Shown here: positions 1 through 50,989 of the stretch, one piece after another
Layout: each line of letters starts with the position of its first letter
How positions within the stretch are numbered: position 1 is the first letter of the stretch
IMG/VR virus record: IMGVR_UViG_3300031910_001335
Location: 1 to 50,989 of that record
Length of the DNA: 50,989 nucleotides
Strand: one strand, 5' to 3'
Source of the DNA: a virus
Lineage: Duplodnaviria; Caudoviricetes
The notes under the pieces: generated by a model
Database searches by the model: none
The model's input: only the letters and a program-made list of their open reading frames with translations
Told to the model about the DNA's origin: nothing
Program-made: the position numbers and the translations under genes

Positions 1-351
1 TCACCTCCGGTTTCGCTGCAGCGCGTTGCAGGCTGCGTCGTTCTTCAGCTGCCTCGCGTAGTGCTTGAACACAGCGATCGTCGCGCGCGTCGCCGGCGTC
101 TGCTGCTGCGTCTCCAGCAGCTGCACGGTCGTGAGCGACAGCTGGCGTATCACGTCTCGAGTGCGGCAGTCCGCCGTCAGCGCAGACTCGATGAGAACGA
201 CGTGGCGGTTCAGCCTGTCCTGCTGCGACTCGATGTCGCCGGTCTGCCTGATCAGCGCGATCGAGAGCCCTGCGATGCTCGCAGCCCCCAGCACGACGAT
301 CGCCATGAACGCGATCCTGCTCAGCCCGTACGCGCGCTCCAGCAGCTTCAT
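1..351 (-). CDS. membrane-anchored coiled-coil protein (possible lysis accessory)
   Basis: 116 aa; N-terminal hydrophobic helix (IAFMAIVVLGAASIAGLSIALI) followed by a helical region with two Cys; directly downstream of a small 2-TM protein. Confidence 0.55.
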   Translation of the reverse strand: MKLLERAYGLSRIAFMAIVVLGAASIAGLSIALIRQTGDIESQQDRLNRHVVLIESALTADCRTRDVIRQLSLTTVQLLETQQQTPATRATIAVFKHYARQLKNDAACNALQRNRR

Positions 352-354
352 CTG

Positions 355-543
355 CTACTTCGCCTCCTCGGCGGGCGTGTCTCTGAAGAGAAAGCCGGCG
401 GCTGTGATCATCACGGGCGTGGCGATCGCCAGGGCAGCAGCTGCGCTCCTCGAGAAGAGGCTGAACACGAGGATCGCGATCCACACGACGCACATCACGA
501 TCGCCATGACCGTCCTGAACCCGGGCCCGACTGTCCACGCCAA
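355..543 (-). CDS. small two-TM membrane protein (holin-like)
   Basis: 62 aa, two hydrophobic segments and a charged C-terminus; tightly packed in the operon. Confidence 0.55.
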   Translation of the reverse strand: MAWTVGPGFRTVMAIVMCVVWIAILVFSLFSRSAAAALAIATPVMITAAGFLFRDTPAEEAK

Positions 544-546
544 CCC

Positions 547-1074
547 TCACCTCCGCGCCCTCACGACGAAGCCCAGCGGCACGAAGCCGTAGTCGACTTC
601 AAGCAGCTCGTCGACGGTCCAGCCAGCGTCGCCAAGCAGACGCTCGAGCAGCTCCCTCGTTACGACAGTACGATGGTACTGGTATGGGTTGCTCGAGGAG
701 CCGTAGCGCGTCTCGCTCTCGGGCCGCTCGTCGCAGGGCACCGTGACGCAGAGCTTGTGGCTCACGCGATGAGCCTCCTCCAGCACGCTCGCAGCCTCGT
801 CTGGCGACAGGTGTTCGAGGATGTCGCCGAGCACGACGAGCTCCGCCGCGCCCTCGTCGAAGGGCCACTCTTCGATCGCAGCGTCGAAGAGCACGTCGAC
901 GTTGTTCGGCCTGCTCATCGCCTCGTCGTAGTCGACGACGTCGCAGTTGCGCACGCGATCGCCGTAGATCGCCTTGAGCATGGCCGGGTCCTCGTTGCAG
1001 CCGACGTTCAAGACCAGCCCGGTCGTCGACGCCACGGCGGCGCGCTGGTAGCCGAAGCGGTCGAACGCGCTCAT
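547..1074 (-). CDS. class I SAM-dependent methyltransferase
   Basis: ATG at 1074 overlaps the upstream TGA (ATGA); motifs VLNVGC, WPFDEGAAELVVLGDILEHL and VTVP typical of Methyltransf_11/23. Confidence 0.8.
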   Translation of the reverse strand: MSAFDRFGYQRAAVASTTGLVLNVGCNEDPAMLKAIYGDRVRNCDVVDYDEAMSRPNNVDVLFDAAIEEWPFDEGAAELVVLGDILEHLSPDEAASVLEEAHRVSHKLCVTVPCDERPESETRYGSSSNPYQYHRTVVTRELLERLLGDAGWTVDELLEVDYGFVPLGFVVRARR

Positions 1075-3416
1075 GCCCTCGCCATGTGCACCTGGGCGCT
1101 CGTGCTCACGAAGCGCCGCTCGCACATCGGCTTCCAGTAGTTGCCGTAGACGGCAGCCCAGGAGCGCGCCTCGGCCAGCCCTCGCCCGAGCACCGCTCGC
1201 TTCGAGCGCTCGCGGTCTCCCATCTCGACGACGTGCTCGAGCTTCTTCAGCCACAGCTTGCGGTACGTCTCGTTGTTGGGCCACCCGTCGACGAGGAGAT
1301 CGTCGCACGCCACGGTCTCGCAGAGCCCGGCGAGGCGCGACGTCACAGGGAACACGCCAGCAGCCTGCGCGTCCAGCGCGCTCATGCAGTACGTCTCCAT
1401 GAAGTACGTCGGGTACGCCCAGACGTCGACGTCGTACAGCGCAGCGGCCACCTGCGCCTGCGGCACTCGCCCGCGCCAGCGCACGCCGCCCTCCTCGCCG
1501 CCCACGCTCTCGACGAGCTCCTCGACGTAGTGCTTGAACGCGAGCAGCCGCTGAGCATAGCCGCTGCCGCTGTCCATTGCGACGATCTTGTCGATCGCCT
1601 CCCACCCGTAGAACACGTCGAGCGTCGCCTGCGGCCAGCGCTTGCGCACGTCGGGCCACATCTCGAGCAGCACGTCGACGCCGCGGTCGGGCGACGAGAG
1701 CCACGCCATCCGCGCGCCCTGCGTCGGGACGGCCCTCGGGAACAGGTGCAAGTCCATGCCGTTGGGCAGCGACTGGCAGCGACCGGCGGACAGCCCGTAG
1801 AGCGACTCGGTGTGGTGGGCGTGCCACCGCGTGAGGCACACGATCTCGTCGATGTTGCTCAGCCTGTCGCCGAAGAGCCCGCTGCCCGGCATCAGCGCGT
1901 CTCGGACGTTGACGTCGTGGAGCCACAGCACGCGGAGGCCGGCGTTGACCTCAGCGTCGAAGAGCTCTGGCGTCCGCGACGACACGACGACGTCGTGCCT
2001 CTCCATCGACAGGAAGTCCTCGCTGTCCCACCACTCGATGCCGAGCTCGTCGACGCCCTTGCAGGGACCCGGCGTGCCGTACACCTCGACGCGCCAACCG
2101 TCGAGAGCGAACTGCTCCGCCAACCGCATCACGCACTTCTCGGTGCCGCCCACGCCGTGGACGACCTCGAGCTCCGGGTGCCACGGCTCGAACAGCGGCT
2201 TGTTGAAGAACGCGATCGAACGCTCGCCCTGCGGCCTCGAGCGCCTACGCGCGTAGAGCAGCTCCATCGGCTTCCGCTCCACGACGGGCCTCGAGCGCTC
2301 CGCGTCACGGGCCAGCTCGACGCGGTCACGCTCCGCCATCAGCTCCGGCGACTTGCGGATAGCCAGCGCCTGGTCGATGTCCTGCAGCGCCTCGTCGTAG
2401 CGCCCGAGGTTGGCGCGCGCCTGAGCCCTCAGCGCGAGCGGAGTGTAGCGCGCCTCCATCGGCTCGATCACCTGCTGCGTCACGGGCATCGTCGTGCAGG
2501 CGAGGCACATCGACGCCCACTGCTCCGAGCGCGACCAGTCGAGCAGCTCCGCGCAGGACAGGGCGATGCCGTTGTACGAGTCGGGCCACGTGGGGAGCAG
2601 CTTCACGCCCTGCAGGTCCGTGTCGATCGCTCGTGCGTGGTCGCCGATCGAGCGGAAGCAGTCCGCCATCGTGTGGTTGCTTCTGTACGAGTCGTCGGGC
2701 TGGCTCTCCGTGACCACCATCTTGAACTGCTCAGCAGCACGGATGAACAGAGCCGTGCGCTTGGCTGCATCCGGCTCCTCCAGCGCCTCGGCGAAAATCT
2801 CCAGCGCGAAGAAGTAGCGGAAGCGCACGACGTCCGGGTAGTCTCGCATCGCCTTCGCCACGATGCGGCGGTTGCGGTCACGCCTCGGGCCCTTGAGGTC
2901 GGGGTCACGGTAGTGCTTCACCCATGCGCCCGTGGGACGCTCAGCCTGTGCGCCCGGCGTGTTCCAGCACACCTCGTGGATCGGGTACACCCACTTCATC
3001 CGCTGCCTCGTCGAGAACATCCGCTCCCGCCACTGCACGCTGACGACGGTGCCCGTCTCGTCAGTCCCGTAGTCGTAGCGGAACATCATGAACGTCGTCT
3101 CCGGGTGCTCGGCGAGGTCGAGCCCGCTCGGAGCGTAGAGCTCGTCGTCGTGATCGAGCCACAGCAGCCACTCGTGCTTGTCGCGTGGCACCATGGCGAA
3201 GCTCTGGTTGCGAGCCAGCGAGAAGTCGTCCTTCCACGCGAACTTCTCGTAGACGGTGGGCAGCCCAGCGTTGAGCATCCACCTCGGAGGCTTGCGACTA
3301 CGCCCGTTGTACGCGACGTAGAGCTTCGAGCAGTGCGGTGCAGCGGAGCTCACCATCCGCTGCCACTCGCCGCGTTCGACCGAGTCTCCGACTATGACCG
3401 CGAGGGCTACGTCCAA
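1071..3416 (-). CDS. multidomain glycosyltransferase: GT2 (SunS-like) + TPR + GT4 (GT-B)
   Basis: WKDDFSLARNQSF..WLLWLDHDDE..YPIHE (GT2/TPR family); helical TPR-like middle; GGTE, SSPDRG and YPTYFMETYCMSALDAQAAG (GT4). Start inferred at TTG 3416 just after the upstream stop. Confidence 0.85.
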   Translation of the reverse strand: MDVALAVIVGDSVERGEWQRMVSSAAPHCSKLYVAYNGRSRKPPRWMLNAGLPTVYEKFAWKDDFSLARNQSFAMVPRDKHEWLLWLDHDDELYAPSGLDLAEHPETTFMMFRYDYGTDETGTVVSVQWRERMFSTRQRMKWVYPIHEVCWNTPGAQAERPTGAWVKHYRDPDLKGPRRDRNRRIVAKAMRDYPDVVRFRYFFALEIFAEALEEPDAAKRTALFIRAAEQFKMVVTESQPDDSYRSNHTMADCFRSIGDHARAIDTDLQGVKLLPTWPDSYNGIALSCAELLDWSRSEQWASMCLACTTMPVTQQVIEPMEARYTPLALRAQARANLGRYDEALQDIDQALAIRKSPELMAERDRVELARDAERSRPVVERKPMELLYARRRSRPQGERSIAFFNKPLFEPWHPELEVVHGVGGTEKCVMRLAEQFALDGWRVEVYGTPGPCKGVDELGIEWWDSEDFLSMERHDVVVSSRTPELFDAEVNAGLRVLWLHDVNVRDALMPGSGLFGDRLSNIDEIVCLTRWHAHHTESLYGLSAGRCQSLPNGMDLHLFPRAVPTQGARMAWLSSPDRGVDVLLEMWPDVRKRWPQATLDVFYGWEAIDKIVAMDSGSGYAQRLLAFKHYVEELVESVGGEEGGVRWRGRVPQAQVAAALYDVDVWAYPTYFMETYCMSALDAQAAGVFPVTSRLAGLCETVACDDLLVDGWPNNETYRKLWLKKLEHVVEMGDRERSKRAVLGRGLAEARSWAAVYGNYWKPMCERRFVSTSAQVHMARA

Positions 3417-3421
3417 AAGCC

Positions 3422-4804
3422 CTACCGCCTTGGAGTTGTCGCGGACACCGCCTTCGACCAGGGACCGAGGCCGCCGTCGGCGTCGATGCCGCGGACTCGG
3501 AACCAGTACGTCGTGCGTGAGGACAGCCCTGCGACAGTGTAGTTCGTCTCGGACGAAGTGTAGCTCTTCGCGCTGCTGAAGTTGGAGTGAGAAGCCGACT
3601 CGACCTCGTACGTCGAGGCGCCGTCCACCGCCGACCACGACAACGAGATCGCCGTCCTCTGCTTCGCGGTGATGTTCACGGTGGGGGCCGTGAGCCCTGC
3701 CGGAGGCGTCGGAGGCGGCGGCGGTGGCGGAGTCGGCGGTGGGGGCGGCGTCGGGGGAGAGGGCGAAGATGCGGAAGACGCGTCGCCCTGCCAGTTCGGG
3801 TCGGCGACGACCGCTTGGTACGCGGCGAGCGATGCCGCGCTCGAGTCGATGCGCCAGTCGCACTCCTTGTTGAGGTTGAACCAGTCGACCTCGGTGATCC
3901 GCGGGAACGTGTTCGGTATCTCCGTCTCGTAGGCGCTCGTGATCCAGGCTGCCTTGTTGCCGCCCTGCTCGTTCGAAGCGGTCTCGCTGATCTGCACGGG
4001 CATGTTCGGGTCGAGCGACGTGACGATGTCGTACGAGGGCTTGAACACCTGCGTCCACGTCTGCCACGACTCGCCGGGGCTCGAGCCCCAGTTGTACCCG
4101 TCGATGCCGAGGACGTCGACGTAGCCGCTGCCGGGCCAGTACGACTTGATCGTGTTGGTAGGGCCGTTGTTCGGAGCCCACACCCACTGCACGTTCGTGA
4201 CGCCGGCGTCGTGGAAGATCTGCCACACGTGCTGCCACGCTGCGACGAACTGCGCTGGCGTGTTGTTGTTCACGTTGGCGCCCCACGCCGACCAGTCGCC
4301 GTTCATCTCCGCCGCGAAGCGGATCTGGAACGGCTTGCCATACGACTTGGCCTGTGCAGCGGCCGCCTTGAGGTACGCGTCGTGGCTGCCGTTGACGATG
4401 GTGGACAGCGCGTAAGCCGGTTGGTTCGTGTCGCTAGATGCGCCCGGGTCCCATGGCTCCCACACGATCTGAGGGAGCGCGCCCCTCGAGGTGATGCCGT
4501 CCATCTGCACCTGCGCCAGCAGGTCGATGGTCCAGTCGCGGAAGATCATCACGATCGCGGGTGCCCTGCCCACCTGCTTCGTGTACGCGTCGAGGCGCGC
4601 GAAGAAGTCCGTGTTCGAGTTCCAGGGAAGAGCGAGCCCGAGAGCCCTAGCCACAGTTGGCCTCCTGACGTAGACGCCTACGGCCACCATGCACACGCAC
4701 GCGAGCGCTACGAGGAGCACACGAAGCGTTCTGGGCAGCCACTCTTGGAACTCTAACAGGCTGCGCCAACCCTGCTGGGACGAGCCCTGGGACAGCGTTG
4801 GCAT
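3422..4804 (-). CDS. secreted GH26-family glycoside hydrolase + Pro-rich linker + fibronectin type III domain
   Basis: IRFAAEMNGDW, WVWAPN, YWPGSGYVDVLGIDGYNWG and QISET are GH26 motifs; PPTPPPPP linker; FN3 motifs (LSWSAV, YTVAGLSSRTTYWFRVRG). The real start may be GTG 4720, ahead of the signal peptide. Confidence 0.85.
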   Translation of the reverse strand: MPTLSQGSSQQGWRSLLEFQEWLPRTLRVLLVALACVCMVAVGVYVRRPTVARALGLALPWNSNTDFFARLDAYTKQVGRAPAIVMIFRDWTIDLLAQVQMDGITSRGALPQIVWEPWDPGASSDTNQPAYALSTIVNGSHDAYLKAAAAQAKSYGKPFQIRFAAEMNGDWSAWGANVNNNTPAQFVAAWQHVWQIFHDAGVTNVQWVWAPNNGPTNTIKSYWPGSGYVDVLGIDGYNWGSSPGESWQTWTQVFKPSYDIVTSLDPNMPVQISETASNEQGGNKAAWITSAYETEIPNTFPRITEVDWFNLNKECDWRIDSSAASLAAYQAVVADPNWQGDASSASSPSPPTPPPPPTPPPPPPPTPPAGLTAPTVNITAKQRTAISLSWSAVDGASTYEVESASHSNFSSAKSYTSSETNYTVAGLSSRTTYWFRVRGIDADGGLGPWSKAVSATTPRR

Positions 4805-4816
4805 GATATAATGACA
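4804..4816 (+). promoter_or_regulatory. extended -10 promoter TGATATAATGACA
   Basis: TGn-TATAAT followed by GACA; 17 nt identical to 21267-21283; upstream of the plus-strand island. Confidence 0.75.
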
Positions 4817-4868
4817 CTGTCAGCGGAGATGAGCTCCGACGACGACGAACACAACCCAGGAGGGTACC

Positions 4869-5711
4869 ATGCAGGTTACTGTGAACACCACGACCCGCGG
4901 CGGCCGGCAGCTTGAAGGCCTGCTCAAGAGCGCGAAGCCCGACAAGCGCTCCCGCGGCAAGGTCGTCGTGACGGTCGACCTCAAGGACGAGGCCGGCCGC
5001 GCGAGGCTGCACGAGGCGATCCGCTTCAACGTGTGGATCGGCGAGCACGGCTCCACCTTCGTCACGGCCCGCACGGAGCGGAACCGGCGGATGGTGTTCC
5101 ACTTCAACGTCACGCCCGGCGCGCCCGAGGGCTACGTGGCCAAGGCGCACAAGCGGCTCGGCGACGACGGCGCCCTGCTGATGTACGCGGTCAAGGCCGC
5201 GTGGCAGTTCCTCGTCACCGGCGAGGCTCCGGCTCCGAAGAACGGCACGGTCACGTGCCAGGAAGCAGCGTTCTGCGGCCACTGCGGCCGCAAGCTCACA
5301 CACCCGGACAGCATCCCGCTCGGCATCGGGCCGGACTGCGAGTTCCGGCTCACCGGCAAGATCACGAAGCGGGGCGGCGGCACAGTGCAGGGCGCGGTGG
5401 ACCGCAAGCACGACGAGCGCGTGGCACGGGACGGCTGCGACAAGTGCGGCACCATCACCGAGCTCTTCCACAACGACGCGACCGGCCTCAGCCTCTGCGC
5501 GAAGTGCGACTACGCGGTGGACTCCGAGGCCGAGCGGCGGCTCGCGCTCGAGGACGAGCTCCGCGACGAGGTCAACCGCCTCGAGAAGGAACTGACCGAG
5601 CTGCTGGCTCAGCGGAAGTACGCGGCCGCGCAGTTGATCGACGACCGGCTCGACTCTGCCCGTGCGGCACTGGGCAAGGCCGAGCGCGACTTCCAGCTCT
5701 CGCTGGTCTGA
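4869..5711 (+). CDS. DUF6011-like zinc-binding phage protein
   Basis: CGHCGRKLTHPDSIPLGIGPDC signature, a second CxxC pair and a C-terminal coiled coil; RBS CAGGAGG. Confidence 0.7.
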   Translation: MQVTVNTTTRGGRQLEGLLKSAKPDKRSRGKVVVTVDLKDEAGRARLHEAIRFNVWIGEHGSTFVTARTERNRRMVFHFNVTPGAPEGYVAKAHKRLGDDGALLMYAVKAAWQFLVTGEAPAPKNGTVTCQEAAFCGHCGRKLTHPDSIPLGIGPDCEFRLTGKITKRGGGTVQGAVDRKHDERVARDGCDKCGTITELFHNDATGLSLCAKCDYAVDSEAERRLALEDELRDEVNRLEKELTELLAQRKYAAAQLIDDRLDSARAALGKAERDFQLSLV

Positions 5712-5721
5712 GGGAGGAGCC

Positions 5722-5901
5722 ATGCGATACACCTACAACACGTACGAGGAGGCGGCCAGCGCTCTGGGCACGGCCGCCATGGACGTCGCGGCCGACCACG
5801 GCGAGGAGATGGTCGAGGCCGCGTGGGGCGACATCGTCAACGCCATCGCTTCCAACTGCCCGCCCGAGGTGGCGGAAGAGCTGAAGCGGAGGAACAGCTG
5901 A
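5722..5901 (+). CDS. hypothetical protein
   Basis: GGAGGAG RBS then ATG 5722; stop overlaps next start (TGATG). Confidence 0.65.
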   Translation: MRYTYNTYEEAASALGTAAMDVAADHGEEMVEAAWGDIVNAIASNCPPEVAEELKRRNS

Positions 5902-6335
5902 TGCGCTACGTCTTCACGGGCCCGTCGAAGCTCGGCCCCAAGCAGGCGCGGCAGGTGGAGCAGACGATCCGCTCGCTGAAGAACGTCGAGGAGTTCACGA
6001 CGGGTGCAGCGTTCGGCGTCGACACCCTGGCGTACTACATGGGCGTGAAGCTGCACCCCCACGCCAAGCACCGCGTGTGCGTCCCCGTGGGCCACGCGCA
6101 CAACGACACGCTCGTGCAGCACGCACGAGGGTTCGGCGCCACCATCGTTCCCGTCCACGGCGGGTACCGCAACCGGAACGAGGCGATGTTCGATCCCCTC
6201 GACCCGCCCGACCAGACGCTCGTCGCCTTCGTGAAGTCGCTTGGCTTCTATCGCAGCGGCGAGTGGATGACCATCAATATCGCGAAGAAGCTCCGCGTCT
6301 GCGTCTACGGCAACGAGCTCGAAGAGGAGAAGTGA
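5901..6335 (+). CDS. SLOG-superfamily (YspA/DprA-like) nucleotide-binding protein
   Basis: FTGPS, TGAAFGVDTLA, YRNRNEAM, LVAF..SGEWMTINIAKK match the SLOG motif order. Confidence 0.75.
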   Translation: MRYVFTGPSKLGPKQARQVEQTIRSLKNVEEFTTGAAFGVDTLAYYMGVKLHPHAKHRVCVPVGHAHNDTLVQHARGFGATIVPVHGGYRNRNEAMFDPLDPPDQTLVAFVKSLGFYRSGEWMTINIAKKLRVCVYGNELEEEK

Positions 6336-7453
6336 TGCCGTTCCAGATCTGCCCATCGTGCAGGGAGCTCGTCGACGTCGTCGAGGGCAAGTGGACGGCG
6401 TGCGACGAGTGCAAGGCCAAGCTCACGTACGACCCCGGCTCGAAGCGAGCCGCCTACTGGGAGTCGCACCCGAAGGAGCTCACCGAGTTCGAGCAGATGG
6501 TCGATGACGCCGACGCCGGAAAGATTGCCGAGCGCATCATCGTGAGCCATCACCTCGGCAAGCGCGGAGCCCACGTGTGCATCACGGGCGTGGTGCCGAG
6601 CATGACGAGGCAGCAGGCGTTCGCAAGGCTGTCCGAGCTCGGCTACGTGCCGCAGCAGTCGGTCACGTCCACGACCGACGTGCTCATCGTGTGCCCGAAC
6701 AACCGCGGCATCGTCGAGACGACGAAGGTCAAGGCGGCCCAACGCTACGGTGCGGAGGTCGTGCAGATCGACGACGTCATCGAGCTCTTCGGAGCCGTGG
6801 CGCCCAGCGTCCAGCAGCTCGCCGATCGCGTGAAGCCGGGCGACACGCAGGACGAGTGGATGGACAAGACCAAGGACGACTCCGGCTCGTTCGAGGGAGG
6901 CACCGCAGTCGTGGCCCAGCAGATGATCACGCTGGGCTGCGACTCAGGGCCCCACTTGGCGAGCCTGCAGAAGCACCCGGCGATCGTCGCCGACATGATG
7001 AGCCGCGACTGGACGAACGAGCGCAACGACTTCATCTCCAGCGTGTACCGCCAGTGGCGGCTCACCGGCCGGCTCACCGACAAGCAGGCCGTGGCGTACC
7101 GCAGGGTGGTGTTCGGCGTGAGCAACGTCGCCGCGCCAGTCGGCCAGGACCACATCTACGAGGGAACCGTCGTCAAGGCCACGTTCAGCGGCGGTAAAGC
7201 GAGCATCCTCGTGAAGGCGTCCGATGGCACGCGAGCGATGGGCACGCTGCCGGACAAGGTGCTGGCCAAGATGGAGACCGTGATGGTCGACCCGATCAAC
7301 GAGCTGCTGGACGCTACCATCAGCTTCACCGCCGACTTCCGGCGAGGCGACGCCAACGACGTCTCGTTCGCTCTGTTTCGCAACATGCGGCACGACGTCG
7401 CTCACCCGGTCTCGATCACCCGGAAGAACCACGTCCACGAGTTCGCAGCATGA
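6335..7453 (+). CDS. Zn-ribbon + BRCT-domain protein
   Basis: N-terminal CPSC/CDEC; VCITGVVPSMTRQQA..LG..QQSVTSTTDVLIV..TKVKAAQRYGAEVV resembles the LigA-type BRCT domain. Confidence 0.75.
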   Translation: MPFQICPSCRELVDVVEGKWTACDECKAKLTYDPGSKRAAYWESHPKELTEFEQMVDDADAGKIAERIIVSHHLGKRGAHVCITGVVPSMTRQQAFARLSELGYVPQQSVTSTTDVLIVCPNNRGIVETTKVKAAQRYGAEVVQIDDVIELFGAVAPSVQQLADRVKPGDTQDEWMDKTKDDSGSFEGGTAVVAQQMITLGCDSGPHLASLQKHPAIVADMMSRDWTNERNDFISSVYRQWRLTGRLTDKQAVAYRRVVFGVSNVAAPVGQDHIYEGTVVKATFSGGKASILVKASDGTRAMGTLPDKVLAKMETVMVDPINELLDATISFTADFRRGDANDVSFALFRNMRHDVAHPVSITRKNHVHEFAA

Positions 7454-7626
7454 CGGATCGAGCTGCACGAGCAACGCTGGTGCGACGCATCGTTCGCAAA
7501 GCGACCGCGAACGCTCGGCTGAACGAGATCGAGTTCGAGCTGGCGTCGGAGAACGACCCGGCTCGGCTGAAGCTGCTTAGGGCGCGCCACAGGTACTGGT
7601 CGCGCAGAGCGAGCCAACTGTCGTGA
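7450..7626 (+). CDS. small basic hypothetical protein (58 aa)
   Basis: ATGA overlap with the upstream stop; fills the gap; read manually. Confidence 0.55.
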   Translation: MTDRAARATLVRRIVRKATANARLNEIEFELASENDPARLKLLRARHRYWSRRASQLS

Positions 7627-7637
7627 AGGGAGGTGAC

Positions 7638-7829
7638 ATGAACACGAACGAGGACATGCCCGAGCCGAGCTCGGGAGAGAAGCAAGCGCTCGCCATCGTC
7701 GAGGACGGCAGCCTCTCGCACGACGAGAAGCTCGCCAAGCTCGCCGAACTGCCGGACGACTTCGGCTACAGCGAGATGGTGTTCCTGCAGAAGACGGCGA
7801 GCCAGGACCTGGCCGAAGGAATGCAGTGA
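7638..7829 (+). CDS. small acidic hypothetical protein
   Basis: GGAGGTG RBS before ATG 7638. Confidence 0.6.
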   Translation: MNTNEDMPEPSSGEKQALAIVEDGSLSHDEKLAKLAELPDDFGYSEMVFLQKTASQDLAEGMQ

Positions 7830-7835
7830 CGTAGA

Positions 7836-8024
7836 ATGACATCGACGGTGAAGAGAAGGAAGTGCAAGAGGTTCCGCCACTGCGGCGGCTGGCTCGAAGG
7901 CAAGGTTGCAGAGGACCCGAACGAACAGTTTTGCTCCACAGACTGTTGCCGCATCGATCACGGGCTGCTCGACCCGAACAAGGCGGGCGACCTGCGCAAG
8001 GACCGGAAAGCGAGGAAGAAGTGA
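7836..8024 (+). CDS. small Cys-rich basic protein
   Basis: CKRFRHC...FCSTDCC; start may be GTG 7848. Confidence 0.55.
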   Translation: MTSTVKRRKCKRFRHCGGWLEGKVAEDPNEQFCSTDCCRIDHGLLDPNKAGDLRKDRKARKK

Positions 8025-8452
8025 GCGACAAGCAGGAACCCTGGGAGAGGGCGATCGACCACCCGTTGGGCGGAGAGCACTACGAGGACGAGGACGACCA
8101 GGGAGCAGTCGACACCCCGCCCGAGGTGATCGAGCAGATGGAACGCGAGGCGGGCGAAGCTGGCGAGCAGCCGCCGCCAGAGTGGGACGAGCCGCTCAGC
8201 TACCCTGAGCGCACCGAGGTCCACGAGACGATGGAGATGCACGTCGTCGCCAGCGAGCCGTACGACTGGGACGACGAACCAGCGGTGAACCCGTACGGAG
8301 AGGGAGTCATCGCCATGATGCGAGAGGAACCCGGCTCGCTCGCCAAGCTGACGGCCGAGTTCGTGGGAGTGGGGCTGCTCATCGCGATGGGCGCAGCTCT
8401 AGTGTGCCTGCTCGTGATCGGCCTCATGTCACTGGTCAAGATCGCGCCCTGA
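8021..8452 (+). CDS. acidic protein with C-terminal TM helix
   Basis: GTGA overlap at 8021; C-terminal hydrophobic stretch. Confidence 0.6.
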   Translation: MSDKQEPWERAIDHPLGGEHYEDEDDQGAVDTPPEVIEQMEREAGEAGEQPPPEWDEPLSYPERTEVHETMEMHVVASEPYDWDDEPAVNPYGEGVIAMMREEPGSLAKLTAEFVGVGLLIAMGAALVCLLVIGLMSLVKIAP

Positions 8453-8454
8453 GC

Positions 8455-8547
8455 ATGTCGGCGCTAGCCGTGATGATGGTGAGCTTCGGCTGCTTCTGCT
8501 TCGCCATCGGGTTCCTCGCCGGCTGGGTCGTCTTCTCGGGGCGCTAG
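8455..8547 (+). CDS. 30-aa membrane peptide
   Basis: MSALAVMMVSFGCFCFAIGFLAGWVVFSGR, 2 nt after the upstream stop. Confidence 0.45.
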   Translation: MSALAVMMVSFGCFCFAIGFLAGWVVFSGR

Positions 8548-8570
8548 AGTGGGTGCACGTGAGCCCCTGG

Positions 8571-8642
8571 GCTCTCCTGGGGGCCACGCGCCCGTTCAGT
8601 AAGGAGGTACCATTAGGGCTCAGCTGGGCCTCCCAGGAGAGC
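8571..8642. repeat. inverted repeat between convergent operons (possible terminator or structured RNA)
   Basis: GCTCTCCTGGGGGCC (8571-8585) pairs with GGCCTCCCAGGAGAGC (8627-8642) with one bulge. Confidence 0.5.
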
Positions 8643-8657
8643 TCCAGTGAGTTCGTC

Positions 8658-9305
8658 CTATCTGGCGTTGAAGGACAGGGCTGGGTGCAGCTCTATCGCG
8701 TTCGGAGCGACGCCCGTCTGGCCGTGCGGGAAGTCGAAGAACCCGACGCCCGAAATCGTGGCAAGCCCGCTGAGGCGCTTCCACCGCGAGGGAGAAGGCG
8801 ACCCTTCCGCCTTGATGAACGCCGTCCGCGCTGCGGTCATCCGCTTGCGGTTGGCGGCTGACGCCCTCAGCGTGCAGCCCGGGTTCGGGAACTCCACGAT
8901 CATCGTGCCGCCCGTCAGCGGGTCGGCTATCACGAGGTGGATGTCCGAGTCCGCCTCGAACTTCGCCTCGACCAGCCGTGCCCTGACGACGTAGCGCGTC
9001 GTCTCGATCGGAGCGAAGCGCGTGGGCCCGATCTTGGACGGCGGCAGCCACACCCTCATCAGCGCCACCTTCGCCGGAACGGAGCGGGACGTGCGCACGC
9101 TCGCGGCTCCCGGGTCCTGCAGCGTCTTGATGTCCCACCTCTCGATGCCGCAGCGGACGCCGTTGACGAGGTGCGACGTCTCGAAGTCACCGCGCTCTCC
9201 GTGCTCAGAGGTCTTGGCACCGCCGGTCAGCGCGAAGTAGGCGAGCAGCGACCCGACCACGACGACGACGAAGAGCAGCGCCATGGCCGGGACGATCAGC
9301 AGCAA
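8658..9305 (-). CDS. secreted/membrane-anchored conserved hypothetical protein
   Basis: N-terminal hydrophobic helix; CGIERWDIKT, EADSDIHLVI, GVGFFDFPHGQTGVAPNAIELHP look like conserved blocks; start uncertain (9305 or 9284). Confidence 0.65.
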   Translation of the reverse strand: MLLIVPAMALLFVVVVVGSLLAYFALTGGAKTSEHGERGDFETSHLVNGVRCGIERWDIKTLQDPGAASVRTSRSVPAKVALMRVWLPPSKIGPTRFAPIETTRYVVRARLVEAKFEADSDIHLVIADPLTGGTMIVEFPNPGCTLRASAANRKRMTAARTAFIKAEGSPSPSRWKRLSGLATISGVGFFDFPHGQTGVAPNAIELHPALSFNAR

Positions 9306-9307
9306 CC

Positions 9308-10132
9308 TCAGCCGTCGAACAGCTTCCCCCTCACCGCTGCGAGCAGCTTCATGTCGTCGGGCGCCTCGCGGTGCTCGAGGTAGTAGTAGCTGAAGCCGTT
9401 GGTGAGCCCGTAGCTCCGAGCCGTCGTGAGGTCGTTGAGCTCCGTCTTCAGGTCGGAGCCCTCGAGGTTCGTCGCCTCGACGGTGGGATGCACGTACGAC
9501 AGCGGCAGGCCGCGGTAGCCCGACTTCGGCGCATTGCTGTCGCGGACGTTCATGCTGTTGGGCCCCTGTTCCTTGAGCCACTTCATCCGAGCTGCCGGCG
9601 CTGTGTTGCCGTCCCTGCCGTAGTACGACGAGTACCACTGCGGGGCGTGCCGCCACCCGAGGTCGTACATCGACTGAGCCGGCGCCAGCGTGCGGCCGTT
9701 GTAGATGTACGAGTCGTTCGGGCCCAGCGACGACAGCAGCAGGTCGGTCGTCGGCAGCTTGGAGCGGATGCGCTTCAGCAGGTCGGGCATCATCGAGCAG
9801 CCGGGCGCTGGGTACTGGTAGGCCAGCTCAGCGTCGAGGATCACGAGCGGGAGCCCGTGCTTCTTCGCCATCGCCGCGATGTCCGACGCGTACTTCTCGT
9901 TGTCGCCGCCCGTGACGTTGAACCACCCCGCCACCTCGAGGTTGCGAGGGCGTGCACGCGACTTCAGCTGCTCCAGGTTCGCGACGTTCCACGGCCCAGC
10001 AGCATCGTCGCCGTAGATCACGGGAGCGAACCACCTCCCGCCAGCCGCGGAGAACGCGTTGAGCTGATCGTCGCCGAGGTTGACGCCCGAGTAGACGAAG
10101 GCGCCGAGCGAGCGGAAGCGGTTGTAGCTCAC
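9308..10132 (-). CDS. putative TIM-barrel glycoside hydrolase (GH25-like, possible lysin)
   Basis: alternating beta/alpha pattern with EVAGWF, VILDAE (DxE) and HAPQWY. Confidence 0.45.
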   Translation of the reverse strand: MSYNRFRSLGAFVYSGVNLGDDQLNAFSAAGGRWFAPVIYGDDAAGPWNVANLEQLKSRARPRNLEVAGWFNVTGGDNEKYASDIAAMAKKHGLPLVILDAELAYQYPAPGCSMMPDLLKRIRSKLPTTDLLLSSLGPNDSYIYNGRTLAPAQSMYDLGWRHAPQWYSSYYGRDGNTAPAARMKWLKEQGPNSMNVRDSNAPKSGYRGLPLSYVHPTVEATNLEGSDLKTELNDLTTARSYGLTNGFSYYYLEHREAPDDMKLLAAVRGKLFDG

Positions 10133-10308
10133 TCGTCCTCCCTCGCCCTGCGGTTGATCGCGTCTCCCTTCGCCAACTGGTCGGCCATCGTGGCCGGATC
10201 ATGCACGTAGCCTCCCTTGTCGCCGCCGTACTTCGGCGCCTTCGCGTCGGGCATCTCGTATGGGATCACGAGCTGTGCTCCCTCGGCGATGATGTCAGAG
10301 CCGCTCAT
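10129..10308 (-). CDS. small hypothetical protein
   Basis: GTGA overlap downstream; start 10308 or 10344. Confidence 0.55.
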   Translation of the reverse strand: MSGSDIIAEGAQLVIPYEMPDAKAPKYGGDKGGYVHDPATMADQLAKGDAINRRAREDE

Positions 10309-13300
10309 GGGCTTTGTCCTTGAACTCTCGCCAGAGTCGCTCATCGTGCACGGTCTCCTCTCCAGTGGTCGAGTCGTAGCTGAAGATCCTCTTCGCGGGT
10401 CGGAACTTGCCCGCCTCGTCGACGCCCTGGTTGTTGTCGTGCACCTCGACGTCGACCGAGAGGCCCTGCTTGTGGATCCGGCTCACCATCTCCGGCACCG
10501 TGGCCGAGACGTCTCGGTGCACTGCCCGGAGGATCAACGACGGGATCATGCGGCGGTCCGCGATGTCCGTGGCGGTCTTGGCCCTGGCAGCTGCCCGCTT
10601 CTCAGCCTCGGCCGTGGGCACTGACACGTACACCGCCTTCGCGCTGTAGCCCTTGTCGAGGAACTGCTGGATGCGGCCGATCATCTCGTCGGGCGACGTG
10701 TTGCCCACGCCGTCGACGATCATGTCGAGCTTCCTCTCGAGAGCCTGCCGCTGCATCTCCTGGCTGATGTCCCACGCCTCGCGGTACACGACCGCGTTGG
10801 CGGTGGGGTCGTCGGCGTAGCGGGCCTGGAACTCCGGCAGCATCGCCTTGATGCGGTCCGGGTCGATCACGAGCGGCTCGCTGCCCTTGAAGTGCTCCGC
10901 CTTCGCCTGCTTCACGACGCCGCCCTTGCCAGCGCTGTAGCCGCCGCCGGAGAACAGCACCCGAGGGCTGGCGCTCGTGTGCAAGCCCTCGAGGAAGTGC
11001 TGGATGATCTCCTGGTGCAGCCGCTGCCTCTCTGCCGAGTACTGCCTCGTGCCGTCTTCCAGCGTCGTCGAGTGCGTCTCGGCCGTGTCGGGTTCCCCAG
11101 CCGCGATGCGAGCGTACTCTCCCAGCGTGTGCTGGTTGACGTGCCCTGCGGCGTTGAACTTCACCTCGGCAGTGTCGAGCGACTTCGTGTCGACGTGCGC
11201 CTCGGGCGTCACCACCCTGAGGTCCTCAGCGGGCTGGAACGACGTGACGGTGAACGAGCCGCGAGCGGCCGGCTTGATGATGGCGTCGAACTCGTCAGTG
11301 CTCGTGGCACCCACCCTCTTCAGCGCGTCGCCGAGGCTCTCGTCGTTGCCCATGATCAGCGGGTGGTCGAAGCCGGCGGCCACCGGCACCGCCGTGCCGT
11401 GGCCCTTCGCGATGCTCGGGTCGGTCGTGAGGAACACGACGCTCTTGCCCTGCATCCCCATGTGCTCGCTCTGGCCGCGGAGGCCAGTGGCCTCGATCGA
11501 CGAGATGTTCGACCGCGGCGTTCCGTGGTAGAGCACCGCTCCGTACGGGTGGCCCTCGAGGAACTTGGCGACGTTGTCCGGGTGCACGATCACGCGGCCG
11601 CGGTCGCTCTTGTTGCCGAGCTTGGCGAGGTCGTCTGCCAGCCTCAGGGCCGCGAGCTCGTGCACCTTCTGGTCGAACTCCCTCGAGCGCTCCTCGTACG
11701 TCTGCTGGCCGGGCGCGTACTCGAGCGGTCCGCCCGACATCAGGTCCGCCCTCGCCAACGCCCTCGAGTCCGCGAGCAGCGCCTTCACCTGCTCAGCAGA
11801 GAGCTCGTGCTGGTGGCCGCCGAAGCCGTTGGCGGCTCCGTCCGGGATGCCGAGCTTGTTGTACAGCGCGTTCGACGCGGTGGTGCTGTCGAACTTCAGG
11901 CCCTGGTCGTTCTCGGCGGCGTGCTTGAGGATCTCGCGGAACACGCTGAAGCCGCCGCCATGGATGCCCCCGACGCTGCCGCCCTTCACGTGAGTCCGCA
12001 TCACCTGGCCGCCGTAGCGCTCGTCGTGCGTGCTGTACGTCCCCACGCCGATGACTCGGCCCTGCCCGTCCCTCGCCACAGCCAAGTGCTCGGCGTAGCC
12101 CTCGTGAGCATTGAACAGCGCGTCGTCGGCGAGCTTCCAGCTCTCCATCGCGTGCTTGACCTTCTCGTCCTGCCACCACATGATCTCGTGAGAGAGCGAG
12201 CTCGGCGACTGCGACGGGTTGCGCTCGACCCTGTGCTCTCCGGTGCCCGGCAGCTCGGGTCCCGTTTGCAGCAGCCTCCCGAGCGGGTCCGCGAGGTAGC
12301 GCTGCACCTTCAGCTGCTCGAGCTCCGCATCGTGCTTGTGCTGGTACGTGACGAGCGGAGTCGCGCCGAGGTACTTCCAGCCGGTGCGCTCGCTGAGGCG
12401 GCCGCCCTTCATCCCGTCGCGATAGTAGAAGTGGGCGCGGTTGCTGTCGCGATCGATCACGGCGATGGCCAGCGCGGGCTTCACGCCGAGCTGCTTCGCG
12501 TGAGCCAGCTTCTCCTCGATCTCGTGCTTCTTCGGCGTGGCCTTGAACTCCGTCGAGTCGGTCGACACAGACTTCACCTCGAAGCCGTAGCCGTCGAAGC
12601 GGATGTCGAGCGGCGACTGCTCTCCCTTGCCGGGCGGGTGCAGCACCTCCGCGTCGGAACCGAGGAAGCGCTTGAACGCCGCCTCTCCCTCGCGGCCGAG
12701 TGCCGTGTTGGTGCCCGCAGCCTTGTCGGAGGAGTAGCCACCGCGGAGACCCTTCCCTCGACGTAAGCCCTTCGGCGGCGGCGGCTTCTGCCACGGCTTC
12801 TCGAGGTCCTTCGGCGTCACCTCTCCCCGCGTCCCCGGCCCGTACCTTCCCTCTCGCTTGGCACGCAGGTAGGCCTGGTACTCAGCCTCCTGCTCCGGCG
12901 AGATGTAGCCGGCGGTCTTCTTCGGCTTCGCGTGCTGCATCTCCTCGGCGCTGAGCTTGTGCTGCGTGCCGGCAGCGTAGACGGAGAGCGGGCGCATGCC
13001 CAGCTGCTCGAGGTAACGGTCCATCTCCGCGAGCCGTTCCTCGTACGGGCCCACGTTCGAGTGGATGCCCTGCAGGTGAGCCATCGCCGCGTCGCTCGCG
13101 TCAGCGTGCGAGAGCTTGTACTTCTTCTCGAGGCCCTCGACCGCGGGAGCGAGGAACATCTTGTGCATCTCGCGCACCTGAGCCTGGTACGAGTCCGAGT
13201 TCGGGCTGTGCAGCACGTCCTCGATGTGGTAGCCGCCGTCAGCGTGGTGCTGCCCCAGCAGCTTCGCCGTCGTCCACCTCGCGAGCGACTCGGTCATCGC

Positions 13301-14644
13301 CTCCTCGAGCATCCCCTGCTCGTTGCCGCGGTCGTACTCCGGCTTCACGTCCTCGATGCGAGCGCTCGGGCCCATCGCGAGGTGGTGGGACTCGTGCACC
13401 ACCGTGTGCAGCGCCCTGCGATGCGACTCGTCCCAGCGCCTGAACGCCGTCGAGTGCAGCGTGGCGAGGTCCTCGCCGACGTAGTCCTGGTGCAGGCCGA
13501 TCACGCCCGCCCAGTACGCGACGCCCCTCGCCTTCATCTTCAGGTCCTTGACCCTCACCTCGCCGATGAACGCGCTGCGGTGGCTGGGCACGCCGGCGTC
13601 AGCGACCACCGTGTGAACGAAGTCGACCCAGTCCTCGCCCTCGGCACCCTTCCCGTCGGCCAGCATCGAGCGTAGAGCCTCGCGAGACTGGGCGTAGTCG
13701 CTCGTCCTCGGCAGCTGGTTCGCCCTGGCCGGAAGCTGCCTCGACCGCTGCTGGAAGCCGTCATGCGCCTGCATCTCGTCGTAGCGAGCAGCGTCCATGT
13801 GGTCGAGGAAGCGAGCGGCGATCCGTCTGTCCTCCTCGTCCTGCGCAGCCTTCGCAGCGTCCCTCGTCTTCTTCTGCTCCCTGGCACGCTCGTGGTCTGC
13901 CTTGATGTAGTCCGCGTCCTTGTAGATGTGGCCGCGGCGCATCAGCTCGTTGCGCACGTCCGGGTGCAGCTTCGCGATCACGCGGTCGTCGAGCGAGCCC
14001 TTCTTCTCGGTCCACCCGGAGGCCTTGAGCCGGTTGATCAGCTCGGCTGCCTGCTCAGCGTTCAGCCCGGGCAGCGTCTGGTCGAGCCACGCCTGGGTGA
14101 TCCGCTTCGGGAACGCGTCAGCCGCAAGGGTGTCCGGAGGCGGCTCAGTGTTGCCGTCGTGCCCGTACAGCGACGTGAGGGCGGACACAGCGTCGTGCAC
14201 CTCTGCGTCCTTCTCGGTGGCGCTCTTCGCCTCAGCGCCGAGGTCCCGGCCAGCGGGAGCAGGCGTGACTCCACTCCCGCGGCCGGGAGCTCCGCTGGTG
14301 GGTCGCTGCGGAGCCTTGCCGACGTCGCCGAGCCGCTGTGCGACAGTGAAGTCGTCGACCTTCGCGCCCTCCTTGAACATCAGCACGCGGATGTTGCCCT
14401 GGCCCACGTTGCCCACGGCCATCGCGTCGGGCTTCGTCAGCTGCCGACGCTTCTCGATGAACTGCTTCGTGTTGCCGTCGGTGCCCGCCATGTCCTTGAG
14501 GCCCTGCAGCAGCTTCACTCCGGGAGGAGCGTTAGCGAACTTCCCGCTCTTCGGGTCATGCCACGGGTTCCCTGAGACGGTCGGGTGGTACACGCCAGCG
14601 AGCAGCAGCATGTCACCGCGCTCGGTGGCGATCAAGTCCAGCAC
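10295..14644 (-). CDS. large polyvalent head-associated protein (zincin peptidase, PD-(D/E)xK nuclease, GNAT-like, ART/KptA-like, zeta-toxin-like kinase)
   Basis: NPWHDPKSGKF N-terminal motif; VHESHH..EEAMTE; PLDIRFDGYGFEVKS; VLYHGT..IEATGL..VFLTTD; GGGYSAGKG..IDPDRIK..IVDG. Confidence 0.75.
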   Translation of the reverse strand: MLDLIATERGDMLLLAGVYHPTVSGNPWHDPKSGKFANAPPGVKLLQGLKDMAGTDGNTKQFIEKRRQLTKPDAMAVGNVGQGNIRVLMFKEGAKVDDFTVAQRLGDVGKAPQRPTSGAPGRGSGVTPAPAGRDLGAEAKSATEKDAEVHDAVSALTSLYGHDGNTEPPPDTLAADAFPKRITQAWLDQTLPGLNAEQAAELINRLKASGWTEKKGSLDDRVIAKLHPDVRNELMRRGHIYKDADYIKADHERAREQKKTRDAAKAAQDEEDRRIAARFLDHMDAARYDEMQAHDGFQQRSRQLPARANQLPRTSDYAQSREALRSMLADGKGAEGEDWVDFVHTVVADAGVPSHRSAFIGEVRVKDLKMKARGVAYWAGVIGLHQDYVGEDLATLHSTAFRRWDESHRRALHTVVHESHHLAMGPSARIEDVKPEYDRGNEQGMLEEAMTESLARWTTAKLLGQHHADGGYHIEDVLHSPNSDSYQAQVREMHKMFLAPAVEGLEKKYKLSHADASDAAMAHLQGIHSNVGPYEERLAEMDRYLEQLGMRPLSVYAAGTQHKLSAEEMQHAKPKKTAGYISPEQEAEYQAYLRAKREGRYGPGTRGEVTPKDLEKPWQKPPPPKGLRRGKGLRGGYSSDKAAGTNTALGREGEAAFKRFLGSDAEVLHPPGKGEQSPLDIRFDGYGFEVKSVSTDSTEFKATPKKHEIEEKLAHAKQLGVKPALAIAVIDRDSNRAHFYYRDGMKGGRLSERTGWKYLGATPLVTYQHKHDAELEQLKVQRYLADPLGRLLQTGPELPGTGEHRVERNPSQSPSSLSHEIMWWQDEKVKHAMESWKLADDALFNAHEGYAEHLAVARDGQGRVIGVGTYSTHDERYGGQVMRTHVKGGSVGGIHGGGFSVFREILKHAAENDQGLKFDSTTASNALYNKLGIPDGAANGFGGHQHELSAEQVKALLADSRALARADLMSGGPLEYAPGQQTYEERSREFDQKVHELAALRLADDLAKLGNKSDRGRVIVHPDNVAKFLEGHPYGAVLYHGTPRSNISSIEATGLRGQSEHMGMQGKSVVFLTTDPSIAKGHGTAVPVAAGFDHPLIMGNDESLGDALKRVGATSTDEFDAIIKPAARGSFTVTSFQPAEDLRVVTPEAHVDTKSLDTAEVKFNAAGHVNQHTLGEYARIAAGEPDTAETHSTTLEDGTRQYSAERQRLHQEIIQHFLEGLHTSASPRVLFSGGGYSAGKGGVVKQAKAEHFKGSEPLVIDPDRIKAMLPEFQARYADDPTANAVVYREAWDISQEMQRQALERKLDMIVDGVGNTSPDEMIGRIQQFLDKGYSAKAVYVSVPTAEAEKRAAARAKTATDIADRRMIPSLILRAVHRDVSATVPEMVSRIHKQGLSVDVEVHDNNQGVDEAGKFRPAKRIFSYDSTTGEETVHDERLWREFKDKAHERL

Positions 14645-14651
14645 GTGGCCT

Positions 14652-15008
14652 CTACCAGTTGGCGGGGAGCATGTCGGTGCGGCCGAGCTTGCGCGCCATC
14701 TTCTTGATGTGCGCCTTCGTCGCAGCCTTGTTTCCCGCACGACCGAACGCCTTGATCGCGTTCTTCAGGTCTCCGGCGCTGGCGATCGGGAAGCCGCCGT
14801 GAGGCATGGCAGCGCCCTTGGCCGCGAGCCTCTTCCTCTCGGCCACGCCCACGTCGCGGAGGCCGAGCTCGTGCGTCTCGAACTCCTGCAGCGTGAGCCG
14901 GCTGCCCGAGCCCGGGTCGTACGCGTGAAGCTCGTGCCGCTCGATCAGCCGCCGCGAGTGCGTGGAGACCTGAGGCCTCCGTTCACGCACGAGGTCGTAG
15001 TTCTTCAC
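14652..15008 (-). CDS. head-module protein (DUF6582-like)
   Basis: ERKRLAAKGAAMPHGGFPIASAGDLKNAIKAFGRA..HIKKMARKLG motif commonly seen near phage head genes; GTGA overlap. Confidence 0.65.
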   Translation of the reverse strand: MKNYDLVRERRPQVSTHSRRLIERHELHAYDPGSGSRLTLQEFETHELGLRDVGVAERKRLAAKGAAMPHGGFPIASAGDLKNAIKAFGRAGNKAATKAHIKKMARKLGRTDMLPANW

Positions 15009-17506
15009 TGCGTCTCCTTTCCCGCCTCTCCCGTCCTCGACAAGACGTCGCCGACGAGGAGCATCTGGTCGCGCACCTCGTCGGGCCCCAGCCCCTCGGC
15101 GAGGAACAGGGTCTCGCTGCTGGAATCGTACCAAGCGACGCCGCCCTCGAGCGGGAGGTCAGTCTGTGGAACGACCTCGACGCTGAAGTTGGCGGCCATG
15201 ATCGGCCGCCACCCGAGGGTGCCGTTCGGGTGCTCGTCGACGAGCAGAGCGTCGTCGATGGAGAACACCTTGCCGTTTCGAGCCACGCACTCCGGGTCCG
15301 TCCGGCCAGTGATCCCGCCGGCTCCGTCGAACGCCTGCACCTGGGCGACGCCCGCCTCTCTGTAGCCCAATAGCGTGGCCTGGTTGTAAGCGTCTCGCAC
15401 CTCCGTCCGCGCCAAGCGCTCCGCCTTCCAACCAGGCCACTGCGCGAAGTGCTGACGGACGTCGGCGGCGATGTCCGAGGGCGACTTCACGTCCTTCATC
15501 TTGTCGGCGAGGAACGTGCGCAGCTCCTTCTTCACGGTCTGGGTGACCGAGCGGACGAGCATGGACCCTCGCTTCTTCATCCACGCCTGGACGTCCGGCC
15601 GGTCGATCGTCCACTCGCTGCCGGCGGAGAGGCCGAACTGCCTCAGCCCCCTCGCCGAGGCGAGGTCGGCGACGCGGCGGATGATGGCCCGAGTCCTGTC
15701 CATCGGAAGCTCGGGTCCGCTCCACCCGTCGAGGATCCGCTTGAGGACCGAGTCGTCCTCGGCGAGACCCAGCTCGTCCGCCGACAGCCCGTCGAGGTAC
15801 CTCGCGAAGCTCTCGTACGAGTCGGCGTACGCGGTCGCCCACAGCACCTTCAGCTCGGTGGCCAGCTCTCGGATCTGCGGGTCGGCGAACTGAGCGGTTG
15901 GCGGCCATCTGTCCTCCGCGAGGTGGATCACCTCACGCCACGGCGTCTCCTCGTACTTCCCTTCAGCGTTGACAGACGCCGGCGGCGGGGTGTTGGCGCC
16001 GTTCATCCCCGGCTGCCCTTCGTTGTTCGTCTGCGGGGGCAACGTCTCGGCCGCGACCTTCGAAGCCTGCTGCATCTCGGCGTTGATCTCGTCGATGCTC
16101 TTCAGCGGGATGCCCAGCTGGTCGAGGACTTCGCGGATGTCGACCGGCAGCCCGCTCGGGTCCGACTGCCCGATCAGCTGCACGATCTGCTTCATCGCGT
16201 CGAAGTCGCGGCTGTCGAAGCCCTTCGAGGAGATGCGGCACGGGATCCCCGGCCCCCAGTTCTGCTGAACGAGCTGCGGGATCACGTACGTGTTGAGGTG
16301 GAAGTCGATCTCCTCCTTCTTCACGGCCAGCGACTGGAAGAACGTCTCACCGAAGGTGGCAGCCACGTTCCTCGACGAGGTGCCGCCGCGGCCCTCCATC
16401 AGGGCCTGCTCCGGGACGAGGACCGACCTCACCTTCTGCGTGTCGAGGTACTCGAACGCCTGGTTCAGCGCGCTGAAGTCCGACTTCCCTTCGACCTGGT
16501 GCACCTCCCACTCGCGCATCGACGCGATCGCGCTGCCGTCCATCGCCTCCTTCACGGTGTTCGGCATCGCCACCGTGGCGCCGGAGCGGATGTCCTCGCC
16601 GATCTGCAGAGCCTTCGCCTGGTACGCGGTCTCCTGGCCCGTGACGTCGTCGATCACGTCCGTCGGGTGGTACACCTCGACCGCCGGGTCGGCGAAGCGC
16701 TCGAACGCCCTGTCGGCCAGGGCGAAGCGGTACCAGTAGCTCCACCAGTAGCGGTACGCGTAGCCGATGCGAGGGTAGCCCCAGATGCTGTTGAACTCGG
16801 CGTCTCGCTCGTTCGTCGTCCACAGGGCGAAGCCGATCGGGATGTCGGGCGGCTTGTCGTTGTTGGTCCTGCCCAAGCTGCTGAAGCCCGTCTCGCCCAC
16901 GGCCGGCATGATGTCGATGCCGGCGAACGAGCCGCTCGGGCTCCACCGCGGCGTCACCCTCTGCGGGTGCAGCGGCACGAAGTTGCGCCACACGACGGGC
17001 TGCACCTCGCTGTCGGGCCAAGCCGGCACCTCCTTCTTCGACTGCCCGCTGAGCTTCACGTAGGTGGCGTCGATGTGCCCGTACGCGAAGCGCTTCACCA
17101 TCGGCGAGTAGCCGAAGTCGAAGTCGTTGCAGTGGGCGAGGATGTAGCGGCCGTAGATCTTGCGCAGCAGCTCGTCGACCGCAGCGGCCACGTCGGGCCT
17201 CGCGCACTCGATGAGGAACGGAGCGCGAACGAGCGGCACCTTGCAGTACGACAGGGCGAAGGCGATCATCGGGTCGCGGCGCATCTGCATCAGCTTCGAC
17301 AGCGGGATCCGCGTGGAGTCGAAGGGCTGACCGAGCACCTTCGCGACGTTGCCCCAGCCCACCCATCTGCTCGAGGCCGAGCGGACGGACGGAGAGCGGT
17401 CCTGCACCAGCCTCAGGGAGTTCACGATGTCCGGGTTCGGGCCGGCTGCCACCTTCCCGTTCGTCGTCGAAGCGAGGTGGAGCTCGTCGTTCTCGATGTT
17501 GCTCAC
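15005..17506 (-). CDS. portal protein (DUF935/Mu gp29-like) fused to a MuF/SPP1 gp7 minor head domain
   Basis: directly after TerL; MRRDPMI, FGYSPMVK and WGYPRIGYAYRYWW portal-like blocks; C-terminal AERLARTEVRDAYN..DPECVARNGKVF..EHPNG is MuF-like. Confidence 0.85.
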   Translation of the reverse strand: MSNIENDELHLASTTNGKVAAGPNPDIVNSLRLVQDRSPSVRSASSRWVGWGNVAKVLGQPFDSTRIPLSKLMQMRRDPMIAFALSYCKVPLVRAPFLIECARPDVAAAVDELLRKIYGRYILAHCNDFDFGYSPMVKRFAYGHIDATYVKLSGQSKKEVPAWPDSEVQPVVWRNFVPLHPQRVTPRWSPSGSFAGIDIMPAVGETGFSSLGRTNNDKPPDIPIGFALWTTNERDAEFNSIWGYPRIGYAYRYWWSYWYRFALADRAFERFADPAVEVYHPTDVIDDVTGQETAYQAKALQIGEDIRSGATVAMPNTVKEAMDGSAIASMREWEVHQVEGKSDFSALNQAFEYLDTQKVRSVLVPEQALMEGRGGTSSRNVAATFGETFFQSLAVKKEEIDFHLNTYVIPQLVQQNWGPGIPCRISSKGFDSRDFDAMKQIVQLIGQSDPSGLPVDIREVLDQLGIPLKSIDEINAEMQQASKVAAETLPPQTNNEGQPGMNGANTPPPASVNAEGKYEETPWREVIHLAEDRWPPTAQFADPQIRELATELKVLWATAYADSYESFARYLDGLSADELGLAEDDSVLKRILDGWSGPELPMDRTRAIIRRVADLASARGLRQFGLSAGSEWTIDRPDVQAWMKKRGSMLVRSVTQTVKKELRTFLADKMKDVKSPSDIAADVRQHFAQWPGWKAERLARTEVRDAYNQATLLGYREAGVAQVQAFDGAGGITGRTDPECVARNGKVFSIDDALLVDEHPNGTLGWRPIMAANFSVEVVPQTDLPLEGGVAWYDSSSETLFLAEGLGPDEVRDQMLLVGDVLSRTGEAGKETQ

Positions 17507-20082
17507 GGCTCGATCCCCCTCCTGTACTCGTTGGGCTTGTGGCCGGAGGCGGCGTAGCGCGGGCCCGACGAGAACATCTCAGCGCGCGCCTGCTGCACAG
17601 CCCTGGGCGCCTCGTGGCGACCGCCGCTGGACGCCGGCATCGCGTGCCTCGTGCGGCCCTGCGGCCTGCCGCTCATCTCGATGCGGTGCACGTTAGCGAC
17701 GCAGTAGCGCCAGTTCGACATGCAGTTGTGAACCAGCACGCCGTCGGCGAAGAACTCGTGAGCTTCAGCGACCGTGAGGTCGTACACCGGCTGCAGCGGG
17801 CGAGACTCGCGCTCCACAGACATGACAACGAGTTCGACCGTTGTCGATGCGCTCGAACCTCTCACCACACTCGCACTCGAACTTCTTGGGCTCCCTCTTC
17901 TTGGCGTTCCTCGAAGCTCGTGCACTTCTAACAGCGCGGTCGCCTGTCCAGCCCCAGCCCGGGTGCGTCCTCTGGTGTTCCTCTTGCGAGACGCAACGAA
18001 GCCTGGAAGGGTCGACGGTCGCAGCGTCGTCGCTGAAGAGGTGGTGCACCTCGTGGTCCTCCGGTATCGGGCCGTTGTACCACTCCCAGACCTCCCTGTG
18101 GAGGTAGCGCCACTTCCCCGCGAACTGCCGGCGGTAGTAGCGTCCATCGTAGCACTTGAAGTTGATGCCACCGAACTCGACGACGGGAAAGTCGCCCGGC
18201 GGTCTCCCAATACGACGTCCCCTGGAGCCAACTCGTCCGCCCGGACCCAGCCCGTACTTTTGACGAAGATCGGGTGGTTGGGCGTGCACACCACCATCCT
18301 ACCACTTGTACATACCTTGACGAAGTCGTCGGCGAAGCCCGTGATGCCCGCAGCTTCGACGCGCCTGTAGCCCTCCCTGGTGAGCACTTCGTCCCCCTCG
18401 ACCACGCTCTCGATGGGCACGTCACCGCGCGCGGTGCTCACCATCGTCCCCGCGGGGTGGCAGTGGTCGAAGTCGTTGACCGGAATCTCCGGGTCGTCGA
18501 CGAGCGAAGCCCTCCGCCGCGGGTAGTGCCAAGCGTTGATCTCCTCGAGGAACATCTGGCAGCGGTCGACGTCGACGAAGAACTTGCCGTCGCTGACGAG
18601 CTCGGTGACGATCTTGATGTGCTCCTTCACATCACGCGTGGTGAGGAACACGGTCGAGAGGTCGATGCCCCGAGCAGCTCCCACGTGCTTCAGCTCCAGC
18701 CGAGCCGCCTTGCCCTGAGGATCGGCGAAGCGCCTCGTGACGCGGAAGTGCCCGCCCATGTGCTTCCGCCACAGAGCTTCGCGCTCGATGATCATCTCGG
18801 CCACCTTGCCGTTGCTCACCTCCGAGACGTAGATCTCATCGAAGCACACGATCGCGCCCTCCGGCAGCTTCACCGGCTCGTCGCCCTCGTGGTAGGGCTC
18901 GGCCTCCACCATGTACCGTAGCAGCTGGTACCAGTTCACAGCGTGCGGGTTGGTGCCACCGAAGTCGATCGACATGAAGATCGGCCCGTTGCCCATCTCC
19001 GGCTCCCAGCGTCGGACGCCGTTCGCCTCCTGCGAGAACATCGGCACGACGAGGCCCTCGGTCGACGGGCGGATGCACTCCTGCTGCGCCTCCCAGATCG
19101 GCCTGCTGTCTGCCTGGAACGTCTTGTGCACGTCCTGCAACGGGATCCACCCCTGCGAGCGAGCCAACCTGCCCTTGCACACGTCCGAGAAGCGTCGCAT
19201 CGTTCCGTCGTCCCAGTGGCCCTTCACGACCTTGTCGCACTTGCAGCGGTCCGCCTCGGAGAGGCCCGGGTGAGCGCGTTGGCAGTTGGGCACGCACTTC
19301 GCAGTCTCGAAGATGCACCAGCTGTAGAGCTTGTACGGCGGCTGAAGCTGCTGCCTCTCGGCCTCGACGCAGGAGTCGATCAGCTTCTGCATCATGCCGT
19401 GTTGCCTCTTTCGCGTGGACGTGATGATGTCCTGTGCAGCGATGCCATCCTTCGACTGGCTCATGTTGCGCGACTCGTCGAACACCTCCGGGTCGGCCAG
19501 CTCCACCTCGTCGAAGTGCACCTTCTGCGGGTGAGGGCCGTTGACCGCGTTGACCGTCCCGCCGAGGACCTCCAGCTTGGAGCTGTTCTTCCAGCGAGTC
19601 TCGAGCATGATCGAGCTCTCGATCTCCGGGTTGTCGTTCGGGTTGGAGACGCCGCCCTCGATAGCGAGCAGCTTCAGAACGTGCTGGTACGCCCTGCGCG
19701 CCTGAGCCTCGATCGCGCCGACCGACGCGGACTCGCAGCCGGGCTTGAACTTCGCGTTGAGCACGTGGAGGATCGCCGCGATGAACGTCTTGGCGCCGCC
19801 GCGGTTCGCCATGGCGATGGCGGCCAGCACGTCCTCGAAGTACACGTCCGCGAGGAAATCGAAGGGAGCGCAGTGGTCGGGGCACACCGCGACCCGCGGG
19901 ATGTCCGCTCGCAGGTGCGCCTTCACCCAAGTGTGCAGCTCGTCGCGGGTCATGGGACCGGCGAGCCGAGCCCTGCGCTCCACGGCCGTGGCTGTGCGGG
20001 CGAGCTCGACGAGCTCGTCGGTCTTCAGCCTCGACAGCTGAGCGACGAGTGCGTCGTAGCGCTCATCAGTCGACGTCGCCAG
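17503..20082 (-). CDS. terL: terminase large subunit containing an intein
   Basis: ANRGGAKT (Walker A), VHFDEVE (Walker B), SIDFGGTNPHA, FADPQG, NDFDH|CMSNWRY; start either GTG 19983 or CTG 20082. Confidence 0.9.
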   Translation of the reverse strand: MATSTDERYDALVAQLSRLKTDELVELARTATAVERRARLAGPMTRDELHTWVKAHLRADIPRVAVCPDHCAPFDFLADVYFEDVLAAIAMANRGGAKTFIAAILHVLNAKFKPGCESASVGAIEAQARRAYQHVLKLLAIEGGVSNPNDNPEIESSIMLETRWKNSSKLEVLGGTVNAVNGPHPQKVHFDEVELADPEVFDESRNMSQSKDGIAAQDIITSTRKRQHGMMQKLIDSCVEAERQQLQPPYKLYSWCIFETAKCVPNCQRAHPGLSEADRCKCDKVVKGHWDDGTMRRFSDVCKGRLARSQGWIPLQDVHKTFQADSRPIWEAQQECIRPSTEGLVVPMFSQEANGVRRWEPEMGNGPIFMSIDFGGTNPHAVNWYQLLRYMVEAEPYHEGDEPVKLPEGAIVCFDEIYVSEVSNGKVAEMIIEREALWRKHMGGHFRVTRRFADPQGKAARLELKHVGAARGIDLSTVFLTTRDVKEHIKIVTELVSDGKFFVDVDRCQMFLEEINAWHYPRRRASLVDDPEIPVNDFDHCHPAGTMVSTARGDVPIESVVEGDEVLTREGYRRVEAAGITGFADDFVKVCTSGRMVVCTPNHPIFVKSTGWVRADELAPGDVVLGDRRATFPSSSSVASTSSATMDATTAGSSRGSGATSTGRSGSGTTARYRRTTRCTTSSATTLRPSTLPGFVASRKRNTRGRTRAGAGQATALLEVHELRGTPRRGSPRSSSASVVRGSSASTTVELVVMSVERESRPLQPVYDLTVAEAHEFFADGVLVHNCMSNWRYCVANVHRIEMSGRPQGRTRHAMPASSGGRHEAPRAVQQARAEMFSSGPRYAASGHKPNEYRRGIEP
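17725..18462 (-). mobile_element. intein (246 aa) in the TerL nuclease domain
   Basis: N-terminal CHPAGTMVST..PIESVVEGDEVLT; block B CTPNHPIFV; C-terminal VYDLTVAEAHEFFADGVLVHN followed by Cys+1. Confidence 0.92.
17765..18289 (-). CDS. HNH homing endonuclease nested out-of-frame within the intein
   Basis: YLHREVWEWYNGPIPEDHEVHH..LRCVSQEEHQRTH (HNH_3-like) plus C-terminal CECG..CHVC Zn ribbon; -1 frame relative to the intein. Confidence 0.8.
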   Translation of the reverse strand: MHAQPPDLRQKYGLGPGGRVGSRGRRIGRPPGDFPVVEFGGINFKCYDGRYYRRQFAGKWRYLHREVWEWYNGPIPEDHEVHHLFSDDAATVDPSRLRCVSQEEHQRTHPGWGWTGDRAVRSARASRNAKKREPKKFECECGERFERIDNGRTRCHVCGARVSPAAAGVRPHGR

Positions 20083-20500
20083 CTTCGATCTCCTCGGCGT
20101 GTCCCTCCAGCACCGGGCTGCTGATCACCCCGGCGTCGAAGAGCTTGGTGAGCCTGTCCGCGAGGACGCCGATGAGCTGGTCGCGGTGCATGCCCTCCAG
20201 CGCCTTCTCCTCGTCGATTCGCATGCGTTCCTCGCGTTCCTCCACAGCGAGCCAGTCACGAGCAGCCTGCAAGCGGCTGCTGATCGGGACGTTCTCTCCG
20301 ATCCCGTCCTTGAACACCTGAACGATCTTCGCTGCGTTCTTCTCAGCCTCCTCGGCTACGAGCTCGGACGCTCGCTTCTTCCGTGGCCGACCGCTCCCGG
20401 GCTGCGGTCCCCCGAAGCGGCCGGCCGCGTGTAGCTCCTGCGCTACCCGTCGACGCCTCTCGCGCTCCTCGTCGCTCAGCTGCAGCGCGCGGCGAGGCAC
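20066..20500 (-). CDS. terS: terminase small subunit (probable)
   Basis: GGPQPGSGRPRKK motif, helical protein, immediately upstream of TerL. Confidence 0.7.
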   Translation of the reverse strand: MPRRALQLSDEERERRRRVAQELHAAGRFGGPQPGSGRPRKKRASELVAEEAEKNAAKIVQVFKDGIGENVPISSRLQAARDWLAVEEREERMRIDEEKALEGMHRDQLIGVLADRLTKLFDAGVISSPVLEGHAEEIEAGDVD

Positions 20501-20503
20501 GGG

Positions 20504-20692
20504 CTACTTCTGGTCGCCGTGGCTGTACGGGTCCGGGCTCTTACCGGTGAACGAGCCCTGCTGAGCCGGCCCGTCTTGCTTCGACGGGTCGAAGTTCGGG
20601 CTCCCGACCGCCGTCAGCGTCCCCGCCTTGCGGTGGTCGAGGTCGACGCCGGAGACCGTGCCAGCAGTGCTCGGATCGCGTGGATCTGCCAT
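20504..20692 (-). CDS. small hypothetical protein
   Basis: GGAGGT RBS; 62 aa. Confidence 0.6.
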   Translation of the reverse strand: MADPRDPSTAGTVSGVDLDHRKAGTLTAVGSPNFDPSKQDGPAQQGSFTGKSPDPYSHGDQK

Positions 20693-20720
20693 CTCTACCT
20701 CCGTCCGTTGAACCCACTCA

Positions 20721-21206
20721 TCATAACGTTATGCCGTCCTCTAGCTCGTCCGGCCACAGCCAGAAGCGGTCGTCGATGACGCACCCTCGCTTCTTCAGCT
20801 CCCGGATCACCCGGTCACGTGGCCACTTCGGGTTGGCGTACACCGGGATCACGCTGCCGATGAGGAAGCCGCACTTCATCGCGATGGCTAAGCCGTCCGC
20901 GATGGACAGCTGCACAGCGATCACGCGACGCTGCGTGATCATCGTGAGCTCCTTGTACGTGACCTCGCCCTGCTCGCAGAGGTACCTAGCGGCGCCGTAG
21001 TGCAGGAGAGCTCTGTGGCCGAAGGGCGCCGGGTGCAAGGGCTTGTTCGGCGGGTGCTCGATCTGGTGCCGCTCGGTCCACGTGTCTATCAGCTCCGCCA
21101 TCGGCGGCGCGGGCACGACTAGCGGCTCTGGTGCTCTCCTGGGTGCGCGTTTGCTGCTCCCCGCCCGAGAGTACCTGCTAAGGTCGAATGCCGGTGACTG
21201 GGGCAC
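20721..21206 (-). CDS. hypothetical protein
   Basis: 161-aa ORF at the head of the leftward arm, just downstream of a TGTTATGAT -10-like element. Confidence 0.6.
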   Translation of the reverse strand: MPQSPAFDLSRYSRAGSSKRAPRRAPEPLVVPAPPMAELIDTWTERHQIEHPPNKPLHPAPFGHRALLHYGAARYLCEQGEVTYKELTMITQRRVIAVQLSIADGLAIAMKCGFLIGSVIPVYANPKWPRDRVIRELKKRGCVIDDRFWLWPDELEDGITL

Positions 21207-21213
21207 CAGACGA

Positions 21214-21283
21214 TGAGATCATAACAACAGCACCCTGTGGCGGGAGAACCGGCTGATGCCGGCCGAGGCATGATATAATGACA
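21214..21283. promoter_or_regulatory. divergent promoter pair separating the two arms
   Basis: minus strand TGTTATGAT (21218-21226); plus strand TGATATAATGACA (21271-21283). Confidence 0.7.
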
Positions 21284-21324
21284 ACGACCTCTGAAAGCTG
21301 CGTCAGGAAAGGGGGTGATCTACG

Positions 21325-22317
21325 ATGGGCGCAGAGATGGCACACAAGGACTTCCGACGCATCCTCCGCAAGCTGCAAGACGAGGGCGCCACGGTCGGCC
21401 GCGTCATCGCCGGTGGGAAGGCGATCGACGTGATGTCGCCGGGCGGGCAACTGCTGATCCGGCTGCCGGGCAAGAAGGGCAGCGTGGAGCACGGCCTCGT
21501 GCAGCGCGTGGAGGAGGAACTGAAACGCATGGGCTACCTACAAGAACGGAAGGAGCGCATGCGTGTGACGTTCACCCGGGAGTCAGACGACATGCGACGG
21601 GGCCGCGTGACCGAGAAGAGCCCCGAGGCTGAGCCGGCTGGTGACGAGCCGGTGAGGACCGACCGGAGTCCACGTCACGTGGGAGTGATCCAGGTGGGAA
21701 AAGGCCGTACACGGGGTCCCCAGCCCCAAGCGGGTCCGCCGCGCGGACGCTACTACTACCAGCGCGAGTGGGCAGGGCGCGTGCGCCACGAGGTGGAGCG
21801 CGTGCTGAAGACGGGCGTCACGAAGCGGGACTTCGTCGAGTGGGCGATCATGGTCGCCGACGAGAAGGGCATCCCGTTCCCGACGTACCGTGGGAGCGAC
21901 CCGAATGGCGAGCGCGACGCCGACCGCATCCTCCGAGCGCTGGAGTACCTGCTCCGGCGTAACGGCGGCGGGACGTCTCGAACGCTTCGCTTCTTCGAGA
22001 TCGCGGCCGAGGAGCACTTCGGCGAGCGGCGTAGCCTCAAGGTGGAGGACATCGCCGGCGAACCGGAGCCGACACCGGAGCCGAAGCCGAAGAAGGAAGT
22101 GCCGGTGCCGGAGCCGGTCGGCCTGGCGGTCACGGACGAGGAGTTCGAGGCCAAGTTCGGCCGCACACGAAGCGAGGCGGAGCTGATCCGCGAGCGGCGG
22201 AACGATCCGGACGCTGCCGTGCGTCGGCGGTACGTCGAGCTCCTGATCTCCAAGCTGGAGGCGGGAGATGGCGACGCCGACGAGCTGATGGAGCGCATCG
22301 AGCGGCTGCTCGGGTAG
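21325..22317 (+). CDS. protein with N-terminal HicA-like fold and putative DNA-binding helical region
   Basis: KDFRRILRKLQDEGATV..GGKAIDVMSPGGQLLIRLPG..VEEELKRMG follows the HicA alpha-beta-beta-beta-alpha pattern. Confidence 0.5.
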   Translation: MGAEMAHKDFRRILRKLQDEGATVGRVIAGGKAIDVMSPGGQLLIRLPGKKGSVEHGLVQRVEEELKRMGYLQERKERMRVTFTRESDDMRRGRVTEKSPEAEPAGDEPVRTDRSPRHVGVIQVGKGRTRGPQPQAGPPRGRYYYQREWAGRVRHEVERVLKTGVTKRDFVEWAIMVADEKGIPFPTYRGSDPNGERDADRILRALEYLLRRNGGGTSRTLRFFEIAAEEHFGERRSLKVEDIAGEPEPTPEPKPKKEVPVPEPVGLAVTDEEFEAKFGRTRSEAELIRERRNDPDAAVRRRYVELLISKLEAGDGDADELMERIERLLG

Positions 22318-22324
22318 AGGGCGG

Positions 22325-22355
22325 GGGAGGTCGGAGAGTGCACGTCCGGCCTCCC
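22325..22355 (+). terminator. GC-rich hairpin, putative intrinsic terminator
   Basis: GGGAGGTCGGA / TCCGGCCTCCC 11-bp stem just after stop 22317; weak U tract. Confidence 0.45.
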
Positions 22356-22371
22356 TGTGCCTTGTGCCCGA

Positions 22372-22384
22372 TGGTATAATGACA
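22372..22384 (+). promoter_or_regulatory. extended -10 promoter TGGTATAATGACA
   Basis: copy of the repeated motif upstream of the ligase. Confidence 0.75.
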
Positions 22385-22421
22385 CTATCGGCACTCGCTG
22401 CCGCTATCCCAGGAGGAAGTC

Positions 22422-23351
22422 GTGGAGATCAAGGAGGCACAGCTCCGAGCCATGAACTGCGGAGCCATCACGGACGTGAGCGAGCTGAAGGGCGACCTCA
22501 GCCGCTTCACGATGGAGCCCAAGTTCGACGGGTTCCGGCTCATCGCCCACGTCACGGACGAGGGCGTGCGCTTCTACACGCGCGCGATGAAGGAACAGGT
22601 CGGCAAGCTCCCGCACATCGCGGAGCTGCTGGCCAAGGCGTACCCCGCCGGCACGGTCATCGACGGCGAGATCATCGCGCTCGAGGCGTACGAGGACGAG
22701 GACGGGTTCGAGCGGGTGCGCAACAACTTCGAGCACGTGCAGAGCGTGATGCTCAGCAAGGGCACGGAGCACCTGCTGAAGAACAAGGCCAAGCCGCTGA
22801 CCTACGCGCAGTTCGACTGCACGTTCTTCAACGGAGCCGACATCCGCAGCGAGCCGCTGACCGTTCGACGGAACACGCTGAAGCCGTGCGGCGCGTGGGT
22901 CACGGTCACGGCGACGTGGCCCGCCGAGCAGACGATCTACGAGGCGCTCTGCGAAATGGGCTTCGAGGGCGCGGTCGTGAAGAGCGAGGTGGCGCCCTAC
23001 GTCAACGGCTCTCGCGGCAAGGGCTGGTGGAAGATGAAGAAGCAAGACACCGTCGACGTCATCATCACCGGCTACCAGCCTGGCCGCGGAAAGTTCGCCG
23101 GGCTGGTGGGCGCGGTGAAGTTCGGACAGCCGTGCCCGAAGACCGGCGAGATCATCGAGCGCGGCCAGGCGTCCGGCATGGATGACGCAGAACGAAGGGA
23201 GATGACGCAGAACGCCGACGCACTGATCGGCACGGTGATCTCCGTAGCCCACATGGGGATCATGGCATCTGGCATCAAGTTCCGGCATCCCCAGTTCAAG
23301 ATGATGCGCCCTGACAAACCGGCGAACGAAGTCGTGTGGGACAACGGCTGA
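22422..23351 (+). CDS. ATP-dependent DNA ligase
   Basis: EPKFDGFR (motif I), IDGEI, QFD, FEGAVVK, WWKMK, OB-fold ending FRHPQF..RPDK. Confidence 0.93.
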   Translation: MEIKEAQLRAMNCGAITDVSELKGDLSRFTMEPKFDGFRLIAHVTDEGVRFYTRAMKEQVGKLPHIAELLAKAYPAGTVIDGEIIALEAYEDEDGFERVRNNFEHVQSVMLSKGTEHLLKNKAKPLTYAQFDCTFFNGADIRSEPLTVRRNTLKPCGAWVTVTATWPAEQTIYEALCEMGFEGAVVKSEVAPYVNGSRGKGWWKMKKQDTVDVIITGYQPGRGKFAGLVGAVKFGQPCPKTGEIIERGQASGMDDAERREMTQNADALIGTVISVAHMGIMASGIKFRHPQFKMMRPDKPANEVVWDNG

Positions 23352-23373
23352 TGCCGACGACGAGAGGAGGCAC

Positions 23374-23574
23374 GTGATGGCGAAGGCGATCCAGAGCAGT
23401 GCGACGGTGGGCGAGCAGCCCACGGTCTGCGAGCACTGCGGCAGCACGCGGCTGGTGAGCATCGGCCTCGTGGCACCGAAGTGCGAGGACTGCGGGCGCT
23501 TCACGCTGACGCACCTGACGTGGAGCAAGCCCGAAGAGGTGGAAGTCGACATCCGCATCGTGGAGGAGCAGTGA
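23374..23574 (+). CDS. small Zn-ribbon protein
   Basis: CEHC..CEDC; GAGGAGG RBS. Confidence 0.65.
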   Translation: MMAKAIQSSATVGEQPTVCEHCGSTRLVSIGLVAPKCEDCGRFTLTHLTWSKPEEVEVDIRIVEEQ

Positions 23575-24626
23575 GCGACGCACAGCATAGCAAGCTGATG
23601 GTGGCGGGCGTCACGCCCGACGGCGAGCACCACGAGCTCGGGGCGCTGTCGCTGCAGATGCAGCCGTGCCCGTACTGTGAGGGCACGGGCGACGAGGACC
23701 TGCCCTACACGGCAGACGTGCAGATCGCAGCCAGCGAGGCGAAGCAGCCGATCCCGGAGGGCAAGTGCAGAGCGTGCGCCGGCGACGGTAAGGTGCCCAC
23801 GCTGACGAGCCTCAAGACGACGCTGCGCAGGGTCGACGAGCTCGTGGCGCAGGACCGCTACCAGCGTGAAGCCGACGTGTACGTGCTCAACCGCTGTTGG
23901 ATCATCCTCGCGGGAAGCGAGGACGAGTTCGCCGAGGCGGTGGGCCGGCTGGGCGACAAGTGGAAGGGGATGCTGCGCTCGTTCGCGAAAGCGAGGGTGA
24001 AGAAGCCCGAACAGGCGAAGGAGGGGATGCTCAAGGTGCAGCAGGACTTCCTCGACGGCATCGAAGTCGTCGTGCGGCAGCTCTGCGAAGAGGAACCGGA
24101 GACGTACATGCCCGAGGGCGTCACCGAGATCCCGAAGGGCCTCGACGCTGTGCAGATCCTCATCGACGAGTCGACCCGCCGCATCGAGGAGGTGGACAAG
24201 AAGCTCGACAACGTCGAGCAGATCAGGGGCGGGCTCGAGTACATCGCTGACCTCGTGAGGAAGGGAAACGAGGCGCGGCGCCTCGCCGACGAAGCCAAGC
24301 CGAAGCCGGTCGTCGAGGGCATCACGCCGGTCGTCGACAAGTGCGACTGCGGCAAGGCCGCCAAGCTCTGGGACGAGCAGGGAAAGGGCTTCTGCAAGCG
24401 TCACGGGAGGCACCTCACCGAGACGAAGGAGGAGGACGTGGACGAGAAGGACCCGCTGATCGAGGCGATCGAGCTGGCCAAGCGAAAGGGCAAGTTCATC
24501 GAGGCCGCTGTGTGTCCCATCTGCGGCGGCGAGGCGACGTCGTTCAGAGACGAGCTCTCGGTGGTCGAGCACGCGCAGAGCGGGCTCTGCCAGAAGTGCC
24601 AGGACGAGGTGTTCAGCAAGGGCTGA
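23571..24626 (+). CDS. multi-zinc-finger coiled-coil protein
   Basis: CPYCEGTG/CRACAGDG (DnaJ-like repeats), CDCG..CKRH, and CPICG..FRDELS..SGLCQKCQD. Confidence 0.65.
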   Translation: MSDAQHSKLMVAGVTPDGEHHELGALSLQMQPCPYCEGTGDEDLPYTADVQIAASEAKQPIPEGKCRACAGDGKVPTLTSLKTTLRRVDELVAQDRYQREADVYVLNRCWIILAGSEDEFAEAVGRLGDKWKGMLRSFAKARVKKPEQAKEGMLKVQQDFLDGIEVVVRQLCEEEPETYMPEGVTEIPKGLDAVQILIDESTRRIEEVDKKLDNVEQIRGGLEYIADLVRKGNEARRLADEAKPKPVVEGITPVVDKCDCGKAAKLWDEQGKGFCKRHGRHLTETKEEDVDEKDPLIEAIELAKRKGKFIEAAVCPICGGEATSFRDELSVVEHAQSGLCQKCQDEVFSKG

Positions 24627-24635
24627 GTCAGAGCG

Positions 24636-24870
24636 GTTGCGTGCGTGCGTGCGCACGCGTGTGTGCGCAAGACCCGTAGACGTCCTTGTCTGCTTCGTTT
24701 CTGTCTCTCTGTTTCTAGCTTCTAAGGTTCTTCGCGTGCATCACCTGCGCGCACACCCGGGGACGAGCACGTGCACACGGGGACGAGCACGCGTGACGAG
24801 CACGCATGCACACGTGGACGAGCCTGCGTATCCCGCGGATGCGCACGCGCGTGTGCACGTGACTCCGCGC
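24636..24870. repeat. putative replication origin: alternating purine-pyrimidine tracts, T-rich segment and iteron-like repeats
   Basis: GACGAGCACG at 24762, 24782 and 24795, GACGAGCCTG at 24817; (GCGT)n tracts; pyrimidine-rich 24683-24733; longest non-coding gap, upstream of the helicase. Confidence 0.6.
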
Positions 24871-24940
24871 GGTTATCATGACAACAACCAGACCTCGCGT
24901 CGATGTTATGATTTCAACAGTAGGAAGGGAGGAGCGTGAC

Positions 24941-26455
24941 ATGGCGAGGACCGGGCTGCCGATGAGGCAGCCGCAGAGCAGGACGATGCGCTTCCTTGTG
25001 GACAGCCGCATCCGCTGGGACGCAAGGGCGTTGCCACGCGTCGTGGTCGAGGACGTGCAGCGTGCGCTGACGTTCCCGAACCGCACGAAGCAGATCGCGA
25101 AGGAGCAGAAGGTGAGAGGGTGGCAGCAGATGCCCGACACCGTGACGCTGTTCGACCCTCGTTCCCTCCCTCGCGGCTTCGCCCTGCAGATGAGGCGGAT
25201 CCTCGAGCGGCACGGCATCCAGATCGACTGGGCGGATAGGCGCGTGCACGTGCCCGTGTGGACGGGCGGGTGGAAGACCGTGCAGCTGCGCGACTACCAG
25301 GAGCAGGCGTGCGACCGCATCGAGGCCGTGCAGCAGGGCATCTGGCAGTCGCCGCCCGCCAGCGGTAAGACGGTCACCGTCCTCGAGGCCATTCGCCGCT
25401 GCGGACAGCGGGCCGTCGTGATCGTGAACACGTCGAACATCGCCCGCCAGTGGGTGGAGCGGAGCGAGCAGTTCCTCGGCTACACGCCGGGCGTTGTGGG
25501 AGACGGTGACTTCGAGGTGAGCGACATCACCATCGCCCTGCAGCAGACGCTGTGGGCGAGGCGAGACGAGCTCGACGACAAGGGCTTCTGGTCGATGTTC
25601 GGCTTCGTCTGCCTCGACGAGTGCCACCACCTGCCAGCTCACACGTTCCGAGACACCGTCCAGCGCTTCCCTGCGGCGTGGCGCATCGGTGTCAGCGGGA
25701 CTCCCGAGATGCAGCAGGGCACGCTGCCCGAGATGCAGGCGATCCTCGGTCACCGCTTCCACGTCACGCCGAAGAAAACGCTAGTCGACGCCGGCGTCCT
25801 CGCCAAGCCCAGGGTCGACGTGATCGTCACGGCCTTCGACTTCGACTACGTGCCCACGCACGAGCACAGGCCGGGCACGAACTGCGAGGTGCACGGATGC
25901 ACGGCCAGCCGCCACACGAGGCGACACAGCAACAACTACTCGGCCATGATGTCCGCCCTCGTCGAGGACCCGACCAGGAACGAGCAGATCGCCATCAAGG
26001 TGGTCGAGTCCCTGAAGCAGGGCCGCACGGTGATCGTCGTCTCGAAGCGGCTGAAGCACCTCGACGCTCTCGCAGCCGCGTGCGGAGCGAAGGGCGCCAA
26101 GCTCGAGCAGCTCTACCGCTTCAGCGGCGGCGAGTCGACCGAGCAGAGGATGCAGATCGCCGAGGTGGCGATGAAGGGAGGCGTGGCCCTGTTCTCCACG
26201 CTGGGCGACGAAGCGCTGGACATCCCGCGGCTCGACACCGTCGTCCTCGCTTACCCGACGCGGAACACCAAGCTCATCGAGCAGAGGGTGGGCCGAGTCG
26301 AGCGGATCCACGCCGACAAGTTCGAGCCGCTGATCATCGACGTCTTCGACCGCGAGATGGGAGTGCTGAGGAGGCAGTTCTTCGAGCGCAAGAGGGACGT
26401 GTACGACAGGGACGGGCTCGACGTCCAGGGGCTGCCAGGGCTCAGGGCAGTGTGA
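24941..26455 (+). CDS. superfamily II (XPB/UvsW-like) helicase
   Basis: LRDYQ, PPASGKT, LDECHH, SGTP, EALDIPRLD, QRVGRVER; RBS GGAGGAG. Confidence 0.92.
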   Translation: MARTGLPMRQPQSRTMRFLVDSRIRWDARALPRVVVEDVQRALTFPNRTKQIAKEQKVRGWQQMPDTVTLFDPRSLPRGFALQMRRILERHGIQIDWADRRVHVPVWTGGWKTVQLRDYQEQACDRIEAVQQGIWQSPPASGKTVTVLEAIRRCGQRAVVIVNTSNIARQWVERSEQFLGYTPGVVGDGDFEVSDITIALQQTLWARRDELDDKGFWSMFGFVCLDECHHLPAHTFRDTVQRFPAAWRIGVSGTPEMQQGTLPEMQAILGHRFHVTPKKTLVDAGVLAKPRVDVIVTAFDFDYVPTHEHRPGTNCEVHGCTASRHTRRHSNNYSAMMSALVEDPTRNEQIAIKVVESLKQGRTVIVVSKRLKHLDALAAACGAKGAKLEQLYRFSGGESTEQRMQIAEVAMKGGVALFSTLGDEALDIPRLDTVVLAYPTRNTKLIEQRVGRVERIHADKFEPLIIDVFDREMGVLRRQFFERKRDVYDRDGLDVQGLPGLRAV

Positions 26456-26476
26456 GTTCACCGACCGCATTCGCAT

Positions 26477-26489
26477 TGATAGAATGACA
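26477..26489 (+). promoter_or_regulatory. promoter motif TGATAGAATGACA
   Basis: variant of the repeated motif, upstream of the MerR-like gene. Confidence 0.65.
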
Positions 26490-26509
26490 AGGAGAAGGGG
26501 GCAAGCACG

Positions 26510-26821
26510 ATGGCACAGGAACTGGTGACGATCAGGGAGGTAGCGGCGGCGATCGACCGCAAGCCGGCTACGCTCCGTGACTGGGAGCGGCGGGGCATCC
26601 TGCCGAAGGCGCTGAGGCCCGTCGCTCGCAACAGCAGGCGGTGGCGGTGCTGGAGGCCCGATCAGGTCGAGGGCATCAAGCAGTGGATGGAGGAGCGCAA
26701 CATCTACCCTGGAAAGGGGCTCTCCCACTACCAGCCCGACACCGTGAAGATGCACCAGCACCTCGAGGCCATGCGCCGGCCCCGGAAGCACTTCAAGGAC
26801 CCGGAGGCCGCTGCGGCGTAG
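26510..26821 (+). CDS. MerR-family HTH DNA-binding protein
   Basis: TIREVAAAIDRKPATLRDWERRGILP..RNSRRWRCW. Confidence 0.85.
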   Translation: MAQELVTIREVAAAIDRKPATLRDWERRGILPKALRPVARNSRRWRCWRPDQVEGIKQWMEERNIYPGKGLSHYQPDTVKMHQHLEAMRRPRKHFKDPEAAAA

Positions 26822-26842
26822 CCTCCCGACCGAGGAGGGGAC

Positions 26843-27121
26843 ATGACAACAGCAACAGGCAACTGGCCCGTCGACGACAAGGGCAAGCCGATGGCACTCG
26901 TCACCATGGGCTGCTCTGAGAAGGTGGGCCTCCCGAAGTACAGCAACGTCGACCTGGGACCGGCCAGCATCACCCGGTTCGTGCCCGACGACGACGAGTC
27001 GATCGCCGCCGCGCTGCGGAGCAACCTCGAGCTGGCCGAGCAGGTGATCTCCGAGGAGCGCGAGGCGATACTCGAGCTGGTCAAGCAGGGTCAGAACGAG
27101 ATCACGCAGTCGGCGTCGTGA
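26843..27121 (+). CDS. hypothetical protein
   Basis: GAGGAGGGG RBS; 92 aa. Confidence 0.65.
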   Translation: MTTATGNWPVDDKGKPMALVTMGCSEKVGLPKYSNVDLGPASITRFVPDDDESIAAALRSNLELAEQVISEEREAILELVKQGQNEITQSAS

Positions 27122-27134
27122 AGCCGACGACACG

Positions 27135-27219
27135 CCGGGGCGGCTGTGGGCCTGGTCAGCCGCTTCGGGCACTGCCCGGACGAACCCCTCCGATGGGTGA
27201 TCCCGAGCAGCCGCCCCGG
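27135..27219 (+). ncRNA. putative structured cis-regulatory RNA upstream of dnaB
   Basis: perfect 12-bp closing stem CCGGGGCGGCTG / CAGCCGCCCCGG enclosing smaller hairpins. Confidence 0.4.
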
Positions 27220-27227
27220 GAGAAGAG

Positions 27228-28484
27228 ATGACGACGCTCGACGCCGAGCGGATGCTGGTGGCGAAGGCCGTCCACGGCGACGCCGTGACCGAGCTCATCG
27301 CCAAGGGCGTTCAGCCACAGCACTTCGCCGATCCCGAGTGCCGCCAAGTGTGGGAGTTCCTCCGCGACCACCTGGTGAAGCACAAGCAGCCCGCTACGTT
27401 GAGGGTGGTGAGGGCCCAGTTCCCGCAGGTCCGCATCGACCCGGCCACTGAGCCGCTGTCGTTCGTCCTCGAGAAGTTCATCGTCGCCGCGAAGCGGAGG
27501 CTGGCCATCGAGGCGCTCCGAGAGCTGGCGGACGCGGCCAACGACGAGAGGGAGGTGCAGCGCATCGACGAGCTGTTCCTCTACAGGGCGCAGGAGCTGG
27601 CGCAGGCGGTCCCGTCTCCCAGCGTCGGCCGCTTCTCGCAGATGAAGCAGCGGATCGCGGACTACCACGACAAGCTGAAGCGCGGCTCGAAGACGGGCAT
27701 CCCGCTGGGCATCCCGGACTTCGACAAGATCACGCAGGGCGTGCAGCCCCACGAGCTGCTGTCGATCGCAGGGTGGCAGGGTACCGGCAAGTCGACGCTG
27801 ATGCAGTACCTGGTGTGGCAGGCCTACGTCACGGGCGTGGACGCTCCGCTCGTGTTCAGCCTCGAGATGGAGAAGGAGGCGCTGTTCCGCAAGTTCGACA
27901 CGCTCGCGACCCACTTCTCGTACATGGCGCTGAAGTCCGGGACGCTCGACAAGCGGTCCGTCGAGGAGTGGAAGAGGCAGGCTGACCGCGCTGAGAAGGC
28001 GAGCTCCGACATCGTGGTCATCGACGACGTCGGCCGCTGTTCGGCAGAGACGGTGTACGCCGAGACGGTCCGCCACAAGCCCGGCCTCGTGGCCATCGAC
28101 TACGTCTCGTTGATGGACTCGCGCGACGGGCAGTCGATCTGGGAACGAGTCACCTCGATCACGAAGGCGCTGAAGCAGCAGAGCCGGTCGCTGAAGGTGC
28201 CGATCATCGCTGTGGCGCAGACGAACATCGGCGGCGCGACCGAGGGCGCAGAGCTGCACAACATCGCGTACTCTCGGTCGATCGGGCAGGACTCGGACAT
28301 CGTGCTCGGCCTCCACGCCGACTCGTCGATGAGGGAACTGCGGAAGATGGAGCTGCGGATGCTGAAGAACCGCGACGGGCCGATCGCCACCGTGTCGATG
28401 CGCTGGGACGTGGACGCAATGCGCTTCGAACCGTGGACCGACTCGATGATGTTCGGCGGAGCGAAGAGGCCAGATGCGAAGTGA
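27228..28484 (+). CDS. dnaB: DnaB-like replicative helicase
   Basis: AGWQGTGKS, FSLEM, IDYVSLM, VAQTN, SIGQDSDIVL, KNRDG. Confidence 0.93.
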   Translation: MTTLDAERMLVAKAVHGDAVTELIAKGVQPQHFADPECRQVWEFLRDHLVKHKQPATLRVVRAQFPQVRIDPATEPLSFVLEKFIVAAKRRLAIEALRELADAANDEREVQRIDELFLYRAQELAQAVPSPSVGRFSQMKQRIADYHDKLKRGSKTGIPLGIPDFDKITQGVQPHELLSIAGWQGTGKSTLMQYLVWQAYVTGVDAPLVFSLEMEKEALFRKFDTLATHFSYMALKSGTLDKRSVEEWKRQADRAEKASSDIVVIDDVGRCSAETVYAETVRHKPGLVAIDYVSLMDSRDGQSIWERVTSITKALKQQSRSLKVPIIAVAQTNIGGATEGAELHNIAYSRSIGQDSDIVLGLHADSSMRELRKMELRMLKNRDGPIATVSMRWDVDAMRFEPWTDSMMFGGAKRPDAK

Positions 28485-28723
28485 CGGCCACCGTCTCGTT
28501 CGGGACGCCCTTCACGTTCTCGGCGTCGACCTCGGAGTTCCCGTACTCGAGATCGCGGCCGTACGAGGAGCCGGAGACGGCGACGCGCACTCGGCCCGAG
28601 TACATGGTGAAGCCCGTGAGGCCGGTGCAGGTCGACGAGCGTGGGCTCTGCGTCAAGTGCCGCGAGTTCCCGGACGACTGCATCTGCGTGAAGCGAGTGG
28701 AGATCACAACAGAGGAGGTGTGA
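28481..28723 (+). CDS. small Cys-rich hypothetical protein
   Basis: GTGA overlap; CVKC..CIC. Confidence 0.55.
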   Translation: MTATVSFGTPFTFSASTSEFPYSRSRPYEEPETATRTRPEYMVKPVRPVQVDERGLCVKCREFPDDCICVKRVEITTEEV

Positions 28724-28724
28724 A

Positions 28725-29393
28725 GTGAGCGGGCTAGGTGGATGGTGGCACTACTGGCGGAAGGGCGACGACGGGCGTTCCGACCCGATAGGCAGGTTCG
28801 CATGCGGCATCCTCGCCTGGAAGGGCGAGCTGATCTACAACGGCTACGGGAAGGACATCGTCCCGGACCTGCCGTTCTTCGGCGGCGCCATCGATGCCAG
28901 GCTGAGGGAGTTCCAGCGTGCGATAGGGCTCGACCCCGACGGCGTGCTCGGCCCGCTGACGGGCTCGGCGCTGTCGAAGAAGCGCAAGCTCGACGTCGGC
29001 CAGCAGAAGAACGTGCCGGACTTCAGGCTCTGCAAGCTGATCTCGCTGGAGTCGGACAACGACCCGGTGGCACAGGGCGTGTCCGACGCCGCAGACGAGG
29101 GCTACGCTCAGATCCACATGCCGTTCCACACTGACGTCACGTTCCAGCAGGCGTGGAGCCCGACGTTCGCGGTGCCCTGGGCTGCGGACTACCTCAACGC
29201 GTCGTTCTCCCACCTGATGGACTGGGATGCTGCGGTCGTCTCGTACAACCAGGGCAGCGGCGGAGCAGCGGCGTGGCTCAAGGCAGGGAAACCGAAGTAC
29301 GGCTCGCCGTACACGGACTCGACCGGCCACCAGCGCGACCACTACACGGACTGCTACAAGTACCTCACCTACGTGATGAGCTCGACTTGCTAG
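28725..29393 (+). CDS. peptidoglycan-binding domain + lytic transglycosylase (SLT/lysozyme-like)
   Basis: LREFQRAIGLDPDGVLGPLT (PG_binding_1); LESDNDP, GYAQI, AADYL, AVVSYNQG (SLT motifs). Confidence 0.8.
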   Translation: MSGLGGWWHYWRKGDDGRSDPIGRFACGILAWKGELIYNGYGKDIVPDLPFFGGAIDARLREFQRAIGLDPDGVLGPLTGSALSKKRKLDVGQQKNVPDFRLCKLISLESDNDPVAQGVSDAADEGYAQIHMPFHTDVTFQQAWSPTFAVPWAADYLNASFSHLMDWDAAVVSYNQGSGGAAAWLKAGKPKYGSPYTDSTGHQRDHYTDCYKYLTYVMSSTC

Positions 29394-30415
29394 ACCTCGC
29401 CCGCGTAGACGTCGTCGACATGCTCGAACAGCTCGGCGTCGAGGTCGTCCGCCACGAATCGGACGAGGTCGTCTACCGTTGTCCATTCCCCGGACACATG
29501 TACGGAGACGCCCACCCGTCGACGTCGATGCAGCAGGGCACGACGATGTTCCACTGCTGGGGCTGCAACCGCAGCGGCAACGCTATCACGTTCGTCTCGA
29601 TGTTGGAGGGCGTGTCGCCGATGCGCGCAGCTCGGTGGCTACGGGAGCAGTACGGCTCGGACTTCAGAGAGCCCCAGGGGTCCATCTGGGACGAGATAAG
29701 GGGAATCCTTAGCTCGAAGGACGCGGTGTCTCAGGAGGACCCCTGTGAGCTCCCGAGAGAGTTCGTGGACCAGAGGCTGATCGACTGGGACAAGGCCTCG
29801 AAGCTGGTCCCGCAGGATCACCCGTTCAGGGTCCCGCTCGACAAGCTCGAGCCGGCCACGCTCGACTCGTGGGAGGTGGGGTGGGACTCCGCCACTTGCC
29901 GAGTCAGCATCCCGGTCCATGATCTGGTCGGTCGGCTCGTAGGGTTCAAGGGTCGCGCGGTCCTCCCGGACCAGCACCCGAAGTACCTCGTCCTCGGCAA
30001 CACGCGGACGCGCGGCGGCTACGGCTTCGAGCCGTACCCAGTGTCGACCGTCGTGTTCGGCCTCAATCGCCTCGTCGGCGACCGCGCGGTCGTCTGCGAG
30101 GGCGAGTTCGACGCCATGGCCGTGGGCGAGGCAGGGATCGACGGCGGAGTCGCGGTAGGCGGCTCGAGCTTCTCCACCCGGCAGCTCAGCCTGATCAGGG
30201 ACACTGCCCGCTCCGCCGTCGTGCTCTTCGATCCGGACGACGCTGGCAGCATCGGCGCGCTGAAAGTGGCGGCTCAGCTCGAGCCGTTCATGCCGGTCGC
30301 GGTGGTCGAGGGGCACAGCGGTGACCCTTGCGAGATGCCACCGCAAGAGCTGGCTGCTGCTGTGGATTCGGCGATCTCACCGCTTCGCCGGCGACTTGTT
30401 AGTATGACACCGTAA
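29387..30415 (+). CDS. dnaG: DnaG-like primase (CHC2 zinc finger + TOPRIM)
   Basis: CPFPGH..FHCWGC; GFKGR; PKYL; VCEGEFDA; FDPDDAG; start 29387 or 29420. Confidence 0.9.
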   Translation: MLDLARVDVVDMLEQLGVEVVRHESDEVVYRCPFPGHMYGDAHPSTSMQQGTTMFHCWGCNRSGNAITFVSMLEGVSPMRAARWLREQYGSDFREPQGSIWDEIRGILSSKDAVSQEDPCELPREFVDQRLIDWDKASKLVPQDHPFRVPLDKLEPATLDSWEVGWDSATCRVSIPVHDLVGRLVGFKGRAVLPDQHPKYLVLGNTRTRGGYGFEPYPVSTVVFGLNRLVGDRAVVCEGEFDAMAVGEAGIDGGVAVGGSSFSTRQLSLIRDTARSAVVLFDPDDAGSIGALKVAAQLEPFMPVAVVEGHSGDPCEMPPQELAAAVDSAISPLRRRLVSMTP

Positions 30416-30434
30416 CCGACCCGAAGGAGGGGCG

Positions 30435-31169
30435 ATGCCCAAAGGGTTCGCAAAGTTCCGCGAAGCCGCAGCCGACATCGAGGCCAGGCGGCAGGGCGGC
30501 GGAGGACCGTGGACGCAGTGGTTCAGGATGAAGGACGGCGAGTCAGCGACCGTCCGCTTCCTCGAGCAGGGCGACGACGTGACGTGGGCGTGGTTCCACC
30601 AGCTGGCGCCCAAGGAGGGGCAGAACTTCGGAGACGACGAGCCGTGCCGTAACCAGGACGGGAGCGACCGCGACTCGTGTCCGGGCTGCCAGCAGGGCCT
30701 GCGGCGCAAGGTCGTGGGCTTCATCAACATCATCTGGCGAGACGGCCCGGTGTGGAAGACGAACGAAGAGGGCCGCCTCGTCAAGGAGGGCAACCAGCTC
30801 GTGCTCGACCACCGGGAGGACATCCTCGCCACGTGGAGGGGCGGCTTCCAGGTGTTCACCGAGCTCGACGGCATCGACGCCGCGTTCAAGGGGCTGATGA
30901 GCCGCGACTTCGTGGTCACGAGGAAGGGCGAGCAGCTGAACACGACGTGGCAGATCTTCCCGTCGGACCCGGACGGTGGCCCGAAGGCGATGAGCAAGGC
31001 CGACAAGGAGCTGGCTGCGGGAAAGGAGGACCTCGTGCCGCGGATCACGCCGGCCGAGTACGAGGACTGGGGCAAGGGCACTCCGGCCCAGCGGCCACCC
31101 GACGGCAACGGACAGGTCGACGAGGCGGACGAGATCAACCCGTTCAGGAAGAAGCGTGACGATGCTTAG
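30435..31169 (+). CDS. single-stranded DNA-binding protein (gp32-like)
   Basis: MKDGESATVRFL, H..C..CPGC zinc site, DFVVTRKG..TTW, acidic tail with Phe; preceded by TGTTAGTATGACA (30397-30409) and AAGGAGG. Confidence 0.75.
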   Translation: MPKGFAKFREAAADIEARRQGGGGPWTQWFRMKDGESATVRFLEQGDDVTWAWFHQLAPKEGQNFGDDEPCRNQDGSDRDSCPGCQQGLRRKVVGFINIIWRDGPVWKTNEEGRLVKEGNQLVLDHREDILATWRGGFQVFTELDGIDAAFKGLMSRDFVVTRKGEQLNTTWQIFPSDPDGGPKAMSKADKELAAGKEDLVPRITPAEYEDWGKGTPAQRPPDGNGQVDEADEINPFRKKRDDA

Positions 31170-31614
31170 GATCCTGCCGCTGGACGAGGAGCTCTACGCA
31201 GACGAGATCGAGGAGGGCTTCCTCCCCGCCCGGGAGGGAGACGCTGGTGTGGACCTCAGGGCGAGGAACGACCAGCGCCTCCACGTGGGGAAGACGGTGG
31301 CGGTGCCATTGGGCGTCGCCATCGCCATCCCCCGCGACACGGTGGGCTGGATCACCGGTCGCTCGTCGACGCAGCTCGACAGGGGCCTGTTCATCCACGA
31401 GGGCAAGGTCGACTCCGGCTACCGCGGCGAGATCCACTGCGTGTGCACCGCCGCCGAGGAGCTGGTCGAGCTGCAGCGCGGAGACAGGCTCTGCTCCCTC
31501 CTCGTGCTGAGCATCGTGCCGCCCGATCCGATGGCCGCCGGCTGGTCGGTGGTGACGGAGCTCGAGGACACGCCCCGGGGCGAGGGCCGCTTCGGCTCCA
31601 CGGGACAGCGCTGA
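31156..31614 (+). CDS. dut: trimeric dUTPase
   Basis: DAGVDL, GRSS, GKVDSGYRGEI, RGEGRFGSTG. Confidence 0.92.
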   Translation: MTMLRILPLDEELYADEIEEGFLPAREGDAGVDLRARNDQRLHVGKTVAVPLGVAIAIPRDTVGWITGRSSTQLDRGLFIHEGKVDSGYRGEIHCVCTAAEELVELQRGDRLCSLLVLSIVPPDPMAAGWSVVTELEDTPRGEGRFGSTGQR

Positions 31615-32051
31615 TGCCGCACGCGCAGCTGTTGCAGGAGCGGTTCCGCTCCGACCCATGGAAGCTGCTGGTCGCTTGCGTGCTGCTAAACCAGACCGCA
31701 CGACGTCAGGTCGATCGAGTGATCGACGAGCTGTTCAGGCTGTGGCCGTCCGCGCATGCGATGGCCGCGGCGGACGAGGTCGAGCTCAGCGAACTGCTGA
31801 GGCCGTTGGGCCTCTACAAGCGCCGAGCGTCGATCCTGATCAGGCTCTCGAGGCGGTGGGTGGACTGGCGGCTGGACCACGACGTCCCGGACGGGTCCGA
31901 CGTGATGGAGCTGCCGGGCGTGGGCAAGTACGCGAGCGACAGCTACCGCCTCTTCGTCCTCCGCGACGACAGCATCGAGCCGGAGGACAAGGAGCTCAGA
32001 GCGTACATGGAGAGGAGGATGAGTGCCACCTATCGGGACAGCCTCATGTGA
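31614..32051 (+). CDS. MBD4-like HhH-GPD DNA glycosylase
   Basis: LLQE..DPWKLLVACVLLNQT, PLGLYKRRA, LPGVGKYASDSYRLF, PEDKEL..Y match the MBD4 catalytic domain. Confidence 0.85.
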   Translation: MPHAQLLQERFRSDPWKLLVACVLLNQTARRQVDRVIDELFRLWPSAHAMAAADEVELSELLRPLGLYKRRASILIRLSRRWVDWRLDHDVPDGSDVMELPGVGKYASDSYRLFVLRDDSIEPEDKELRAYMERRMSATYRDSLM

Positions 32052-32208
32052 CGGCGGTGACCTGATCCACGTCGACGGAGACCCGACCGAGCTGCGGCTC
32101 GAGATCGTGAAGCTCGGCGGCGTGGCTCCGGTGCCGGTGACGATGCGGAGGGACAGCGCGCTGGCGTTCCTGCAGATGCTTCAGATGTGGCTGGGGCAGT
32201 CGAGGTGA
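32023..32208 (+). CDS. small hypothetical protein
   Basis: fills the gap with overlapping start/stop; GAGGA upstream. Confidence 0.5.
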   Translation: MPPIGTASCDGGDLIHVDGDPTELRLEIVKLGGVAPVPVTMRRDSALAFLQMLQMWLGQSR

Positions 32209-32471
32209 AGCCCGTCGTGCTGACGGTGATAGCAGCGGCGGTGCTCGCGTTCGTGTTCGTGCGGATGACCGCTAGCGCGGCGACGCCGAGCACGATCCCG
32301 GCTCGAGTGGCGAAGCTCGAGCGCCAGGTCAAGCAGCTGCGAGGGAACGTCTCGAGCCTCACCGCACAGGTGATCCAGCTGCAGCGCAACGACCAGACAG
32401 CAGCCGAGGCCGAGAGCAACCTCGAGGCGAGGGTGTCCGCGCTGGAGCAGTCGAAGAGCTCGACGCCGTGA
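32205..32471 (+). CDS. membrane-anchored coiled-coil protein
   Basis: GTGA overlap; signal/TM helix followed by heptad repeats. Confidence 0.6.
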   Translation: MKPVVLTVIAAAVLAFVFVRMTASAATPSTIPARVAKLERQVKQLRGNVSSLTAQVIQLQRNDQTAAEAESNLEARVSALEQSKSSTP

Positions 32472-32893
32472 AGCGGACGGCTGAACACAATGCGAAGATC
32501 GCTGCTGCTAAAAGGGGATACGTCACGCCCCAAGCTACCAAGGATAAGCTGTCTGTGGCCGCTATGCGCCAACACGAAGAGGGACGAGTCCGCTATGTGA
32601 AACCGAACGAAGCGTCGCGTTGCGAACAGTTTCTCATCGATCGGCTTGATGCGCTTGGCGTTTCGTACGTGTGGCACGCACGAGTAGGAAGCTACACTGT
32701 CGACTTCCTCATCGACGATTTGGTCGTTGAGTTTCACGGGTGCTGGTGGCACCGATGCAAGCGTTGCGGGTTCAGGGACAACGGGGTTCGAGCAAGTGAC
32801 ATGCGAAGGCGAAAGTTCCTCGAATCGAAGGGCTATGCGGTGGACATCATCTGGGAGCACGAGCTGAAGGAGGTGATGCCCCGTGTCCGGTAG
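32468..32893 (+). CDS. NUMOD3-like + Vsr/DUF559 PD-(D/E)xK endonuclease (free-standing homing endonuclease)
   Basis: RTAEHNAKIAAAKRG..TKDKLS; YTVDFLIDDLVVEFHGCWWH..D..R..LESKGY..IWEHE; visibly more AT-rich codons than flanks. Confidence 0.8.
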   Translation: MKRTAEHNAKIAAAKRGYVTPQATKDKLSVAAMRQHEEGRVRYVKPNEASRCEQFLIDRLDALGVSYVWHARVGSYTVDFLIDDLVVEFHGCWWHRCKRCGFRDNGVRASDMRRRKFLESKGYAVDIIWEHELKEVMPRVR

Positions 32894-34115
32894 AAGTCTC
32901 AAGCTGCTCTACTGGCCGTGACCGCAGCTGTCCATGCGGTCGTACGTCGACAACCGCTGGCTGTTCCAGAAGGACGCGCAAGTCACGAAGATGCGCGCGT
33001 ACGTGGAGGCCCTGCCGGACGAGTGGGAGTGGACGTGGCTCGTGCCCGGCAACGAGGGCCTCGACATCGACTTCGCGGAGGGCCTGCCCAAGCGCGGCAT
33101 CAGCCTCTACCCGTTGCCGTGGATGGACAACGTCCTCCAGGGCCGCTACTTCTTCCCGATGCGGGAAGTGTTCCGTTTCCTCGAGAATGGCGAGCGCTTC
33201 GACGTGATGCTGCTCGAGGTGCCCGAGCTGGCGAGGCCGATGAGGGTGGCCCAGCAGTGGACTGAGGTCCGCTTCCCGATCATCAGCATGGTGGAGCACG
33301 TCGACCTCTACGACCAGACGAGGGTGCCGGAGCTCGTGCGCTACATGCTGCGGCAGATCGACGGCTCGCTGGCGTCGGACGCTCTCGCCTTCCCGCTTGA
33401 GGGGATGAAGCAGGAGTGGCTCAAGGCTGCGGCCGCGACGGTGGCCGTCGACCCGTCTCCTCCCTGCGGGATGCCGGTGTGGAACGCGATCTACGACCCG
33501 CGCGACTCGAAGGTGTTCGGCACCGACTCGAAGCGGTACAGCAGGAAGCGGAAGCTGCCGGTGATCAACTTCATCTCACGGCTGAGCGACAACCAGCGCA
33601 CCCACTACGAGGAGTTCTTCCAGGCCTGCCGGCTGCTGTGGGGCGAGGGCGAGCGCTTCGAGGTGTGGGTGCAGAACCCGAACGAAGCGCAGGAGGAGAG
33701 CTGGATCAGGGCGCAGGGCCCGTTCGTGACCGAGGTGGGCAACGACGGGAGGGAGGACTACCTTCGATCGCTGTGGATGTCGGACATCGTGCCGATCCTC
33801 TACCCGCAGAGCCACATCTACTCGCTCGGGTACTGCGAGGCGATCACTGCGGGCAATCACGTCATCACGCACGCGTTCGAGGAGCACCTGGTGGCGTCGA
33901 CGATCTCGCTGTGGCAGGTCGACCCGGAGACGATCAAGGAGGCGCTCCAAGGGATGATGCAGGCCCTGAGGAGCGAGCGATACCCGAGCGTGTCCGTGCT
34001 GCAAGACCAGGCGAAGTGGCTGATAGAGAACCGCTCGGTCCAGGCTAACATCGGACGGGTGAGAGACACGATCGAGGAGGTGGCCAGTGCTAGAAGCAGA
34101 GAGGACGCTGCCTAG
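32883..34115 (+). CDS. putative GT-B DNA glycosyltransferase with an in-frame TGA at codon 13
   Basis: AAGGAGGTGA RBS, GTG 32883, SLKLLYWP*PQLSMRSY; C-terminal INFISRLSD..HYEEF, REDYLRSL..DIVPILY..SLGYCEAI resembles the GT-B nucleotide-sugar domain. Confidence 0.6.
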
Positions 34116-35154
34116 GACGTACGACTTCGCGTGCACCATCACCGGAGCTGCCGGCTTCGTGGGAGGCCAGCTGGCTCGGGCGTTGATGCAGCAAGAGCAG
34201 TACCGCGTCCGCGTCTTCGGCGTGGACCTGGCGCCATCCGACCTCACGCACGGGCTGGAGACGGCGATCGACAACGGCAACCGCTTCACGTTCCACGAGT
34301 ACGACGTTCACCAGCCGTTGAGGTCCGACTTCTTGGCGGTCGACGCGGTGTACCACTTCGCCGGCATCGCCGACCCGAAGCGCTACCTCGAGGAGACGAT
34401 CGAGGTGCTCAACCTCAACCTCCTCGGGCTGATCAACATCCTCGAGCGCATCGTCGTGTGGTCCGCCCACAGGCCGCGGATCATCTACTCGTCGACGTCG
34501 GAGGTGTACGGCAAGAACCCGCACGTCCCGTTCCACGAGGACGAGAGCGACCTCGTCTTCGGACCGGTGAAGAACACGAGGTGGTGCTACGCCATGTCGA
34601 AGGCTGTGGCCGAGCACTACCTCGCGGCGTACTCTGCCCGCTACGACGTGAGGCACACCGTGTTCCGCTTCTTCAACTTCGTGGGGCCCGGCATCGACAA
34701 GCCCGGCGCCGGCCGAGTGCTCACGAAGATGACGGGCGACGCGATCGAACAGGGCACCATCTACGTCTCCGCTCCGGGCGGACAGACGAGGTGCTTCACC
34801 CACAGCCGCGACTTCGTCGTGCCGCTGATGGGCGCGATGTTCATGAAGAAGACGGACCCCGACCTCTGGAAGCGGGACTTCACGATGAACCTCGGCTCGA
34901 CGATCGAGCTCTCGATGGTCGACGTCGCGGAGATCGTGCAGAGCGAGGTGCTGAAGCGCACGGGCAAGAGGCCGGAGATCCGCTGGATCGCGGGCGTCGA
35001 TCTCTTCGGCCACGGCTACGAGGACGTGGAGCGTCGAGTGCCCGACACGAGCAGAGCTCGCAAGGTGTTCGGATGGGAGGCGAAGGAGGACCCGATGCAG
35101 TTCATCCCAGAGCTGGTGCAGCTGATCATGGACGAGCTGGGAGTGGCACCGTGA
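34087..35154 (+). CDS. NAD-dependent UDP-glucuronate decarboxylase-like SDR (UXS/ArnA C-terminal type)
   Basis: TGAAGFVG, HFAGIADPKRY, SSTSEVYG, RWCYAMSK, RFFNFVGP, QTRCF, GYEDVERRVPD. Confidence 0.88.
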   Translation: MLEAERTLPRTYDFACTITGAAGFVGGQLARALMQQEQYRVRVFGVDLAPSDLTHGLETAIDNGNRFTFHEYDVHQPLRSDFLAVDAVYHFAGIADPKRYLEETIEVLNLNLLGLINILERIVVWSAHRPRIIYSSTSEVYGKNPHVPFHEDESDLVFGPVKNTRWCYAMSKAVAEHYLAAYSARYDVRHTVFRFFNFVGPGIDKPGAGRVLTKMTGDAIEQGTIYVSAPGGQTRCFTHSRDFVVPLMGAMFMKKTDPDLWKRDFTMNLGSTIELSMVDVAEIVQSEVLKRTGKRPEIRWIAGVDLFGHGYEDVERRVPDTSRARKVFGWEAKEDPMQFIPELVQLIMDELGVAP

Positions 35155-35366
35155 GGCTCAGCGACGTGGCGGCCGGAGCGTGCTTCGTCTGCGGGAAGCC
35201 GCGGGCAGCTGAAGACCTCGAGGACGTGACGTACCCTGCTCCGTCTCCGCCCGGCGTGATGCCGATTCCGGCGACGATCCGCTTCTGCAGGGACGACTCG
35301 GCGTGCAGGGAGGGAGCCGAGAAGATGGTGGCCATGCGAAGCGGAGGGAGGACGAAGCTCTCGTGA
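35151..35366 (+). CDS. small Cys-containing hypothetical protein
   Basis: GTGA overlaps at both ends; CFVC..FC..C. Confidence 0.55.
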   Translation: MRLSDVAAGACFVCGKPRAAEDLEDVTYPAPSPPGVMPIPATIRFCRDDSACREGAEKMVAMRSGGRTKLS

Positions 35367-35844
35367 TCATCATCCTCGAGGGGTTGCATGAGAAGCTCGA
35401 TGAGCTGTGTGAGGGAGCAAACCCAGCGATCCCGATGATAGGGCACGCGCTGATCGAGCTCGGGTACCTGACAAAGATCGAGTGCTCGTACGAGGACTGC
35501 ATCTTGCCCTCGCGAGAGTTTGCTCCGAAGACGGGCGGCAGGAAGCAGAGAGACGGCATCACCATAGACCACATCGTCGAGATCATCGATGGCGGCGACC
35601 ACATGCCGAACAACCTCGCGTTGCTTCACATGGCTTGCAACTCGCACAAGGGAGCGAAAGCGATGTGGAAGAACGGCCGAGGGCCAGCCAAGGGATGGAA
35701 CTTCGACCACTCTGAGAGCGCAAAACGTCGCTGGGAAAAGCCCGGCGCCCGCGAAAGAGCATCAGCGTCTCAACGCAAAGCCTGGGAAGCTCGCCGTGCT
35801 CGTCAAGGAGGTGGTCCGCCCTCGTGATCATCATCCTCGAGGGG
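35360..35844 (+). repeat. 24-bp direct repeat flanking the HNH gene
   Basis: CTCGTGATCATCATCCTCGAGGGG at 35360-35383 and 35821-35844. Confidence 0.9.
35363..35827 (+). CDS. HNH endonuclease (free-standing homing endonuclease)
   Basis: CSYEDC, TIDHIVEIIDGGDHMPNNLALLHMACNSHKG; basic C-terminal tail; starts with a borrowed MIIILEG. Confidence 0.88.
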   Translation: MIIILEGLHEKLDELCEGANPAIPMIGHALIELGYLTKIECSYEDCILPSREFAPKTGGRKQRDGITIDHIVEIIDGGDHMPNNLALLHMACNSHKGAKAMWKNGRGPAKGWNFDHSESAKRRWEKPGARERASASQRKAWEARRARQGGGPPS

Positions 35845-36760
35845 ATTCGTTGACGGCACCGGCAAGACGACGCTTGGCACAGCCATCAGCGAGCGCTTCG
35901 GCATCCCATTGTACACGTGTCCGCGCTCGCCCCTGGCCGGACAGGCCGTGGAGGAGAGCCAGGCGGAGGACAGGGCCGCCGTCGCCATGGCGATCTGCGT
36001 CGGAGCCGAGGTGATCTTCGACCGCAGCTTCCCGTCCGAGTACGTCTACGGCACGGCGCTGCGGAAGAGGGAGTACGACCAGTTGGAGCTCGACCGCATC
36101 GACAGGCAGGTGGCCGGAGTCCCTCACCTCGGCGTGCTGCTTCGGTTCAACAGCCCGTGGGACGCGAAGGGCCGGGACACGCAGTGGGACAACGGCGTGT
36201 TCTCCGAGCTCGACGCGCTGTACCTCGAGTACGTGAAGAGGACGGCGATGCGCTGGATCCAGCTCGACGCGACCGCTCCGGTGGAGTCCCACGTCGAGGC
36301 GATCGGCCTCGAGCTTGCCAGCCACAGGCCGTCGAAGGAGGAGACGTACATCGGCGTGGCGAGGACCGTGTCGAGGAGGGCGACCTGCCTCTCGAGGCGG
36401 AACGGTGCCGTGCTGGTGAACTCGTCGGGCCACGTGATCGCGACGGGCTACAACGGCGCGCCCAAGGGGTGCAAGCACCCGACCGAGTGCACGAGGCTGC
36501 GCCACCAGGTGCAGAGCGGGCAGTTCCTCGACGCGTGCGACGACGTCCACGCCGAGGAGAACGCCATCGTGCAGGCGTCCCTCAGCGGAGCATCGCCAGA
36601 GGGCGGCACGATGTACACGCTGACGAGCCCATGCCACCGCTGCATGCGGATGATCGTCAACGCGAGCATCGCACGAGTGGTGTACTCGTCGAGGTACGCA
36701 GACGACAGGACGTTCGAGCTGGCCAAGGAGGCGGGGATCACGATGGACGAGCTGCAGTGA
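35824..36760 (+). CDS. dNMP kinase - dCMP deaminase fusion, frameshifted at codons 8-9
   Basis: MIIILEG in frame 0, then DGTGKTTL in +1 frame; IFDRSFPSEYVYG (TMPK-like); ATCL, TGYNGAP, HAEENA, SPCHRC (dCMP deaminase). Confidence 0.8.
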
Positions 36761-37716
36761 AACGCTACAGCAACATGGACGAGATGCTCTTCGGTGCGTA
36801 CACCGAAGTGTTCAGCCACGGGACGAGGTCGTCTCCTCGAGGGCAAGAGACGCTCGAAGTGATCGGGTGGACGGCGCAGCTGACGAAGCCGCGAGCGAGG
36901 ATCGTCCGCAACCCGGCTCGCGACATCCGCCTCGGCTACTGCGCCGCGTCCGTGGCGTGGAACCTCGACAAGCGCAACGACGTCGAGTCGATCTGTTGGT
37001 GGAACCCGAACGGCCGCTTCATGTCCGACAACGGGCAGACGTTCCACGGTGCCAACTACGGCCAGCGCTGGGACCTGCGGCTGCAGGAGGCGATGCAGCT
37101 GTTCTTCTACGACACGTCCACGCGGCGAGCGTGGGTGCCCATCTGGGAAGCCATCGACGATCTCATCGACGTCGACCCAGAGACGGGCGAGTTCGACGCG
37201 TACAGTCGAGAGGGCAAAGACGTGCCCTGCACGCTGGGCTTCGGCCTCCGCAACCGAGAACGCCACCTCGACATGCACGTGGTGATGCGCAGCCAGTCCG
37301 TGACGATCCTCCCGTACGACGTGTTCCTCTTCAGCACCCTGCAAGAGCTCGTCGCCAACTCTCTGCAGATGAAGCTCGGTGTGCTCACGTGGCACGCGAT
37401 GTCGCTCCACGCCTACTTCAAGCGGGAGTGGGCGACGAACCGAGCCAGCTACGAGTGGTACCTCGCGAACACCCATCGCGAAGGGGCCATCAGGGCCGAG
37501 ACGTACCGCTCGTTCCAGGAGGAGATGCAGCCCGTGAACCTCACCCTCGAGGAGGCAAAGGCTGCCTGGCCACCGGCGATGGACGCGTGCGCTGCATCTC
37601 CTCTCGGGCCCTCGTCGATCTCCAACGATCGCGGCTGCCCGATCGTGGAGCTCATGGTGTCTGGCGCGCTCAGGACCTGGGACATCGGCGCCGCACAAGC
37701 TCCCGTTGTGAGATAG
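36757..37716 (+). CDS. divergent thymidylate-synthase-family enzyme (dCMP hydroxymethylase/hydroxylase-like)
   Basis: PRG..T.E, NYGQR, TRRA, DVPCT, MRSQS..PYD, SLHAY. Confidence 0.82.
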   Translation: MKRYSNMDEMLFGAYTEVFSHGTRSSPRGQETLEVIGWTAQLTKPRARIVRNPARDIRLGYCAASVAWNLDKRNDVESICWWNPNGRFMSDNGQTFHGANYGQRWDLRLQEAMQLFFYDTSTRRAWVPIWEAIDDLIDVDPETGEFDAYSREGKDVPCTLGFGLRNRERHLDMHVVMRSQSVTILPYDVFLFSTLQELVANSLQMKLGVLTWHAMSLHAYFKREWATNRASYEWYLANTHREGAIRAETYRSFQEEMQPVNLTLEEAKAAWPPAMDACAASPLGPSSISNDRGCPIVELMVSGALRTWDIGAAQAPVVR

Positions 37717-37723
37717 AATGACA
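37712..37723 (+). promoter_or_regulatory. promoter motif GATAGAATGACA
   Basis: variant of the repeated motif, ahead of the dnaE unit. Confidence 0.6.
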
Positions 37724-37747
37724 ACGACTAACGGAGGGAGGAAGAGG

Positions 37748-37875
37748 GTGGGGAGGGAGAAGCCAGCGGCCATCGGTTTCGGCGCGATGGCGATGCTCGT
37801 GTTCCTCTGCGTCTTGTTCGTGGCCGCGTTCCTCTGGGCGCTCGTCGCAGTCGAGGCCGGGTGGGACGCGCTGTG

Positions 37876-37879
<4 letters not shown>
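37748..37879 (+). CDS. 43-aa membrane protein
   Basis: GGAGGA RBS, hydrophobic helix, stop overlaps the dnaE GTG. Confidence 0.5.
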
Positions 37880-41036
<3,157 letters not shown>

Positions 41037-41037
<1 letters not shown>

Positions 41038-42044
41038 TGGTCGACACGACGCAGCTCGACGCGGTGCTCGACGCGATCGAGAGGCAGTACCCCGGAGCAG
41101 TGCACGACGGAGCCACGAACCAGCCGGTGAGCCGCGTGTCGACGGGCTCGTTGGAGCTCGACTACGCCACGGGAGGCGGCGTGCCCATCGGCCGCATCTC
41201 CCACTTCTGGGGCGGGTGGTCGTCGGGCAAGTCGCTGACGTGCTGGCGGACCGTGAGAGAGTGCCAGCGGATGGGGATGCTCGGCGCCTACTTCAACGTC
41301 GAGAAGCAGTACGATCCCGTGTACGTGCAGAAGATGGGCGTGGACACGAAGAAGCTGATGGTCGTGGACGAGGGCACGATCGAGGGAGTGGGCAAGGTGC
41401 TCGAGTCCCTCGTCGGCGTGATGCACTACTTCGTGATCGACAGCATCAACGCCGCCGTCTCGATCGACGAGCTCGGAGCCAAGCTCGAGGACTGGCAGAT
41501 GGCGCTCGCGCCCAGGGCGTGGGGCAAGGTGTTCCGACGAGTCCTCGAGCGCTTCGACTCGAACGAGAACTTGCTGATCATGGTGAACCACGCCTCGGGC
41601 TTCGGCCCCGTGGAGAAGCCGCCTGGCGGCCGCTTCATCGAGCACCTCTCGTCGTGCACCGTGCACTTCAAGCGCGGGCCGTGGCTGTTCCGAGACGCCC
41701 ACGGCCACCTCAGCCCGGACAACCGTGGCGGTTCCGTCGCATCGCTCGCTGGCGACGTCGAGCCCGACGGCTTCGAGATCGTCTGCCGCTGCGAGAAGAG
41801 CCGAGTGAGCAGGCCGCTACGCCCAGCAAGGATGCGATACGACTTCTCGACGACGAGCCTCGACGAGGCGTTCGAGTACGCCAAGGCAGCCAAGTACCTG
41901 GACGTCGCGAAGACGACGTCGGCCGGCCGCTACGAGATGCCTGACGGGACGAAGCTCCACGGCGAGGGCAAGCTCCGGGCTCACATCGAGGCGGACGCTG
42001 CGCTTCGTGACGACATCCGCTCCAAGCTGCTCCAGCAAGCCTAG
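41037..42044 (+). CDS. recA: RecA/UvsX-like recombinase
   Basis: STGSLELDYATGGGVPIGRI, GGWSSGKS, VIDSI, MVNH, PGG. Confidence 0.9.
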
Positions 42045-42057
42045 CAGCAGCTGGACA

Positions 42058-42070
42058 TGGTATAATGACA
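42058..42070 (+). promoter_or_regulatory. extended -10 promoter TGGTATAATGACA
   Basis: copy of the repeated motif. Confidence 0.75.
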
Positions 42071-42117
42071 TGGTCCGCTGCGCGATGGGCGCGGCGGCAG
42101 ACCAGAACGGAGGGGCT

Positions 42118-42429
42118 GTGAAGAGGAACATCGAGGTACCGGAGGGCATCGACCCTGAGGGGCTGATGTACGACGTCGACCGCGCTCGCAGGGAGGGCCT
42201 CCACGAGGAGCTCCGCGTCCACGTCGTCACGGGCGTGTACGGCGACGCGCTCGGGGTGCAGGCCAACGAGAAGGGCATCAATGCCGAGGAGCTCGAGATG
42301 CTGCAGTCGATGCTGGACTTCGGCGTGAACGTCGAGCCTGGCCAGGAGCAGACGGTCACGATCGTGCTGAAGTACCGCTACAGCTACGGCACCGCCGAGG
42401 GCGCGCCGTCGGTCACCGAGGTCGCGTGA
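42118..42429 (+). CDS. hypothetical protein
   Basis: GGAGGGG RBS then GTG 42118. Confidence 0.6.
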   Translation: MKRNIEVPEGIDPEGLMYDVDRARREGLHEELRVHVVTGVYGDALGVQANEKGINAEELEMLQSMLDFGVNVEPGQEQTVTIVLKYRYSYGTAEGAPSVTEVA

Positions 42430-42635
42430 TGCGCGTCCTCATCTGGCAGCGGAACAGCCGGCCGCCGGTGATCCACTCGCGGAAGGGCTGCCCGAGGCTG
42501 ATGCACTCTGACGTCCCGAAGAAGTCTGTGAAGTTCGCCGGGAAGGGCACGGCAGGGTGGCTCAAGGAGAAGAAGGCGCGGAAGCTCGACGGCGCCGACT
42601 ACTGCCACTTCTGCTGGAACGTGGTCGACGCATGA
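42426..42635 (+). CDS. small basic protein with H/C zinc-like motif
   Basis: IHSRKGC..YCHFC; overlapping start/stop. Confidence 0.6.
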   Translation: MMRVLIWQRNSRPPVIHSRKGCPRLMHSDVPKKSVKFAGKGTAGWLKEKKARKLDGADYCHFCWNVVDA

Positions 42636-43453
42636 ACGTCCTCGTCGTAGACGGCTACAACCTCTACGCCGCGTGCAACGCCACGAGCGGGAAGCTGTGC
42701 AGGTCCGACGGCTTCCCGACAGGAGCCCTCTACGGGGTGATCCGCAGCATCGAGTCGCAGGTGAACAAGCGCTCGATCGACCGCGTGTGGTTCGCCCTCG
42801 AGGGCGGTGGCCAGAGCGTGCGGCAGAAGTTCGCGCCGGACGTGTACAAGGCCAACCGCGACCCGGACGCTCCTAGCGTGGCGCGGTGGCACGAGCAGCA
42901 CCACGACCTGCTCTTCGAGTGGGCCAAGGCTCGCGGAGTTCGCGTGATCTGGGGCGAGGGCCTCGAAGCGGACGACGCGATCGCCTTCGTGCACATGAGG
43001 GAACGGGGCCACAGGCAGTTCATCCTCAGCCGCGACCACGACTTCCGCTCGCTGCTCGACTCGAGGACTGAGCTGGTGTGGGGCGACAAGCGCTTCGGCG
43101 AAGACGACTTCGTCTCGATGTTCGGCTTCAAGCCGTCGCTGTACGAGATCTACCTCGCGGTGGCCGGCGACCCGTCGGACAACGTCCCCCGGGTGCTGAT
43201 GCCGGCGAAGGCGAAGAAGCTGATGCAGAGCATGCCCCCGAACGGGCGTGCTCTTGCGCACGTGCAGGCCAACTTATCGGTCGAGCAGTACCACGAGGCG
43301 CTGAGGAACCTGGCGCTCGTGAAGAAGCGCACTGACGAGTCGTTCTTCGTCTGCGAGCCGACGGTCGACAGAGACGCGCTGCGGTCACTCTACGACACGC
43401 TCGAGTTCCGCTCGCTGGCGAAGGTGCTCGACTCTGCAGGAGCCCTACGATGA
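42632..43453 (+). CDS. 5'-3' exonuclease / flap endonuclease (PolI N-terminal-like)
   Basis: VVDGYN, YKANR, EADDAIA, SRDHDF, GDPSDNVP, LEFRSL. Confidence 0.9.
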   Translation: MNVLVVDGYNLYAACNATSGKLCRSDGFPTGALYGVIRSIESQVNKRSIDRVWFALEGGGQSVRQKFAPDVYKANRDPDAPSVARWHEQHHDLLFEWAKARGVRVIWGEGLEADDAIAFVHMRERGHRQFILSRDHDFRSLLDSRTELVWGDKRFGEDDFVSMFGFKPSLYEIYLAVAGDPSDNVPRVLMPAKAKKLMQSMPPNGRALAHVQANLSVEQYHEALRNLALVKKRTDESFFVCEPTVDRDALRSLYDTLEFRSLAKVLDSAGALR

Positions 43454-43722
43454 CTGAGGAGGAGACGTTGGACCCGAGCGTTGCGATCAGAGCCTTCGAG
43501 GAGGCAGAGGTGGAGCTCCGCCGAGTAGCTGGGCTGGCGGAAGAAGCGTTCGCCGAGTACGAGAAGGCGAGAGCCGACCTGGCGGGAGTGGGCATCGAGG
43601 TGAAGATGAAGATGCCGGCTCCGCTCGACGCGGGCTACGTGGACTGGGACCGCGACAGGGCTCGCGGCAGGGTGATCAGCCTCGTAGTCGAGCACGAGCC
43701 CATCGCGTCGAGGAAGGCGTGA
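43450..43722 (+). CDS. hypothetical protein
   Basis: ATGA overlap; operonic. Confidence 0.6.
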   Translation: MTEEETLDPSVAIRAFEEAEVELRRVAGLAEEAFAEYEKARADLAGVGIEVKMKMPAPLDAGYVDWDRDRARGRVISLVVEHEPIASRKA

Positions 43723-43964
43723 TGAGCCACATCGAGCTGGGCCTCGCGGTCGCCATCGCTGGCCAGGTGTCGTTGGGCCTCACTCCAGGCGATGGCCAGG
43801 AAGAACGCATGGCTGGCGCGCTGATGGTGATCGGCCTCATGGTGAAGAAAGCGGCCGACGACACGACCGTCAACGACGTCCTCGATCTCACAGCATCGAC
43901 GAGGATCGAGCGGCTCAAGGACGGAGACGGCTGGCGGATCAGCGTCGTCGAGGGGCTCGAATGA
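43719..43964 (+). CDS. hypothetical protein
   Basis: overlapping start/stop; operonic. Confidence 0.55.
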   Translation: MMSHIELGLAVAIAGQVSLGLTPGDGQEERMAGALMVIGLMVKKAADDTTVNDVLDLTASTRIERLKDGDGWRISVVEGLE

Positions 43965-44410
43965 GCAACAGCTTCGAGGCCGGCCGCGCCTTCGAGCGGC
44001 GGTTCGAGGAGCTCACGGGAGCGAAGCCGACGCCCGCGTCAGGCAACCAGTGGTTCGCGACGATGGACTTCGAGGGCGGTCGCATCCTTTGGTCGCTGAA
44101 GTGGACCGGGCGCTCGAGCTTCAGCGTCACGACGACGACGATGGTCGAGGCCGTCGAGGCCGTCGAGGCGCCGGGCGGCCGCGGAGGCGACACGATCCCG
44201 GCCCTGTGCTTCGAGCTCGCGGGGGACCTCTACGCGACCATGCGATTGAGCGACCTGATGATCGCCGTGCAGGAGCGCGTCCCGATCACGGTGAAGCGCG
44301 AGTCTTCCAAGACGGCCCAGAAGATAGCTCGATCGTCGCAGCCACAGCTGCTAAGAGATACGATGGAGCATGCAAACTCACAGGAGCTCCAGGGAGGCCA
44401 CGAGAAGTGA
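43961..44410 (+). CDS. Holliday-junction-resolvase-like PD-(D/E)xK protein
   Basis: GRAFERR..PTPASG..MDF..WSLKWT..SFSV pattern; the usual catalytic E is replaced by S. Confidence 0.55.
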   Translation: MSNSFEAGRAFERRFEELTGAKPTPASGNQWFATMDFEGGRILWSLKWTGRSSFSVTTTTMVEAVEAVEAPGGRGGDTIPALCFELAGDLYATMRLSDLMIAVQERVPITVKRESSKTAQKIARSSQPQLLRDTMEHANSQELQGGHEK

Positions 44411-44883
44411 GCAAAGGATACCCCATTGGTGAACGGTCGCCGGACCAACAGGAGTCAACTGGAGAGCCCTTGTGGCTCACCACTGACCCGGACCTGATCG
44501 ACTGGGTGCGTGTCCTCGAGCTGTTGACCGACACGAGCTGGGGAGACGACTACGGTCCAGGCGACGTGAAGCTGAGGCAGATGAACACTCGGCTGCACCT
44601 CGCGGGCTTCGTGATCGGCGAGCTGAAGGACACGCTAGTGTGCTACCTCCGCGTGGTCACGGACGACACGACCGTGGCGTACCTCGCCGACGTCGTGGTC
44701 GACCCGGCGTTCAGGGGCAAGGGCATCGGGACGATGCTGGTGCAGACGGCCCTCGACATGAAGCCGAGGTGCGACTGGCTTCTGCACACGGTCGACGCTC
44801 ACGCGTTCTACGAGAAGCTCGGCTTCGAGAGGCGCGGCGAGCTGCTGATGGAGAGGAGGCGCAAGCGTGGGCATCAGTCGTAA
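44407..44883 (+). CDS. GNAT acetyltransferase
   Basis: YLADVVVDPAFRGKGIG..AHAFYEKLGF. Confidence 0.88.
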   Translation: MSKGYPIGERSPDQQESTGEPLWLTTDPDLIDWVRVLELLTDTSWGDDYGPGDVKLRQMNTRLHLAGFVIGELKDTLVCYLRVVTDDTTVAYLADVVVDPAFRGKGIGTMLVQTALDMKPRCDWLLHTVDAHAFYEKLGFERRGELLMERRRKRGHQS

Positions 44884-45853
44884 GCAGCTGTGGATCGCGC
44901 TCGGCTTCCTGAAGCCCGGCTCTCCGACGATGGGCTTCGACCTCGACAAGCTCACGGACGAGGCGTACGACGACCTCTCGTGGGAGATGCTGAAGACGGG
45001 AAGCGACGACAGCCCGCACGGCCAACCGTGGCACACGTCGTTCCACGCCTCCGGCTTCCCGTCCGAGAAGCGAGCCTGCGCCCGCAAGGCGATGTACGAG
45101 ATGATGGGCGTGCCGCCTGAGAAGCCGGCGCAGCCGTGGCTCGTGGCGGTGGCGGACGCGGGCAAGGACATCGAGACCCAGATCGTCCGCCGCTGGGAGA
45201 GGATGGGCTGGCTGCTCACCGCCGCGCCCGACTCTCCGCTGCAGACGAACTTCGAGGACAGGCAGCACTGGCTCACCTGTAGCCTCGACTCAGCGCTCGA
45301 CCTCCGCGACGCCTCGGGTTACGCGAAGGTGCTGCCCGTCGACGTGAAGGGCAAGGACCACGACGTGGTGACCCAGATCAGCTACGGGAAGCGCGAACCC
45401 GACGAAGGGCACGTGAGGCAGGTGCTCGTGCAGACGATGTTCTGCCGCACGTTCCACGCTGAGATGGGCTGGAAGCAGATGGGCCTGGAGATGGCCGACG
45501 GCGCGGTGCTGCTCTACGTGAGCCGCCAGCGCCCGGGCCACCGGGCAGTGGTGTGGGTCCCGTGGGACGAGGAGCGCATGAAGCGCGGGCTGGCAGTGCT
45601 CGGCGCTTGGAAGGCGCACTTCCTCGACGGCACGCTCCCTGCACGGCCTCGGTCGTGGCAGTGGACGCAAGAGCCGTGCAAGTGGTGCGACCACGCGGAC
45701 GTGTGCAAGTTCGACCTCCGCAACGAGGTCACGAGGCTCGAGGACAGCGCAGGGATCGCGAAGGCACAGTCGGTCCGCCCCGGCTACGACTTCGCGAAGG
45801 CCCGTGAGGCCGTCCTCGGGAGGTGGAACAAACGACCGAAAGGAGCCACCTGA
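44867..45853 (+). CDS. Cas4-like PD-(D/E)xK exonuclease
   Basis: FHAS..CARK, CSLD, VDVKG, Q, LYV, CKWCDHADVC (split Fe-S ligands). Confidence 0.8.
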   Translation: MGISRKQLWIALGFLKPGSPTMGFDLDKLTDEAYDDLSWEMLKTGSDDSPHGQPWHTSFHASGFPSEKRACARKAMYEMMGVPPEKPAQPWLVAVADAGKDIETQIVRRWERMGWLLTAAPDSPLQTNFEDRQHWLTCSLDSALDLRDASGYAKVLPVDVKGKDHDVVTQISYGKREPDEGHVRQVLVQTMFCRTFHAEMGWKQMGLEMADGAVLLYVSRQRPGHRAVVWVPWDEERMKRGLAVLGAWKAHFLDGTLPARPRSWQWTQEPCKWCDHADVCKFDLRNEVTRLEDSAGIAKAQSVRPGYDFAKAREAVLGRWNKRPKGAT

Positions 45854-46140
45854 TGGAAGCAGCGACTGCTCCCAAGAGCAACACGACGACCACCACGAAG
45901 AAGAAGGCGTCCGCGAAGCCGAACCACCTCGCGGAGATCGTCACGACGCAGGGCAACACCATCGGCGTGATGCAGGGCTTCTCGACGGCGCGGCGGTACG
46001 TCGAGAAGGCGATCGAGGCCAACGGCCTGGCAGTGTTCACGGTCGACGACCGCGGCTACCGCGTCGCCGTTCCGCACGCCAGCGTGGACCACATCGTCGA
46101 GGTGGGCCGCTCCGAGCGGGCGAGCAGCGGAGACGAGTAG
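45853..46140 (+). CDS. hypothetical protein
   Basis: AAGGAG RBS; TGATG overlap. Confidence 0.6.
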   Translation: MEAATAPKSNTTTTTKKKASAKPNHLAEIVTTQGNTIGVMQGFSTARRYVEKAIEANGLAVFTVDDRGYRVAVPHASVDHIVEVGRSERASSGDE

Positions 46141-46141
46141 A

Positions 46142-46867
46142 GTGCCGGCGGCCAGGGCCAGCTGGTCACTGCCGCCGGACGTCGTCGGTCAGATCCTGGA
46201 GCGCGCTCGAGAGATGGGCGTGCTCCAGGAGCCCGACCCCGAGGAAGAGGGCGCGAGGCACGACGAGGCAGTGAAGTTGCTGCTGATGGCTGAGCACCTC
46301 CCATCGGACGACCGCGTCCCAGAGGCCGAAGCCCTGTTGCGGCTGGCCGAGGGCTTCCGCGGAGAGCCGGCTCCACCGCTCGACGACGAGCCGGCGGGCG
46401 ACGGAGCGGTGGCAGAGATGATGGCGAGGGAGCGTTTCCCGATCCCGCCCGCCATCGAGGGCGATCCGCCGGAGATGCCGCGAGACCTCACCAGCATCGG
46501 CGACCGCCAGTGCCGGCGGCTGCACAGCGAGTTCAACGCGTGGCTGGCGAGGGTGCAGTACCTCATCGGCGTGGAGAGGAGCGACCAGGCAGCGGCGGAC
46601 GCCCTGGCCGAGAGGCACACGTCGATGGCGTACAAGCAGCTCGACCGCACGGGAGGGGACGGCAAAGCCAAGCCCGCGACCGTGCTTCGAGCCGAGGCAG
46701 AGGCAGACGTCGAGGCGATGGAGTGGAAGAGGCGCGCAGCAGAGCACGGTAGCAAGCTCGTGATGCTGCAGGCCCTCCGCGAGATCTACGCCGGGAACGT
46801 CGAGCGGCTGAGCCGCGACTGGCGGATGAGGCGAGACGAGTTCGACATGTCTGGAGGTGGCAGGTGA
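46142..46867 (+). CDS. helical protein, possible recombination mediator
   Basis: long C-terminal helices ending ERLSRDWRMRR, in the recombination module. Confidence 0.5.
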   Translation: MPAARASWSLPPDVVGQILERAREMGVLQEPDPEEEGARHDEAVKLLLMAEHLPSDDRVPEAEALLRLAEGFRGEPAPPLDDEPAGDGAVAEMMARERFPIPPAIEGDPPEMPRDLTSIGDRQCRRLHSEFNAWLARVQYLIGVERSDQAAADALAERHTSMAYKQLDRTGGDGKAKPATVLRAEAEADVEAMEWKRRAAEHGSKLVMLQALREIYAGNVERLSRDWRMRRDEFDMSGGGR

Positions 46868-47088
46868 ACAACGAAGAGCTTCGACTGGCGAACGATGAAG
46901 ATCGCCGTATGGACGTCGAGTGGGCAGCGTACATGATGCTGCTGAAGTTCCACAAGGAGACGGACTGCGGAGACGAAGGGATGCACTGGCACGAGTGCGA
47001 CCAGCTCGTCACAGCTCTCGGCTTCTCGTCGTGGGAGGTATGGCACACGGTCGTCAGCGACCTCGGTCCGCTGGACGGTCGAAGATGA
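46864..47088 (+). CDS. hypothetical protein
   Basis: GGAGGTGG RBS; GTGA overlap. Confidence 0.6.
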   Translation: MNNEELRLANDEDRRMDVEWAAYMMLLKFHKETDCGDEGMHWHECDQLVTALGFSSWEVWHTVVSDLGPLDGRR

Positions 47089-47267
47089 AGAGCCGCGAGC
47101 AGATCGTTCTCGGGTTCATCGAGCTCAGAGCTGTCGTCGCGATCGCGATCATGCCGAAGAGGTTGCGGAGGTGCGTGGCCGACGCGCTTGCCGAGGAGAC
47201 GAGACGGCTGAACGCGGGCGAGGACTACCTGCCGCCGTGGGCGAAACCGAACGGGGGCAAGAAGTGA
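47085..47267 (+). CDS. hypothetical protein
   Basis: ATGA overlap. Confidence 0.5.
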   Translation: MKSREQIVLGFIELRAVVAIAIMPKRLRRCVADALAEETRRLNAGEDYLPPWAKPNGGKK

Positions 47268-47719
47268 TCACGATGGGGGTGGACCCGGCCAGCTACGTCA
47301 CCGGGCTCGCCGTGATCAACGACGGGTTCCTCGTGCACGCAGAGGCGTGGAGGCGAGACAGAAAGGCCGAGCTCGAGGAGAACCTCTTCAGCCTCTCGTC
47401 GCTGGTGAACAACGTCTGCCACGAGCACGACGTCGAACAGGTGTGCATCGAGCGCGTGTCCGTGTCGTACAGCATGAAGACCGTTCGCCTCATCGCGTAC
47501 TTCGAGGCAGCGGCAGCCATCGGCGCCTCGCTGTGTGGGATACCGTGTACCTGGATGACACCGTCCGAGGCACGCAAGCTGGCGACCGGGTTCGGCGGCA
47601 ACAAGGAGCAGGCGCTCGAGTGGGCGAAGCTCACGCTGAAGGGCCAGAGCGTCGACATGGTGGAAGACGAGCTCGAGGCGTTCGTGATGGCGAGGGCGCT
47701 GGAGGCGAGGCTCACGTGA
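47264..47719 (+). CDS. ruvC: RuvC-like Holliday junction resolvase
   Basis: MGVDPASYVTGLA, VCIER, TPSEARK..G.G.KEQ, DELEAFVMA. Confidence 0.85.
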   Translation: MITMGVDPASYVTGLAVINDGFLVHAEAWRRDRKAELEENLFSLSSLVNNVCHEHDVEQVCIERVSVSYSMKTVRLIAYFEAAAAIGASLCGIPCTWMTPSEARKLATGFGGNKEQALEWAKLTLKGQSVDMVEDELEAFVMARALEARLT

Positions 47720-48069
47720 GGGCGATCGTCGCATTGCTGCTCGCCACGGTCATCGCGACGCTGGGCATCCACGCCATGAGCTGGCACATCGTGCCGGTCC
47801 TCGCGGGCGTAATCGTCGCGTACTGCTTCGGTCTCATCTCCGGCGAGACCCGCGAGGCGAGGCGAAGCTTCGAGGAGATGAGGATGCAGCCGACCACGAT
47901 CCCGGCCGTGGGTGGGCCGATGGACGGCGTCGACATCCCGGTGCCGCCGTTCGCCCTCCACGCCGGCAGCCTCGGCGTGGTGGTGCACGACCACGAAGAG
48001 GGCACGTACCGCTACGACCCGATGATCGACCGGCTGGTGTGGGAGGAGTTCGATGAAGACCGAGCTTGA
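47716..48069 (+). CDS. membrane protein
   Basis: two N-terminal TM helices; VGGPMDG motif. Confidence 0.6.
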   Translation: MRAIVALLLATVIATLGIHAMSWHIVPVLAGVIVAYCFGLISGETREARRSFEEMRMQPTTIPAVGGPMDGVDIPVPPFALHAGSLGVVVHDHEEGTYRYDPMIDRLVWEEFDEDRA

Positions 48070-48253
48070 ACAGCGCTACGAGCTCGTGTCGATCTTCCTC
48101 CGCGTGCAGCTCGGAACGTGCCCCATGCTCAGCCGCACCGGCGAACTCTGCGGGCTCTGCCAGGAAGCGGTCGACGCGCTAGGCTTCGAGCAGCACGACA
48201 GGTTGTTCTCAGACCCGTACCTTCGCAGTGAAGACGCTCCTACCGTACAGTAG
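48053..48253 (+). CDS. small hypothetical protein
   Basis: GGAGGAG RBS; CP..CGLC. Confidence 0.55.
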   Translation: MKTELEQRYELVSIFLRVQLGTCPMLSRTGELCGLCQEAVDALGFEQHDRLFSDPYLRSEDAPTVQ

Positions 48254-48659
48254 CTTCGCGGGCACTGCGCGTTGCCTCGACGGGAAGCGTCTGCGGACAC
48301 AACGGACCGAGGGCTTGCGGCTGCTGAGGGTGCTGGTCGGTGCCGAGCCGGACGAGGGCTGGCCCGCCACGAGGATGTGGCGCGGACACGAGGCGCTGCT
48401 CTCGGCGTACTGCTTCGCCATCGGGATGGAGTGCCGCACCCGCGGCTACAGCGACAAGTCCGCAGACGAGGCCGTGATGCTGATCTCGCCGGAGGAGTTC
48501 GCCCGTACCGTGCTCAACCCGACCACGCCGCGGTGGCTCGGCGATGAGGCTCTTCACCGCTCGCACCGATCGTACCTCGTGAAGCAGGCTCCGGACGTGT
48601 ATCAGGCCATGTGGCCCGACGTCCCGCCAGACTTGCCATTCGTCTGGCCCCTGGCCTAA
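48228..48659 (+). CDS. MSMEG_6728-family / pyrimidine-dimer glycosylase-like protein
   Basis: MKTLLPY..LDGKRL..QR.E, MWRGHE, RGY.D, P.WLGDEALHRSHRS, PFVWP. Confidence 0.82.
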   Translation: MKTLLPYSSFAGTARCLDGKRLRTQRTEGLRLLRVLVGAEPDEGWPATRMWRGHEALLSAYCFAIGMECRTRGYSDKSADEAVMLISPEEFARTVLNPTTPRWLGDEALHRSHRSYLVKQAPDVYQAMWPDVPPDLPFVWPLA

Positions 48660-48675
48660 GCGCGAGGCTGCCCGT

Positions 48676-48709
48676 TAGACAACGGCCTGGGCCCTGTGGT
48701 ATAATGACA
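48676..48709 (+). promoter_or_regulatory. sigma-70-type promoter TAGACA-N18-TATAAT with TG extension and GACA
   Basis: TAGACA 48676-48681; TGGTATAATGACA 48697-48709. Confidence 0.8.
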
Positions 48710-48761
48710 CTGTCCGGTAGGGATGAGCCCGGCCGGATCAGAGACCCAGGAGGGGAAAGGA

Positions 48762-49958
48762 ATGGCCAAGCTACTCATTCGTGAGCCCAAGCGCGGACGT
48801 CGTCGTGCTTCGGCTCCGGTCTCGCTCGAGGTGGAGCGGCTCGCGAACAACGAGGTCGTGGAGGTCACGAACACGGCCAACGGCGAGAAGCTGTTCGAGC
48901 TCTCCATCGAACCGTACTCCCGCGAGGTGGTGCTCTCGGTGAACACCCGCGCCCACGTCAAGGTGAACGACGAGGGGAAGCAGCAGATGTTCGCTCCCCG
49001 CGTGGACGCCTCCACGGTGGCGGCCGCTGGCAAGGCCTCGTGGAAGGTGGAGGACGGCAAGCTCAAGGTCTGGTCGTCCAAGGGAACGGTCGTGGAGCTG
49101 GAGATCGCCCCGCAGCCCGGCCCGCTCACGCCGACCGAGGAGCCCCACGCTGTGTACGGCCAGCAGGACGTCGTGTTCGCGGTCGCCATGGCCCTGAAGC
49201 TCGGACGGCACTCGCTGCTCTCCGGTCCCACGGGCACGGCGAAGACCACGCTGTACCGCTGGTTCGCGTACCAGCTCAACTGGAACTTCGTGCTGATGCC
49301 GATCAGCCGAGGCACGGAGTCCGCTCACCTCGTGGGCGAGTACCTCCCGGTCGACGAGGCCGGGAAGTTCATGTGGACTGACATGCCGGTCACCGAGGCC
49401 GTGCGCGCCAGCCAGTCCCATCCGACGCTGCTCGTGTTCGACGAGCTCAACCGCATCGGCAACATCGCCGAGTTCGCACGGATCTACTCGCTGCTCGACG
49501 ACACGAAGGTGCTGGAGCTCAAGGAGAAGCGCGCCAACGGTGGCACCGCGGAGATGCTCCACGCGGGCGACCTCTACGTCGGCGCCACGAGCAACCCGTC
49601 GGACGACGAGGCCGCTGACTACATCGGCGTCACCGACCTCGACCCGGCGCTCTCGTCACGGTTCGGCATCCAGCCGCTCGTCGGCTACCCGGATCCCGAG
49701 CTCGAGGCGATGGCGCTTCGCCTCCGCGTCAAGGACCTCGAGGAGGACGACGCGAAGGAGATGGTGGCTGCGGCCACTCGCATCAGGCAGTCCGAGCAGG
49801 TGCGGTTCCCGATCAGCTTCCGCGAGCTGGAGGGGTGGGCTCTGGCCCTGCCGTACCTCGGCTGGAAGGAAGCGGCCGAGATCGCGGTCGTGAGCAAGGC
49901 GTCACGGATGTACCACGCGGACATCCGCAACCTCGTCAAGCTTCAGAAGGGAGCGTGA
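48762..49958 (+). CDS. MoxR/CbbQ/CobS-like AAA+ ATPase
   Basis: SGPTGTAKTT, LVFDELNR, ATSNP, LDPALSSRF, ISFREL. Confidence 0.88.
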   Translation: MAKLLIREPKRGRRRASAPVSLEVERLANNEVVEVTNTANGEKLFELSIEPYSREVVLSVNTRAHVKVNDEGKQQMFAPRVDASTVAAAGKASWKVEDGKLKVWSSKGTVVELEIAPQPGPLTPTEEPHAVYGQQDVVFAVAMALKLGRHSLLSGPTGTAKTTLYRWFAYQLNWNFVLMPISRGTESAHLVGEYLPVDEAGKFMWTDMPVTEAVRASQSHPTLLVFDELNRIGNIAEFARIYSLLDDTKVLELKEKRANGGTAEMLHAGDLYVGATSNPSDDEAADYIGVTDLDPALSSRFGIQPLVGYPDPELEAMALRLRVKDLEEDDAKEMVAAATRIRQSEQVRFPISFRELEGWALALPYLGWKEAAEIAVVSKASRMYHADIRNLVKLQKGA

Positions 49959-50989
49959 ACACGTTGAGGACCACGTCACCGATCGACCGGCTCCGCGACA
50001 ACCCCGAGTCGCCTCTCGCGATCCGGGACTTCCGGCGCATGGTCGCTCAGACCGCCTCGCTCGTGTCCACGGACGGCCCGATCCGCGAGGAGATGGCGGA
50101 GTCGTGGGTCGCCAACATGGAGACCCGCACGATTGGCTGGCGCACCACGCTCCCGTGGCCGCCGTCCGACGTGATCACGGAGGACGAGATGCTGGTGCTG
50201 GTGGCGCACGAGGCCGGGCACCTTCGCTTCTCGGGGCTGCACACGTTCGCCGACGGCATGACGAACGAGGACAAGGTCCGGTTCCACCGCTTCGTCAACG
50301 CCGTCGAGGACATCCGCATCGAGCGGATGCTCGGCAAGGAGTTCGGCGGCTTCTGGCACCGGGCGCAGGCCTTCGTGCAGAAGTGCTACGGGTTCCTCGC
50401 ACCGACGGCCGACGAGCTCCACGCGGTCGACCAGGTCGGGCTCACGTGGGTGCTGGTCGAGAAGGGCGCCAAGGGCATCGGCGATCCGCGCTGGATCGAG
50501 TGGGCCCGGGCGAACTGGGCGCGGGTCGACACGATGATCGCCAACGCCGACTCCACGTCGGACCTGGCGGACGCCGTGTACCCGGTCTACCTCGAGCTGA
50601 TGGACGAGGTCAACAAGCCGAAGGAGGAGGAGCAGAAGGACGACGAGCAGCAGGGCGACGCCGGCGACGAGCAGGAGCAGGACGACGACGGCGAGTCCGG
50701 CGACGGTTCCTCTTCGGCCTCGGGTGCAGGCGCACCCGGCGGCGAGTCCGGCGAGGCCGGCGAGCAGGGCGAGTCCAACGACGGCGAGTCCGGCGAGCAG
50801 GGCGAGTCCAACGACGGCGGAGCCGGGGACGAGTCCGGCGACATCGACGGCAAGGGCGCGACCGACACGCCCGTCCGCTCGGACGGCGAGGCCGGCACGG
50901 GCCCGATGTCCCCGGAGGAGCAGATGAAGGGAATGCGCGAGGACGCGGAGGGCGACGCCAAGGACGCGCTCGACACCGCCGTACAGGAG
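49955..50989 (+). CDS. CobT-like partner of the MoxR ATPase (HExxH domain + acidic linker; truncated by the window edge)
   Basis: GTGA overlap; VAHEAGHLRFS and NAVEDIRIE followed by a D/E/G-rich linker; no stop before the window end. Confidence 0.8.
   Translation, partial: MNTLRTTSPIDRLRDNPESPLAIRDFRRMVAQTASLVSTDGPIREEMAESWVANMETRTIGWRTTLPWPPSDVITEDEMLVLVAHEAGHLRFSGLHTFADGMTNEDKVRFHRFVNAVEDIRIERMLGKEFGGFWHRAQAFVQKCYGFLAPTADELHAVDQVGLTWVLVEKGAKGIGDPRWIEWARANWARVDTMIANADSTSDLADAVYPVYLELMDEVNKPKEEEQKDDEQQGDAGDEQEQDDDGESGDGSSSASGAGAPGGESGEAGEQGESNDGESGEQGESNDGGAGDESGDIDGKGATDTPVRSDGEAGTGPMSPEEQMKGMREDAEGDAKDALDTAVQE
50757..50819 (+). repeat. 33-bp-period coding tandem repeat in the acidic linker
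   Basis: CCGGCGAGCAGGGCGAGTCCAACGACGGCG occurs twice (GEQGESNDG). Confidence 0.7.

What the first reader, a model, noticed from the sequence alone, without database searches (positions are those of the whole stretch)
17725..18462. Terminase intein whose homing endonuclease is encoded in an overlapping reading frame
Seen: the intein has intact splicing blocks (C1, TPNH, HN|C). Where an endonuclease normally sits, the intein frame reads as Ser/Thr/Arg/Gly low-complexity sequence (SSSSVASTSSATMDATTAGSS...). The -1 frame on the same strand (17765-18289) is open for 174 codons, lies wholly inside the intein, and encodes an HNH_3-like nuclease (LHREVWEWYNGPIPEDHEVHH..EEHQRTH) plus a CxC..CxxC ribbon. 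Both frames are stop-free. Established: canonical inteins carry their endonuclease in-frame. Inference: this is a dual-coding mobile element in which splicing and homing functions are separate polypeptides from the same DNA. That would allow independent nuclease expression, and annotation would miss it as a mini-intein with a junk linker. The insertion splits the DH|C nuclease motif of TerL, so splicing should be essential.
Basis: partly seen in the sequence, partly recalled or inferred. Interest (0 to 1): 0.9.

Follow-up and report, generated by a model that had tools for sequence, protein, structure and literature searches.

The report
Terminase intein hiding out-of-frame HNH nuclease
An intein (a protein insert that likely splices itself out) in a soil phage's DNA-packaging gene also encodes, in a second reading frame of the same DNA, an HNH-type nuclease that likely spreads the insert; the layout is real and common in phages, but the general kind was already reported in 2025-26 with other nucleases.

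Summary
On the minus strand, a 246-aa intein (18462-17725) interrupts terL. A 174-codon HNH_3 ORF (18289-17765) lies wholly inside it in frame +2 (= -1).

It is not a sequencing error: four other assemblies are identical. In 119 distinct related inteins, all 97 that carry this HNH have it in frame +2. One divergent intein missed by that count has it in +1. Across 18 pairs, dN/dS over the HNH core is 0.18 in the nuclease frame and 1.35 in the intein frame. The intein frame stays stop-free in 84 of 84 elements, against about 4.6 stops expected. Relatives show homing signatures, decay stages and a split form (Lactobacillus phage CL2).

This copy is atypical: shortest in the set, no ATG start, and Arg in place of the HNH Asn. 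The closest relative also cannot have that Asn.

Out-of-frame intein nucleases are in print (Gosselin 2025: endonuclease VII-like; Phillips 2026: LAGLIDADG in +2). I found no paper on this HNH family. The scan noted the same layout before on at least eight other genomes. Verdict: new variant of a known kind. Splicing, translation and cleavage are untested.

The parts
18463..19983 (-). terL N-extein (507 aa), ending in NDFDH of the C-terminal nuclease motif
   Evidence: PHROG terminase large subunit hits phrog_10250 and phrog_2; intein-free homologues at 50-67% identity, L014-L019
17725..18462 (-). Intein, 246 aa, in frame with terL: Cys1, TPNH 60-63 (18285-18274), VYDLTV 226-231 (17787-17770), His-Asn end
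   Evidence: PF14890 45 bits against cut-off 35.8; motifs located
17765..18289 (-). Nested HNH_3 nuclease ORF in frame +2, 174 aa from GTG; His64, His82-His83, Arg96 (Asn in relatives), His105, His109; Cys139, 141, 155, 158
   Evidence: PF13392 35 bits against cut-off 24.8; PHROG HNH hits; AlphaFold core residues 41-110 at block pLDDT 82-93; best structural match I-HmuI, Z 7.7, 77 aligned, rmsd 4.6
18287..18311 (-). Candidate start 1: GTG formed across the Val-Cys codons just before TPNH, with a predicted ribosome-binding site upstream
   Evidence: anti-SD pairing -6.6 kcal/mol; same position as an ATG in L132; a start codon is possible at this position in P0005
18209..18233 (-). Candidate start 2: ATT after the intein GDVV motif, with a predicted ribosome-binding site upstream
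   Evidence: anti-SD pairing -6.5 kcal/mol; aligns with the ATG of MGRP in L053 and L075
17503..17724 (-). terL C-extein (73 aa), starting Cys-Met-Ser-Asn; its stop overlaps the portal start
   Evidence: translation; matches the continuation of intein-free homologues L014, L015, L018
15005..17506 (-). Portal protein fused to a MuF-like domain (downstream neighbour, context only)
   Evidence: PF06074 above cut-off, PF04233 just below

Best explanation
This is a dual-coding intein: one frame encodes terminase plus an intein with intact splicing motifs, and frame +2 of the same DNA encodes an I-HmuI-like HNH nuclease that is likely translated on its own and likely drives homing into intein-free terL alleles. 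Shown: both frames are intact, the layout is conserved in relatives, and purifying selection acts on the intein frame at the splicing ends and on the nuclease frame in the middle. Inferred: (1) TerL is made as a precursor, the intein excises with its junk middle loop, and the C-terminal nuclease motif is rejoined. (2) Ribosomes initiate internally on the terL message, most likely at GTG 18289, with ATT 18211 as the alternative. (3) The nuclease nicks or cuts near the empty site in a co-infecting phage, and repair copies the intein across. (4) The element arose when a free-standing HNH gene entered a mini-intein; frame +2 dominates because that overlap needs the fewest stop codons removed.
For: Pfam matches in both frames. 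GC-rich codon position moves from position 3 (0.83-0.92 in extein and splicing ends) to position 2 (0.88, 0.93) over intein nt 264-450, which is position 3 of the nuclease frame. Of 153 intein N-block hits, 147 were complete and 119 distinct; 97 of the 119 (window copy included) hold the HNH, 97 of 97 in +2. Independently, 73 of 150 protein representatives have a +2 shadow compatible with the HNH motif, 0 of 150 in +1 and 0 of 150 in frame. Pooled dN/dS over 18 non-overlapping pairs: HNH core 0.18 (+2) against 1.35 (intein frame); N-splicing part 0.20 against 1.67; C-splicing part 0.08 against 2.19. The intein frame is open in 84 of 84 non-redundant elements, where synonymous recoding predicts 4.6 stops on average; frame +1 is open in 0 of 84. 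A standard start exists in 84 of 84 (77 ATG); the best start has SD pairing of -4 kcal/mol or better in 74%, the first start in 60%, controls in 22% of 420. Homing signs: 3 of 11 close pairs have inteins 99% identical in upstream flanks only 77-93% identical. Empty sites exist: L014 matches 15 of 15 and 12 of 15 nt around the junction; one contig in run X23 joins 17722 to 18463 without the intein. Fourteen free-standing relatives carry 1-10 stops in the intein-equivalent frame and 8-26 in the other.
Against: This copy is the shortest of 84 (246 aa, median 314) and has 4 Cys after the core against a median of 8. It has Arg where 95 of 97 have the Asn before the conserved Leu, and Val where 95 of 97 have the earlier Asn; loss of that Asn cost 60% of nicking activity in GVE2 HNH (PMC5304195, passages). 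It has no ATG start. No variation exists among the identical copies to measure selection on this copy itself. The one empty allele seen reads Val, not Cys, at +1, and rests on one 174-nt contig of depth 3.4 in 1 of 8 runs laid. The structural match is middling (Foldseek E 4.9e-3; Z 7.7). The +2 rule has an exception, L117 in +1. The sample is biased, since both search profiles were built from five dual-coding inteins and only the best 80 of 441 and of 548 confirmed hits were kept.
Confidence: 0.63

Rival explanations
1. The family is dual-coding, but this copy's nuclease is a weakened or dead relic on its way to a mini-intein; only splicing still matters.
For: Shortest element, half the usual Cys, Asn replaced by Arg, no ATG, and ATT where two relatives have ATG. 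Decay stages exist in the family: L133, L169 and L171 keep only the Cys-rich tail, and 15 of 119 are mini-inteins; L149 is a mini form with an upstream flank 99% identical to full L125.
Against: All five conserved His and the frame are intact. The closest relative, P0005 (41% identity, same terminase family), can only encode Arg or Gly at the Asn position, is compatible with the same TVDP segment, and cannot have ATG at the later start. L067 has the TVDP segment too. These traits therefore look old rather than freshly broken.
Confidence: 0.24
2. The nuclease is made by -1 ribosomal frameshifting as a terminase-intein-HNH fusion, not from its own start.
For: A -1 slip would enter the right frame; frame +2 is open from intein nt 165.
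Against: Slippery heptamers occur in 14 of 84 elements against 11 of 84 control windows, and not in this copy. Starts with SD pairing are enriched.
Confidence: 0.05
3. The HNH has been domesticated as a packaging helper for the terminase and is kept for the phage's benefit.
For: HNH proteins that assist terminases are known (stated in PMC11855218, section 4.2). A free-standing relative sits next to the small terminase gene in phage BP10.
Against: Close terminases lack it altogether (L014-L019). It is lost repeatedly by in-frame deletion. It is present in CL2 but absent from terL alleles 97-100% identical in related phages.
Confidence: 0.05
4. Two compensating indel errors put an in-frame HNH out of frame, or the ORF is a chance GC-rich shadow.
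For: Long stop-free +2 shadows are common in this window.
Against: Four other assemblies are 100% identical over 4.6-5.7 kb. Seven runs hold all sampled words (flagged as possible sources). No indel row appeared in 8 runs laid. Cultured phages TJE1, Highwayman and phiCDHM19 show the same frame. The nested ORF overlaps the conserved TPNH and VYDLTV blocks, which a pair of frameshifts could not give.
Confidence: 0.02

Closest known systems
Non-canonical actinobacteriophage inteins with an endonuclease VII-like nuclease in reading frame 3 (Gosselin, Arsenault, Gogarten, bioRxiv 10.1101/2025.01.02.630785; sections 6, 8, 15 and passages read)
   Same: Contiguous intein, same-strand nested nuclease in frame 3 (= +2), terminase among the host genes, origin proposed as invasion by a free-standing nuclease.
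   Different: Their out-of-frame nuclease is endonuclease VII-like and their HNH inteins are in frame; they call these layouts rare. Here it is HNH_3/I-HmuI-like with Cys ribbons and is the majority form of its intein group. TJE1 is not in their main text; supplements were not visible.
Cyanobacterial dnaX intein with a +2 ORF LAGLIDADG nuclease (Phillips, DeSimone, Gogarten, bioRxiv 10.64898/2026.09.14.751524; abstract, introduction, section 17 and passages read)
   Same: +2 overlapping nuclease, disordered intein middle, putative Shine-Dalgarno site, frame-dependent dN/dS, coexistence of full, mini and empty alleles.
   Different: Bacterial chromosome gene and LAGLIDADG; 'HNH' and 'terminase' occur 0 times in its text.
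[quoted passage not shown] 2025, PMC11855218; abstract, discussion and part of results read)
   Same: HNH hidden in another frame of a host gene, host frame stop-free, GTG start proposed.
   Different: No splicing domain and a dispensable host gene; here a full intein would remove the junk from an essential enzyme.
Fractured genes: split intein halves around a free-standing nuclease (Dassa et al. 2009, PMC2677866; passages read)
   Same: Nuclease gene between intein blocks, 3' end overlapping the C-terminal part; terminase among hosts. Lactobacillus phage CL2 shows this form with the present HNH family.
   Different: The window's intein is contiguous; their nucleases were GIY-YIG or Vsr-like.
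I-HmuI (PDB 1u3e)
   Same: Only solved-structure sequence hit (E 0.0016) and top fold match.
   Different: About 20% identity; I-HmuI is intron-encoded (recalled) and the match covers only the core, not the Cys-rich tail.

Membership tests
Class 1 intein | Intein splicing profile above cut-off | tested here: met
   PF14890 45 bits against 35.8
Class 1 intein | Cys/Ser at position 1, TxxH block, terminal His-Asn, Cys/Ser/Thr at +1 (criteria recalled) | tested here: met
   Cys1, T60-H63, His245-Asn246, Cys+1
Class 1 intein | Precise in-frame insertion relative to intein-free homologues | tested here: met
   L014, L015, L018 read DFDH-CM without interruption
Class 1 intein | Self-splicing activity | not testable with these tools
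   needs a splicing assay
HNH_3 (I-HmuI-like) nuclease | PF13392 above cut-off | tested here: met
   35 bits against 24.8
HNH_3 (I-HmuI-like) nuclease | Catalytic and metal-binding His positions | tested here: met
   His82, His83, His105 invariant in 97 of 97; His109 in 90 of 97
HNH_3 (I-HmuI-like) nuclease | Central Asn of the H-N-H motif | tested here: not met
   Arg96 where 95 of 97 have Asn; so this copy is filed as a variant, not a canonical member
HNH_3 (I-HmuI-like) nuclease | beta-beta-alpha-metal fold | tested here: inconclusive
   top hit I-HmuI, Z 7.7, rmsd 4.6, 77 aligned, next Z 4.6; Foldseek E 4.9e-3; below the Z 8 caution line
HNH_3 (I-HmuI-like) nuclease | DNA nicking or cleavage | not testable with these tools
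   needs purified protein
Inteins with an out-of-frame homing nuclease (Gosselin 2025; Phillips 2026) | Nuclease ORF nested between the splicing blocks, same strand, frame +2, intein frame open | tested here: met
Inteins with an out-of-frame homing nuclease (Gosselin 2025; Phillips 2026) | Frame-dependent selection and signs of mobility | tested here: met
   met at family level only; not measurable for this copy
Endonuclease VII-like or LAGLIDADG out-of-frame subtypes | Nuclease is endonuclease VII-like or LAGLIDADG | tested here: not met
   Pfam at E up to 0.1 gives only HNH_3 and DUF5874 for the nested ORF
Fractured gene (split intein) | Stop codon between the intein halves | tested here: not met
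   intein frame is continuous in the window; met in CL2
ShiLan-type insertion | No splicing domain in the host frame | tested here: not met
   intein profile and motifs present

The most novel reading that the evidence does not exclude
Dual coding is the stable, majority state of a large group of phage terminase inteins, not a rare step towards in-frame fusion. The intein's own splicing motifs supply the nested gene's start and stop signals. One HNH family spans the whole series (free-standing, nested +2, nested +1, split intein, decayed, mini), and this window's lineage is an active nuclease that has replaced the motif's Asn.
Probability: 0.4. Interest if true: 0.65.

Novelty: new variant of a known kind. 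Interest (0 to 1): 0.45.

Why it matters
Terminase inteins of this group look like mini-inteins with junk linkers, and gene callers miss the nuclease (four of four annotated records opened with the nested form). Surveys therefore undercount mobile inteins. The family gives a testable series for how inteins gain nucleases: free-standing genes, nested genes in two frames, a split form with near-identical empty relatives (CL2 against CL1 and iLp1308), decay stages and mini-inteins. Several members are in cultured phages, so homing by a separately translated nuclease can be tested directly. I saw no such test in the papers read.

Tried and rejected
Word-indexed protein search with the HNH found nothing at E 0.001 (43 candidates). 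The metagenome scan found no relative among 75 pattern hits. A scan of bacterial genomes could not be run with either alignment, so prophage spread is unmeasured. No RNA holder was listed among 24 runs, which says nothing about expression. No second empty-allele joint appeared in four more runs. In X13 a contig begins exactly at 18463 at depth 11.2 against 3.6 across the junction, but no joining contig was listed, so it is only a hint. A second joint in X19 (17647-18843, side 20) was set aside as unreliable. No unusual RNA structure surrounds either candidate start (z 0.99 and 1.56). No slippery-site signal. The third same-strand frame (18425-17928) and the antisense ORF (17774-18370) have no Pfam match. 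The TVDP pattern occurs in 5 viral contigs only: four copies of this element and L067. TVDP compatibility alone is weak (16 of 150 proteins by chance); it counts in P0005 only because it falls in register with the other motifs. The HNH tree (99 rows, 144 columns, quick method) left the window copy on a long unresolved branch, so the number of origins is open; L117 was mislabelled free-standing in it. Literature searches for this HNH layout found only the papers named; subscription journals and bioRxiv supplements were not visible, and Gosselin's supplementary table could list members. The Brucella-phage lead in note e1-6014328 was not found in print and was not checked in sequence.

Full report
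What is there. The window is a 51 kb, 66% GC virus record whose sequence is held by soil metagenome runs. On the minus strand, terL (19983-17503) is followed by a portal-MuF gene. A 246-aa intein (18462-17725) sits at NDFDH|CMSNWRY, with Cys1, TPNH, VYDLTV and His-Asn, and scores above the Pfam cut-off. Its middle is 74% S/T/R/G/A. In frame +2, a 174-codon ORF (18289-17765) matches HNH_3 above cut-off and several PHROG HNH families. Its AlphaFold core is confident, and its best sequence and fold match among solved structures is I-HmuI, at middling strength. The GC-rich codon position switches to the nuclease frame over intein nt 264-450.

Chance and error. Open length alone proves little here: 9 stop-free +2 stretches of this length lie in 7 long genes, this ORF included, and recoding leaves this intein frame open 18.5% of the time. 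Error is excluded by four identical assemblies, a contig that spans the whole intein without a difference (X1, a possible source), and cultured phages with the same layout: TJE1, Highwayman and phiCDHM19.

The family. Two viral scans returned 160 loci, the best 80 of 441 and of 548 confirmed hits. With four GenBank records and a copy of this element, they gave 153 intein N-block hits, 147 complete, 119 distinct; 6 partial ones were dropped. Ninety-seven carry the HNH, all in +2; none of the 119 has a stop in the intein frame, and 1 of 97 has one in the HNH core. Of the 22 without it, 15 are mini-inteins, 3 keep only the Cys-rich tail, and 4 carry another out-of-frame nuclease. One divergent intein that my profile missed, L117, has the same HNH in +1. 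Of the 80 loci found by the HNH alone, 66 show intein sequence and 14 are free-standing. By a rough pattern rule, 72 of 84 non-redundant elements sit in or next to the C-terminal nuclease motif of terminase. The sample is enriched for this group by construction.

Selection. Over 18 non-overlapping pairs, dN/dS in the HNH core is 0.18 in frame +2 and 1.35 in the intein frame; at the splicing ends it is 0.20 and 0.08 in the intein frame. The intein frame is also held open: 84 of 84 have no stop where recoding predicts 4.6, and frame +1 is open in none. So the middle must be read through as part of the terminase precursor, but its amino acids matter only in the nuclease frame.

Expression signals. 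All 84 have a standard start before the core, 77 an ATG; SD pairing is enriched (74% best start, 60% first start, 22% controls; the first figure picks the best of several and is inflated). The stop often comes from the intein's own Tyr-Asp or Tyr-Asn codons (21 and 12 of 84); here it comes from Ala-Glu, 40 nt before the end. This copy has two candidates: GTG 18289 (-6.6 kcal/mol, in register with an ATG in L132) and ATT 18211 (-6.5, in register with the ATG of L053 and L075). No frameshift signal was found. Translation is inferred, not shown.

Mobility. Three of 11 close pairs have 99% identical inteins in upstream flanks of 77-93%. Close terminases are empty, three of them with Cys at +1. One contig in run X23 joins the two exteins of this very phage without the intein, with one other difference in 172 aligned bases, and reads Val at +1. 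That is not a clean deletion. It would be either a target whose +1 codon must be co-converted or a resistant allele. It is one low-depth contig in 1 of 8 runs laid. Lactobacillus phage CL2 carries the same HNH between split intein halves, with 8 stops in the C-half frame across the nuclease gene, while related phages with 97-100% identical flanks have nothing there.

Why +2. The 14 free-standing relatives have 1-10 stops in the frame that would be the intein's and 8-26 in the other. Entering a mini-intein in +2 thus needs only a few changes. This is inference, and L117 and L128 show that +1 also occurs.

This copy. It is the shortest of 84, has 4 tail Cys against a median of 8, and lacks both conserved Asn residues. 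In GVE2 HNH that Asn contributes to activity without being essential (60% loss; PMC5304195 passages). The closest relative, P0005, known only as protein, cannot encode Asn there either, which favours an old lineage trait over fresh decay. I put an active nuclease at about 0.63 and a relic at 0.24.

What is known. Gosselin et al. 2025 report same-strand frame-3 endonuclease VII-like nucleases and antisense ones in actinophage inteins, with HNH only in frame. Phillips et al. 2026 report a +2 LAGLIDADG in the dnaX intein with the same selection pattern. Arsenault et al. 2025 report an out-of-frame HNH without an intein, and Dassa et al. 2009 the split form. My searches found no paper on an out-of-frame HNH in terminase inteins; supplements and subscription journals were not visible. 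The scan's notes list eight earlier cases on other genomes; I reached my reading before opening them and use them only as leads.

Verdict. Real, conserved and under selection in both frames. It works like the published out-of-frame intein nucleases, with a different nuclease family and a much wider spread. New variant of a known kind; interest 0.45.

Noticed in passing
L209:1670-2774 (Lactobacillus phage CL2, KR905067): terL ends in an intein N-half with a stop at 1954; an HNH gene follows (1967-2590); an unannotated intein C-half plus terminase tail overlaps its 3' end (candidate GTG 2538). This looks like a naturally split intein. It is absent from near-identical terL of CL1, iLp1308 and others.
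   Followed up: partly
L117:1548-2363: Divergent terminase intein with the same HNH family in frame +1, the only such case seen.
   Followed up: partly
L128:148-1029: Another terminase intein carries a DUF559 (Vsr-like) nuclease in frame +1 on the same strand; the paper read reports that type only antisense.
   Followed up: partly
L138:1801-2535: Intein with an HNH_3 nuclease on the antisense strand; representative P0041 looks similar.
   Followed up: partly
L146:735-1898 and L173:1160-2323: Inteins with an antisense Cys-rich DUF559/Vsr-like nuclease, matching a published type.
   Followed up: partly
L133, L169, L171; L149 against L125: Decay series: in-frame deletions remove the HNH core but keep the Cys-rich tail; a 125-aa mini-intein sits at the same site as a 299-aa full one with a 99% identical upstream flank.
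   Followed up: partly
window 17722-18463 (run X23, record 27): Intein-free allele with Val in place of Cys at +1; possibly a resistant allele.
   Followed up: partly
L185, L187, L200, L080, L128: Terminase genes with two inteins in tandem, in L185 and L187 both with a nested HNH.
   Followed up: no
L208:1300-2640 (phiCD119, AY855346): Same element as in phiCDHM19 but with broken frames in the record, annotated as a short terminase plus a hypothetical protein; error or decay not decided.
   Followed up: no
window 10295-14740 (-): 1481-aa protein two genes downstream of the portal, with a C-terminal Zeta_toxin domain (PF06414, 84.5 bits) that also matches a minor head protein family; looks like a multi-domain head-associated protein.
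   Followed up: no
window 1071-4286 (-): 1071-aa protein with weak TPR and group 1 glycosyltransferase matches.
   Followed up: no
P0005: Closest relative's terminase has a second, longer intein upstream whose in-frame middle looked LAGLIDADG-like by eye; Pfam gave no such match.
   Followed up: no
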